64,000 nucleotides of DNA. It comes from Carcharhinus longimanus (lineage: Eukaryota). Below the pieces are notes generated by a model that searched no databases, had not been told where the DNA came from, and saw nothing but the letters and a program-made list of their open reading frames with translations. The stretch spans positions 111,963,290 to 112,027,289 of the forward strand of contig JASCQW010000162.1 in NCBI GenBank assembly GCA_030264375.1. The letters are read 5' to 3'. Shown in pieces: positions 1-64,000 of the stretch (positions are counted from its first letter, which is position 1; each line of letters opens with the position of its first letter). The position numbers and the translations under genes are program-made.

Positions 1-299
1 CAACCCCGGACAATGCCCAAGGTTCTCACTCTGGCCCGTTCATTATAAACAAACCTCAGCACGGGAATATAAATATCAGGGAATTAACAACAACCAAAAA
101 AAAAATTTTATAAGGAATTATTAGCCAACTTTTAATTGTAAATATCCAATCCAAAAGTGGCTGCTTTCTTTTTAACTTGAGCTGAGTGGCTGCTCTGTGT
201 GTTGCCAGCTTTGCAGTTTGGAATCTGGATCCCATCTTGACTCTGGGGAGGAGAGAGGACAGGATAAAGCTCCAAAAAGCTCCAATTGATCAGGGTACG

Positions 300-740
300 C
301 CAGCAGGGTGTTGTTAGGGGAACATTGTGTCTTAATCAAAATATTTGAGGATGCAACAAGGAGGATTGATAAGGGTAGTGCAATGGATATTATCTATGTG
401 GATTTTAATAAAGCATTTGAGAAGGTTCCATATGGCACACTGTTAGAAAAGTGAGATTCCATGGGATACAGGGAAAGTGGCAAGTTGGATCATAAACTTG
501 GTTCAGCGACAGGAAATAACAGTCAATGGATGTTTTTGCAAATGGAAAACAATTTCCAGTGGTGTTCCATGGGGGCTGTTGTTAGGGCTTGTGCTGTTTG
601 TTGTATACATCAATGATTTAGATTTAAATATGGATGGCATATTTGAGAAATTCATAGATGATACAAAAATTGGCCATGTAGCTGGTAGTGAAGAGGATAG
701 CTGTTGACTTCTGATTGATACCAATGGTTTGGTTAAGAAC
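300..740 (+). mobile_element. Decayed CR1-type LINE ORF2 (reverse transcriptase) fragment
   Basis: Encodes DIIYVDFNKAFEKVP and SGVPWGLLLGLVLFVVYINDLD...KFIDDTKIG, matching CR1 RT motifs. Contains stops and frameshifts. Confidence 0.85.
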
Positions 741-1436
741 GGGTGTTCAGAAGGTGGTGAAGTATCGTGAAGTTGGTTTCCCATTTTTCATTTCATTTTG
801 TTCATTCAGTGTTGGCATCTGCGGCAGGGCCAGTCTTTGTTTCCCAACTTTAATTATTGTAATCGTAGCTCAGCAAATACTTAGTGTCTACAGCACTTGT
901 ACCCTTTCTCACCTCCTGACTTCGCTTCCCCTTCCATGGCCCTGCACCCATGAGGATTTGACCCACACACACGTAGAAACATTTTGCAACACATAAAGTG
1001 ACAATCATAAATCATGCTCCATTCACAATCTACTGTCTGTCCTAATAAAAGAAAGTAATATCTGTCATCTTGATTTAGATCCATCCCTCCCTCGCTGCAC
1101 ATGCATTTTCCAGCAGACAAAGTTGATTTTGCTTTTTTGTTGTTTGGTTGTAATTCATTTGTCAGATTTGGAGTTCCCTGAGATGTGGGGCTCTGTGCCA
1201 CTGTACAGTTTGTTTCATGATAAATCCATCTCTGCCATACACTGTTCTGAGATCAGCTTGAATACACAGTGTTCAATTGCCTAGCCAATCTGCTAAAACT
1301 TTTGTGCTCTGAAAAATGCTGATTGCTTTGTACACTTTTCCAGAAGAAGGTTGTGTACAAGCACACAAACAATGATGGGCAGGTAAAGATGTTTTAGTCC
1401 ATCCTGCCAAACTTGTGCAATCGCGGAAGGGGGGTG

Positions 1437-2090
1437 GGGGAGCATGGTGGAATTATCACTGGATTAGCAATCCAAAAACCCAGGGTACTGACCTGGGGAC
1501 CCGGGTTCAAATCTCACCACAGCAGAGAGTGAAGTTTGAACTCAACAAACATCTGGAATTAATGGTGCAGCACATTGGTTAGCATTGCTGCCTCACAGCT
1601 CCAGGGACCCAGGTTCATTTCAGGCCTTGAGTGACTATCAGTGTGGAGTTTGCACATTCTCCTCATATCTGCTTGAGTTTCCTTCCACAGCCCAAAAATG
1701 TGTGGATTAGGTTGATTGACTATGCTAAATTGTTCCTTAGTGTCAGGGAGATTAGCAGTGTAAATACATGGGGTTACGAGGGTAGGGCCTGGGTGGAATT
1801 GTTGTGCAGGCTCAAAAGGCCAAATGTCCTCCTTCTGCATGATAGGGATTCTGTGATTCTGTGATTCTAAAAGTCTAATGATGACCAAGAAATCTTCATC
1901 TATCATCATAAAAATACTTCTGGTTTACCTATGTCCTTTAGGGAAGGAAATCTGCCGTCCTTACCTGGTCTTTCCTACGTATGTCTCCAGACCCACAACA
2001 ATGTGGTTGACTCTCAAGTTCCCTCTGAAATGGAGTGCAGTTATGAATGGACTATAAATACTGACACCTGCATCCCATAAAAATGAATTT
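1437..2090 (+). mobile_element. tRNA-derived SINE family B, split by an HE1-like SINE
   Basis: B-box GGGTTCAAATCTC at ~1503 and core TCCTTTAGGGAAGGAAATCTGCCGTCCTTACCTGGTC at ~1934. Same family at 3755, 19258, 39232 and 56120. Confidence 0.75.
1562..1868 (+). mobile_element. HE1-like V-SINE
   Basis: tRNA-like head (TGGTTAGCATTGCTGCCTCACAG), V-domain GTGTGGAGTTTGCACATTCTCC, CR1-like tail ending in (GATTCTGT)n. Confidence 0.85.
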
Positions 2091-2464
2091 TTAGAAATTG
2101 GGTGCATCACAATATAAATCCTCTTAGCCCTGTCCTAAACCATCAGATCTTCTGGGTGAGCCAAAAAGGCAGATTAAAAACCCAGGCCAATCTGGGAAAG
2201 AATCCAGCAAATTCCTCTTCAACCCTTCTAGACAATTAAAGTTTGTGCATCCAATTACATTGTCTCAGGATTCCTTGCAGCACCTAACCCTTGTGATCTC
2301 TGCCACAGCCAGAAACAAGTCCAGCTCTCACTTAAGTGACGGAAGTCTACTATTCTCTGGGAAAAGATCCACTTCCTACTGTCAATTTTCCAGGTGTTTA
2401 GATCACCAACAACCTGTCCTGGTCCCTCCATGCCGCTGCTGTAGTTAAGAAAGCCAATCAACAC

Positions 2465-3016
2465 CTCTACTTTCTCAGGAAACTAAGGAAATTCGGCATG
2501 TCCACTATGATTCTCACCCATTCTTACAGATGCACTATAGAAAGCATCCCTTCCAGATGTGCAGCTTGGCATGGCTCCTGCTCTGACCAAGACCGCAAGA
2601 AACTGCAAGCCCAGTCAATCACGCAAACCAACCTCCCATCCATTGACTCTGTCTACACTTCCCGCTGCCTTGGGAAAGCAGCCAGCATAATCAAGGACCT
2701 CACAAACCCTTGATATACTCTCTCCCACCTTCTTCCGGTGGGAAAAAGATACAAAGTCTGAAAACAATACCAACAGATTCGAACAGTTTCTTCCCTGCTG
2801 TCATCAGACATTTGAATGGTCCTATCATATATTAAGCTGATCTTTCTCTTCACCCTACCTGTAACTGCAACACTATATTTTGCACTCTATCGTTTCCTTC
2901 TCCCCTATTTACTCTGTGAATGGTATGTTTTGCCTGTATAGCACGCAAGAAACAATATTTTTCACTGCATCCCAATACAGGTGAGAGTAATAAATCAAAT
3001 CAAATCAACCAAATCA
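2465..3016 (+). mobile_element. Rex1/Babar-type LINE 3' fragment
   Basis: Encodes LRKLRKFGMSTMILTHSYRCTIESI...AWHGSCS..DRKKLQ, typical of the Rex1 RT C-terminus. Ends in AATAAA(TCAAA)n. Confidence 0.75.
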
Positions 3017-3754
3017 GATCTGACATTATACTGTTTAAAATGAACATTTTAAGGACTTTTAAGGGCATGTCTGAATGTTCGTGTCTGAATCACCTGCCGG
3101 GCATGTTGCAAACTTAGAAAGGAATGAGCTTGGTGAATGATGCAAGTATGAGTTTTAAATCAATGTGCTCTGTAATGAACTACTAAGACTGACAAGAACT
3201 GGGGAGAAACCGAGTCAGAGTTTGTGCTGCAAAGTATTGGATTAGTTGGGGGAGCAGATATTTCATGTTAAGTCTCCATCATGCAATGCAGAGGTGTAGA
3301 GCTTTCATAATGTTTTAAATAAGTCTTGTCATGGGCTAAGTTGATTCAGCATTTACTTTCTTATGTAATCAGGTAAAGGCATTTCCTTTTAGCTATGTTG
3401 TATAATCGGAGAATAATGAAATATATCACATCAAGACTACACAGCTACAAGACTCTTGGCAGAATGAGCACATTTGTGTGTGCATTCATAAGTAACAGTG
3501 CCCTTTATAATAAATTACTTTATTATGTTGAAAATAAATAGGTTATGCAAGAAAGCAATTAGGTAAAATCAGTTATCTTAAAATATGATTCTTTTAGCTT
3601 CCTAATATTTAACTGTTCAGGGTCATTTTGCCAATGAGGAACCTCATTATACATCTCAGGAGTTCTATCCATTTTGTATTTTTTGTGCGTTTAGCACACC
3701 TTTCTTTCCTGGAAGTAAATAATTTACTTCCTGATTTGTTAAATTAATTTCTAC

Positions 3755-4190
3755 AGGATGTGGATGTAGCATTTATTGCCCATCCCTAACTGCCCCCTGT
3801 TTCAGAGGGCATTTAAGAACCAACCATGCTTCTGTGCATCTGGAGTTACATTTAATTTCCTTTCCTAAAGGACATTAGTGAGCCAGATGGGTTTTTACTA
3901 CAATCGATAATAGCTTCATGATCACCATTAGACTCTTAGGCCAGAATTTTACTGCTCCGCCTGCCACGGGAATCGGAGCGGACGAGGGGCGGTGCATGGG
4001 AAGGTCCTTTGACTTCAAATGGGATTTTATGGATTTGGGATGAGCAAGGTCATAAAACCCTGTCCTATATTCCAGATTTTTATTGAATTCAAATTTCACC
4101 ATCTGCCCTGGTAGGATTTGAACCCAGGTCCCCAGAGCATTACCCTGGGTCTCTAGACTACTAGTCCATTGATACTTCCACTGTGCCACT
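3755..4190 (-). mobile_element. SINE family B (reverse) with a nested MITE at ~3939-4065
   Basis: Reverse complement of the family B core (ATTTCCTTTCCTAAAGGACATTAGTGAGCCAGATGGG) and B-box. The insert is bounded by GGCCAGAATTTT...AAAACCCTGTCC. Confidence 0.7.
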
Positions 4191-4580
4191 GATCAGTTGA
4201 AGCACTAGCAATCAACTCAGGCAGATTCCACCTTTCTTCCTTCTTTCCAGTTCCACAGAGTAACAGCTTTTCAGCATCTCCCTGACTAGGTAGTATCTTG
4301 TCTGTTAGCTTAAGCAATTGGATGTTAGTGAGTTATGCAACTGTAAAGGCATTGCAGGAAAACTATGACTTGTCCCCTCCCAAATGGGTGCAGTTTGCAG
4401 TAACCATGTCACTGGATAACAACCAGGAATAGGAATTATGGCAAAGTAAAATTGTTCCTTCCCCAAAGCCAGAAGACTTTAGTGTCCACATTGCCTTGTT
4501 GCTGAGATCAGTTAATGCTCAGATTTCACATAGAATCTGACATTGCCTGACTGAGCACCTCTGAATGATTTACTCATTGA

Positions 4581-4891
4581 GGGGTGGCACAGCGGTTAGC
4601 ACTGGTGCTTCAGAGTGCCAGGAACCTGTGTCCGTTTCCCAGCTTGGGTCACTGTCCGTGTGGCGGCTGCACGTTCTCCCCATGTCTCCTCCGGATGCTC
4701 CGGTTTCCTCCCACAGTCCAAAGATGTGCAAGTTAGGTGGATTGGCCATGCTAATTTGTCCCTTAGTGTCGGGGGACTAACTAGGATGAATGCATGGGGT
4801 TATGGAGATATGGCCTGGGTGGAATTGTGGTTGGTGCAGACTCGATGGGCCGAATGGCCTCCTTCTGCACTGTAGGAATCTATGATTCTAT
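4581..4891 (+). mobile_element. HE1-like V-SINE
   Basis: Head GGTGGCACAGCGGTTAGCAC, V-domain GCTCCGGTTTCCTCCCACAGTCCAAAGATGTGC, tail GATGGGCCGAATGGCCTCCTTCTGCACTGT..TCTATGATTCTA. Confidence 0.9.
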
Positions 4892-6141
4892 CAGAAAGCA
4901 TGATCAGAGGTTTCGAATTGTAAGGCAGCCCCCAGAATTAGGGTAGTTTTTCAATTTTTTTAATGTTATGGTAAATTGTTTCCAAAATTAAAAGTTCAAA
5001 CAAAATTCTTCAACCAGATACTTTGATTTTCCACCAAGGATAACACTATGTAGCAAAACCATAGCATTTTATGAAATCTATATTTTGATAGAGAATGGCT
5101 ACGTTTTCACATGTTTAGTTTTGACGCTGAAAGCAGCACTCACTTACAAAATTAAGCTGCACAGTATTTTCCAAGTGCCTGATCCTCTGAGCCAAAGTTC
5201 CACCATCTGGTCTTCTTAAAACTCTTTTGCTCAAGGCCTTATTCTCACTTAATCAGGAGGTAATCTTCTCTTTTTCATTCCCTGCAGCACAAAGTCTGAT
5301 TGCTTGTGTTTGGAGGCTCGACACTGTGTAAGATCTTCCCACATCCCGAGGGTCATTTAGGAAAGGTGCTTCTTCACAACCAAAACCTCTAACTTGGAAG
5401 AAAAATAAATTACAGACCTCAGCAAACATGATCATTCTTCTTGTTTCTTTCAGTTTAAATCTTTTTGTTTAACTATCTCTTTTAAAGTCTACCATCCTTA
5501 GAATTATAACTGGATCAGAGCCCAAAGACTGGAAACTATATAATCAGACCAAAATGTTCAGTGCACTTGGCATCTCATTCTACTTCACAAATTGCTATTG
5601 CTGTGAAACAACCATCTATCAAACTGGTGTAATTACCTCGTGGGGGGGAATTGAAGGAAAGAGTACAATTTATGCTTGCAAATGAATTTCCTAAAAACCC
5701 TTCTTATTTTTAATATGTGTTGTCTTTATCTGTGTTGCTGTCAAATTTACAATGCATTGCCATGAGCCAGATTTAGGGAGGGAGCTCCAGAACTTCCTCT
5801 CCAAATCTCTCCACCTCTCTGCCCCACTCTGCTCCTTCTTTAAAATTTATCTCTTTGACCAAGCTTTTAGTCATTTGTCCTAATATCTCTTCCTTTAGCT
5901 CAGTGTCAGTTTTTGTCATGATGTGGAGATGCTGGCGTTGGACTGGGGTGGGCACAGTAAGAACATCAAGTTAAAGTCCAACAGGTTTATTTGGAATTAC
6001 AAGCTTTTGGAATGCTGCTCAGATTATGCTCCAGTGAAATGCTTTGGCGTGTTTTACTTTATGAGCTATTAAATATAAAATTAATTTGTTTGAGTTGCAG
6101 TCTGACCTTGGGCCTACAAAAGTCTACATTCAAAACCCCTT

Positions 6142-6662
6142 CATAGAATCATAGAAACCCTACAGTGCAGAAAGAGGCCATTTGGCCCATCGAGTCTGCA
6201 CTGACCACAATCCCACCNNNNNNNNNNNNNNNNNNNNNNNNNNNNNNNNNNNNNNNNNNNNNNNNNNNNNNNNNNNNNNNNNNNNNNNNNNNNNNNNNNN
6301 NNNNNNNNNNNNNNNNNCAGTGCAGAAAGAGGCCATTTGGCCCATCGAGTCTGCACTGACCACAATCCCACCCAGGCCTATTATCCCTACATATTTACCC
6401 GCTAATCCCTCTAACCTACACACCTCAGGACACTAAGGGGCAGTTTTTAGCATGGCCAATCAACCTAACCCACACATATTTGGACTGTGGGAGGAAACCG
6501 GAACACCTGGAGGAAACCCATACAGACACGAGGAAAATGTGCAAACTCCACACAGGCAGTGACCCAAGCTGGGAATCAAACCTAGATCCCTGGAGCTGTG
6601 AAGCAGCAATGCTAACCACTGTGATACCATGCCACCCCTACCACTGTGCTACCATGCCGCCC
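6142..6662 (-). mobile_element. HE1-like V-SINE (reverse), interrupted by an assembly gap
   Basis: Reverse complement of the head, V-domain and tail. Sequence on both sides of the N gap is duplicated. Confidence 0.85.
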
Positions 6663-6697
6663 CTTCGCTAGAGTTTTCCCATATTATCCCTTGGCCT

Positions 6698-6990
6698 TAA
6701 AGTTTAAAGTTTATTTATTACTGTCGCATGTAGGCTTACATTAACATTGTGAGGAAGTTATTGTGAAAATTCCCCAGTTGCCACACTCTGGCACCTATTC
6801 GGGTACACTGAGGGAGAATTTAGCATGGCTAATGCATCTAACCCAACATGTCTTTCAGACTGTGGAAGAAACCAGAGCACCCAGAGGAAACCCATGTAGA
6901 TATGGGGAGAACACGCAGATTCCACACAGACAGTGGCCCATGTGGAAATCAAACCCAGATCTCTGGTGCTGTGAAGCAGCAGTGCCACCC
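6698..6990 (-). mobile_element. V-SINE variant with a different 3' tail
   Basis: Same head and V-domain as HE1 but the tail ends in AATAAATAAACTTTAAACTTT on the minus strand. Second copy at ~57245-57510 (+). Confidence 0.7.
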
Positions 6991-7878
6991 CACTTCAAGC
7001 CATCTTGTAAATAAGACTCAGCTCCTGCTTTGTGGATTCAATTCCTACTCAGCCTTTGGCCACCCAGCTTCTCTTTCACGCCACCTTGTTAGCAGACTTT
7101 GGAGCTCACTCTCTTCACACAGTTCCCTTTGCCCCATAAAATCCATCAATTTGCCAGGCTGTTAGTCTGGCCCTAATCTCTCCCTTCCTGACTTGGCTTA
7201 CGCCTTTCTGTCATGTGCACTGGGATTTTCTTTTATATTAAAGTAACTATATAAACGTCAGTTGCTGATGTTGGCGCGAAGTTTTAGGAATTCATTGCTG
7301 TACAGTGCCTGGAGAAGAATGTGGCTTGGGCTGTCTTTCTTATTGTGCGAGTTATTAGCTTTTGCCTCAGGAATGGGTTAAGAGATCCTTTAACTTTGAT
7401 TTCAGGTGTCCAGAAAGCTCCAATAGGTTTTATGTGATGGTGAGAGTTGCTTTCTGTGAGAAGTTTCTTAATGAAATGTTTCATTCAAAGAGTGACCTAG
7501 TAACAGATGTTTGAAAAAAATGTATTTATGTAGCACACCATGTCTTGCAATATTTCCTCTGAGACAACTCAGTAAAAAAGTTATTGAAGGGCAATGTGGC
7601 TGAGAACTATATCAGTGCAGTCATGGGTCATATGAACCTCCTGATCTACAATCAGGGCCCCAAAAATCCAAAAGTGGGACTACTCTTCACATTTGTTTTT
7701 CGTAGTGTTATTTGTTTGAGAATTGTGAAGCAAGAAGATGATCAAAAATAGATTTTTTTCTGCACAACTTGTGTTAAAAGCCTAATTGAACTTGACTAAA
7801 TTTACCATTTCTCTGCTTAGCCTGAAAAGTAACCCAGAAATCGTACCCTAGTAAGCAGGTAGTAAGAGACAAGACAAA

Positions 7879-8579
7879 GGGCAGAAGTTAATTCTCCCCT
7901 CTGGAGCAGGCTGAGAGGTTGACTCCACAATTCGATGAGAAAGTGTGGGTTAGAGAGCCAGTCACCTTCCTAATTCCACCCGATTAAATCGATGGTGGGA
8001 GTTTCCACATGGAAGTCAATTGAGGCCTTTGAGTGATCATTTAAGGGTCTCATTCCATCGCCACTGTTATTCAAGCAAGCGAATGGTTGTCAGGTGAACC
8101 CTGGTGGGTATGTCTGAAAGCTGCTTGCAAAGGGGCTCCCTGCTATTTGAGGTGCCTATGTCCAACGGGAAAACCCAACAATGACAAGGGCCACACCTGC
8201 GTGAAGAGCCCCCCCATCCTGTAAACATCTGCCCTTACTTCCTGGGGCCTCCCTGACTGTTCCCCACAAGTCTGCCTCAGCTACCTTTTCTCCGGCCTTG
8301 ATACTTCCCTTGGGTCTATTGGAGGTACCAACCGTTGTTGCATTCCAGGTGGCACTGCTAGTATTGGAGAACCGCTGACTTCACATTGTCTGATAGCTCT
8401 CAAGGGAGGGAAATTTTCCATGATGATATCGAGGACCCTATCATCAACCAAGTAAGTGCCAGACTGGTGTTAAATTTGATTGGGGGAGACGCAGGGGAAC
8501 TGGAATGATCACAACAGGATTGCCATTGGCTCTCCAGCCATTACCTAGGGTAACCATCATGACTATTAAATTTTGCCCC
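7879..8579. mobile_element. Probable non-autonomous DNA transposon (Harbinger-like)
   Basis: Imperfect terminal inverted repeats GGGCAGAAGTT...AATTTTGCCC around a GC-richer interior. Confidence 0.45.
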
Positions 8580-8619
8580 AAGATGTGTTTGTGTTTGTGT
8601 TTATGCAACATTTGTTCAG

Positions 8620-9590
8620 AGGTACAGAGCCAGGTTAAAATACTAAATGAATGGTTTTTATTGGTGTTACCGAGGAGGAGAATGCTGACAAAATGATGGT
8701 AGAAGCAGAAATGGTAGAGATAAATGATGGGTAAAAACTGTTAAGCAAAGTGTACTGGAAAGTCTAGCTGTGCTTAGACTGGATAGGTTACTGGGTTCGG
8801 CTGTCTTGCCTCCCAGCTTGCTGGAGAAAGTGGGAATTGTGAAAACTGAAGGGCTTGTCATAATCTCCCAATCTTTCTGAGAAACAAAGAAAGTGCCAGA
8901 AGATTGGAGAGTGGCAAATGTGGCAACCTTGCACAGGTAAGACAATCCTAGTAATTAGTCAGTTAGTTTAATAGTTGTGGTAGGCAAAGTTTTAGAAAAA
9001 AAGCAATAGGCACTTGGTGAGATTTGAATTAACTAAGGAGAGCCAGCAGAGATTTGTAAAAGACACAATATACTTGACTAATATAGTTGAAGTTTTTGAT
9101 GAAATAGCAGAAATTAGATGAAGGGGATGCAGTGGATGATATCTATGTGGATTTTAAGAAAGTGTTTGACAAAGTGCCGCCAAAAGGTTGGTTAATAAAA
9201 TTAAGGCTCAAGCTATTGGAGCGTAGATTTAAAAAATTGGCTTGAGGATAGAAAACACGAGTTGAGATAAATAGTTGTGTTTCAGACTGGTAGATTTTAG
9301 ACAATGGCATTCCCAGTGTTCAGTTCAAGGACCAATATTTATTTGATATATATAAATGATTGGAATACAATACAGTTAAAATTTCAAACGTTGCTGCTGA
9401 GACCAAACTTGAAGATGTGGCAAACGATGAGGATGAAACCAATCGATTGCAGGACATAGACAGGCTAGCAGCATGGACTGACAAGTGGTAGAATGAAATT
9501 TAATATGGGGAAGTGTGAGATGGTACATTTTAATGGAACGAATAGGGAGCATTGGAGAATTTGACTATTAAAACGGCACATTGGTAAAAC
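8620..9590 (+). mobile_element. Decayed CR1-type LINE ORF2 fragment
   Basis: Remnants VPEDWRVANV, DIYVDFKKVFDKVP and IYIND, with many stops. Confidence 0.85.
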
Positions 9591-9922
9591 TTACAGATCA
9601 TTCATAAATTCAGGATTCTGTTAATTTCTTCCTCCACTTTTCTCCTCTCCTTTCCCAAAGTGGTGACACATACTGGGAGACTGTTCCAGACAGGCCAGCA
9701 ATCTTCTTGCACATTAACCTGGTTAGCCAGTGTGAACCTAAAGGGATGGGCTGACTTTTCACAGGATTGTTGATTGCTGCTGTTTCACCATAAAACAGCA
9801 GAAATTCTGGAATGATTGATCGAACCATATTTTATGTAGTTTTTCCAGGTTTTCTGTCGTTCTTCCATTGAGATTACAGTGACCAGGCTGGGGAACCTGC
9901 CCCCCATTGAAATTCACTCTTA

Positions 9923-10082
9923 GGGGGCGATTCTCCAAACCTGCCACCTAAATCTTTTAGTGGCCTCTTCATTGCACAGAGTGTGGGAGATTCTAGTGTG
10001 AACTCCCTCTGAAAAAAAACGTGATTTACTCCAATTTTTCTGTAAATTTGATTCTTGAAACTATACTGGGAGAATCCCGGCC
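9923..10082. mobile_element. PIF/Harbinger-type MITE (160 bp)
   Basis: TIRs GGGGGCGATTCTCC / GGAGAATCCCGGCC, flanked by TTA at 9920-9922 and 10083-10085 (3-bp TWA duplication). Confidence 0.65.
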
Positions 10083-12674
10083 TTAGTGTTTGTGGGCTGT
10101 TTGACTATAGAAGGCATCAGACCGAAGCCTATGCCACTTCAAACTCAAACATTTTCCAACACAAGTCACTGGATAGCAATCAGAACTAGGGAACTGGGAT
10201 GAATTGAATTTTTGCAGAAGATGGAAATATTTCATCTCAGGCGATTTTTCAGACAATTTAGCATGGATCACATACCAAAGCAAGGATCTCCTCCATCTGT
10301 ATGGCACATTCGCGGGCGAAATTGCTTAATGAGCCATTGATGGAACTGTAGAAATATGCAAGAATATATTGTATAGAATATATTTTTATATCAATAATAA
10401 TTTTCAGTGTGGACACTTGTTAACAAGAATATGAAAATCATCAGGAGTCTATTTAGAAATGTAGCCGACACACAATTAACTGTCCTGTGGATTGATTTGG
10501 CCACACAATTTTGCTTTTAAATTGCTTGATTGAAATCAGTGGGTAATTCAGGAAATATTTTGTAAAACATTAGTTCAGTCTGTATTGTACTTTGTTTATC
10601 ATTTTTCTATTTTTGGCATGCAATTGTTTCAATTTCTCATACCTTTTGATATATATTTTAATCCATTGTTTATCAGCTTGCCATTTTTGGGTTTATATTG
10701 AAGAGATTTTAAACCTATAATTTGGAATAAGCATACCAGCTGTATTACCAAAATATCTATTACAGATGCAGACAGGATATTAATTACATTACAAAGCACA
10801 TTACATCATATTTCCAGAAGATGCATTGCAGCCCCCTGAATAAACAGGAGAAAATAATTCATCTTCAATGTTTGCGGTTGAAAGGTCCCTGGAATTGTTG
10901 TTGCTAGTTTTTAGGACATATTCAAGTGCACATTACTAGTGAGGCAAAGTCGAATGTGGAGGTTCCAGGATACGCTTCTTGTAATGGAGGGTTGTTCTAA
11001 TTTCTGATTCAAAGCAATGGTGAATCTAATAAGAATGCCTCTGTTACTGTTATTTTAAGGGATCACTCCAGTGTTGAATTGAGCTGTGGAGAGTATATAT
11101 CTAATTTGGGTAGCTTATAGTTCATTATATTTTATTGATATTCAAGTAGATAAATTTAGAGTGAAAATTTACCTTTGTTGTGTTTGAGATGAAATGTTAT
11201 CACTCAGTAAATATGCATTTTTCTACTATTGCTCATACTGGAGTGGTTCTGTAACATTTTATTTGAATGCATTCAATCATAGTAGCTTTTATTGAATGAT
11301 TACAGAAAATTGGGCATTATGNNNNNNNNNNNNNNNNNNNNNNNNNNNNNNNNNNNNNNNNNNNNNNNNNNNNNNNNNNNNNNNNNNNNNNNNNNNNNNN
11401 NNNNNNNNNNNNNNNNNNNNNATTGGGCATTATGTGTAAATTAAATGATAATAGTTTAGAAATCCAGTGTACATGACCGAGAAAAAATCTCTGCACAACC
11501 TTTTGTAGTATGAGCCCTTACCTGCAGTCAATCATCAGAGATTTAAAAAAAATAAATGTAACACCAGTACTTACCTAACAGTAGATCAACATGTAATATA
11601 TTGGCACATTTTTGGCTCCTATTCAGTTTTTACAGAAAGGAAAAGTTAATTATTAATATGTTGCCCTGATTTCTGCCTTAGTGTCCCTCCATTTAATAAA
11701 AGCTCCATTTAATTAAATACCTTTGAAATGTGCAGTTGTTCTCATTATTTATACAGTTATACAATGAAGTGTGCTCCCAAAACACCACTTTCACAAAGAA
11801 GATGGCATTTACTGCAAAGGTGGGTTAAACAAGAAATATAAACACTAAAAATATATTAAACATACAAGCTATGCAAACGTAAAGTCATTTAGGCTACAAA
11901 GCCTTATCCTTTACGCACAGATAACCCCCACAAGTAGGATTAGGCAAACATATAAAATGTAAGATCTACATAATGGTAAATTGGCACATCACCAAACCAC
12001 CTTCCAAACTTTTACTAAATTATCAGTGCAAAAGTAAACTCATTTTACTTTCTCTTCACCCTTGAATGGATCTGCTTATTGTTAAGTTTTTTCAAAATTC
12101 TCATTATTCCAATCAAAATTGAAAATATGTCATTTTAGTTGTCATAGTACATCTGTTTACAAGTGGTTTACAGAGAATAAAACACTCATGCCACAGGTGA
12201 CATAACTCACATGTACCTAAAACTTGTGATGACCCTGGGTTATGCAGCCAGTACTAATTGGTTCAGTTTTAATACATCACCACTCCTTAAAGAGTATCAC
12301 CACAATTGTTCTATTATTCAGTTTTAAGTTACTTTGCAAATGTAAGCCAATCTGTATGTCTTCATTGATTTGTACATTCCTCAAGACATTTCTCATGCCA
12401 TTGCAAAGGATTGAGCAACCTTACAACAATTAACCCTGTAAATACTTTAGTATTTTTGTTTAATATTGCAAAATGGTTGAGTGAAAATGGCCCATAAAAC
12501 CAAGAACGGGAGACTAGTGAATTCACTCTCAAACTGTTTTTACAGAAGAAAATGTTTTTATGCAAAGTAGTACATAAATCAGGAACACTTTCTTTGTCAA
12601 CTGCCACTGAATCAGGATTCTGCAACTTCCTAGAAACATATAAGATTGATTGGCAGAAAAAGACCAGCTGTTCC

Positions 12675-13035
12675 AACATACCAAAAGACCATATCACATG
12701 ACTGGAGCAAAAGTATGCCATTCAGTCCATTTAGCCTCTATCCAATGAGACCATGATTGATCTGATATAATCCTCAACTCCACTTTCCCACCTTGTCCCC
12801 ATAACCTTTGCTTTCCTTATATTCCCTTATATATCCCTTATATCTTAACCCTGAATGTGCTTAATGACCCAGTCTCTGCAGCCCTCTGCAGTAAAGGATT
12901 CCACAGATTCACTACCCTTTGAGATGAAATTCCTCCTCATCTCTGTCTTAAATGGCCGATCTGAGATTATTCCCTCTGTTTCCCACAAGGGGAAACAATC
13001 TCTCAGCATCTACCTTGTTAAGCTCCCTGAGAATC
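12675..13035 (-). mobile_element. CR1-type LINE 3' end fragment
   Basis: Reverse-oriented CR1 3' motifs (GCCATTCAGTCC, TTCCACAGATTCACTACCC...AAATTCCTCCTCATCTCTGTCTTAAA). Confidence 0.65.
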
Positions 13036-14589
13036 AACAAGGCTGCCTTGCATTCTGATAACTACCTAGTTTGCACCAATAATTAAATGGAATACTGAAT
13101 TAAAATAAAATACCTACTTTGGAGGAATGGTTAACAAATAACTTCAGCGCTTACATTTAACAAAATTAAATGTTAGTTACCTACCTAAATTTATGTTCTA
13201 ATTAACATTGCTGCACAATGTTCTCAGAGTCTGAATCTGTGATGAAGCTGCAATGTTGTAAGTTATGTGGCTCAATTTCTATCCAATAGGAGGAAATGGG
13301 ACAAACCTGAGTGTTAACTATTATACATTTATGGTAACAATCATTGCTATCTTGGACGAATTTCATATACGATATATAAAACTTTAGTGATTTGATTTTT
13401 AAAAAATGACCAGTTGAAATTATCAATGGAAATCAATGGAAGAGTCTGAGACCTTTGAGGATAACACCTCGTTAAACTCTGTGCAAGTAGATAGGCTCTG
13501 AATGAGTTAAAATATTGCCCAAGATTTCCATCACAATGAAATGCTCTAATCAAAAGCTGCTTCATTTTTTTGAGACAGACGACCACAGATTTTATTGATG
13601 CTGTATATGCATGCATTTAATTTAATGCAGCATAATGTGCACCCTGGGAGTCAGTATGGCTTTGTAAAAGCTGATGAACTAAATTTCTTCTGTACCCTGA
13701 TGCATGGTCTTATCTATGTATTTGTGGTTTTAAAAAAAGCATAATGTACTATGGCTCAGCATTGGCTGCTTAGAAAATAATCAGTGGGTATATTGTAATG
13801 GAGCAAAAGGCACTTTTCTTTCCTGAAAGAGCACATGTAAGGCACACTTCACCTACTCTGATTGAAGTGAATTCAAAAATCCAGTACATTATAGTTCTCA
13901 GTTTCAATTTTAAAGTTTATGGCATTTCAGAAACTGGAATATATTTAAGATCAAGACCAAAATAGTTCAGTACTCTCCTAATGATTAATTAACACAACAA
14001 AAGATTATTTACTTAAAGTGTGAGTGACACCATGAGGACTCAAAAATTAAACTCTCAGTAATTATCATTAACATAAGAACATAAGAAATAGGAGCAGGAG
14101 TAGGCCATCTAGCCCTTTGAGCCTGCCCCGCCATTCACAACCATACTCACGCCCCCTACTCCCTCTATTATTGGGACATCCTCGGCCTCTTCCCTTACCT
14201 GTACCCTCTACCTTGCTATTCAATTAATATTTTGCCTTCAATTTTATGCTACTTTAATTCAAAAATATGTTGATGTGAGGGAGTAAATGTAATCTAAGTT
14301 GATGTCTCTATTTGCCCTGGCGTCAGTTTGATCCATCTCAGTAATTCATGTTAGGTAGAACCCCTGATGGTGTCAATGTTTCAAAAAGAAACTAATGGAA
14401 AGGAAGAACGTTCATTTTCATGGCTCCTAGTCACATCATTCAAAAATCTCCCAAATCACTATATACATAATAATGACTTTCTTTGAAGTGGAGTTACCAT
14501 TGTCATATGTGCAAATTTGACAATGAAGAGAATGATTGTCTTCTTTACATGGGTTGTAATCTGGCAGAATGAGTGGCCTGCCTGATACT

Positions 14590-15000
14590 TAGAAACTTTG
14601 AAACATAGAAACTAGAAGATAGAGGCAGGAAGAGGCCATTTTTCCCTTTGAGCCTGCTCTGCCATTCATTATGATCATGGCTGATCATCCAAACTCAATA
14701 ACCTAATCCTGCTTTTTTCCCATAACCTTTGACCCCATTTTCCCCAAGCGTTATATCCAGCCACCTCTTGAATACATTCAATGTTTTGGCATCAACTATT
14801 TCCTGTGGTAATGGATTCCACTGCTTCACCACTCATTGGGTGAAATGTCTTCTCAGCTCCGTCCTAAATGGCCCACCCCGAATCCTCAGACTGTGACCCC
14901 TGGTTCTGGACTCCGCCACCATATGGAATATCATCCCTGCATCTACACTGTCTAGTCCTGTTAGAATTTTATAAGTCTTGATGAGCTCCATCCTCATTTG
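14590..15000 (-). mobile_element. CR1-type LINE 3' end fragment, apparently inside an older Deu-like SINE remnant (~14400-15375)
   Basis: (CATAGAAA)n-like tail followed by GAGGCCATT...GAGCCTGCTCTGCCATTC and a CR1 ORF2 C-terminal remnant. Confidence 0.65.
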
Positions 15001-15409
15001 TCTCACTTATACCAAATTGCCTAATTTCCATTCCATTGAAACCAATGCCATGTTAGTTCAATGATTATTTATTTCACTGTTGTTTGGGATAACCAATTGC
15101 TGATGGGGTTAGCGGAAGGAGAAATTATTGTCCAAACACAAAATGAACTAATTGTTGTTGTCAGTCATATTGTAAGTTATTTGCTGTATGGGTCTGAATC
15201 ACTGGAACAACCAGAGGAGACCTCCATTTAATATATCACCATCACATAATATGTTTCAGTGCAACACTGAGACTCTGTGTCAGGCTAGATCATATGTTCA
15301 AGTTTCAGAATGTGGCATGAATCTTTGACTTTCTGCTTCTGAGATGAAGCTGCTATCAATTGAATCAAGCTGACAACAAAACTAATGGAAAGATGTAAGC
15401 AAGCAAAGC

Positions 15410-15970
15410 AATGTTAAAATTAATATTCCCATCTGCCATGCCAACCAGTGCCAGTTTGCAGCTTGTTTTCATGTTCTTGCTTTCAGACAGAGTTGACCTT
15501 TATTCTGCTATTCACACCTACTCTGAACAAATGCTTTGTTTCTATTGTGTTAAACTTACCACTTCATTTGGCTTTTGTTCCATGACATGTTTGGCATATT
15601 ATCTCACCTATGCTCTAGCCTATCCCTGACCTTTCATTTGGTTCGACCTCCTCCCTTGCCCGCACTGGGGGGGGGGGGGGGGGNNNNNNNNNNNNNNNNN
15701 NNNNNNNNNNNNNNNNNNNNNNNNNNNNNNNNNNNNNNNNNNNNNNNNNNNNNNNNNNNNNNNNNNNNNNNNNNNNNNNNNNNGCCCCCCCCCCCACCCC
15801 CCCCCCCCCCCCCCCCCCCCACTTTTTCAACAGCATCAATCCCATCACTTTTCTCCTCCCTTCAGTTCCAGAGAAGAGTCCTATTTGACTTGAAATGTTC
15901 ATTCAGTTTCTCTCTGCGTAGATGGTGCCAGATCTGTTGAGTATTTCCAGCACTTCTGTTTTTATTTAAA
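15410..15970 (+). mobile_element. Penelope-like element terminal (pLTR) fragment with a degenerate hammerhead motif; contains a gap
   Basis: GAAGAGTC-CTATTT-GACTTGAAATGTT followed by AGATGGTGCCAGATCTGTTGAGTATTTCCAGCACTTCTGTTTTT. Same family as 40108 and 46800. Confidence 0.6.
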
Positions 15971-18503
15971 ATTAATGATTTGATAGGTGTCGGTATCTGC
16001 TTAAATTTTATTTTTACAACGGACTCTTCATGGCAACACATCAAAAAAAATGATTAAAAGCGCAACCGTACCGTTTCTTGGAAATTTGCAAATGCCTTCC
16101 CTCCCAAAAATAAATCTGTTAAATATGTACCATTAAGTACATCAGTAATTTATGCGATTCATAGCCAACATTTTAGATATTACAAGGCCATATATCTGGA
16201 TTTATTCTCTATATTTTTCCAGTTGGATGACTTGGATTCAGGTTCAGACATTAAATATATAAGGTGTGAGTTTTGAGCATCTTATATTGAAGATGCTCTA
16301 AAAGTAATGTTCCTGATGTAAATGAATGCAGCAATTCTGACTACAGATTATTTAGGCAGAAATTAGAATGTTGTGTTGCCATTTGGGATTTTTTTTTCAT
16401 TTTTTTATTGTCTTTTTTTCCTTGCAAACTCTTTCTGTTGGGATTTATTTGACTTCTAATTGTGTAGCCCGGTGACTGTAGATTTGTTTTCCAAAAGTAG
16501 TTCAAATGAGATGTTATTTCTGAGATTTTCCATTTTAAGAGAAAGATTGGTTTGCCTCTTTCCTACTCAATGAGTGACGGCGTCCACTTTCACTGTTGTA
16601 ATTAGCAGCCTGCTGCAGGCTCCCGAAGAATGATTTGAATCACAAGTAGAACAAACTTGAACTAGAATCGTTGCTAGAATTAAATATAGAATCTCGATGA
16701 TAGTTCAGTGTCCATTATATGGACTAGGTTGATCTTGGGTTAACCTCTTGTTTTTAAAGGTGCAAAAAATTGTTCAGTACAGTTTCTTCATAAATTTAGT
16801 CTTACAAATTTTATTCAAACGCTTTTTAAGTCAGAAGTGATTGTGCATGTTAGTTAAATCCAATGCTATTTCTCTGTTGCAGACTACTAGCGAGTCTTCA
16901 CATTGCCTTAATTGAAGGTTTGCAGTTGAGGTTTTGAGATGATACAGGAGCCTTTAGCGCCGATTATAAACTATATCATACATTCCACTGAATATAAGAT
17001 CCAGTAAATGGATTTAGCTTCTACTCTCGGCTGCACCGCGCTCAAGCCAAAGGAAACCGCCGGGCATTCTGATTTTTAATATTAATGTGAAATATCAACC
17101 TCAACGCTATTTTTACTTGAATGTTTCTGATTGTCTTTAACAGCAGAGAGAATCAAATGTAAGTTCGTGAACACGTCCCAGGAGTACTTTTGGGACCATG
17201 AGCATTTTAAAACTCCAGGCTGGCGTTAAACGGCTCCTTGCCGACCCTCGGTATCCTGACACTGGAGTACTGGAGGTCTCTGCTTCTGTGGACTCGGTTT
17301 TGTGACCTGACTGTCGTGTTAGCTGCCCTCACGTCAGTACGCAGCCGAATTCATTTCAGATCACATAGCCTTGACAGCGCAATACCAACCTAACTGCAGG
17401 TGTCTAAGATAATAATGTGTACTCCCGGGAAAATGCATAATTATATCATTTGTACACGTACGCATATGTTGCATTTCCTATCCACATTTCCGATGGGAAA
17501 AATTAGTTCCAATACAACACAACTATTAATTTTTCCCAGCATTTCAAGATGATGTGGGAGTTCTGGACTAAGTATATTATTCTAAAAGCGATGGGCATAT
17601 CTGTACTTCTAATTTTTGGGAAGCGACTGCTTGAGTGAATTGTTAAATCAAGTATCTAAATGTTTTCACATGGGATTCGGCTTTCCATAAAGAACAACAT
17701 GAATTCAATGTCGCCTTTGGTAGTGGCATTTGCCACTTATGGGGGTTTAGTAAGGCAGACGGGGGAGTCGAATGGATGCATTTTGAAGGATGCAGGATGT
17801 TGGTGATGATAATATTGAAGAATATTTCGGTCAAAAATAATTTTTAATCAATTTGAAATATACAATACAGGCTGTCAGGCAACGGTAAATCTGGAATCCT
17901 GCCCNNNNNNNNNNACACTTACTGAATTCTAGGGTCCCATTTGAGATTTACTCTCCCAACAGTTTGAAGGTCTTTGGAAACTACTGAATTTGGGCAGGGG
18001 AAGAGTGGCAAGTTTCTCCCAGTCTTTGTCAGGCGCAGTAACTGCGAGGAAACCCAAGTGTAAGCGACTGGAGCGAGTGCGACCAGTGTTCCTCGTCCGT
18101 CAGCAGAATAAAGCTCTACCTCCGGGTGGCCTATCGATTTCACGTCATGAGTTTTAAAAAAGTTGCATTTTGTCTGATAAATGCTGCGGAAAACCAGAGT
18201 AAGGAATTAAACTGTAAATAACATTCAAAGAGAAGTGTACAAACTGACTCTAGAAATCTAACAGGCGTGCCAACTACATACAGCAAGGCTGCATTTTAAA
18301 TTCAACCCAGAGCACTTTCGGAATGGGCTTCACGATTTCAACTGCCCTTGAGAAATGGGTTTGAAATGGCGATTTAGATACAAGAATCCATGTAGGAAAG
18401 TATCAGAATTTCCACGCGTGAGGGTGTGAGGTTCTATGCGCGTTTTGTCTTCGGTGCAGTAAATGGAAGAGTTTTATTTGATACTTGTAACGCAAGGCAC
18501 CCG

Positions 18504-19016
18504 CTAAGTACAAAAGCGAATTGCTGCGGATGCTTGGAATCTGAAATAAAAATAGAAAATGTTGCAAAATCTCAGCAGAGCTCTCTCCACGGATGTTGTC
18601 AGACAGATTTTCCAGCATTTTCTGTTTTTGTTTCAGATGTCAGCATCCGCAGTTATTTGCTTTTGCACTTAGTGTTCCCAGTAGCAAATTAAACTCTTCC
18701 ATTTACTGCACCGAAGACACAACACACACAGAACTTCACATTATGCATGGAAATTCTGATACTTTCCTAGATGAACTCTTTAATCCCTTTTGAAAGGTTG
18801 GCTCTATTCTCTCTCTACAGATGCTGTCAGAGAGGCTGAGCTTTTCCAGTATTTTCTGTTTTTGACATCACTAAGTAGAGTTGGACATTCCCATTTTAGG
18901 AGGAAAATTAGGATAGGGTGCAACTTATTATCGAAGCAAATTCTGCGGATGCTGGAAATCTAAAACCAACACCGAAAATGCTGGAAATATTCAGCAGGCC
19001 AGACAGCACCTGCGGA
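18504..19016. mobile_element. Cluster of Penelope-type pLTR fragments in both orientations
   Basis: Four pieces sharing TTTTCCAGCATTTTCTGTTTTT or its reverse complement, at ~18510, ~18600, ~18800 and ~18935. Confidence 0.6.
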
Positions 19017-19257
19017 TCTGTACTTTACATTAATAATATATTTTAGTCAAGTAGAACAAGTGATGGGTGCGTTATTTGGTCGCAGGTTGAGGCATATCAG
19101 AATTCTGTCAGATTGCATTGTACAGGATGTATCGGCTCTTGTGCTGCTTATTGTGTGGGTCCTATTAGGGGATGTAAAGCGTAAAAAGTGCTCGATGCAC
19201 CTAACCATGTCCAGGCAAAACCCCAGCCACGGTGCTGACTGTAAAACAGGCTTGTAT

Positions 19258-19612
19258 GGAGAGGCGTTGGCCTAGTGGTATCATCGCTAGACTATTAATC
19301 CAGAAACTCAGCTAATGTCCGGGGACCCAGGTTCCAATCCTGCCAGGGCAGACTATTGAATTCGAAATAAAATATATCTGGAAATAAGAATCTACTGATA
19401 ATCATGAAACTATTGTCGATTGTCAGATAAATCCATCTGGTTCACTAATGTCCTTTAGGGAAGGAAATCTGCCGTCCTTAACTGGTCTGGCCTACATGTG
19501 GCTCTAGAGCCACAGCAATGTGATTGACACTCAATTGCCCTGGGGCAACTGGGGGTGGGCAATAAATGCTGGGCAGCCAGTGATGTTCATATCCCACGAG
19601 TGACTTTTTTTG
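19258..19612 (+). mobile_element. SINE family B, near full length
   Basis: tRNA-like head TGGCCTAGTGGTA...GGTTCCAATCC, core CATCTGGTTCACTAATGTCCTTTAGGGAAGGAAATCTGCCGTCC, tail GGGCAATAAATGCTGG. Confidence 0.8.
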
Positions 19613-22600
19613 AATTGCCATCGGAACTGCACTCCAACCTTGACCATTGTGTCCTGCTCCCTTTCATTCCTCTATCTTTTGCGCTTTGAAAAATCAAGCG
19701 GTATCATCAGTTTGGCCGTGTCTGCCCAAAGCAAGCAATAGTCTGGGGCTGGAAGGGCAATTCGTTAAAGATACATAGTAGCAGCAATCATTTCTAAGAA
19801 ACAGTATTGCATGCGAGTATTTATCCAATCACCCGTGAAATATGTGAATGGCGAGATTACAACTGGCTGGGTAACTGGGTACAAGCCAGTCTTTGTTTAT
19901 CACAATGTTCGTGGTTTTTAGCACTCCTCAGATTGAGAGCTGCTTGACAAAATGCCATGAAATGATGGCATATGACAATTTAAAAATAAAACTGCGGTAT
20001 CACATCTCTAAACGGTGACTCAAAATGTCTGTCAGATGTAACATGAAAACCGGCGTTTATGCGAGACCTTATTACAAGATATCACGCGTTTTATTTCTGG
20101 TTAACCAGATGTTTACAGATTTCCGGTTACAAACTTGAACATTCGCAATCAAACTCAAAATAATTAATATCTAGGATATAATGATTCATTATGCATTCAT
20201 CTCACAAGACGTGGAGAATTCCGGTTTAAATGGTGTAATATTTAAATAATAAAAATGCAATTCGCATATTAATGTATTGTTGTGCTCTCTTTGAAAATAT
20301 GTTGCGTTTATTCCGATAGAAGGAAAATCAACTTTATTTATTTTAAATGTTTTTCCCTTCTCGAGGCGACTAAGGTCTCAATGAAATACCCTGGATTATT
20401 GCAATGTCGGCAATATTATATTATTTATAGTTTTATTTAAATTCTCCACGGCCAACTTACGCGACAGACAGTTGAATTCTACAGAACTTAATGTTTTCAA
20501 ATGACACACATCAGCAGGTCGACCCGAATGAGTTGTGAAGGGACTGCATCTTGACAGTATCAAGGAATATCAAATCAATTCAAGCTTGTGGGCGGTTGAT
20601 TGTCATGTATCTTACTATCATGTACATTTCACTGAAGTGAGTTTAAATTCGAGACCCGTAGCTTCTCTGAGTGCTTGTATGGGAGCTCACATTTTTTAAA
20701 AATCTTGCTTACAAGTACATTACATTGCTTCCAATGTTATAATACTGGACGGCCTCGAATTTTAAAGCAACAATTTCGGCCCAGACTTTGCAAAGACTAA
20801 AAGGGATCCCGTGCTCCTTAGTATTTTCTGTATCACAACCGTAATAGGAGAAAGAAAATTCCACCGTTGAGACTTGAAATATCACTTCACCAAACCAGCA
20901 AGAAGGTTGAATCTTTGACGAGAAAGTTCCGGTCTATATTATCGAGATATACTGTTGTGTACCTTAACTTGATGTTAAGGTACACAACAGTGTGTCAACT
21001 TGATGTTAAGGTACAGCAATTGAAATTATTCAATAGGAGTGTGTTTTGCGGCATACTTGCTTTACCTGAGAAAGTGATATGAAGTGGGGAAGGCTAGAAA
21101 CATTAGCTGGAATGACAGTTTCAGAAGTAAACAAGCGCCTCTCCCTGAGAAGCCGTGGTTATTTTCTTAACGATGTGTTCTGAGTGTTTTTTTTGAAGGA
21201 GGGTTATGCCATTACAATCATTCTACTAAATAGTCGTAATAATTTTAGCCATTAGGCCAAATTAGGAGAAATTCTCCAATGAAATGAAAGGTTAATTGCC
21301 TATTTAACCTAATCATCCCAGTGCATTAATTTTAACATGTGTTCGCTGCGTACCAACCGATATTGCTTGGAGTCACCATTTCTTTGCCCTTCTCCATTAG
21401 TGTTCCAGTGCTGTTGTGGACCCAGGGTTTGTCTTCATAATGTGTGTTGCTTCTTGCTCCGTGTTCGTTCGATTCTACCGGGAGGTTCTCTTTCTGTTGT
21501 TTAAACTTGGGGAAATATATAATTGAATCAACTGGATCCATGTGGGCCGAATTCTGCATACAAAATCATACCTACAAAAGGTTTCTTTACATACCTAATA
21601 TTTCTCAGCGAATTTAGGTTAATATAAATAATAGGACATTGCAGCAATACTGAGAAAACACTGCTGCCAACATTTAGTTTATATAATGTTAACTATTTTA
21701 AACAACTGTCTGGGCTGTTTTGTAAGCCTGAGATATGTTGAATAACGATTTAGATTGGATTTCTCATAGTTCGACCGCGGGGACTGACGTGTCTTTAAAA
21801 TAGGCATGTTTCTCTTTAGTTGCTACGCCGAACATCCAAGTTTTTGTTTAAAAGGTTAGGAAACTGCGGTTCAGTACATTTTAAGCTGCATAGGTTCTAA
21901 AGTATATATATATGTTTAAAGAGACCGAGAGAAATGCTTATTTTGGACACGGCTTTATTGCAAAGTGTTAGGATGCTGGCATAATATTGGCCAGCTGTGT
22001 TTGATTTCAGTGGGATTGGCCAGTAGCTCATCTGATAACCATCAGATTTTAGCCTTCACAGGAGCACAGTGCTGACATTGTTATTCTGCAAATGTCAATC
22101 ACACAGACTACAGTCCTGCCTTTCCACACCTGTAAACCGCACCTTTTCACCTTTTGACTCCAGGGTTTCCTGGGCTTGCTACAAGGAAGCTTCATTTGAT
22201 ATAATTTGGGGAGGGTGGGGGGGAGGTAGTTAGCGCCTTCCTCATTTTCAGCCTNNNNNNNNNNCTTCTTTCAAATACGGCGTAATGCTTCAAGCATTAC
22301 TGGGAAGGGCTATTCCCACCTAACGTTCTGTTTCTTTTTCCCCGATCTCCGTATCCTCATTGTGTCTTCATTAAGTTCAGTGCGGATATCAAATAAAATA
22401 AAACCAACCAGCCCCCAAAATGCCGGAGTTGTGGGTGAAAGAGGTGACCGACTCAGCAAGAGTGTAAACTGGCAATGCATGAATTTGTTTCAAATGAAAT
22501 TGAAAAAAATGCTATTTTCAAATGCTGTGACTATTTCTAATGACATTGCTCTAATTAAATATTTCAATGAACCTAGATTAAATAATTATGTTGGTCCGCT

Positions 22601-23829
22601 AACAAACCCCCCCCCCCAACAACCCACCCCCCTCACCACACACACAGGCACCCCACCTCCGCCAAAGCCCAAACCTCCTGCAGACTTTCACAGCCAACGT
22701 GAATGTCATATTTTCAGCCGCAGTTGTGTGTTTTACTTTGATAAGTATTGGCCTCTCCAGCCTGATATTCATTCAACTATATGAGATATGAATTCATTGC
22801 CGCCATTCCAGTTCATTGCCTCTCTAATTCTGTGTGACTTTGCAATAACCCATACATCATGTGTACATATTCAACCTAATTTTAACAATATACTTTTCCA
22901 TTTTATAACATATCGTTTGAATTACTTAAGTAATTCAGCTTAAAGCGGCCAGAGACAATTCTGCCAACACTAAAACAGTGATCACTATTAATTTAAAACA
23001 TTTTCTAATTAAGGAAGTACTTGATATTGTTGAAATGTGATGATTTCCTTTCCAGTTCCCAGATTTCAGTTTGAGGATAGGAAAATATGTGTAATTCACG
23101 CGAATACTAGGTTAATAGAAATTGTCAGAATCAGTCTGGGCTCCTGTAGTGCAAACGGATATCTTTAGTTTTATTTGGATGTTGCTATTTAAAACGTTTT
23201 GTATTTTAATGCAGGTTGGTCCAAAGGTTATCTAGTTCCATTGGTCGGAATTGCCTTTGGAGTGAACTTTCGAGTCCGCTTTTTATCCTGTTATGTGAGC
23301 CAACTTAGTTTAGAATCCATCCGTTAACTCAGTCTGCTTTGATAACGGACATCAATATCCGGGATCTATTCTAGCTGCAAGAATAAGTGTCCCTGGGAGG
23401 AAATGAATGTGTCAGTTTTAGGATTAAGAATCCCTGACAACAGATATGCACGAAATGTTCTTTCCGCGTTTAAGCTAAACGGGGAGTTATATTTCAGGAG
23501 TAACAAATTATGGGTTGTGTAATTATGTTCATTTCTCACGCGGTTAGACAAAGAATTTAAAAAGTCGAGACACTGTTGGGTTAAAACTTTAAGTATTAAG
23601 GAAAACCGAGAGATTGTGAGACACTGAGAAAATTGTTTAATGGTTTAAATTAGTGTTGCTTTCGTTCGAAGTATGCATTGGCAGTAATCCACAAATATAC
23701 AGTGCATAAATAGATTCATAAAGTAGTCATATCTTTACATAATCCAAAATTGAATTGGCATCCTAAAACTTCAATAAGGTTAACAAAAATAGAAGAAAAC
23801 AAATATATTGGTTCTAGACAAGGCACAAG

Positions 23830-25300
23830 TAATGTAAAAAATAGAAGCGGGGCAGATCAGTCGGCCCTTCGAACTTGTTCCCCCAGTCAATATGGCTATA
23901 GCTTAACTTCTATCTCAACTCAATTTTTCTGCATTATTTCCGTCTTCCTTAATCCTCTTTGTATCCAAAATATATATTAATTTCTGGCCTGGCTATATTC
24001 AACAATTGAACATCCACAGTTCCTGGATGCCAAAGATTCGTAAGAAGAAGTCGTCCTCATCTCAGTCCTAATGACTGGTTCCTTGCTCTGTGACTATATG
24101 ACCCCTGGTTCTGAATTACCCAGCTAGGGGAAATCTCCTCCCAATATTTATCCTGTTAAATCCCTTCAGAATGTTATATTTCAATTAGATCACATTTCAT
24201 TCTTCTACTCTGTAGCTGACAAAGTCCTAATTTACTCAATCTCTGCTTATAGGACCCCCACCAATCCAGGAATCATCTGCTGATTCTTTGTTGCAATCCA
24301 TCAAACGTAATCACACCGAGGCTGTACATAATACTTAAGGCGTGGTCTCACAAAGGTCCCATATACTTGCAGGAAGACACCTTACTTTGAAAATGTCATT
24401 TGCTTCCTTCATTTGTGGTACATGCAATGTTCTGTGATTTGCTTGCTAGTAACCCAGGTCCCTCTGAATACCAGCATTTCTCAATCTCTCACCAGTTAAA
24501 ACAATTCTGCTTTTCCGTTTTCCTGCCAAAGTGGATTCCTTCACATTTCCCACACTATAATTACATCTGCCACCACCTCACCCACTCACATACTTAACTT
24601 GTCTACATCCTTTTACAACTGCTTTGTGTCCTCCTCACAGCTTCATTTCCTACTTTGTATCTTCAACAAATCTGAATACTCTTGGTGTATGTATTTGTCT
24701 AAGTCATTGGAGTGCCTTGTAAATATCCTCATAGCTCCAGATGACCATAGGCAATCCCCTTTGAAGGCGAGAGCTGACTGGTGGTGATTAAACGCGAGGG
24801 TCACCACATCTGGGGCAGGAGCAATGTTGAGAAGAGGGAGTGGTGGGGAGAATTGAATCTGCGCTGTTGGTGTCGCTTTATAATAGGAATGGGCCGCCCA
24901 GCTGACTAAGCGAAATGACATTCAACGCCCCAACCCCCGACTTCCCGTAGCTTATAAATAGTTAAGGCCTAAGCAGTGTACCCCACTAGTTCTAGCCTTA
25001 CAGCCTGAAAATGAGCCGTTTACTCTGTTTTCTGTCTGTCAACCAATCATCAATCCTTACTAATATGTTACCCCAATCCCATGAGCTCTAAGTTTGTACA
25101 ACAACCTCTTGTGTTGTATCATTTCTTTTTGAAAATCTAAATACACCAGATCCCTTATCTATCCCACTGGCTGCGGCCGTAGGACACTAACAGATTTGTC
25201 GAACACACCTTCCTTATCATAAATCTGTATTAACTTCGGTTAGCATAATATGATTTCCTGCGACCAGATCCCTAACAATAGATTCCAACACTTTTTCCTG
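23830..25300 (-). mobile_element. Old, fragmented CR1-type LINE with a small nested repeat at ~24750-24915
   Basis: Reverse CR1 3' end motifs, then decayed ORF2-like segments (TCACATTTCCCACACT, CTTTTTGAAAATCTAAATACACC). Confidence 0.6.
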
Positions 25301-26372
25301 CGGAATGATAGGTGATCTACTGGAACAACAAGCGTGCAGGAGTCCCGTATGTTTGAGTAGGTCATATCTTTATTCCATCTGATTTTTTTTATTGGCACAG
25401 ACTTTTCTTTCTGAATAATTGAGGGGGGTGGGGGCACAGGTCATGCGGCACTGGGCCACTTCAAAGCAAATCACAGACCCGTAACGGTGAAGCAGCGTCC
25501 TGCCCACAGCAACAGTTCGGTTTTGTCAGCATCCCTCTCCCACCTTACGCAGAAAAGTCAAGTTTGGGCTGAAGGCCGTTGACAATCAGTGCCTTTCAGC
25601 GAGCTTTTGTACAGAGTTGGTTACAGAGTGAGGCAGCGGCAGGGGGTTTTACTGCGCCGTTCATTCTTGTAACATAACTTCACAATACTGGCATGGTTAA
25701 ACTTTGGCTTATCCAGCAACTTGCTAGCGGTTTAACATCGAATCTGTCAGAAGGTACAGCCGTGGCTAGGTGTTCGGTTTCAATCGTGTGAAATTATCGT
25801 CCAGCAGTTAAAAAAATATATATTTTACTGTGTGACAGCTACCAAAAAAGGCCAATGTGTATTAGAAATGCAGTTAGGTGAGGATTCGATAGGAACAGAA
25901 TCATAGAACGATGATTGGAGACGGAAGCGGGAACAAAACTTGCCAGTGAATAGTTGCAGGGAAAGTAACGATTTGCAAAAACGCGTTTTAGAAAAAACGA
26001 ACACGAAACTGAAAAGAAGGCTGACTTGATAACTAGTATCTACATATGTATTTAACTCATGGTGAACGGAAGACCGTTATATGCGGAATCCAAACAGTAG
26101 GAAATTGCTTAACATTCACTGTAGGAGTGTATGCGTTGTTTATGTATGATAGTTAAAAAGTTTAGCCAATTGCATTAAACATTGTAAAACCTAGGGAAGG
26201 AATCCTGGGAGGAGTATAAATAAAGCATCGTTTTATAATATGCACCCTGAGGATTAAACTTGCACATAAAAATATCAAATCGTCTAATTATAATGATTTC
26301 GTATATATTCCAGCCCAACACGCGCGTAGGTTTTTATAATGAAAATATATAAATCCGAGGACTGACTAATCT

Positions 26373-26378
26373 TTTATT
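26373..26378 (-). terminator. Candidate BARX1 polyadenylation signal (AATAAA on minus strand); implies a ~1 kb 3' UTR
   Basis: TTTATT on + at 26373-26378 is the first canonical hexamer I saw downstream of the stop. No transcript evidence. Confidence 0.5.
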
Positions 26379-27344
26379 GTTTGTATCCGTGTAAGGGTAG
26401 TATAAACGGAAATATAAATTTAAAAATACAAGCACATTTTAATTAGATATCAACATTTCTGTACTTTTCCCTTGTCGAAAGGCACAAGACACACTTTTGG
26501 CATTCTGCCATTGTCATGGTTGCAAGAATTATTTACAGTTTCTCCTATCTCTCGCAAGTGTATGAAATCATATATAAATTCGGTACTTGGTACAAACACT
26601 TCAAATCTGCTACTGCAGCCGTGGCTCTTTTGCACTGAACCATAACATATTGTACTTACTATCAAGCTGCTTTGGTCAAAATATTTATAGAACTAACTTG
26701 ACAGAAAGGGACCACAGGATCGTAGGCTGAAATCTAAAATAGAAGCCACGACAATTGCATCATCCTCAACAGTACTGACAATTTTGTGGAGGTGAGGGGG
26801 GCGGGGGGGAGTGTTGGAAAGATTGCTTACACAAAAGTGCAAGAAGGAGCTCTAATGTCATGCAGCCGAAACGTGTGTTAAGAAAGACGATAAAAAATAC
26901 TAAATTACGTACAAATCGAGGGGAAAATGCGATCATTTTGATGCACGAAAACAGTTAGTTCTGAGTGTCTGTCTGGCCAAATTTACTCGGAATGAAAACA
27001 ACTGCACACAACCGGATATGCGACAGGCAACCAGCTTCCATTAACAACGGCAATTTGATCCAAACTCCAAGTGTAACTAATTGCTTATTAAAATATAATA
27101 ATGGCGAATCGGTCATCGATAAGTTCCATCAGCTGGGTGTTTGGAAAGAGGGAGGTGGGGGGAGGACACAGGATAACTCAAAGGTGCAGCTGACATTTAC
27201 AGTTCGGGAGTAAATTCCACATGTATGACGCGGTCAACATGGTTAGACACACGTGGCTGGCTGGAGTTTCAAGGTCAGTCTATAAAAATTGGCGTCAACA
27301 CCAGATGAGGATGGACAGAGTTTTGTTTGAACCATCTTGCAGCG

Positions 27345-27509
27345 TTATTCTTCCTGATTAACTTCAGAGGGTGATGGGGAATTCTCCATCTGTTTCTCGG
27401 CTTGCTTTACCTTCTCCTGTTCGGAAAGTTGCTCGCTTGTAGGAATGGAATTCTTCTTCGGGCGACCTTTCGGCTTTGTCGGGGATTCCAAACCTCCGCC
27501 TTGCAACAC
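27345..27509 (-). CDS. BARX1: BARX1 coding exon 4: [54 protein letters not shown]
   Basis: Translated by hand. Acceptor TTTAAAAG| at 27510. Contains the Barx basic region [18 protein letters not shown] stop at 27347-27345. The four exons total 750 nt = 249 aa + stop. Confidence 0.96.
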
Positions 27510-27603
27510 CTTTTAAATAAAATCAAATAAAAGCTCAGCAACAAACCACTACCACCTACAGAGCCAGCTCCACCATCGCAAATGCCTTCCCTTGAATACT
27601 TAC

Positions 27604-27688
27604 TATTTTCTTCCACTTCATTCTTCGGTTTTGGTACCAAGTTTTCACCTGAAGTTGACTAAGGCCCAAAGATTCCGCTAGGTCTATC
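27604..27688 (-). CDS. BARX1: BARX1 coding exon 3: (R)[28 protein letters not shown], homeodomain helix 2/3
   Basis: Acceptor TACAG| at 27689 and donor ATA|GTAAGT at 27603. 85 nt. Bar-class TWYQNRR signature (Y at homeodomain position 49). Confidence 0.97.
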
Positions 27689-28440
27689 CTGTATTTAAAA
27701 ATAGAAGTAAATATATTTGGGCAAATCAGAATAGAATGCATTTTAAATCGCTTTGGCCCCGTTAGTAAATGCGCGCGTCCTTGTCACAATAATTTCACTT
27801 GCTGGATGGTCTTTGTAAATGAACGCTGTGCTTTGGGAATGATATACCAAAGTCGCTGGTGCAGCGAAAACTAATACATTGGGTTGCCTGTTCTAACTTC
27901 TCCTCTCCCCTCCGATTACTACCAGTACTAAACCCGAAGGAAATATTCCAAATACACAAATCGCTCTCATTCGCTATTGGAACTGATCTGCACGTTTAGA
28001 TTGTGGGGAGAATATTTATTGGGAACATCACGGATATCTGGATGAAATGGTGGTGCGTGCCACATTGGATCCTCATATCTGTATATGTTTCAGCTGATTT
28101 GGCATGAATGAGTTTGTGTATTCTTGTTTCATTCCTACGTTTTGTTGTTGTCTCACAATCCCCGTACTGTTCATTGGTAGGGTCAAAGCTATCTAACTGA
28201 TTTTAGGAACGGGGATTTTGCCAATCGGTTTCAACTGAAAACGGCAAGTTTTAACGCAATGAACAGTTAAAGCATTGCCCGCAATTAAATATTTAAAGTA
28301 ATATCAAATGAGATGTTGTAGAGCAGCAGAATGCAAACCAGCGTTCTCTGTTGAGTTATATCCGTCTGTACAAAATGCCATGTTATGCTTTCTAAAATGT
28401 ACTTACTATTTTTTAAAATAGTGTCAATATTCAAAGTTAC

Positions 28441-28735
28441 CTGTCTGGCGTTGAGAGATATTTCTGCTTTTCAAATCGTTTCTCGAGTCCCATTAGTTGG
28501 AGTTCAGTGAAGACCGTTCGGCTCCTCCTGCCTTTTTTTGCCTTGCTCCCCGGTTCGGGACCTTGTTCGAGCTTCGAGCGTAGGTGCAGGTCCAGGGGAA
28601 GGTGCGGGCCTCCGGGCCCGGTAGGCAGGCTCGATCCTCCGGATACCAACGCTGAGCCCAGTGGAGCGGCAAGACTACATGAAATCGGACCCAGCGGGAA
28701 CTTAAAAACTCCGGTGTGATCTGATTTCAGGCCAG
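28441..28735 (-). CDS. BARX1: BARX1 coding exon 2: (A)[20 protein letters not shown]...[34 protein letters not shown](R), N-terminal part of the homeodomain
   Basis: Acceptor TTGCAG| at 28736 and donor AG|GTAACT at 28440. 295 nt keeps frame (phase 1 to phase 2). Homeodomain sequence is BARX1-type. Confidence 0.97.
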
Positions 28736-30159
28736 CTGCAAGCACATCGGGCACAAATGTTACTGCCAATATTGGAGTGAACTCAAAACTTGTACTTAAG
28801 TACACTCCAATTAAAGCTGCCTTCGCCTACACAAGGAAGAACTGCGCGGTACACTTACAAAATGATACATGTCAGGGAATTGTTAAAATACATTTTCAGT
28901 GTACCATTTTGTTGCACGTAACTCGATATTATTTAAGTTTATAGATGAACAGCTATGAAGCTATCAGTTTCCGCTATGAAGATTGCCTCGTACTGTCACG
29001 ATCGTAAGAAAAAAATAGGTTTTTAAAAATCCAGTATCTCACACATATTCAACTTTGTTTTTAGCAAAAATAATATCTCGCATTTCTTAATGCAGCTAAT
29101 TGTTTGCTGGTAATTTACAAAACAAGCATTTCAAAAAAGTATCACGCATCCTTTTTAAGAAATTTAGTCGTTCGCCTTCCTTTAGAGCACCCAGCCTAAT
29201 TTCATTTAGCAACAAGTTATAAATACCATCCATTTCAGTGGGACTGCAAAGTTGTCTTTTACCCGTCTGTTGTTTTGAAGGAAACGGGAAATTATTCAAT
29301 TTACCACACCGTTCACTAATGTCTTTTGCACAACGTGCAATGGCATTACTCCGCATCTGAATTGCAATCTTCGATTGTGACCTTTCTGTTTCGCGAAATA
29401 AGTTTTACTGTTTTAAATAAGGATTGATTTTGGAGTGTTAAACTTTGGTGCAATAGGGATCATTTATGTACGTGTGCGTGTGTGAGAGAGAGAGTTGGGA
29501 GGGATGAGATTGCCCCTTTCAAAATAAATGCTACGATTATACTGGGGTTTTGGGGTTAGAATACTTCTAAACCATACGTTTCCGACCTGGGCACACACTG
29601 TTTATTCTAGGAATAATATGGTTGGGGGTCCCAGGATAATATTACGAGAAAATTAAACGCCGGATATATTTTTGTTAGATGACAGATATCCTACGAAAAA
29701 AAATATGCAACAATTATTGTAATAATGTTAAACTCAGCTTGCAGTTTTTCTTCACTGCTGCACGCTTTTCTTAGGCCTTGTCAAAAATATTTGCAGTGCT
29801 CAACTATCTCATTGCATTGCCCAACTATCTTATTGCATTGCCTCGGTTTATTTTGTTCTCTCTTTCGATTTATGAGATTGTTGTCTTCCGGACAATTTCA
29901 TTCTATGTTATTTGCTGCATATTACAAGCTACCTACGAGCTAAAGCCAGCATGGATTGTCGGCGTGGACGCTGGAGTGGGAATTCTGTCTGTGAAAATGC
30001 CCAACTGGCCACGGACTGCACACTGTGGAAAATGCTGCTCATCTGTTACAAAAGGGAAACATTCCGAGGGAGCAGATTCCGAGTGATTTTGGAGAGCACC
30101 CTTTGAATAATGTAACCCACATCGAGGAAGCATAGCGTTTAGGAAAGCTTTCCACCTAC

Positions 30160-30364
30160 CTAAATGGCTGTGGTAGGGCCGGCTGTTGAGCAGAGCATGG
30201 ACTCCGAATTTGAGGAGCTCTCCCCCGTTGGTGGTTTTGCCTGGGCCCGGGGGTTCAGTCAGTATCTCCTCGATCATAAAACTCCTGTAACGGTGAGACC
30301 TATAATCATGGATCGGCTCGTGAGGCAGGTAATGAGCTTCCAGCTCCAGGGGATTCTGCATCAT
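30160..30364 (-). CDS. BARX1: BARX1 coding exon 1 (68 codons + 1 nt): [68 protein letters not shown]; contains eh1-type FMIEEIL motif
   Basis: Matches the vertebrate BARX1 N-terminus ([18 protein letters not shown]...[17 protein letters not shown]). ATG at 30364 in AAC-ATG context. Donor TTAG|GTAGGT at 30160/30159, phase 1. Confidence 0.96.
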
Positions 30365-31700
30365 GTTTTTTTTCCCCTTTACGCCACAATCCAGCTGAGG
30401 AGGAGGAGGGGTAGTGGGGGGAGGGAGGGAGGGGTGTGGGTAGGTGAGTAAGTGAGTTGAAAGACACCAATAATGCAGGTTTGATGTTCGCCCCTCAATG
30501 CTGCTGCTCACTAAAACTCCACCAGTCCTGAGCCGCTCAGCGCCCCACGCCGGCTTTCAATTGCAGGCAATAAACTGCTTCATTTTGACACATCGGGATG
30601 GCGAGTGGTAACTTTCACAGAGCGCGATCCTGCCTCTCAGTCGCCAGCTCGATCGGCCCCGTCCTGTTTGCTTATTCACTTGTCCTCATTTGTAGCTTTT
30701 TCCGGATATCTAAACCGTACGGTCTTGTCGGGAGAGAGCGAGAGTTGGAAGGCTTGCAACATTATTAAGCCACGTGATTTCGTCTCTCTCTTTCTTTCTC
30801 TTCCTCCCCCTCTCTCTCTCCGTCTCTCTCTTTCTCTCCGCCCTGGAAAGGAACCACCCAGCACTTCACCCAGCCTATAGCAGCCCTCCTCATTCCTCAT
30901 TAACTGAAAAACATCCCGGCTGAGACCACAGGGGCTGGGCTGCGCTTGCCCCCTTGCTCCCCAAGCAGTGTGTCCCACTTTAAATTAGACTGAGTGAACT
31001 TAAACACTCCCGGGGGAGGAGAGCGGGAGGGGGGACTATATTAGTAATCAGCACTATTTAATAGCAAACACGAGTATGAAAACATTGCTATTGAATGAAT
31101 TCTGCTTTCACTGTGGAAGTAGCCATTTATTCTGATACTGCAGGTTATTGGCCACTTTACAGAGAGAGAATGTGACTTTATTCCACTCGGCTAGAGTCGA
31201 GGGGGGGGGGGCGGTTGTGCTCTGGAACAAGAGGGTAGGAAGGACGGCATATTGACTCTGATTTATTTACTCAGCTCTGCGTCGTTAAGTTTTCTAACCA
31301 GTTGCAGCGACGGAAGCTGGCACAACAAATAATGGGTTAAGATGTGTTTTTTTTGTTTTAATCAGCCTGGTTACACCGACAATTCATCTTCTCCCGTCAC
31401 GTGGCGCACCCTTCCCCGCAAGGGGCCACTTCCCGGTGGGTGAAAATGGAGGATTTGACATTGAGCACAGTGCCACTTGTCTCCCGCTTCCACGCTGCAC
31501 ATCAGCGCCGCAGAAATGGTCACCCACAACCCTGGAGCTCAGGGGAGTCCTGTCTGTAACTCCCCAAATAAATCACCAACTGAATAACCCGCAATTCCGA
31601 GCCACACCGCTGCTTTGGGCGGCTCTGCCCATTTTCCAGACTGCTTTTAAGGAGTAGCGGAAGGGTTTACATGAACGCATCGAATGCATTGTTGAACGCT
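30365..31700 (-). promoter_or_regulatory. BARX1 5' UTR / promoter region, GC- and CpG-rich, with a CT-rich tract at ~30783-30840
   Basis: Directly upstream of the start codon; high CpG density; polypurine/polypyrimidine runs. The TSS cannot be determined from sequence. Confidence 0.7.
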
Positions 31701-33767
31701 CAGTCATACAGGACACGTCTCGAGGTTGGAAACGTAGCTTGCTGTACAGAGAAACTCTCTCTCTCCTTTCACTGTAGTCTGTGGCAACTTCTAGTCCTAG
31801 TTTGAAGTGTAAAGATAAAAGATGCAAACTGGTACCGTCCAGTTAGGCAAATATTTTCTAACCGTCCCAATCCCGACAAACTTAACCCCTAGATCGGCAG
31901 AAGCAGAGATGTCAAATCTCACGTAGATATATATATATACACACAGATATACCTCTCACCCCACAAAATACTTTTCCCCACATTATGCCAGGCTCGGTAT
32001 TACTTCCTGGCCATTGGTAAAAAAGAGTGGACTATTCATTTCAAAATGTGGCTTTTCGACACTGTTGTCTCTTTCGTCCATTTTCTCCAATAACAGACAG
32101 TTTGCTATTCTCTGACAAACATGCCAACAATTTCGTTTTACACTTACAGCGGGCAAGGATGGAACAATCTTTCGCCTTACTTTAAAATGTGTGTTGGGGA
32201 GTGGGGGTGGGGGGGGAGGGTGGAATTCGCTTCGCACTGTTGTTGGTCTGGCTTTTCCAATATCATTTGTATTTGTCAGCAGTGGTCAAGGCTGCGTATC
32301 CCCCCTCCCCTCCCCTCCCCCACCCCATCCCCCACTCAGCATCAATTCACGGATAAGTCCATTTCTAAAGAAAGGCACATAAAATATATATTGCCACTTA
32401 TCTCAGTCTCATTTCTATTCTACGAAATGGAAATCGACCACAGCTAATTCCTCCTGACAATATGTTACACACATCACAATAACAGCAGAAATATCTGTTC
32501 ACGGTGAGAGTGGGGAATCCGGGATGGCGAATTGCCTCCCCAGGATAGCTTCCATCTATAAGACTTCATCTAATGAGGTTTCACTGTCATCATAACGATG
32601 CAGTTTTACAGCGGGCTGTTTGATCCAATTATTGAATGGGGAAGCGCAAGATTGGGAGGTGTGGTTAAACCCGTTTGCTTCTCAATATGATACTTCCTGT
32701 TCCATCCCACATAACACAATAAGGGAAAAATTGCTTTATTAAAATTATCCGAGGGATCCCCTATTGCTATAATGTGTTAGATATATCCGTTTACTGTGCA
32801 ATTGAATGTGTTTTCCGTTCTTTTTTTGAAAAGTTCCTTTGCAATCATGCCACCCATGTTTCCCGTTCGCCAACAAAAGCGGAATGAATGATCGAAAACT
32901 GCCAGTGACAGGCATGCTACACATTCACCAAACCCTCATTACATAGAGTGGAACTCCACCCGCACCCCAGCCTACAGTTGAGATCTGAAAAGCTACCGAA
33001 GTATGTGTTTTTTTTCAGTGGCAATTGTTAAAGTTTTTCTAAATCGCACCCCGCGACACATTGAAATACCGTTTGTGTGTGGAATAAGTATCTGAATTGT
33101 AACCGGCCCCTCAGCTCGATGAAGCATAAACTGTATGAGATGTTTTAATTTCGAAGTTTCTAATGCCTGGGCAATTCTAATGAGATTACACCACGCAATG
33201 TTTGGGAGTTCAAGGAGAGCGTTAAATAAATTAACTAGAGGGGGCCCTCCACACATCCCGTGTAGAACATTTTCTCTCATTTTAAACTGAAATGTTAAGG
33301 CTCCAGGACATTACATAAAATGCATTTTGTAAATTTAAGTGTCAGGATAATGTATTGCTCCTGTAACCTAATTAGGTCACCTGACACATTGGCAACCTTT
33401 GATTAATGCATTGTTTACTTCAGCTTTGATTAAATCAGTGCAAGTCAGTCTATCGCTGGTCCACGTAGACACAGGGAGACTCCGCTTAGACAGCGACCCA
33501 AGCCGGGAATCGAACCCGGTGTCCCTGGCGCTGTGAGGCAGCAGTGCTGACCACTGTACCGCCGGTGTTAGTCCGAACTTTTCGCCTTATTATTCCCTCA
33601 AATCAAACCTTTACATTAAAAAATGAGTATTTGACACGTCTGCATTTTGTTACAGTCACACAGGTAAATATTAACTATTTCACTCAGGTGAAGGAAGTTT
33701 TACGTTTATAACATTAAGGACAGTGTGTAAGTTTGAATACTGCTCCACATGAATTATATGCCATTTA

Positions 33768-34072
33768 TGTAGAATTCTTACAATGCAGAAAGAGGCCGTT
33801 CGGCCCATCGAGTCTGTACCGACCACAATCCCACCTAGGCTCTACTCCCGTAACCCCATATATTTACCCTGCTAATCACTCGGACACTGGGGTTAATTTA
33901 GCATGGCCAATGCACCTAACCAGCACATCTTTCGGACTGTGGGAGGAAACAGGAGCACCCGGAGGGAACCCGCGCAGACAGGGGGAGACTCCGCATAGAC
34001 AGTGACCCAAGCCGGGCATCGAACCCGGGTGTCTGGCGCTGTGAGGCAGCAGTGCTGACCACTGTACCGCTG
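33768..34072 (-). mobile_element. HE1-like V-SINE (reverse), CpG-intact; head also present at ~33465-33563
   Basis: Tail TGCAGAAAGAGGCCGTTCGGCCCATCGAGTC, V-domain and head GGCGCTGTGAGGCAGCAGTGCTGACCAC. Confidence 0.85.
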
Positions 34073-37000
34073 GTGTTAGTCCGAACTTTTCCCCTTAGCT
34101 TCCTATCCTGTATATTTCCACTTCATTTTGTCGGTAAGGCCTTGGAATTTTTTTATTCTGGTATGTTAAAACACGCGAAATATTCTAAGTGGAAAACCTT
34201 TGATTCTTGGTGTAATGTTTCAATTGGTGTGAAATCAAATTGGTGACCGCGAAAGTTGGATCCCGTTTTTATTTCCCCCTAGGCACGTTGAGGAAGTTTT
34301 TCTACAAACTGTGCACTAGGTGGAGTCTTACTGTGAGGCGCAAAGAAAACCCGCAGGAAAGAAGTTAATGCATAAACCTATCACCACAAGCAGGCCAATC
34401 GGTGCTGAACAGTTCACATTAAAATTAAAATTCAGAGCAGAAGTCGCGCCCTCAGTTTCACAGGTTGAATCGCGCCAAAGTGAAATGCAACATTTCACTT
34501 GTGCATTTGTGGTTTGATTCCGCCGCCGCAATGGTGGAGCTTTTCCTTTTCCCTCTTCATCCTCAAGCCAATCTATTAAAACCTTTTGTATTTTCAATGC
34601 ACTGTGCAATTAGAAACGGAGTTTAAAAAGTGGTTTGACCGTTACAGCATCAAGCGACTTCGCAAAACAAAACATGGGGGGGGGGGGGGGCGGCGGGAGA
34701 AGCACTACAGAAAGGGGGTGAATGTGAGGAAATATGTATTCAATTAACGAGCCACATTATGGTCAGTGGGTTTCTGAAGGTTTCAACAAGTAAAGACACT
34801 CTCTGAACCCCAGATTACTGTGGATTCTTTTTCCACGCGGGATTGAGAGCTTTTATTACTGAGTTAGAAGTTAACCACTAACAGAAAATATTTTGTTTAA
34901 ATTGCTTGGAAAACGGAACAGTCTCATCACAAATTACACAATTGTGTAGATATCAATTACTGTGCACGCATAAATTCGCCATTGTTTATATTCTGTATCA
35001 TTATTATCAGTGTTGCTTGCCATACAACGCCTCACACCTTCTTGAACACAGGGAAAACAGTCTTTTCGTTAATCTATGCTTAATTTTAAATATTTTGAAG
35101 ACAATGTAAATATGACTTTTATTGGCGATAACCCTGTACGAAAGGATTGAAATACAATTTAAGTAAACTAACATTTCTGCAGTGAGGAAGTGACCAGTCT
35201 GCCATTCCAAACGACTGCCAGAGAAACCAAAGCCAGTGACAAAGCATTTGTGGTGCTGACCCCACTTTCGCTGGTGATTCACTCTGCCGATATAAGACCA
35301 GGTGGTCTTTTCATTCCTTAAGGTGTCGCTTGCTAAAATGTTGCCTTGGCAGGGCGTTTTGAAAGCGTCGGCTGCCTTATAATAAAACTCAAACGCGGCC
35401 AGCAACGTTCGGAGCCGCATTCCCAGCCCTTAGCTTGTGAGTTGGATGAGATTGTGTGTGTTAACTGGAATGATTGGAGCAGGCAGTTGCGTACACACAT
35501 TCCAACTGAATTTAAGAGACGTATCAAGGAAGGTAAGAAAACATATATTTCCTAGATCCGATGCGCTCAATTAAAACTGAAATAATGTTTTTTAAAATGT
35601 AGATTGTTTACTTTTTTTTCTATTTGTGTAAGTCATGGAAGAGGAAAGGGACGGAATCGACACATTCTAAACTGTTCTTCCGCGGATGAATCGCACTATA
35701 GACATGTTTACAACAGGCAGATATAATTCAGCATTACCACCCGATTGACTTCTTTAGAAGGGTGATTTCGCATAGTGGAATTCCAGATTGGGACAATGTA
35801 TTTTCCATTAGGTCGGCTAAATTCTCTATAAGGCAGGATTCAGTTCAAAATATTGCTATAAGCCGTTACCCCAGAAGATGAGCAAATATGCTGGCCCACC
35901 TAGGAAAGGATGCGGATCACATTCTGCATCGCTCCTTCGAAAGAGCCATGTAACATGGTTATTATCTTTACGGTGCTAGATAAGTGTAACTTGCTGCTGA
36001 TGGTGCATTTGGTGCATGATTATGAAAATGGTGCTCTTGGAAAATGTTTAATGCGTCAAACATGATCGGTTGGTCACTTGGTCACTTGGTCGGTTCTGTC
36101 TGGCGTTCGACATTGTGAATGGGTCTTGGTTTTGTTTTAAAGGAAGTATGCTGGGATTTTCTTACTTCAGTGTAGGTACATGGGTCGCTGAGTACCCACA
36201 TTCCTTGTTAAAACTTAAATCTGATTTATTATCCCGGTATGGAGGCACTCGATTTTTATCATCGAGGTCGTGTGATTTTAGTCAAATCAGGTGAATCTTC
36301 AGGCAACTGTAAAAATTGTGGAGTTATTTAACATGGTCTTACTTACACCTTTTTATCTCTTCAGATAGCCTGGAAACTATACACATTTTAAAAAGGAGAC
36401 AAACTGTATGCTTTACTTTGCAAGGAAACGAAGTCGCTTGTTAATTATGAAAAGCGTGGCCCCCATGCTGTTTGGTTGCAGGTTGATTTTGAGTTCGCGT
36501 TAATGTTAGAAGAATCCTCGAATTAGCTGAATAGACCTATGTTTACTTTTTTTAAACGTATTTGTGACTCAGACCCCAGCAATTGATATAATAGCGATTG
36601 GTGACAAAGTTTCTGAATATCGGATTATTAATAATCACAAATAATTATCGTGCATAGGCAGCATGGGGGACAACATCATAACGTTTGGCAGCAGCTGCAG
36701 TATCACGTTGGCACACTATGTGGGTGGGTAGTAAATATGCCTATTGCAGCACTGGCATACCTGCAGAACATATGTTTGTAATTGGAAGTGACCCGCACTG
36801 AAAAACTCTACGGTATTCCAGGGAAAAAACATGGCTCAAGGGCAACAGCATGGGACAATTAGTCAATGTAACTTCCACTTTAATATTCTAACGGGGTTTG
36901 ATATTCCGGAAGTTCAGAAAAACTCGCCAGCAATAAAGTTTCCTTCCAATAATCAATAATGTAATTGCATTGACTGTTAAATAGAACAAAATGTGTGTGA

Positions 37001-37304
37001 ACAGCTCATAAATTGTCAAAAGATGAGGGATTAATGTTTTTCAGACATATCACAATAATCACTGAACTGCATATTTCTGAATTTGATTAGTATTGGGTTA
37101 AACGACGTTATGGAGAAGATTTTTATAGTGTCTGTCTATACTGCAGTCTCTATCTATTAATAAAAAACCCCCTCAGTTTTGCTAAATTTACAACCATACT
37201 GCATTAACACATGGAAACAGCGACTTCCTGGGATGCTTTCCCATTCATTTCCCCCCTCAGCGGCTCGGTAGGAATGCACAACCAAAAACGAACCAAAGAA
37301 TACT

Positions 37305-37630
37305 GCATAGAATCCCTATGGGGTCATGGAATCCTTACAGTGCAGAAGGAGGTCATTCGGCCCATCAAATGTGCACCGACACATCTTTTTATCTTACCCA
37401 GGCTCCATCCCCGTTAAGCCATGTATATACTCCGCTAATCCCCCTACCCTACACATGGCGGGACACCAAGAGGCAATTTAGCATGGCCAATCCACCTACC
37501 CTGAACAACTTTGAAATATGGGGGAGAAACCGGAGCACCAGCAGGAAACTTATGCAGACACAGGGAGAACGTGCAAACTCCACACAGTCAGCCAAGGCCA
37601 GAATCGAACCCAGGTCAGTGCTAATCACTG
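37305..37630 (-). mobile_element. HE1-like V-SINE (reverse)
   Basis: ACAGTGCAGAAGGAGGTCATTCGGCCCATC ... GGAGAACGTGCAAACTCCACACAG. Confidence 0.85.
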
Positions 37631-38849
37631 GTGGACTCATAGTCAATCACCGCAGGTGATTAAATTCAGGCCCCGTGGAAAAGGGACATAAAGTCTGTGG
37701 AAATCACAATAAGAATGATTTATTTCCAGATGCATATCTGCATTTATTACTGTATAAAGACAACTTCTTGCCCTTTAGAATAAGAGAATTGAATGGCACT
37801 GTCTTCATTGGAAGGGGGAATAGCAGGAGGAATTCGGCGGGCAAACGAGAAAGCAAAGTTTCAACGTTCCTTCTTTATGCCTTGTACGTCTTCTTTAACA
37901 TGAATGCACAAAATGATTCTCCTGTAGCACGATTGTTACTGAAAGTTCAGGCCAGTGTGAAGTTAGACGTAGAACAGACTGAACCAAAGTAACACTGCAG
38001 AGGAAAATTCCAAGCCCGCAACTCATGAGCAATTGAACATATTTTATAAACCCAGTTTTTGTAGCACAGCTGTTCAAATCACCATCATTCTACATTGTTT
38101 CTACAATCCATGGAAACTCCGGATTTGTAAAAATCGAAACGACTTTGCTGTGTTTGAGTGCACGCCGCAAAGCGATGGTAAAGATTTTGTTATTTGTTGA
38201 GAAGTATTAGTATAGTATATTAATATATTATCAAATAAAACTGCTGCTTCTGTTAAAAAAAACTTCCCACCATTCTAATGGTAACTGTGTCACACTACAC
38301 AGCTTTTTTTTTGCCTGTAGGGACNNNNNNNNNNNNNNNNNNNNNNNNNNNNNNNNNNNNNNNNNNNNNNNNNNNNNNNNNNNNNNNNNNNNNNNNNNNN
38401 NNNNNNNNNNNNNNNNNNNNNNNNCAACTACTCAAACGTGCGCCTTGGTAATGCCATACGCAGACGGCAGTCACAATCCAGTTACGTTGTCAGCTGCACC
38501 TTGCACTGACGCCAGCTGCAAAGGAAACCTTCCCGAATGTATATGTTCTTCTCATTAGGAGGCAACGCTTTAATATTCAGAGGGAGTGGTGATAATGTTT
38601 TACTGTCTTTTCTCGCATGGAAAATTGAACAAGGAGTTGAGGAAAGTTTCTGCCCGATCTCACGCAAAAGTGCAGCCCAATTGTGCGAAGCCTGAGAGTA
38701 TTTACACTGGAAATGTGTGTTCCTGTAGGAATGACAGAGTTGTAGTATCACTGCGCATTGAACAGATCTGACTCCTGCCAAAATCAGAATAAGAACCTGA
38801 TTTCAGTTTGAGATCACATAATGCAGGTAGATCATACTGCTTCACTGGG

Positions 38850-39225
38850 AAAGTTGAAGAAATTGGGGACCTTCTCTTTAGCAAAGGGAAGACTCGGGAA
38901 TGACCTGTCTTCAAGATCATGAAAGGATTTGAAAGGGGAGGAGATATTTCACTTTCTACTCCAGACCCGAAGTGAAAGTACTTAATTGAGTAGAGAATTG
39001 GAGAAACTTCCTTCCCTGGAGAGCAGTGAGGATGTGGAATTCGGTACCGCAAAGACAGGCTCAGGGAAATCGCATAGAGGCAGTTAAGGGGAAGCTAATA
39101 AATACACAAGGGAGAAAGGGATATTTGTGAGATTAGATGTACAGGTGAAAAGGGGTGAGAGGAACTTCGTGTGGTGAATAAATACTACCAGGGCCTTGTT
39201 GAGCCGAGTGGCGGGTTTCTGTACT
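38850..39225 (+). mobile_element. CR1-type LINE 3' end fragment
   Basis: GTCTTCAAGATCATGAAAGGATTTGA ... GTGAGGATGTGGAATTC ... GCCGAGTGGCGGGTTTCTGT. Confidence 0.6.
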
Positions 39226-39231
39226 TCTTTA

Positions 39232-39580
39232 CATTCTTTTGATTCATTCGTGGGACATGGGTGTCACTGGCTGGCCAGCATTTATTGTCCATCCCTAATT
39301 GCCCTTGAACTGAATGGCTTGCGAGGCCATTTCAGGGGCAGTTAGGAGTCAACCACATTGCTGTGGCTCTAGTTTCACATGTAGGTCAGATCAAGGACAG
39401 TAAGTGAAACAGATGGGTTTTTCTGACAATCGACATTGGATTCATCGTCATCGTTTTATTCTTGATGCATTCAAACTCCACCATCTGTCAAGGCGAGATT
39501 CTAGTGCGGATCCCCAGAGCATTGGCTAAGTTTCTGGATTAATGGGAGAGCGCCAATGCCGCTAGAACATTACCTCCCCC
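39232..39580 (-). mobile_element. SINE family B (reverse)
   Basis: GGCTGGCCAGCATTTATTGTCCATCCCTAATTGCCC ... GAGTCAACCACATTGCTGTGG. Confidence 0.75.
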
Positions 39581-40107
39581 TGTTTGATGTTCTATAATTT
39601 TGGAAAATCATTCGCCCATAGAGCCGCGACTTTCTTTTTGAGGGGTAACAGTCCCACTCAGACAATACATCCCAAATTCAATCTGAGCAATAACAATTCC
39701 TTTGGTGACAATGCCATGATGTCATTGTGAATAAAACAGTTCTTATTGTTTGTAACGATTTGTAGCTACATCCCAGAATAGTTTGAACTTCATCCTCAAT
39801 TTATACTTGGCATTGGGGTGTTTATATAGTGGTTTCAGATCAGCAGTAATGCATCAGAAGTTAACAGATGTTAGAATGTACATAGAAGCAGAGAAAATAG
39901 AAAGAGGAGCAGGCCATTCGGCCCTTCGAGCCTGTGCGGACATTCATTTTGATGACGGCTGATCATCAAATTCAATAACAGTGGGGTCTGGAGATGCTGT
40001 TGAATCTGCCACCAACCCTGTTTACACATTTTCTTGAGTATTACTGTATGGCGAAAGGGAGTGCAGTCCCAAAAATGTTAAATGTAGTTACTCAAGTGTT
40101 TTTTTTT

Positions 40108-40212
40108 AAACAAAGAACAGAAAATGCTGGAAAATCTCAGCAGGTCTGACAGCATCTGTGGAGAAAGAATAGAGCCAACATTTCGAGCCTGGATGACCCT
40201 TGGTCAGACTCC
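40108..40212 (-). mobile_element. Penelope-type pLTR fragment with a hammerhead-like motif
   Basis: Minus strand reads CTGACCA-A-GGGTC-ATCCA-GGCTC-GAAA-TGTT. Confidence 0.6.
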
Positions 40213-43200
40213 AACATCCGCATTATTTTGCCTTTTTCTGGATTAAAAAAAGTATTTGATCTTCTGGACAATTGTAAATTAATTGCGGGTATAATTAAAA
40301 TATAATCTGCTGGGAGGGACACTGTGTGCACACGTGTAGCCATGCAGGCTCAGAGTTCTCCTGGTAGGAGAAATGGCGTCCCAGTCAGGCAGGAACGATC
40401 TGTAAACACGATGAAGTCTGGCTGGACCTTATACTACTGACAGTGGTTTGAGACCAGTAACTGGAGCATAAGTGCATTGGCCACCAGAGATAAAATTATT
40501 GGGACTATAGAATAGTCCCCATTCGCCCTATGAAACTCGTTGAGCTGCGCATCATCTGGTCTTTAATCGGATTTTCTAAGGTAGGACATTTAAACACAGG
40601 CAAAACATTCAATGGGCCAAGGCTGCGATTTTCCTCCGTTCAAATTGAATGCATTCGAATATTGCACCATGGTGTTCCGAAATCCACTAAACATCCAGAT
40701 CATGGTTTATCCTTCCACTGATAATTCAATTTCGACAACCTAATGAATAAACTCATTTTAGAAACAGATTATTGGTTTACACCGGCATGGATGAAATTCA
40801 TCTCATACCCCTGGCGCTGATATGCTGGGGAGGCAAATCACCAGCCTGATTTCCGGAGTTGTATAAACCCTTTGTCCCGCCGGCCGGAGCAGTGTCATTC
40901 AGTCAAGTGGCAGTGCAACTCAAGAAATTATTCTGCATCCACGCAGTATCAAAGCATAGCTGCAGCTGTTGAAAAAAGAAATACACGGTTGTCATTGAGA
41001 AGGCTGAATTGATTTTATAAGAGAATGGATTATGCCTTTATTTGTAAAAAAATGGGAATGTCAACCTGGTATTTAATAACGATTGCTTGGTGTATTGGGG
41101 GCAAATAACTTGAAGTGCTAATATATTTGTGATAACCACATTATAAGTAAGCAAGAAAACGCGAGGCATTGCTAAGTTGGCAAAAAAAAACACAATAAAA
41201 TCTACTAATATTAACTCAGAGGCAAGTAATTGAAGGTCCAGTTAAAATTGGCTTTATACAGTAAATGTATCTTATCTATAAAGAAGTTCCGATACACTTA
41301 TTGGGTAATACCATTTAAAAAAAATAAATGCGACGACTTATTTGCATTGGAAATAATTTTTCTAAATCATTTTCTCAATCATTATTTAATGAAGCTTGGC
41401 AATTCTAATCATGTCTAAGTGTCATGGTAGCCAATGTGACAGCGTAAAGTGTCAAAAGCATTTTCCAAATATGAAGTGAAGCCTATCACATGGGATCAAT
41501 GTATCCGGTGTGACACAAATAGTTCACTTGGGAATATTATGATTTGTTTCTGATTGGCATGTAGAGTACGCCATTTTAATTTTTTTTTGAAATTTTAATT
41601 TAGGCAGACAGCCAAATGTGTTTCTGCAGATGTAACTTGCGCCTGTCATCAACCAGTATAAACATTAGGAAATAACACCATCAATTGGAAGGATCTTAAT
41701 ACACAGTATTCCTGCATATAACTCAAAGGGACTTATTATTTTATCGCTGTTTTGTTATCGAACATTAACTATTTCCCATTGCCCCGAAAGCTTGCATCGA
41801 TTTCTCTCCAAAGCGAAAGCAATGTAAATATTTCATTTCGCAAACAGTAATTTGATTCAACCGCTTTACTTTAGATCAATTACGTTATTGCAACGCCATT
41901 TTCAATAAAACATGTTACCGCTCCCAGTAAACTAATACACGGCTCGGCCCTGTGGGTGTAAAATAAACATAGTTTGGGATACTGTGGAAATTCGGGCATC
42001 CTGGAATTGGTTCAACTGTCCATATTTGTGGAGTTCTGCTCCTTTTTTTGTGTGTGTGTTTATCTTTAGGCTTCCCATCGCAAATAGATCCACAGTAAAA
42101 TTCAGACGTGGGGTCCACGATCGAGCACTGTATAGGTTAAAAAACAAGCAACGGGATTTCATATCACTGCTATATAAAACACAAGAACATAACTGCTGCC
42201 GGAAGAATGTTGTGGTCAGCAAACGGAACATTTCACAAATAATGCATTGCTAGTAATGTTCTTTTCAGAAAAGCTGGCAGGGCTGACAGTGGATCATTGT
42301 TCAGCTAGCATCACCGCCCCCCGCTCCGTGCATTCGCACGTTTTATTTTCCATTGTCTGAAATTCAGATTTCTCAAGCAAGAGATTCAAGTTCCACTAGA
42401 TAAGTTTACAATACAATATAACATGTATACGATACAATATATGCTATACAACATAATATTTTATACATATATAATGTCAATGTGTTTGCAGCATAATCTC
42501 AACTCTGATCGCTTCGCTGTCCTAGTCAAGTGGACACTGCCGCACCCCCCCCCCCCGCCCCTCTCCCCTCCCAAGATTACAGGTCTTTTTTTGGGGGGGG
42601 GGGAGTGGAAAGTTACAGGTATTTCTAATGCTTTTTGTATAGAATGAATTTACCACTTCCATTCTTTGATAGAAACAATGTCTAAGATGTCAGACACTTC
42701 CACGCATGTAAAATAATATTAGTTATCTAACAACAAAAGATTACTTGCATTTTCTACTAATTAATATTAATAATTAATACACTTAAGGCATGTTCGTTTT
42801 AATCTGCAGATTAATTGCCTATTGGTCCTCTTGAAAACGGACTACACATTCTGATCTGTTCCCTGTTAAAAGGCATTAATCAACTGTTAGTTAGCTGAGG
42901 TTATCCTTGAGGATTGACAATGGAGTTTCATTTGCGACGATATAAACTAGGCCAAAAAATGTATGGACCATTCGTTGAAACATACGTGAGAGATCATTCA
43001 AAAATAACTGGTACTTCCATCAGATCGACAAAACGTCACTTGAGCTGCTAGATACAATCAAGTGCTTCTGAGTTACATTAAGTTACTGTGATAAAACACA
43101 GGTACAGCCCCATAACAATTACTCTAAAATGACCACACTTCTGATGTAGGTGAGCTTTTTTATTGACCTTTTAAGGAATGTCCTTGCTCACTTTGAGTTC

Positions 43201-43867
43201 CTTTAACCCGCTAGCAGGATTTTTTTTAATAAATCGGTTAGATTTGCCCTCTCCATTTATTTTTAATTTCTTATTAGGTGCTTGTATGTTTTGCCACTAA
43301 CTCTTCAAGTAGAACTATTAGTTTTCTTGAGTATGCAAATAATAAAATTATGCAAAAGGTCATAACTTTTTGAAATGGCCTTTTGTGAAAGTTAATGCCG
43401 ATATCTTCATCATCGATATTAATAATTTTATGAAGGTGATCTTTACAAAGACTGGAAATGTTAACATTATGCAGTAGACGTGGTGTTTGTTTCCCTCAAT
43501 TCAATGTGAAATGAAGACCTTTCATTTTCAACAGCAGATTTTATTCTAAGAATCTATTTTACAATAAAGTACATTTACTCATAGNNNNNNNNNNNNNNNN
43601 NNNNNNNNNNNNNNNNNNNNNNNNNNNNNNNNNNNNNNNNNNNNNNNNNNNNNNNNNNNNNNNNNNNNNNNNNNNNNNNNNNNNTTTTACAATAAAGTAC
43701 ATTTACTCATGAAGGATCATTGCACAGCAATAGCCAATGATAGAAAATGCCGCTTGATTTTCACCTAAATTATTAGACAAAAAGTAGCTAAATTGGAACT
43801 CAGGATAGACACCAGCATATCATAAAGATTTTTCAGAATCTCTACATAATAGCATATTTGAAGTGAT

Positions 43868-44072
43868 CTGATTTATTATTGTCACAGGTATTGGGATACA
43901 TTGAAAAGCATTATTTCTTTCGCGCTATACATACCGTTCATAGGGAAGGAAAAGAGAGGGTGCAGAATGTAGTATTGCAGTCATAGCTAGGGTGTAGAGA
44001 AATATCAGCTTAACATGAGGTAGGTCCATTCAAAACTCTGATGGCAGCAGGGAAGAAGCTGTTCTTGAGTCG
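43868..44072 (-). mobile_element. Rex1-type LINE 3' tail (reverse)
   Basis: Reverse-complement similarity to 2780-3000 (GATTTATTATTGTCACAGGTATTGGGATAC; ATGGCAGCAGGGAAGAAGCTGTT). Confidence 0.7.
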
Positions 44073-45356
44073 ATTTCACACAACTGAATTATCGAGGGCT
44101 TTACTGAAAAGGCCTTTTTTATGAGTAGCACTTATTCCTCACGGGCAATAAAGCTTCTGATTGCTTAATTAAAAAAATAAACCTTAATAACCGTTAGTTT
44201 CTACACCGCATATAAATAATTTCAGAAAGCCGAATTTTACAAGTGTCCGCTTCTGTAGAACATTTAACAATGCCAAGCTACTAAGCTTTAATTTGGCAAG
44301 TGGGTGGTGGTAGTGGAATTTAGTGTGCAATTAGTAAATGGACTATTTCCTAAGGACTTGATACATCTGGAAACCAACTTCGCAGGCAAGAGTCTTCGAG
44401 AAGACACTTTCCTCCAAACAGCCGAACCTGATAGCGGGTGAATACTAACAGTACAGTGAAGAGCATCTGTTCTGAGCGTTATGTTTTCTTTTAGATTTGA
44501 AAGTGTACCTTAACGAATGAAAGCTGAACAGGTTTAAGATATTTCTTGTATTAGCTGCTGTATTTATCTTCATTATTCCCCCGGGAAAACTAGATTTTTT
44601 TTAAACTCTCTGTTCAACTATAAAACATACATACCCTTTATGTCTGTATTTCGAATAACGGTACAATTGTTTAAATACAGTGGGCCATTCAGAACCCTGT
44701 TACATTCAAATAATCTATAATAAATCAGACAAATTTATGATAATAAATCATATGTTTTGCTCATATTTCTCTCATTTTAGTTAATAATGTTAACAGAAAA
44801 TAACACGAATAACTAACATTAGACAAGCTGTTCTGTCCATTTGGAATGACTGCTAGAGAACTGCTTCTAATTCACAAATTTAATGAAATGAATGAATATG
44901 ATCCTCCTGATTTATTTTCAAAATGTTTAGCCCTTGTTATTCCTATTTACGGTTGAGAATATTTGATTGCTAGTTGTTAGTTCCCGTCTAAAATTTAAAT
45001 TTAAAAACAATTTAATTTGGTTACAAATGACCGCGCACTGAAGAAGAACATTTCGGCACTCCGGGCGTTTGTCTCTGAGGATGTGTGAAACTGGGTGCAC
45101 TGACTCAAATTTTTTTCCCAAAGAAGGAACACAGCCACCTATATGTACTGCTGCTAAATGCTCAGGGCGTCTGTTTCACACTCAAATGCGAATATTGGGT
45201 AAATGTTCTGCCTATTGTCCATGTGAACTATCGAGCCATCAAGGATATTGGAAACACTAAATCAGATGCTGCGGTGTTACAGGTGGGCACACCGTGAATA
45301 GAAAAAGAAACGTATATATAGCAAATAAAATTGTGCCTGACTGTTGAAGTAAGTAT

Positions 45357-45664
45357 GGGCAGCGCAGTGGCACAGTGGTTAGCACTGCTGCCTTACAGCG
45401 CCAGGGGCATGGGGTTCAATTCTGGCTTCGGGTCACAGTCTGCATGGAGATTGCACTATCTTCCCTTGTCTGCGTGGGGTTCCTCTGGATACTCCGGTGT
45501 CCTTCCAAAGATGTGCGGGTTGGGTTGATTGGACGTGCTGAATTGCCACTTTATGTCAGGGCGGTTGGCAGGGTGAATACGTGGGGTGACAGAGATAGGG
45601 CCTGGGTAGGAGGCGCGATGGGCAGAATGGCCTCCTTTTACACTGTAGTGATTCTATGATTCTG
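45357..45664 (+). mobile_element. HE1-like V-SINE
   Basis: GGGCAGCGCAGTGGCACAGTGGTTAGCACTGCTGCC ... ATGGCCTCCTTTTACACTGTAGTGATTCTATGATTCT. Confidence 0.85.
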
Positions 45665-46803
45665 AGTGATCGCATTACATAAACAAAAATGTTAGGTGTA
45701 AGGACAGAAAAACGGAAATATGATACAAGACAGAGTTGATATAAGATACAGCGAAGATAAAGAATTGATTCCATTCTTGTTGCCGTTGTAAAACAACAGC
45801 TATTAATTGCAATACCACTGACTCTTTGCGTCCTTGCTAAGCCTTCCGTGATCCAATGTGGAAGTCGGATTTGTCATTGCAGTCCAATCTTTAGCTGTTC
45901 AATTGATTAACCTGTAAATTCAGTGTTTGATCATTTCGCTCATTTAGTTGGTTACTTTTGCACAACCTTCTACAAATGAGTTGTGCCTTTCAACATTTTG
46001 GTAAAAAAATTAAGACAGGTCTAAAGTTTCTGGAGTAAGTGGCGCATTTTTTCACTTCCAAAGAATATTTTAGTTATGAATAACCAATTTTCTTTTTAAA
46101 AAAAACCTTTATCTTTCGGATATAACCAGTGCTGAAATTTCTAGTTTACAAAAATGCGCACCGACTGTCCTGATTCACAGTATTACCGTTAATAACTAAA
46201 CATCCGAACGTTTGAGATTCAGAAGGGGTTCGAGTCGTAAACCTGCTGAAGCCACTATCTCAAAGGAGACCATTGCCGTGTGTTTTACCAGTATCATAAA
46301 TGTGTGTTTTTAATTGTGTCCTGTAAGCATCTGCACGGGTTTCAGCAATGCTTCAGGTAATTGTGACTTAGATCAGGTAACGCCATAAGATTCCTCAAAG
46401 AATGTGGGAAGCCGGTTTCAGCAAACTAGTTGTGTTGCCATCAGTTATTTATCAGGTGCTATTTAGAAGGATGCAGCCAAATTAAAAATCGAATGAGTTT
46501 TCCCTGTAGTTAATATTTTAGGACCAGGAGGTGGAAGCAATGCTGTATCAGAGATGCGGGGGGAATGCGAAATGTACAACAGAATCTGAAGTGTGAAGAA
46601 GTATTCAAGAAATTTAAGTGGACTTTGAGGGGTTACCAAGTTATTCCGTGACTGCGCCACAATTGAAAATGTACGACAGACCCGTTTGACTTTAGATGGC
46701 TGGTATTTAAGTCCAGTTTGTCCTCCCATCCAGTAACCTTTTTAGGACTGAACGTCCACTGCTACCCTCGTGTTTACCAAATGGAAACCTGTAACACTAA
46801 AAA

Positions 46804-46940
46804 ATGCTTTGACGAAGGGTCATTTGGACTCGAAACGTCAGTTCTTTTCTCTGCTTACAGATGCTACCAGACCTGCTGAGATTTTCCAACGTTTTCTCTT
46901 TTGGTTTCGGATTCCAGCGTCTGCAATAGTTTGCTTTTAT
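46804..46940 (+). mobile_element. Penelope-type pLTR fragment with a hammerhead-like motif
   Basis: TTGACGA-A-GGGTC-ATTTG-GACTC-GAAA-CGTC, then ACAGATGCTACCAGACCTGCTGAGATTTTCC. Confidence 0.65.
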
Positions 46941-48459
46941 CCTGTAACCCTAGGATGGTGCTATTCTTGCCCAGCGTTTTAGATAAACGGACTGAGTGCC
47001 AAACTGGAGAGACCCTCATTCTTGGGCAGTGGAATGATAAACACAGCCAGCATATTAGCCCTTAAACCTCAAAGGATCCTCAACAACGTGGTGACAGTTC
47101 TCACAATAATGTTAAGGAGCTGGGAAGAAAGCGAAGCCCCATAATATCCTCAAGACATAGTCCTTTCGAACTTATAACGCTTTCACTGGTTTCGAGAGAA
47201 AATAATCCATTTAGCATGACGTTATTAATTCGAACCAGCTCACTCAGAAAAAAAAGTTAGATCTGCATTGTCAATGATTATCCAATGTTGGATCATATTA
47301 TCTTGGGATGTCACTGTTATCACTGTTAGCTAAAAATACATGGCAGGCAGCCGTGGTACTGATTTGCAGTTGGCAGCACACATACAAGACACTCCCAAAT
47401 CATTTAAACAAGCTCTGCTTTATTGTCGTGGACAGCCAAAATCTTTAAAGGTCGTCTTGGTGCCCATTAGAATAATAAATTCAAGCAATATCGAACTGAA
47501 CAAGTGCGTGATAGCATTCTCCAAATGATTCACACCCCACACTCTTCCAGTGTCAGCTACCACCTGACCTCACTGATCTCTTGTCTCTGTTCCCTGTGGA
47601 AACCGACATGTAGTGGAAGTGTAATGAATTCCACATGGCTGCAATGTTGGCGTGCTTTTTTGTACATTTCTGAAATAGAATCCACAACTCTACACTTTCC
47701 TGCATAAATATATCAGCTTAGTGAGCCTAAATACTGTATAACAGTTTTAGTAATCACGCAGATGACTTTCTCCCATTAGAATTCAAGTTTCCATTACTTC
47801 TTGACGTCCACATTACCTATTCATTCCATGACACTAATTTGTCACCTAAATAACTCAAAACGCTTTTAGAGTTTTACTGAAGTTAACTTTGGGTTGGTTT
47901 GAAATGAGTACTGAAAGAATAGCAAAGAGCACTACGTATCTGGTTGGAAATAGTTTATTGCCATTTCAACATACTGGTCAAACAAATGGAATCATATAGC
48001 TATTTTGCTTAAGAATTGCTCGATATTACTGGACATTCCATGGAATGATTTATGGTTGATAGTTAACTTATATGGCAAAACGTCACTTTGGAAGTCAGCT
48101 ATTCAAATACAGAATGCATCAATAGAATAAAATATCTCTTTAAAAATGAAGAACAAATTGCTTAATTGGTTTAAAGTCTGTATATCTTTTATATGTGCAG
48201 ACTCCAGAAGTTCCTATCAGTTATAGTGGAATAATGATGATAAACACTGACCGTTTCACTGTTATTACCACCATAAAATCCATGTCTATGCCTTTACTAA
48301 CCTTTTGTTCCCTAGTCATTAACTATTCATAGAATGTTAGTGCATTTTGAAAAGCAGCAGGATACATCCTTGTACCTCATTCAGGATATTGTGTATTCTT
48401 TGAAGATTTTGTTCATTCTGAGGTTGGCAGTATTGTAAAACTCCTAGTGGAAAGATAAT

Positions 48460-48965
48460 GCATTTTCAATCCTATCCCTGAGGTTTGGGCACATAATCCA
48501 AGATAACACTTGATTTCAGTACTGAGAGAATGCTGTACTGTCAGAGGTGCACCTGAGGAAGGAATAGCATTCCGAAAGTTCGTGATTCCAAATAAACCTG
48601 CTGGGCTTTAACCTGGTGTTGTGAGACTTCTTGTTGTCAAAGGTGCATTTTGGATCAGACATTGAACTGTCCTTCAGGTGAGTGCAAAAGGTGAGATAAT
48701 ACTTTTTGAGGAAGAGTAGAAGAATTCTTCCAAACTCTTTGCCAACAATTATCCTTCACCCAACATTGCAATAACAGATAATCTGCTCTTTTATCTCATT
48801 GAAGTTTGTGGGACATTGCTGTGTATAAATTAGCTGTAACGATGCATTCTCTACAACAGTAACAGCATTTCAAAAGTACTTCAGTGGCTTGGAAGCACTT
48901 TACAACATCATTAGGATAAAAATAGGACTGTACAATGGTACAACTGAAAGCACTTTCTTTCTTGT
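48460..48965 (+). mobile_element. Deu-domain SINE (SacSINE1/AmnSINE1-like), old, with a nested Penelope-derived insert
   Basis: Recognisable Deu blocks CAGTACTGAGAGAATGCTGTACTGTCAGAGGTGC, TTTGTGGGACATTGCTGTGTATAAATTAGCTG and TTCAAAAGTACTTCAGTGGCT, with a (CTTT)n tail. Confidence 0.7.
48552..48634 (+). mobile_element. Short Penelope-derived insert carrying a minimal hammerhead ribozyme motif
   Basis: CTGAGGA-A-GGAAT-AGC-ATTCC-GAAA. Flanking direct repeats TGTCAGAGGTGCA (48539-48551) and TGTCAAAGGTGCA (48635-48647). Confidence 0.7.
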
Positions 48966-51900
48966 CCTTATTTGTCTCTGAGGATCTATTCAAATGCAGT
49001 ATTGTTAGAAAAGTGGGAGAATGTCAGAGTTAGCAATGTTGTCTCAAAATAAGTTCTTAAGGAATGTGCTAAACTACAGAAATTTGTTGCCAGTGATATC
49101 TCAACATAATTTCTCAAAAGCCACTTTTGCATTGGCATTTGTTTAATTCAGGATCTGGGAGATCAACACTGGGGAGCCTGTTCTTAGAATGTATATTACT
49201 AAATCAAACGAGACACATCATCCAGTTTCTCCAGGATCAATGCTTCTGCTGCTAGGATAACACAGTTGGATTTACTTGTATAAACTCAAGGACTAATCAC
49301 ATCAGTCCTTTGGAATTCAAAGTGAGTGCCAATATACAAGCCATTCAAGCCCCACTATCTGTCAGAGCCAATTTAATGTGGTGATTGTGCAGGATAGATA
49401 TAGTCATCTGCACAAGAAGCCTGTCACTATGGAATGAGTAAACAAGAACAAAAATGATTGGTTTTGTTTTCCCAATGGAAAACCGCAGCTACTTTCTCCA
49501 GCATCTCATCAGCACATTTTAACTGGCCTTTGCATTTTGAATGTTGCATTTCAAGCCTGTTTAGAAAATTAATATTGTAGAGAATGTCAAATTTCAATAC
49601 AAGCTTGTGAATACAAATTGCTCAATTTTTTAACGCAATGATTTTCATTCTCATTTGGGCAGAGAAAAGGCAAAGGTGCAGAAAAGGTAAACAAAACAAA
49701 TTCATTTCAGATTATCTCCCTGTTCGCTATCAACTTAATACCTGCTATTGCCATTACCGTTGTCAAATAACAACTTGAAAACGGATCCTCAGGAGAGCCT
49801 CAGGAATGGAATTTCCATGAATAATCATTGACTAGGAGACAAGAGGCCGGTAAAGGCAGAGGCCTGGATTTTGTGGTGGTAATGACAGTGAAATTGTCAG
49901 TGTTCCCCATCATAACTCCACTGAAACCTCTGGAGTCTGCACATGTAAAGAAGAACACAGGAATCCAGAAGTTTCTGACAATGATTCTACTTTTTTCCAG
50001 AGGGTGCACTCTTGAGTTTGCTCCCAACCTACACATAATAGGAAATCCATAAATTGATGGGAACTTCTATCTTTGGTACATTTGCTGCAAAAACACTCGA
50101 AAAGGTGGTTTTTAATGGTGTATTAACTTCAAAATTATCACTGAACATTCTCATTGATCATGTAACATTAATTTTATATTTGTTGAATGTAAAATTTCTT
50201 CATACTGATAAAAATTTCCACACATTTTAAAACAATTTTAAAGTAGTTTGTGTCTCTTTAATTTAGCTCTTACTTTAATCCAATTTTTATCATTTATTTT
50301 GCTATCTGAAAATTTAAATTTAAAGTGAAATATTTTTAGTGCTTTTGATTTCCTGGTCTGCTGCCTGTATGAATACTTCATTGTGATTGTTTGCTTACCT
50401 GGTTGCTGACATTACTGCTGCTACACATCAAGAGATCTCTTTGACTTGATTCCAGATTTAAAGTGCCATCAGGAAAGGGGAAAACCACACCACAGAGTTG
50501 GCTTGATTGAGGTGGGCAGCTTCCTTCTGTGTTGGCAGTGAGCGCTATTACTTCGCAGCAGCTAGTTCATAGTTTGTTGCATCTTCACTTGCAAATTGCT
50601 GAGCCAGTAAACAAAGGTCTGTTCTCAAATAAGATAAAATCTAAACAACATTTGAATGAAATGGATTAAAAATTACCTGAATTACAATCAAATCATCACA
50701 AACATTTATTTGCAGATAGTATTTGAAATCTGAAATATTTTAAACATTGAAATCTCCATATTTGGGAAAGATTGTCTGTAAGTCTGCTGAATTCATAAGT
50801 TACAAATGACATGCAGACCTCCAATTCTCTTTGCTTTGCAGCACTAGCAAATTCTAAGTTGAAGTAAGACACTGTGATAGTTATTTCTCTGGTAATATCA
50901 TTGAGAAATATTGAGGAAATAGATAATTAGTCTTCTGAAAGTATATTTTTCCAGTATTTAAAATATGCTTCCCTTTCCACTTTGTTCACCATCTTTTATA
51001 AGATGAGCTTGTTTGTCTCTAAAGCTTTAAATTCATGTTTAATTTTCCATATATTATATGCTCTTGTGAGAGTAATCTGCAGAGACTTTTCCTCTCTATG
51101 GCTCTCAAATCAATATCTTACCTAATATTACAGTTGAGACTGAAGGACAGAAAACTGTTTTGAGAACCATGTTGTGTCAGGCAATGCATGTCACCCAATC
51201 CATTTTTCACAGAATGTCAGCAAAGTTAATTTGCCACAAATTTTAATAAATGAGTTATAAAATAACAGAACACTGTTGTCTTTATTGTGTCCTTGGAATT
51301 AAAGCAAACGTGCTTTGTTAACTTTTGAGTGGACGCATAAATAGTACTGTAGTTCTCAAAGTCTTCCCTCAAATAATCAGATATGATTGAATAAAGACAT
51401 TTGACACAGTGCCAGTTTATTTTCTCTGATGTTAAAGTTACCCTGTAACCATTTAACTCTTTCCCCAGAGATGACAGAGAGGTCTGGAATGTGCAATTCA
51501 CCATTTTTGGGTTAGATGTTGCTGACATCGGGCTAAATGTTCATCTTCAGTGTAGCCAGCACTCAGCTTTGTGCACATGAAGCGCATTTGAGAATTCCAG
51601 ATGCATACACCCAATGTTTTTCTACTCATTAAATGTAGAGGTGGGGTGGGGGTGATTGTGGGTTGGGGGTGTTACTGTTGGGAGCAGCCACTCATGATGG
51701 CATATGAATGGATTCCTGATATGCATTCTCAGTGAACAAAGGAGTGCTGATGAAGAGCACATACCATTATAAACCTAGTGAGAAGATTAAGTCTGATTAC
51801 TACTCCTAGAAAAGTCATTGAAAGTATTCTGTTCAAGCATGCTTGTGATTTTACTGGAATCAGTGATCAGAGGAAATCTTATAATTTCAATGTCGCTGGC

Positions 51901-53487
51901 ATTAGGTAAAATTTCCTCCATTTGGTTTCCACACAGATTTCCGCATTGAACAAGCTGCAAATACTTTAGGATTAGGATTTTCTGTCTTAAGCTATTAGTA
52001 CTTTTGGTATTTGCATGCAAGATGTTGTTAGTGAAATTAGCATGAAAGATAAAATATAAAAATGTATAGTCTGGTTAATAACAATTATCAGAGTAATTAA
52101 ATTGTCAAAAAAGCATCTACTTTTTTGACCTTTGCCCTTGGGGGATTCCCATTTCTTTGGGTGCAAAGTTGGAATAAAGGGGCAAACACCTAGTTCATTG
52201 ACTCTCCTCTCCTTCATGTTGCTCTGAGATAACTGCAGCTTCCCTTTAGAGGGCAGGGGATGGTGGAACTGGATGAGGCCTCCTTGTCTGGTGTTTTGTC
52301 TGCTCCAAGAAGTCTCTTGGTGCATAGGCTCTTAGGGTGCTGTAGGCAGGTCGGAAAACTGATTTTACACTTCCTCCCAAAATGTTTGAATGCGATTATA
52401 GCTTTTTCTCTGCTAGCATCCATTAGTAACTAGAAAGCCATAAAATTTTGTGTTCTGATATGTTTAAAGTTGTGCCCTTTTTAATCTACAGCCCAGCCAT
52501 GACAATTGTTTAGGACACTTGTAGTACCTCTTGCCCTGAATAGAAATATATGCTTTGGGTGCACTGCTTTATCCAGTGCTGGGGTGGGGTGGAGGCAGTA
52601 AAATTTCAGGTAATCTTTTGAAATTGTCAGTGGACTAAGGCCTGAATTAATTTTTGCTCTAGCCACTCTGAACTGCATTTAATTATAACATGGGGTCTCA
52701 AAAGATATTATTAAAGAGATTATTATTAAGCAGCACTAATATCTCCTCTCACCACCCACTCATAAACAGAAATATATTTTGATTTGTTTCCCCCTTTATA
52801 AGTAGTGATGCATTTCCCAATCCCTTAGTTTTGGTGGATTGCAATCCACTTTTCTATCTATAACCCCACAGCAAACTTGAGATAGGATGAACTCAAAGGG
52901 TTAGTTTATTTGCAGACACTCGAAACATAGGGAGAGGGTTGCAACATTGTCTCCACACTCAGACCAACAAAAAGAAGGACTGGAAAACAAGAGTGCAGAG
53001 ACCACAGAGAGAAGAAATATTGTTTCACATAGGTTCCAGAGTCTTGAATTAAAGTCTAATGAGATATTTCTTCATGGAAGTCAGCAGGCTGCAAATCAAT
53101 GTTATATAATTTGTTTTTCCAGTGGTCTTGACTTCACACAATAAGACAGGCATGAATCAGTCTTCTAGGTAATGGGAGAGTATTTAGCAGAAGCAGTGTA
53201 GATGGGACCAGCTGCTCAAACTGGGCAGAGATTCTTTTCTGTGAGGCTGGCAGTTAGATGGTGAACAGCCAACTGAGATTTTCACTTCCACACACCAATA
53301 TTACTTGTTCCACAATCATGTCACATGATTCCCACCCCTCCAGCCTCTCTTTGACAAGGGATGTGTATCTATGGTCTAAGTCTCTGGGATTGTTAAATGT
53401 CTCAGTGGTTAAGAATTGAAAGAAAGTTTGCAGGGCACCTCTGTCTTAGCAGACAAATAGACTCCTAATGGTCAGAGTGGCACAATG

Positions 53488-53780
53488 GGTGGCATGGTGG
53501 CACAATGGTAAGCACTGTTGCCTCACAATGCCAGGGACTCAGGTTCAATTCGAGCCTTGGGTCACTTTCTCCTGTGTCTGTGTGGGTTTCCTCTGGGTGC
53601 TCTGGTTTCCTCCCACAGTCCAAAGATGTACAAAGGGTTAGATTGATTGGCCATGCTAAATTGACCCTATTGTCAGGAAAGTTAGCAGGGTAAATGATAG
53701 TTCTAGGAATAGGGCCTGGATAGAATTGTGGTTGGTATAGACTTGATGGGCCTCGTTCCGTACCATAGGGATTCTATGAG
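53488..53780 (+). mobile_element. HE1-like V-SINE
   Basis: Head, V-domain GTGTGGGTTTCCTCTGGGTGCTCTGGTTTCCTCCCACAGTCCAAAGA and tail GGGATTCTATGA. Confidence 0.85.
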
Positions 53781-56119
53781 AGTGGATTATGAAGTACAGA
53801 GAGCTGTATAGCTCCCTTTATGTTTGACCTAAGTAACCCACAGCCAGGTTTGTCACTGGCTCCCTAGAGATAACCATGTGCGAGTTTCCCTGAAATTGCC
53901 AAGTGGCTTCTATTGTTCTGGAATCACAGGCAGACATAAATTCAGCCATATTTAAAAGTCTTTTCCAGCTTCTTTAAATTTTAGAAATGACCACGAGGAT
54001 ATCAATATATATTTTCTAAAAATATACGGTGTGACATCTTAGTTCCCTTACGGGATACATACTTCTTCCCATTGACTTGTCTGCTGTTGTGCACTGCTTT
54101 TTTTCAGCTGAGAAGGACAGAATTAACTTGCCTAGATAAAATGGTCCTGTTTGAGGATTTTTATTGTGACTGTTTTACTCATAAGCAAAATGAAGCACTT
54201 TGCTTTCTTGCATTCCTCCACCTTGTGGTTTGCTTCAGAAATGACAAAATCTATGCAGCTAGAGAGGAACATTTTCATTCAAGGCCATCATTCAAGTTCA
54301 TGACGTAGCCCTCCAAGTGGATTCCTAATACTCAAGTTTAATTAGAATGCTACTTATTGCTGCATTTCAAAAAAATTAATTCATTTTAAATCTTCAAAAA
54401 ATGTTACTGATTATGAATGTTTAGTTAATACACTCACAAAACTAAACTCCCAGCCTTATTTAACACAAAACTATTTAGTAATTTAAGTTTTGATGATTCA
54501 ACAAATACTTTTCATAAGGAATGGATTTCTCTTTTGACCTGAAGAGGTAATATTGTACACAATAGTTATTCTATTGTTCTTACAATTAGTTACTTCAGCT
54601 AAAACAATAACATTTAAATTGATGCAGCATCAGTCCTTATAATCGGATGAATCCTCCTGAACTTACTTTTTAAAATGTGGTCTAAGTGGAATAAACCTAA
54701 CTATTCAATGTATATTGCTGCATACATAATGAATTACCATAAAGAAAATTTGGATCACTTACATTTGCACTTTCATACACATCTCCATCTCATTTAGTTA
54801 AAAGTTAAACTTGCAAAAATGCAAAATGTTGTGAACTTCCTTCCTGACCCTTTAATTCCAGTGAAGTGAAACACAGGAAAAAGCCAGTGAAATCCACACT
54901 TGTCCCAGATTTGATCTCTGGTTTATGCTGAACTAATGAATATGAATCCAGGATAGTCCTGGAGGAACTAAAATTGGTTTTGATATCCCCATTTTAAGGA
55001 ATGGAAAAAGTTAGCCTGATTGTGATTAGTAACCTCTCTGATTGTGATATCAATTCATGGTTGTGAGAAGAATTAACTATGATGTCTTACTTCCCCATGA
55101 ATAAATAGCCTGCTGCCATTCAGGCATAAATTATAACTTCAGTTACTGAGGCTCTTTGGCCCCCATTTTTACATCCAGTCCGATTTTACTTTACATTAAT
55201 TTTCATGGGGAATAAAATTGGCCAGGGTATAAAAAATGGAGGCTTAACCCAACTTTCCCTGTTTCCTGTTAGGTTAAGATGACCCCCTCGCTATTCAGTT
55301 AAAATAAGAATTGTGGTCACTTGGGAAGATATCAAATAATTGCTTTGACTGTGGAGCCAGTCCCAACCATTGGTTTCAGGAACACAGGAGAGAAAAGTTA
55401 GAGAAAAAAATAAACCCTTGAATTAATATAAAATAAATAAGTTATTCAACCTTGACTGATTGGCTTCCAGAAATGACATTCTCATGTTTCTGCAAATGTC
55501 TATGCTCTGCTTGGAAGCTTGGACCTAAATAATGGAATAACCTAATGAAATATAGAATTTATTGTTATTTTTCTTAAGAAGGAACTTGTTAGCGATCTCT
55601 TTGTTGTGTTTAGTTTCTGTGATATGGTAGCAACTGCTCGGAGAGTGTCCTGAACACTTACTTAACAGTTAAATGGGTGAAGTTTATTTCTTTAACTTAT
55701 AAAGCACAATGCAAATTAAGGCAATTTATAAACGACAAAGGTGTTCAAAGTGATGAGAACAGAACATTATATTTATGGCTTTCCTGACATGCTGATTGGA
55801 CCATTAATTGTGAGACAGTTTGATCAAGGACCAGGGCCTCTAACCAGCAGTAAAATGGACAGGGAATGATTTATAACTCATTTGCACCATTCATTACCTA
55901 ATTTAAAGTCAGAATCATTGATTGAGGCAGCACAGGAGGCTACTTGGTTCACAATGCATGTGTCAACTTCTTGAAAGAGATATTCAATTTGTACCAGCTG
56001 CTCTTTCCTCATCAAATATTTCTCTTACAAATGTGGGCTGTAACCTCCGAGCTTCCAAATGTTGGATTTGCAGGCTGGTTCTGGGCAATTGCCCTGTGCT
56101 AGAAACTATTGGAAAATTA

Positions 56120-56432
56120 CAGGGGAGATGATAGCATAGTGGTATTGTTACTGGCTAAGTAATCCAAAGACTAGGGTAAGACTCTGGCAATCTAGGTTCA
56201 AATCCCACTAAAGCAGATGGTGGAATTTAAAGTCCAGTGATGACCAAATTTTTGTTGTAAAAATCCAGTAGGTTCACTAATATCCTTTAGGGAAGGAAAC
56301 TTGCTACCCCTACATAGTATGGCTTACATATGACTCCAGATGCTCTCCGAAATGGCCTAGCAAGCCACTCAGTTCAAGGGCAATAAATGAAGGCCCAACC
56401 AGTGACACTCACATCCCCTGAACAAATAAAAG
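56120..56432 (+). mobile_element. SINE family B
   Basis: GGTTCAAATCCCAC; GGTTCACTAATATCCTTTAGGGAAGGAAA; GAAATGGCCTAGCAAGCCACTCAGTTCAAGGGCAATAAATG. Confidence 0.75.
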
Positions 56433-56609
56433 AAAATGTGATTTAAATTGCAAACTTTGGATGATTACACAAATGGTCACCGAGAAAAAGTTAGNNNNNN
56501 NNNNNNNNNNNNNNNNNNNNNNNNNNNNNNNNNNNNNNNNNNNNNNNNNNNNNNNNNNNNNNNNNNNNNNNNNNNNNNNNNNNNNNNNNGTCTGAGGCCA
56601 GAACTCTCC

Positions 56610-56649
56610 ATTCACCTGACGAAGGGACTAACCCCGAAAGCTAGTGAGT
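56610..56649 (+). ncRNA. Minimal type I hammerhead ribozyme motif in a Penelope-derived repeat (56590-56690)
   Basis: ATTCAC-CTGACGA-A-GGG-ACTAAC-CCC-GAAA-GCT-A-GTGAGT. Intact core, stem II GGG/CCC, stem I ATTCAC/GTGAGT, palindromic AGCT at stem III. Activity untested. Confidence 0.6.
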
Positions 56650-57244
56650 CTACTATCAAATAAATCAGTTGGACTTAAACCTGGTGTTGCCTCACTAATC
56701 ACACCCAGAGCCCAACACCTCACTCCTATCTGATCTTTGATCTCTCTCACCTCCCAAATTCTATCCACTTATCTTGGAGCCTAACACTTAGGCACTTACC
56801 TTCTCCCCATACTGTCAATTTCATTGGACCTTTAAAATTACTTGGCAATTCAACTCTCCTGCACTTTGATGCTGGGTCTCAGGACAAGCTGTGCTGCCTG
56901 GATCTTGCCTCACCTGTGTTGGAAGGTTGGGCAAGACGGACATGGAATAAATTTCACATAAGGAATTGGGCAACCTGAAGCTGACTGCTACTCCAAGAAA
57001 ACGACAACCCAATTAATCCAATTCCTTTTGAACAGTGCAGTACTGAATCTAATTCCCTCACCCAGTTTGTGCATTACAGATCACCATAACCAATTGCTTA
57101 ATTTCTTCCCCTCATGTTGTCTCTGTTTCTTTTGTCAATTACCTTAAATCTGCATACTTTGCCACTGGTAACAGTCTCTACTCTTTCAAAACCCTGCAAG
57201 GTTTTGAACATTCCTCCTTTAAGCATCTCAACTGAGAACAAATT

Positions 57245-57510
57245 GCTGCCTCACGGTTCCAGGGACCTGGGTTCAATTCCATCAATTGGATCATTGTCTG
57301 TGTGGAGTCTGCATATTGTCCCCATGTCTGGGTGCTCCAGTTTCCACACACAGTCTGAAAGACATGCTGGTTAGATGCGTTGGCCATAGTAAATTCTCCA
57401 TCAATGTATCCGAACAGGCGCCAGAGCGTGGCAACTAGGGGATTTTTACAGTAACTTCATTGCAATGTTACTGGAAGGGTACTTGTGATGCTAAAAAAAA
57501 GTTTCATTCT
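57245..57510 (+). mobile_element. V-SINE variant with the alternative tail
   Basis: Head TGCTGCCTCACGGTTCCAGGGACCTGGGTTC and tail CCGAACAGGCGCCAGAGCGTGGCAACTAGGGGATTTTTACAGTAACTTCATTGC, matching 6698-6990. Confidence 0.7.
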
Positions 57511-59363
57511 TTTCATGTATCTGAGGTCTTTCCAACCTGGTACCATTCTCATATTCTCCTCTGTAACCTCCAGGCAAGTTTGCGATGCCTCTCCTCATTT
57601 TATGAACGAAAATGAATACTTTTACACTCCTTCATCTAAAATTTCATCTGTCATGTGTCTGCCCATTTCACCAGACTATCTACATTTTAATCTTGAAACT
57701 TAACCAGACTGATTGACACATCTGGTTTTCCTTAATCATGAGACTGTGCCATGAGGCGTGGTCAACAGGAAGTGATTGAGTGGTGGCTGGAGGGGGGCCT
57801 AATGTGAACCAGGAAGTGGGAGTTGAGTGTGACCACCATATATTGCAGCAAATAGTGGTCTGACTGTTGCACTTAGGAAGTGCATGGAGATATTGCACTT
57901 AGCAACATGCATGGAGATGTTATGACAGCAATTAAGATTGTTATGATCCCCACAGAGACCAATAACCTGCAAAGAAAAGGAAAAGGTATTGATGGACGAG
58001 ATGTCACTTTTTAAAACATTCACTGGAATAGTCAAACCCCTGGGGGTCATGGATAAGATTATCGTCAGTAAGACATACTTCTATGAATCCTTACTCCCAA
58101 GGGTCACAACAACGCACTCCAGCATTCCTTTTCAATCAGCCATGTAATAACAACCTAGTTCATGATTTAGCCATTTCTGGTAGAAACACCCAGCTCTTGT
58201 GTATCTCTGTACTAGTCACACAGTTTTCCAGGTTTTAAGTCTTTTGAACCAGCTTACACAGTGCCTCCAAGAGTTCCTCTCTCCTTTGCTGCAAAACTGC
58301 AAAACAGAGAAAAACTGACCTCTTGCTTTGAGAGATTTGCTTCTTCTCCTCACAATAATTCCATGTGCACTAGTGCAAATAATACGTGGTAACCAGAAAC
58401 AGCAATTAATTACTGTTTGTCTCCTTTTAGCTAACTCTCAGTTCCTTAGCAACGTAGATCATAGCCCAGTTCATGGTCTTGTCTCTTAACTGTACTCCAA
58501 CTCCCTAGCAACCAGGAGTTGGGTTAGTTTCTCTGTATTCTAATAACCTCATAGTCAGGAATCCAATTATACCCCTCTTTCCATAAATATCTTTAGTTTC
58601 ACTTTGGATATAAAGAGATATCTCACATATACAAAGTACAGAGTTTAATGTAAGGCAAAGTATCGGTTCTGTTTGGAATTAGAGAAGAATGTGATTGTCA
58701 AACATTGGACTAGGCCAGAGATGTTCTGCAGTGACAGGCAGGTACATCATTGGCTTGATTTTTGCTACAGAAGTGGGAACCTCTGTAGCAACTAGCAGGT
58801 AGGAACTAATATGTTTTGGATCAGGAACCTGCCTCTAGGAGAAAGTTAATTGGTCAGATCTTCACATATGGAGGCCCTTAATTGATCTGGAGACAGTTTC
58901 CTGTCCAGTTAGAGCCAATGGAAATGGGAATGGAGGTGGGTCAGATGAAATGTGGGACTTATTTAGATTTCCACAGCAGTTATCACTGAGGCTGCTGGTT
59001 GTCCTGAGGGAAAGATCTGTGGTTTGTGCCAAAACTTTCCACTGCAGCAGAGGGAAGCAAGATGTCACAGGAGCTGGAGGCATAGAACCTGGGTCAAGGC
59101 AATCTCTTGCTACATCAGTGCTGTCCTTGATCTAATGCTGGAGGCTGCGAGGGAGAGGAGGAAGGTCTTCATCAAGGAGTGTGGCTGGAGGAGCCTCTCT
59201 GTTCAGCATCATCTTAATCTCAAATCTGTCTCCAATTCACCCTCCTCTCACACCTCCTCGTCCTCCCTGGATGAGCTGTATCTTTCTAGTGCCTCATATT
59301 GGTATTGAGTGGGTTAGGCAGCTGATCTTAAAGGAAATTCTGCTAGTCCTGGGGGTGAGGGGA

Positions 59364-59682
59364 GGGCACGATAGCACAGTGGTTAGCACTGCTGCCTCAC
59401 AGTGCCAGAGACCTGGGTTCAATGCTGTCCTTGGGTCACTGTCTGTGTGGCATTTGCACATTTTCCCTGTGTTTGTGTGGGTTTCCCTCGGATGCTTCAG
59501 TTTCTTACCACAGTCCAAAGATGTGTGGGTTAGGTTGATTGGCCATGCTAATTTGATCCTTAATGACTGGGGACTAGCAGAGTAAATACATGCGCTATAT
59601 AGGGCCTGGGTGTTATTGTTGGTGCAAGCTTGATTATGCAAATGGCCTCCTTCTACACTGTAGTGATTCTAAGATTCTATGA
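59364..59682 (+). mobile_element. HE1-like V-SINE inserted in the Harbinger remnant
   Basis: GGGCACGATAGCACAGTGGTTAGCACTGCTGCCTCACAG ... ATGGCCTCCTTCTACACTGTAGTGATTCT. Confidence 0.85.
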
Positions 59683-59956
59683 GTCATGTAATGAAGAGCA
59701 CAGCAAACCACCATAATGACCAAGATCATTGTAGGACAGGTTTGGTGAGCAGCATTTGACCACGCATTGGAATTTCATCTTCTAAAGTCCAATATCCTGT
59801 ACATTTTTTGTCCTATTGAGTGGTGGTATAGGTTGTATCACCACTGGGCCTCTGTCTAGGCTCTATTAGAGAGGTCAACAGCCATCTCTTCATTCTCAAT
59901 CCTCTAGGATTTATGCAGGCACATTGAAGTTGGAATGAATATTTGAGGCATCTGGA

Positions 59957-60400
59957 TTAGTGAAGGATGAAGGGGTCATGGCAGATGTCAGGAAAGTGAG
60001 CGTATCCAAAAAGGAAGCTTTTGCTATGATCACAGACCAATTGGACATTGAGGTAGTGAAAGCACTTCCTTCTGATGGACCTCACTAAATTGTCGCTGGG
60101 TGCCTTGATGGTAATGTGGGTGCAATTGGTGATGTTCTGCATCTGGGAGAATCCAACAATAGAAGAAAATTTCATGTTCTCTGTCGCTATGAGGCCCAGT
60201 CAGTTATTAAATGTCAGCTTTGGCAATGACGACAGCAGTGACCAGTGAATTGCAGTAATGTGCAGCCATTTTTAAGATGTCACCAAGGTCCACGGCTTTT
60301 CCTTGAAAAGAGACAGAAGTGAAGAAGTTCAAGATAACAGTAACTTTGATTGCCACTGGCACTCTTGTGGTGCCTTTGCCTTCGTTCCCATCTTTAGATT
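59957..60400 (-). pseudogene. Decayed PIF/Harbinger (HARBI1-like, DDE_Tnp_4) transposase fragment
   Basis: Two broken ORFs: VPVAIKVTVILNFFTSVSFQGKAVDLGDI..AAHYC and FSSIVGFSQMQNITNCTHITIKAP...RRKCFHYLNVQLVCDH...FPDICHDPFIL. These match the Harbinger motifs GFP...IDCTH, NRKG.HS.NVQ..CD and PGS.HD..I. Confidence 0.85.
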
Positions 60401-61542
60401 GGCCTTGAAAATTCAGCCTCACGACTCTGATATAAGTAATAATCTGTCTTCTTAAAAGCATTATTAAAAATTCTTTACATGGCAGCACTTTCATACTCTG
60501 CATATCACATTGTATTATAATTCAGATGGGGTTTGTGATTCCTCATCAACCTGAAAAGGGTCCTTCAATCAAAAGAGTTTGAGAATCACTGTCACAGTAA
60601 TTTTATACCCATGCAGCCACTCTCCTATAATCCCATGGGTCTCAATATTTTACATCAAATCTATTAGGTGACAATCTAACAAACGTCTTTTGAAAATCTA
60701 AACATGTAAATTTAACTGCATGACCCTTATCCACCCTCTTTGTTATTTTAATCAAAGAACTCAATAGTCAACATGATTAATCTTCAGCAAATCTATGCTA
60801 ACTTTCACTTATTAAGCCATATTTTTCAAGTATCAAATAATTTTGCCCAGGTTAATATCTTCCAAAGTTTCCCCAGCAATAATGTTTGACCAATTGTTTC
60901 AAAATATTGTGAAAATTTCAGTGACTGTCTTTTTGAGAAGATGATAACTATTTTATGTTTTATAATTTTATATGATAGGTCAACAAATTTGACAACTAAC
61001 TTGACCAGAAGGCCACATAGCATAATTATGACTGGGCAATGACCAATGTGAGATTTATTACCTAAGACAAAGGTACCAAGCCATCATTCTCCAGAGAATT
61101 TCCATGCCTAGGGGAGGACTGAGAATTTCCAGTGTCTAATGCATTTTAATGACTGTCGGGGGTATACTTAAAAATTGATCATCAGGAGAGCATGGATGTG
61201 AATGGATGAATGCTTTGTCCTCAGGGTAACTTGTGAATCAAAACTGACACCATATTGAATTTACACTCTGTTCTATGTCAAACTCAAGTGGTGGGATAAT
61301 TCCTCCAGTCAAGGCACACCTAATTCCAGACTTACATTGCATGTTTCGCATTACTGGTATTCTTTAAATTACTTTTGCATATTATCTTCACAATAATGGT
61401 GCATTTATACTGCATTTATGATGCTGAGACCAAGAGAATTATTTTATGTTCTTGCCTGTTAAAACCTTGCCTGACCCATTGCTGGAGTGAAACTTTAAAT
61501 ATCCTGATAAAGAGAGTTCTATCTCTGCATGCTGGATACATG

Positions 61543-61702
61543 ATATGGAGATGCCAGCGTTGGAATGGGGTAAGCACAGTAAGAAGTTTCACAACACCTG
61601 GTTAAAGTCCAACAGGTTTATTTGGCAGCACAGGCTTTCGGAGTCTGGCTCCTTCTAAACCTGTTGGTCTTTAACCAGGTATTTGAAAACTTCTTACTGT
61701 GC
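61543..61702 (-). mobile_element. Penelope-derived insert with inverted arms and an 11-bp target-site duplication
   Basis: CTGGATACATG at 61532-61542 and 61703-61713. Inverted arms at 61574-61620 and 61656-61702. Confidence 0.75.
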
Positions 61703-61888
61703 CTGGATACATGGAGGGACAGAACTATCTCCTAAAAGTTAGTTTTTTAAATGTTCATGAAACAGGGTAGATAGAAATTCCACATTTTAGACATTTAGTT
61801 TAAAGTCAGGCAGGTGTGCAGAGTATACAGAAAATCTGCGCTGAAGCATTTTGCATACCAGATGTGAGGCCTGTACCACATTTACAAT

Positions 61889-62422
61889 AAGAAGTCTGAC
61901 AACACCAGGTTTAAGTCCAACCGATTTATTTGATAGTAAACAGACATCAAGTTTTTACAGAGGTGCAAGTAAGCAGGNNNNNNNNNNNNNNNNNNNNNNN
62001 NNNNNNNNNNNNNNNNNNNNNNNNNNNNNNNNNNNNNNNNNNNNNNNNNNNNNNNNNNNNNNNNNNNNNNNNNNNNNGAGAGGATCTCCAAGAAGATTGC
62101 GCATATCGACACAGACATCAAGTTTTTACAGAGATGCAAGAAAGCAGACAAGATTCGCATTCTAATCAGTAATCTGTAAACTGTCTGTGCTGTATATGCT
62201 CTGCCTGAGGCCAGAACTCTTCATTCACCTGACCAAGAGGGAACCCTTGAAAGCTTGTGAGTTTACTATCAAATAAATTGGTTGGACTTAAACCTGGTGT
62301 TGTCAGACTTCTTAATGTGTTTACCCCAATCCAACGCTGGCACCTCCACATCATGACTACTATTGACACCGCAAACTGCTGGATCCAAGTGGAGAGGATC
62401 TCCAAGAAGATTCCACATCATG
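61889..62422 (+). mobile_element. Non-autonomous Penelope derivative, partial tandem of a ~314 bp unit with an inverted 5' segment
   Basis: 14-bp direct repeat ACCACATTTACAAT at 61875-61888 and 62423-62436. GAGAGGATCTCCAAGAAGATT at 62078 and 62392. Hammerhead-like core at 62223-62262. Confidence 0.7.
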
Positions 62423-62859
62423 ACCACATTTACAATCCATGTACTATCCAACCAAATTAGTGTGAACTGAGAGGTGTCAGCCCACAGTCAGGTTTGCTCC
62501 AGACTCTGAAATTCCATTGTCAATATTGTGTTTGTGGAAAGGCTAAAATTGTTCCGTACTGATGATAAACTTCAGTGCAAAGACACTCTGAACATAAACC
62601 TTCATTGTCACTCCTGGGACCTTTTCAAGTTAAGTTGCTCATTCTATTCCCTGGATGGTGGTGACTGATTCTTTCTCCCAATTCATTGTGAAATTAAATT
62701 TGCTTTTTGCAGAACAAGTGAGGCAAATCCTTCAAGTGCATCCACTTCATTGAGTGGCTGTTGTGAATATTGTGGATGAGTGTTGATTTGCTTGGAATTG
62801 CCCTTCCGCTGGCTAGCCTGTGTCGGTGGGGTGGTTGAAGTGGAACTGGCCAGTCTTTC

Positions 62860-63154
62860 TGTAAAGTGATGGAAGTGGTGTTACCTAGCCTGTGTGTAAG
62901 GTGATTGAACAGGAGTTACCTAGCCTGTGTTTGAGGTGATTGAAGTGGTGTTACCTAGCCTATGTGTGTGAGGTGATTGAAGTGGTGTTACCTAGGCTGT
63001 GTTTAAGGTGATTGAAGGGGAATTACCTAGCCTGCATGTAAGGTGATTGAAGTGGTGTTACCTAGCCTGTGTGTGTAAGGTGATTGAAGTGGTGTTACCT
63101 AGCCTGTGTGGGTAAGTTGATTGAAGTGGTGTTACCTAGCCTGTGAGGGTAAGG
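62860..63154. repeat. Minisatellite, 35-37 bp unit (AGGTGATTGAAGTGGTGTTACCTAGCCTGTGTGT-like), at least 8 copies, running into a gap
   Basis: TTACCTAG at 62881, 62916, 62951, 62988, 63023, 63058, 63095 and 63132. Confidence 0.92.
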
Positions 63155-63356
63155 NNNNNNNNNNNNNNNNNNNNNNNNNNNNNNNNNNNNNNNNNNNNNN
63201 NNNNNNNNNNNNNNNNNNNNNNNNNNNNNNNNNNNNNNNNNNNNNNNNNNNNNNNNNNNNNNNNNNNNNNNNNNNNNNNNNNNNNNNNNNNNNNNNNNNN
63301 NNNNNNNNNNNNNNNNNNNNNNNNNNNNNNNNNNNNNNNNNNNNNNNNNNNNNNNN

Positions 63357-63466
63357 CGCGGTGGGAACCGGCTGCACCATTCGGCCGGGGAGAGGGAGCG
63401 GGAGCAGCTGCCTTAGCGACCTGGGCCTGAGTGGAATAACGGAGAGGGAGAAGCGGCGGCAGGAAG
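63357..63466 (+). other. Putative non-coding first exon in a CpG island of a plus-strand gene (possibly PTPDC1 by synteny)
   Basis: Abrupt GC/CpG-rich block 63357-~63750 with a strong donor AAG|GTAGGT at 63466/63467. The 5' end is hidden in an N gap. No coding evidence for identity. Confidence 0.5.
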
Positions 63467-64000
63467 GTAGGTGGGCGGCATGGGGCGGTGCCTGTCTGTC
63501 GCCCTCTTGTCACTCTGCGGAATTGGGGGGGTCAGTGCCGGAAGATCGGGTTGTACAGCCGGTTGCTCCTTCCTTCACACCGGGGCCCCGAGCTGGAGCA
63601 GGCCCGCCTCCCAGCCGCCCGCCTTGCTTTCGAATGGGACGCCAGTTGTGTGCCCCCTTCAAAGGCTGACCCGAGTCAGTTAACGCAGTTAAAAACACTG
63701 ACATTCCTCATTCGCCCCATCCTCACCCTCGCCAGCCGCAGACAGCTCTCCGATTTTACCTGCTTCAAGTTAAATAAGTTGTGTCAGTCCTAAAATGATG
63801 ATCAGGCTATTTATTATATGGCAGATACAGGACTATTTTTATAGTGTACTGCTCAGTTGCAGCTTTCATCTCGGATGGAGGAATATTGTGGATCTATTAG
63901 GAGGCAGATATAGTATTATTTTTATATTGTACTGTTCAGTTGCAGCTTCATGGATGGAACAATGTTGTGTGACATGTTGGAATTTTTTTTCTGTTTATTA

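Follow-up and report, generated by a model that had tools for sequence, protein, structure and literature searches.

An intact minimal hammerhead motif in a probable Penelope-like retrotransposon remnant of a shark genome

The window is the whole 64-kb stretch of shark DNA that was analyzed. Forty bases on its + strand, 56610-56649, form an intact minimal type I hammerhead motif by direct reading. The 5′ strand of stem I lies at 56610-56615 and was identified by sequence reading, descriptor, and folding; stem I has 6 bp, including one G·U pair. The CUGANGA box (C3-A9) reads CUGACGA at 56616-56622 and was found by sequence reading and descriptor. It is followed by an unpaired A at 56623, which is typical of minimal hammerheads; the extra A occurred in 127 of 130 anchored copies. 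Stem II and its loop occupy 56624-56635, with three G-C pairs between 56624-56626 and 56633-56635. The fourth stem II pair is an A·C mismatch in this copy and G-C in sister lineages. Sequence reading placed the GAAA box at 56636-56639. The palindrome AGCU, which can form stem III only as a dimer, is at 56639-56642 (sequence reading and copy alignment). The UH site, with H = A, is at 56643, and the 3′ strand of stem I is read at 56644-56649, where it is also a consensus 5′ splice donor hexamer. According to established hammerhead numbering, the predicted cut falls between 56643 and 56644. The original prediction had read the same boxes, stems, and UH site from these letters, and the descriptor matched at the same place. 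Its assignment to type I minimal hammerheads with a palindromic stem III, the kind found in Penelope-like elements (PLEs), also held.

The rarity of the motif was investigated by shuffling and simulation. The core pattern occurred once in the window, whereas 100 shuffles averaged 0.03 matches, with 3 of the shuffles containing one. Over 60 Markov simulations, the two-stem descriptor averaged 0.017 matches per 64 kb, never with a 6-bp stem I. The motif at 56610-56649 is not due to chance. Its fold stability was ordinary, with a z-score of -1.5. An Rfam scan, the check that the original prediction had named, returned no hammerhead match in the window at E up to 1, likely because stem III is missing.

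Two other copies of the same element carry hammerheads in the window, and all three lie on the + strand. The copy at 48550-48621 belongs to an older lineage and has an exact core (C3 at 48553), a 3-bp stem I, and AGUU in place of AGCU, as found by the descriptor. The sister copy at 62078-62411 is an internally deleted unit with a period of 314 nt, and its hammerhead has C3 at 62229. Its order is ORF start, 3′ UTR end, hammerhead, tail, and ATG at 62353. G8 is changed to C in this copy, and an inverted piece accompanies the unit at 61900-61941. An unrelated repeat family contributes a hammerhead-like motif at 46799-46870 (+). It has the palindrome ACGU, not AGCU, and C3 is changed to U at 46809 (descriptor); its 12-base centre has six further two-mismatch matches in the window. 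The other descriptor motifs were thus damaged (62229 and 46809) or had a short stem I (48553), and the motif at 56610-56649 is the best-preserved copy in the window, as had been proposed.

Short deleted units, in which the first ~100-190 nt of the ORF are joined to the 3′ UTR end, were also seen at L082:1298-1713 and at loci L058, L052, and L074, with joints that vary among copies. L082 is a head-to-tail pair with a motif spacing of 304 nt. Such units may mark the origin of non-autonomous elements that resemble retrozymes.

The only host gene found in the window was a homeobox gene on the - strand, about 28 kb away from the motif, with two exons at 27559-28826. The best solved-structure match of these exons was the BarH-like 1 homeodomain (2dmt_A, E 2.2e-19). 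The search covered 120 of 231 open frames of at least 62 aa and would miss short exons. The copy is likely intergenic because the only host gene found is this minus-strand BarH-like 1 gene at 27.5-28.8 kb. G-rich/C-rich inverted arms lie at 32189-32348, in a GC-rich region upstream of the homeobox exons, and gave spurious miRNA matches far below the Rfam cut-offs. An open frame at 2402-2710 (+) matched Pfam ALKBH8_N (E 8.9e-13), a domain that often marks the end of L2/CR1-type LINE ORF2 remnants. The repeat at 57240-57510 is presumably a tRNA-derived SINE remnant, which it resembles. A 35-bp minisatellite of eight copies lies at 62860-63145, beside a 202-N gap.

The hammerhead at 56610-56649 is contained in a PLE pseudo-LTR remnant of the young lineage at 56590-56689 (+), of which 100 bases are visible. 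The 5′ end of the remnant is lost in an assembly gap. The remnant stops at unit position 100, 13-16 nt before the point where family copies most often end, and is without the ~35-nt tail. The 100-mer had 1439 candidates in its own genome (2.68 Gb) at first look. Forty scored copies, besides the remnant itself, were 95-99% identical over the 100-mer. The 30-base core occurred exactly 238 times genome-wide, 119 times per strand. An AATAAA at 56659-56664 (+), whose columns were 95-100% conserved over 132 copies, is likely the polyadenylation signal of the element, judging from its sequence.

A total of 48 young-family loci were examined, and 43 of them held the hammerhead motif. The 3′ ends of these 43 loci fell at unit position 113-116 in 21 and at 150-151 in 8, two clusters ~35 nt apart. 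Two ends about one tail apart recall the tail described in the accessible text of PMC8557442 and PMC11167929. An inverted piece was present upstream in 17 of the 43 loci and in 17 of 30 in a second sample. In most cases the inverted piece is tailed (151) while the forward one stops at 113-116, or the two are exchanged (L005, L006, L014, L024, and others), a pattern known from PLE insertions. Inverted pieces with an optional 30-40-bp tail are given as PLE signatures in the same two sources, as far as their accessible text goes. Partial tandems, inverted 5′-truncated pieces, and an optional tail, all PLE traits, were present across the fetched loci.

The assembly gap of 95 N at 56495-56589 ends 20 bases before stem I. 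It had been suggested that tandem copies could be hidden there, and the family-wide counts argued against this. Gaps at the 5′ end were routine, at 15 of the 43 young-family loci and at 15 of 30 in the second sample. A second same-strand motif was found at only 2 of the 43 (3-kb locus) and at 1 of the 30, with a spacing that ranged from 227 nt, in an older lineage, to about 1.4 kb; the inverted piece was far more frequent, as counted above. Among the gaps in the fetched loci, 81 of 130 were exactly 100 N and other sizes under 100 numbered 8; the 95 N may be a measured size because most gaps are exactly 100 N. If 95 is a size estimate, it is smaller than the measured head-to-tail spacing of 304 nt. 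Tandem Repeats Finder reported nothing at the 56610-56649 locus. Truncated or inverted pieces of the element are more likely in the gap than a tandem array.

The architecture of the parent element is a composite of multiple loci and more than one lineage; the roughly 180 loci fetched did not include an intact, full-length young-lineage element. In relatives, the ORF stop lies 218 nt before C3 and the next ATG 124 nt after C3. The family order is ORF stop, 218 nt, hammerhead, AATAAA, first element end, ~35-nt tail, and ATG. The ORF end is joined to the motif in L034, and the motif precedes the ATG in L086 and L083. Pfam RVT_1 was matched in 3 of 3 ORF pieces at E 1.9e-6 to 6.9e-4, all below the curated cut-off. 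DKG and YIDD-type motifs were present in the ORF. At E 1e-50 or better the ORF had 826 homologues, among which shark proteins led the named entries, and GIY-YIG (PF01541) was found on 12 of the 120 homologues listed. A C-x4-C-x2-C linker occurs in L042, L115, L121, and L136 before an endonuclease-like stretch, which follows the reverse transcriptase (RT) and reads VVYLI..WYIGET. A Pfam scan of one such stretch gave no GIY-YIG match.

A CX2-5CxxC linker between the RT and the endonuclease marks Neptune and Nematis in the accessible part of PMC8557442. Neptune is the vertebrate clade of the two, according to the available text of bioRxiv 10.64898/2026.07.22.740005. From its sequence, the parent is a Penelope-like retrotransposon, likely of the Neptune clade. 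The original prediction had named both PLEs and non-LTR retrozymes as carriers of such motifs; a coding PLE pseudo-LTR, with an RT ORF joined to the motif, was borne out, and a tandem non-LTR retrozyme was not. Minimal hammerheads of PLEs are an already described kind (Cervera and De la Pena 2014, PMC4209133, accessible portion). The literature search, which was directed at papers, found no description of a shark Penelope-like hammerhead. The family may well be catalogued in Repbase or Dfam, and it may be listed in the supplements of bioRxiv 10.64898/2026.07.22.740005. Further prior literature is PMC6765202 and PMC6155905, in their accessible parts.

The conservation of the fold was investigated in 132 gap-free copies, of which 130 could be anchored. 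Core positions were kept in 119-130 of the 130 copies, except G8 (112) and G12 (108). These two are the most mutated core positions; they lie in CpG and decay to A. H17 was U in 66, A in 52, C in 8, and G in 4. In the palindrome (15.2-16.2), 126 of 130 copies kept the G and 122 the C. The first stem II pair (10.1-11.1) was G-C in 95 and G·U in 26. The second was G-C in 83, A-U in 35, and unpaired or missing in 9; the third was G-C in 79, A-U in 25, and G·U in 18; the fourth was G-C in 68 and A·C in 34. Stem II is weaker in the young lineage, to which the 56610-56649 copy belongs, than in the sister lineages. In older lineages, stem I is reduced to its inner 3-4 pairs.

The covariation alignment contained 93 sequences, namely 92 of the 130 copies and the 56610-56649 copy; the other 38 copies, length variants and some near-duplicates, were dropped by hand. 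In this alignment, 85% of cells pair, and the covariation score was reached by 0 of 500 shuffles; the counts reflect a small number of lineage events, each repeated in many related copies. None of the 11 core columns carried a lineage variant, as opposed to 28 of the 90 columns outside the core (p 0.03, with 6 misaligned columns excluded). The 3′ terminal flank had 5 variant columns of 41 (p 0.57), and the core was not better conserved than this flank. The expected conservation of the core boxes over flanking bases thus stood against the stems and the 5′ flank, but not against the 3′ flank. The G-C/A-U swaps in stem II and the lack of lineage variants at the 11 core positions indicate, as far as aligned copies can, that the ribozyme fold was under selection in master elements.

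The copy at 56610-56649 had been suggested as one that may self-cleave, and its activity was evaluated by folding and by comparison of copies. A fully intact motif was found in 13 of 22 copies chosen by upstream sequence alone and in 5 of 30 RT-chosen loci. Intact motifs are therefore common among young copies. The active dimer, at -17.9 kcal/mol, was less stable than a pair of monomers (-19.8) and than a pairing that is not catalytic (-21.4); these values leave out magnesium, tertiary contacts, and proteins. Stems I and II form in the local context with a predicted pair probability of 0.6-0.9. According to the accessible text of PMC4209133, the monomer of a minimal hammerhead is inactive and the dimer weak. 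In the anole element, the ribozyme needs the element's protein for cleavage, and the template is mainly uncut RNA (PMC11167929, as far as available). Among frog dimers, 1 of 9 was active (bioRxiv 10.64898/2026.07.22.740005, available text). The lone copy at 56610-56649, which has no visible tandem partner, would probably not cut RNA in place.

Among 30 copies picked by sequence downstream of the cut, 24 cross the cut site by at least 8 nt and therefore came from uncut RNA. Fifteen of the 30 have a 5′ end clear of any gap; of these, 11 cross the cut by at least 10 nt, 1 has its end at the cut site, and 3 more end within 4 nt. Two of the ends near the cut site can be explained by microhomology. 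The 4 of 15 ends near the site (post hoc p 0.04) give a weak hint that some RNA was cut in vivo. As evidence for in vivo cleavage the 5′ ends were rejected, with 1 of 15 at the site and two explainable by microhomology.

Three other explanations of the locus were considered. A non-LTR retrozyme would consist of tandem short non-coding hammerhead units, collapsed here into the gap, which yield circular RNA by dimer cleavage. The position of the copy next to the gap, the short deleted units in L082 (304 nt apart) and at 62078 (314 nt), and the reported retrozymes of Chondrichthyes, averaging 363 bp, are all in keeping with it. However, no tandem repeat was seen at the locus, gaps at the 5′ end are routine in the family, second same-strand motifs are rare, and 95 N, if a size estimate, is too small for a 304-nt unit. 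Neither flank matches the element as a collapsed array would need, and none of the fetched loci matched the right flank. Retrozymes are also defined as non-coding, whereas the family here is joined to an RT ORF. This explanation is considered very unlikely. Activity in place is a still more doubtful proposal. Host read-through of the + strand would pair the 56616 core with the 62229 copy, or with RNA of another locus, and cut. The shared strand of the three copies, the predicted local formation of stems I and II, and the 62229 copy itself, with a dead core and an intact UH site 5.6 kb downstream, would suit this arrangement, and the stem I strands and palindromes of the two copies are compatible. 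The mixed dimer, however, is predicted at -12.8 kcal/mol against -18.8 for two monomers, the only host gene found in the frames scanned lies about 28 kb off on the opposite strand, and intact cores are common among young copies.

The last explanation, a chance arrangement in a repeat with no ribozyme history, can be set aside with near certainty. The Rfam scan without a match, the fold z-score, and a 3′ flank conserved as much as the core agree with it. The chance rate is only 0.02-0.03 per window, however, and compensatory changes in stem II, together with avoidance of G at H17, point the other way. The motif also lies in the pseudo-LTR, the place where PLE hammerheads are reported in the accessible part of PMC4209133.

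The locus is best explained, with high probability, as an intact minimal hammerhead in a truncated PLE end-piece, the lone copy being probably an inactive passenger. The role given here to cleavage in the PLE life cycle is taken from the literature by analogy. In full elements, tandem or read-through transcripts would bring together two motifs that pair through the AGCU palindrome, and each core of the dimer would cut the UH site of its partner. The element's own protein probably aids cleavage, and a long precursor RNA would be trimmed. New insertions would be copied mostly from uncut RNA, beginning at the element end or at the tail. Reverse transcription would then halt early and leave scattered end-pieces of 50-400 bp, such as 56590-56689. 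Once inserted, the motif would decay neutrally, first at the CpG positions G8 and G12. The copy at 56610-56649 would be intact because it is young, not through host retention. A described motif is thereby extended to a shark PLE family, which carries little weight on its own. The young lineage, with its 238 exact cores, and the natural stem II variants could serve as a test set for PLE hammerhead function.

A further reading concerns the cut site. The six bases after the predicted cut are GUGAGU, a perfect consensus splice donor. The donor hexamer was found in 55 of 132 copies, all of the young lineage, and is weak or absent in older lineages. At 73 nt beyond the cut there is a branch-like CUUAC, a pyrimidine run, and CAG, followed by the ATG of the ORF; this acceptor-like stretch coincides with the tail and is missing from the 56610-56649 copy. 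The GU of the donor is forced by stem I pairing. If the scissile bond of the young-lineage hammerhead doubled as a 5′ splice site, stem I and U1 snRNA would compete for one strand, and the outcome would switch between a spliced mRNA and an RNA that is cut by the ribozyme or serves as template. Short introns in the 5′ UTR are a known PLE feature, and the intron of Drosophila virilis ends at helix I (PMC4209133 and PMC8557442, accessible parts). The candidate introns here are one of 75 nt that ends 9 bases before stem I, whose donor is present only in the young lineage, and one of 73 nt that starts at the cut site. Contigs of four presumed RNA runs, from four other organisms, were compared with L086, and family sequence was present. 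Among the 15 joints listed, with 10 more outside the listing, none matches either candidate; as L086 is without the 75-nt donor and contigs drop rare forms, the comparison weighs neither for nor against them. On sequence grounds, a cut site that doubles as a donor is improbable. It would link two PLE oddities, retained introns and weak ribozymes.

The family was compared with known systems through the accessible text of each source. Non-LTR retrozymes (Li, Clavereau, and Pollet, bioRxiv 10.64898/2026.07.22.740005) share a type I hammerhead from a PLE pseudo-LTR, and short units of ~300 nt also occur in the shark family (L082). Retrozymes are tandem, with two or more complete motifs, whereas the 56610-56649 locus shows one. 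PAc, a Poseidon element of Anolis carolinensis (Frangieh et al. 2024, PMC11167929), has in common a hammerhead near the junction of pseudo-LTR and ORF, two ends about one tail apart, and insertions mostly from uncut RNA. The ORF of PAc starts inside stem II and its tail lies inside the ORF; in the shark family, the tail runs up to an ATG that lies 124 nt after C3. By clade, PAc is Penelope/Poseidon, whereas the shark ORF has a Neptune-type linker. The minimal hammerheads of PLEs (PMC4209133) are reported for Xena, Poseidon, and Neptune elements of fishes, and no shark entry was found in supplementary file 2 of that work. Helix II has 3 bp here and 4-5 in sister lineages, compared with 6-8 bp in the Schistosoma and Drosophila examples. 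The shark motif agrees with these hammerheads in its type I topology, intact boxes, and lack of stem III, and in the extra nucleotide after A9, the G10.1-C11.1 pair, and the palindromic 15.2-16.2. The pseudo-LTR place, the thousands of dispersed single copies, and the compensatory changes among lineages are likewise common to both.
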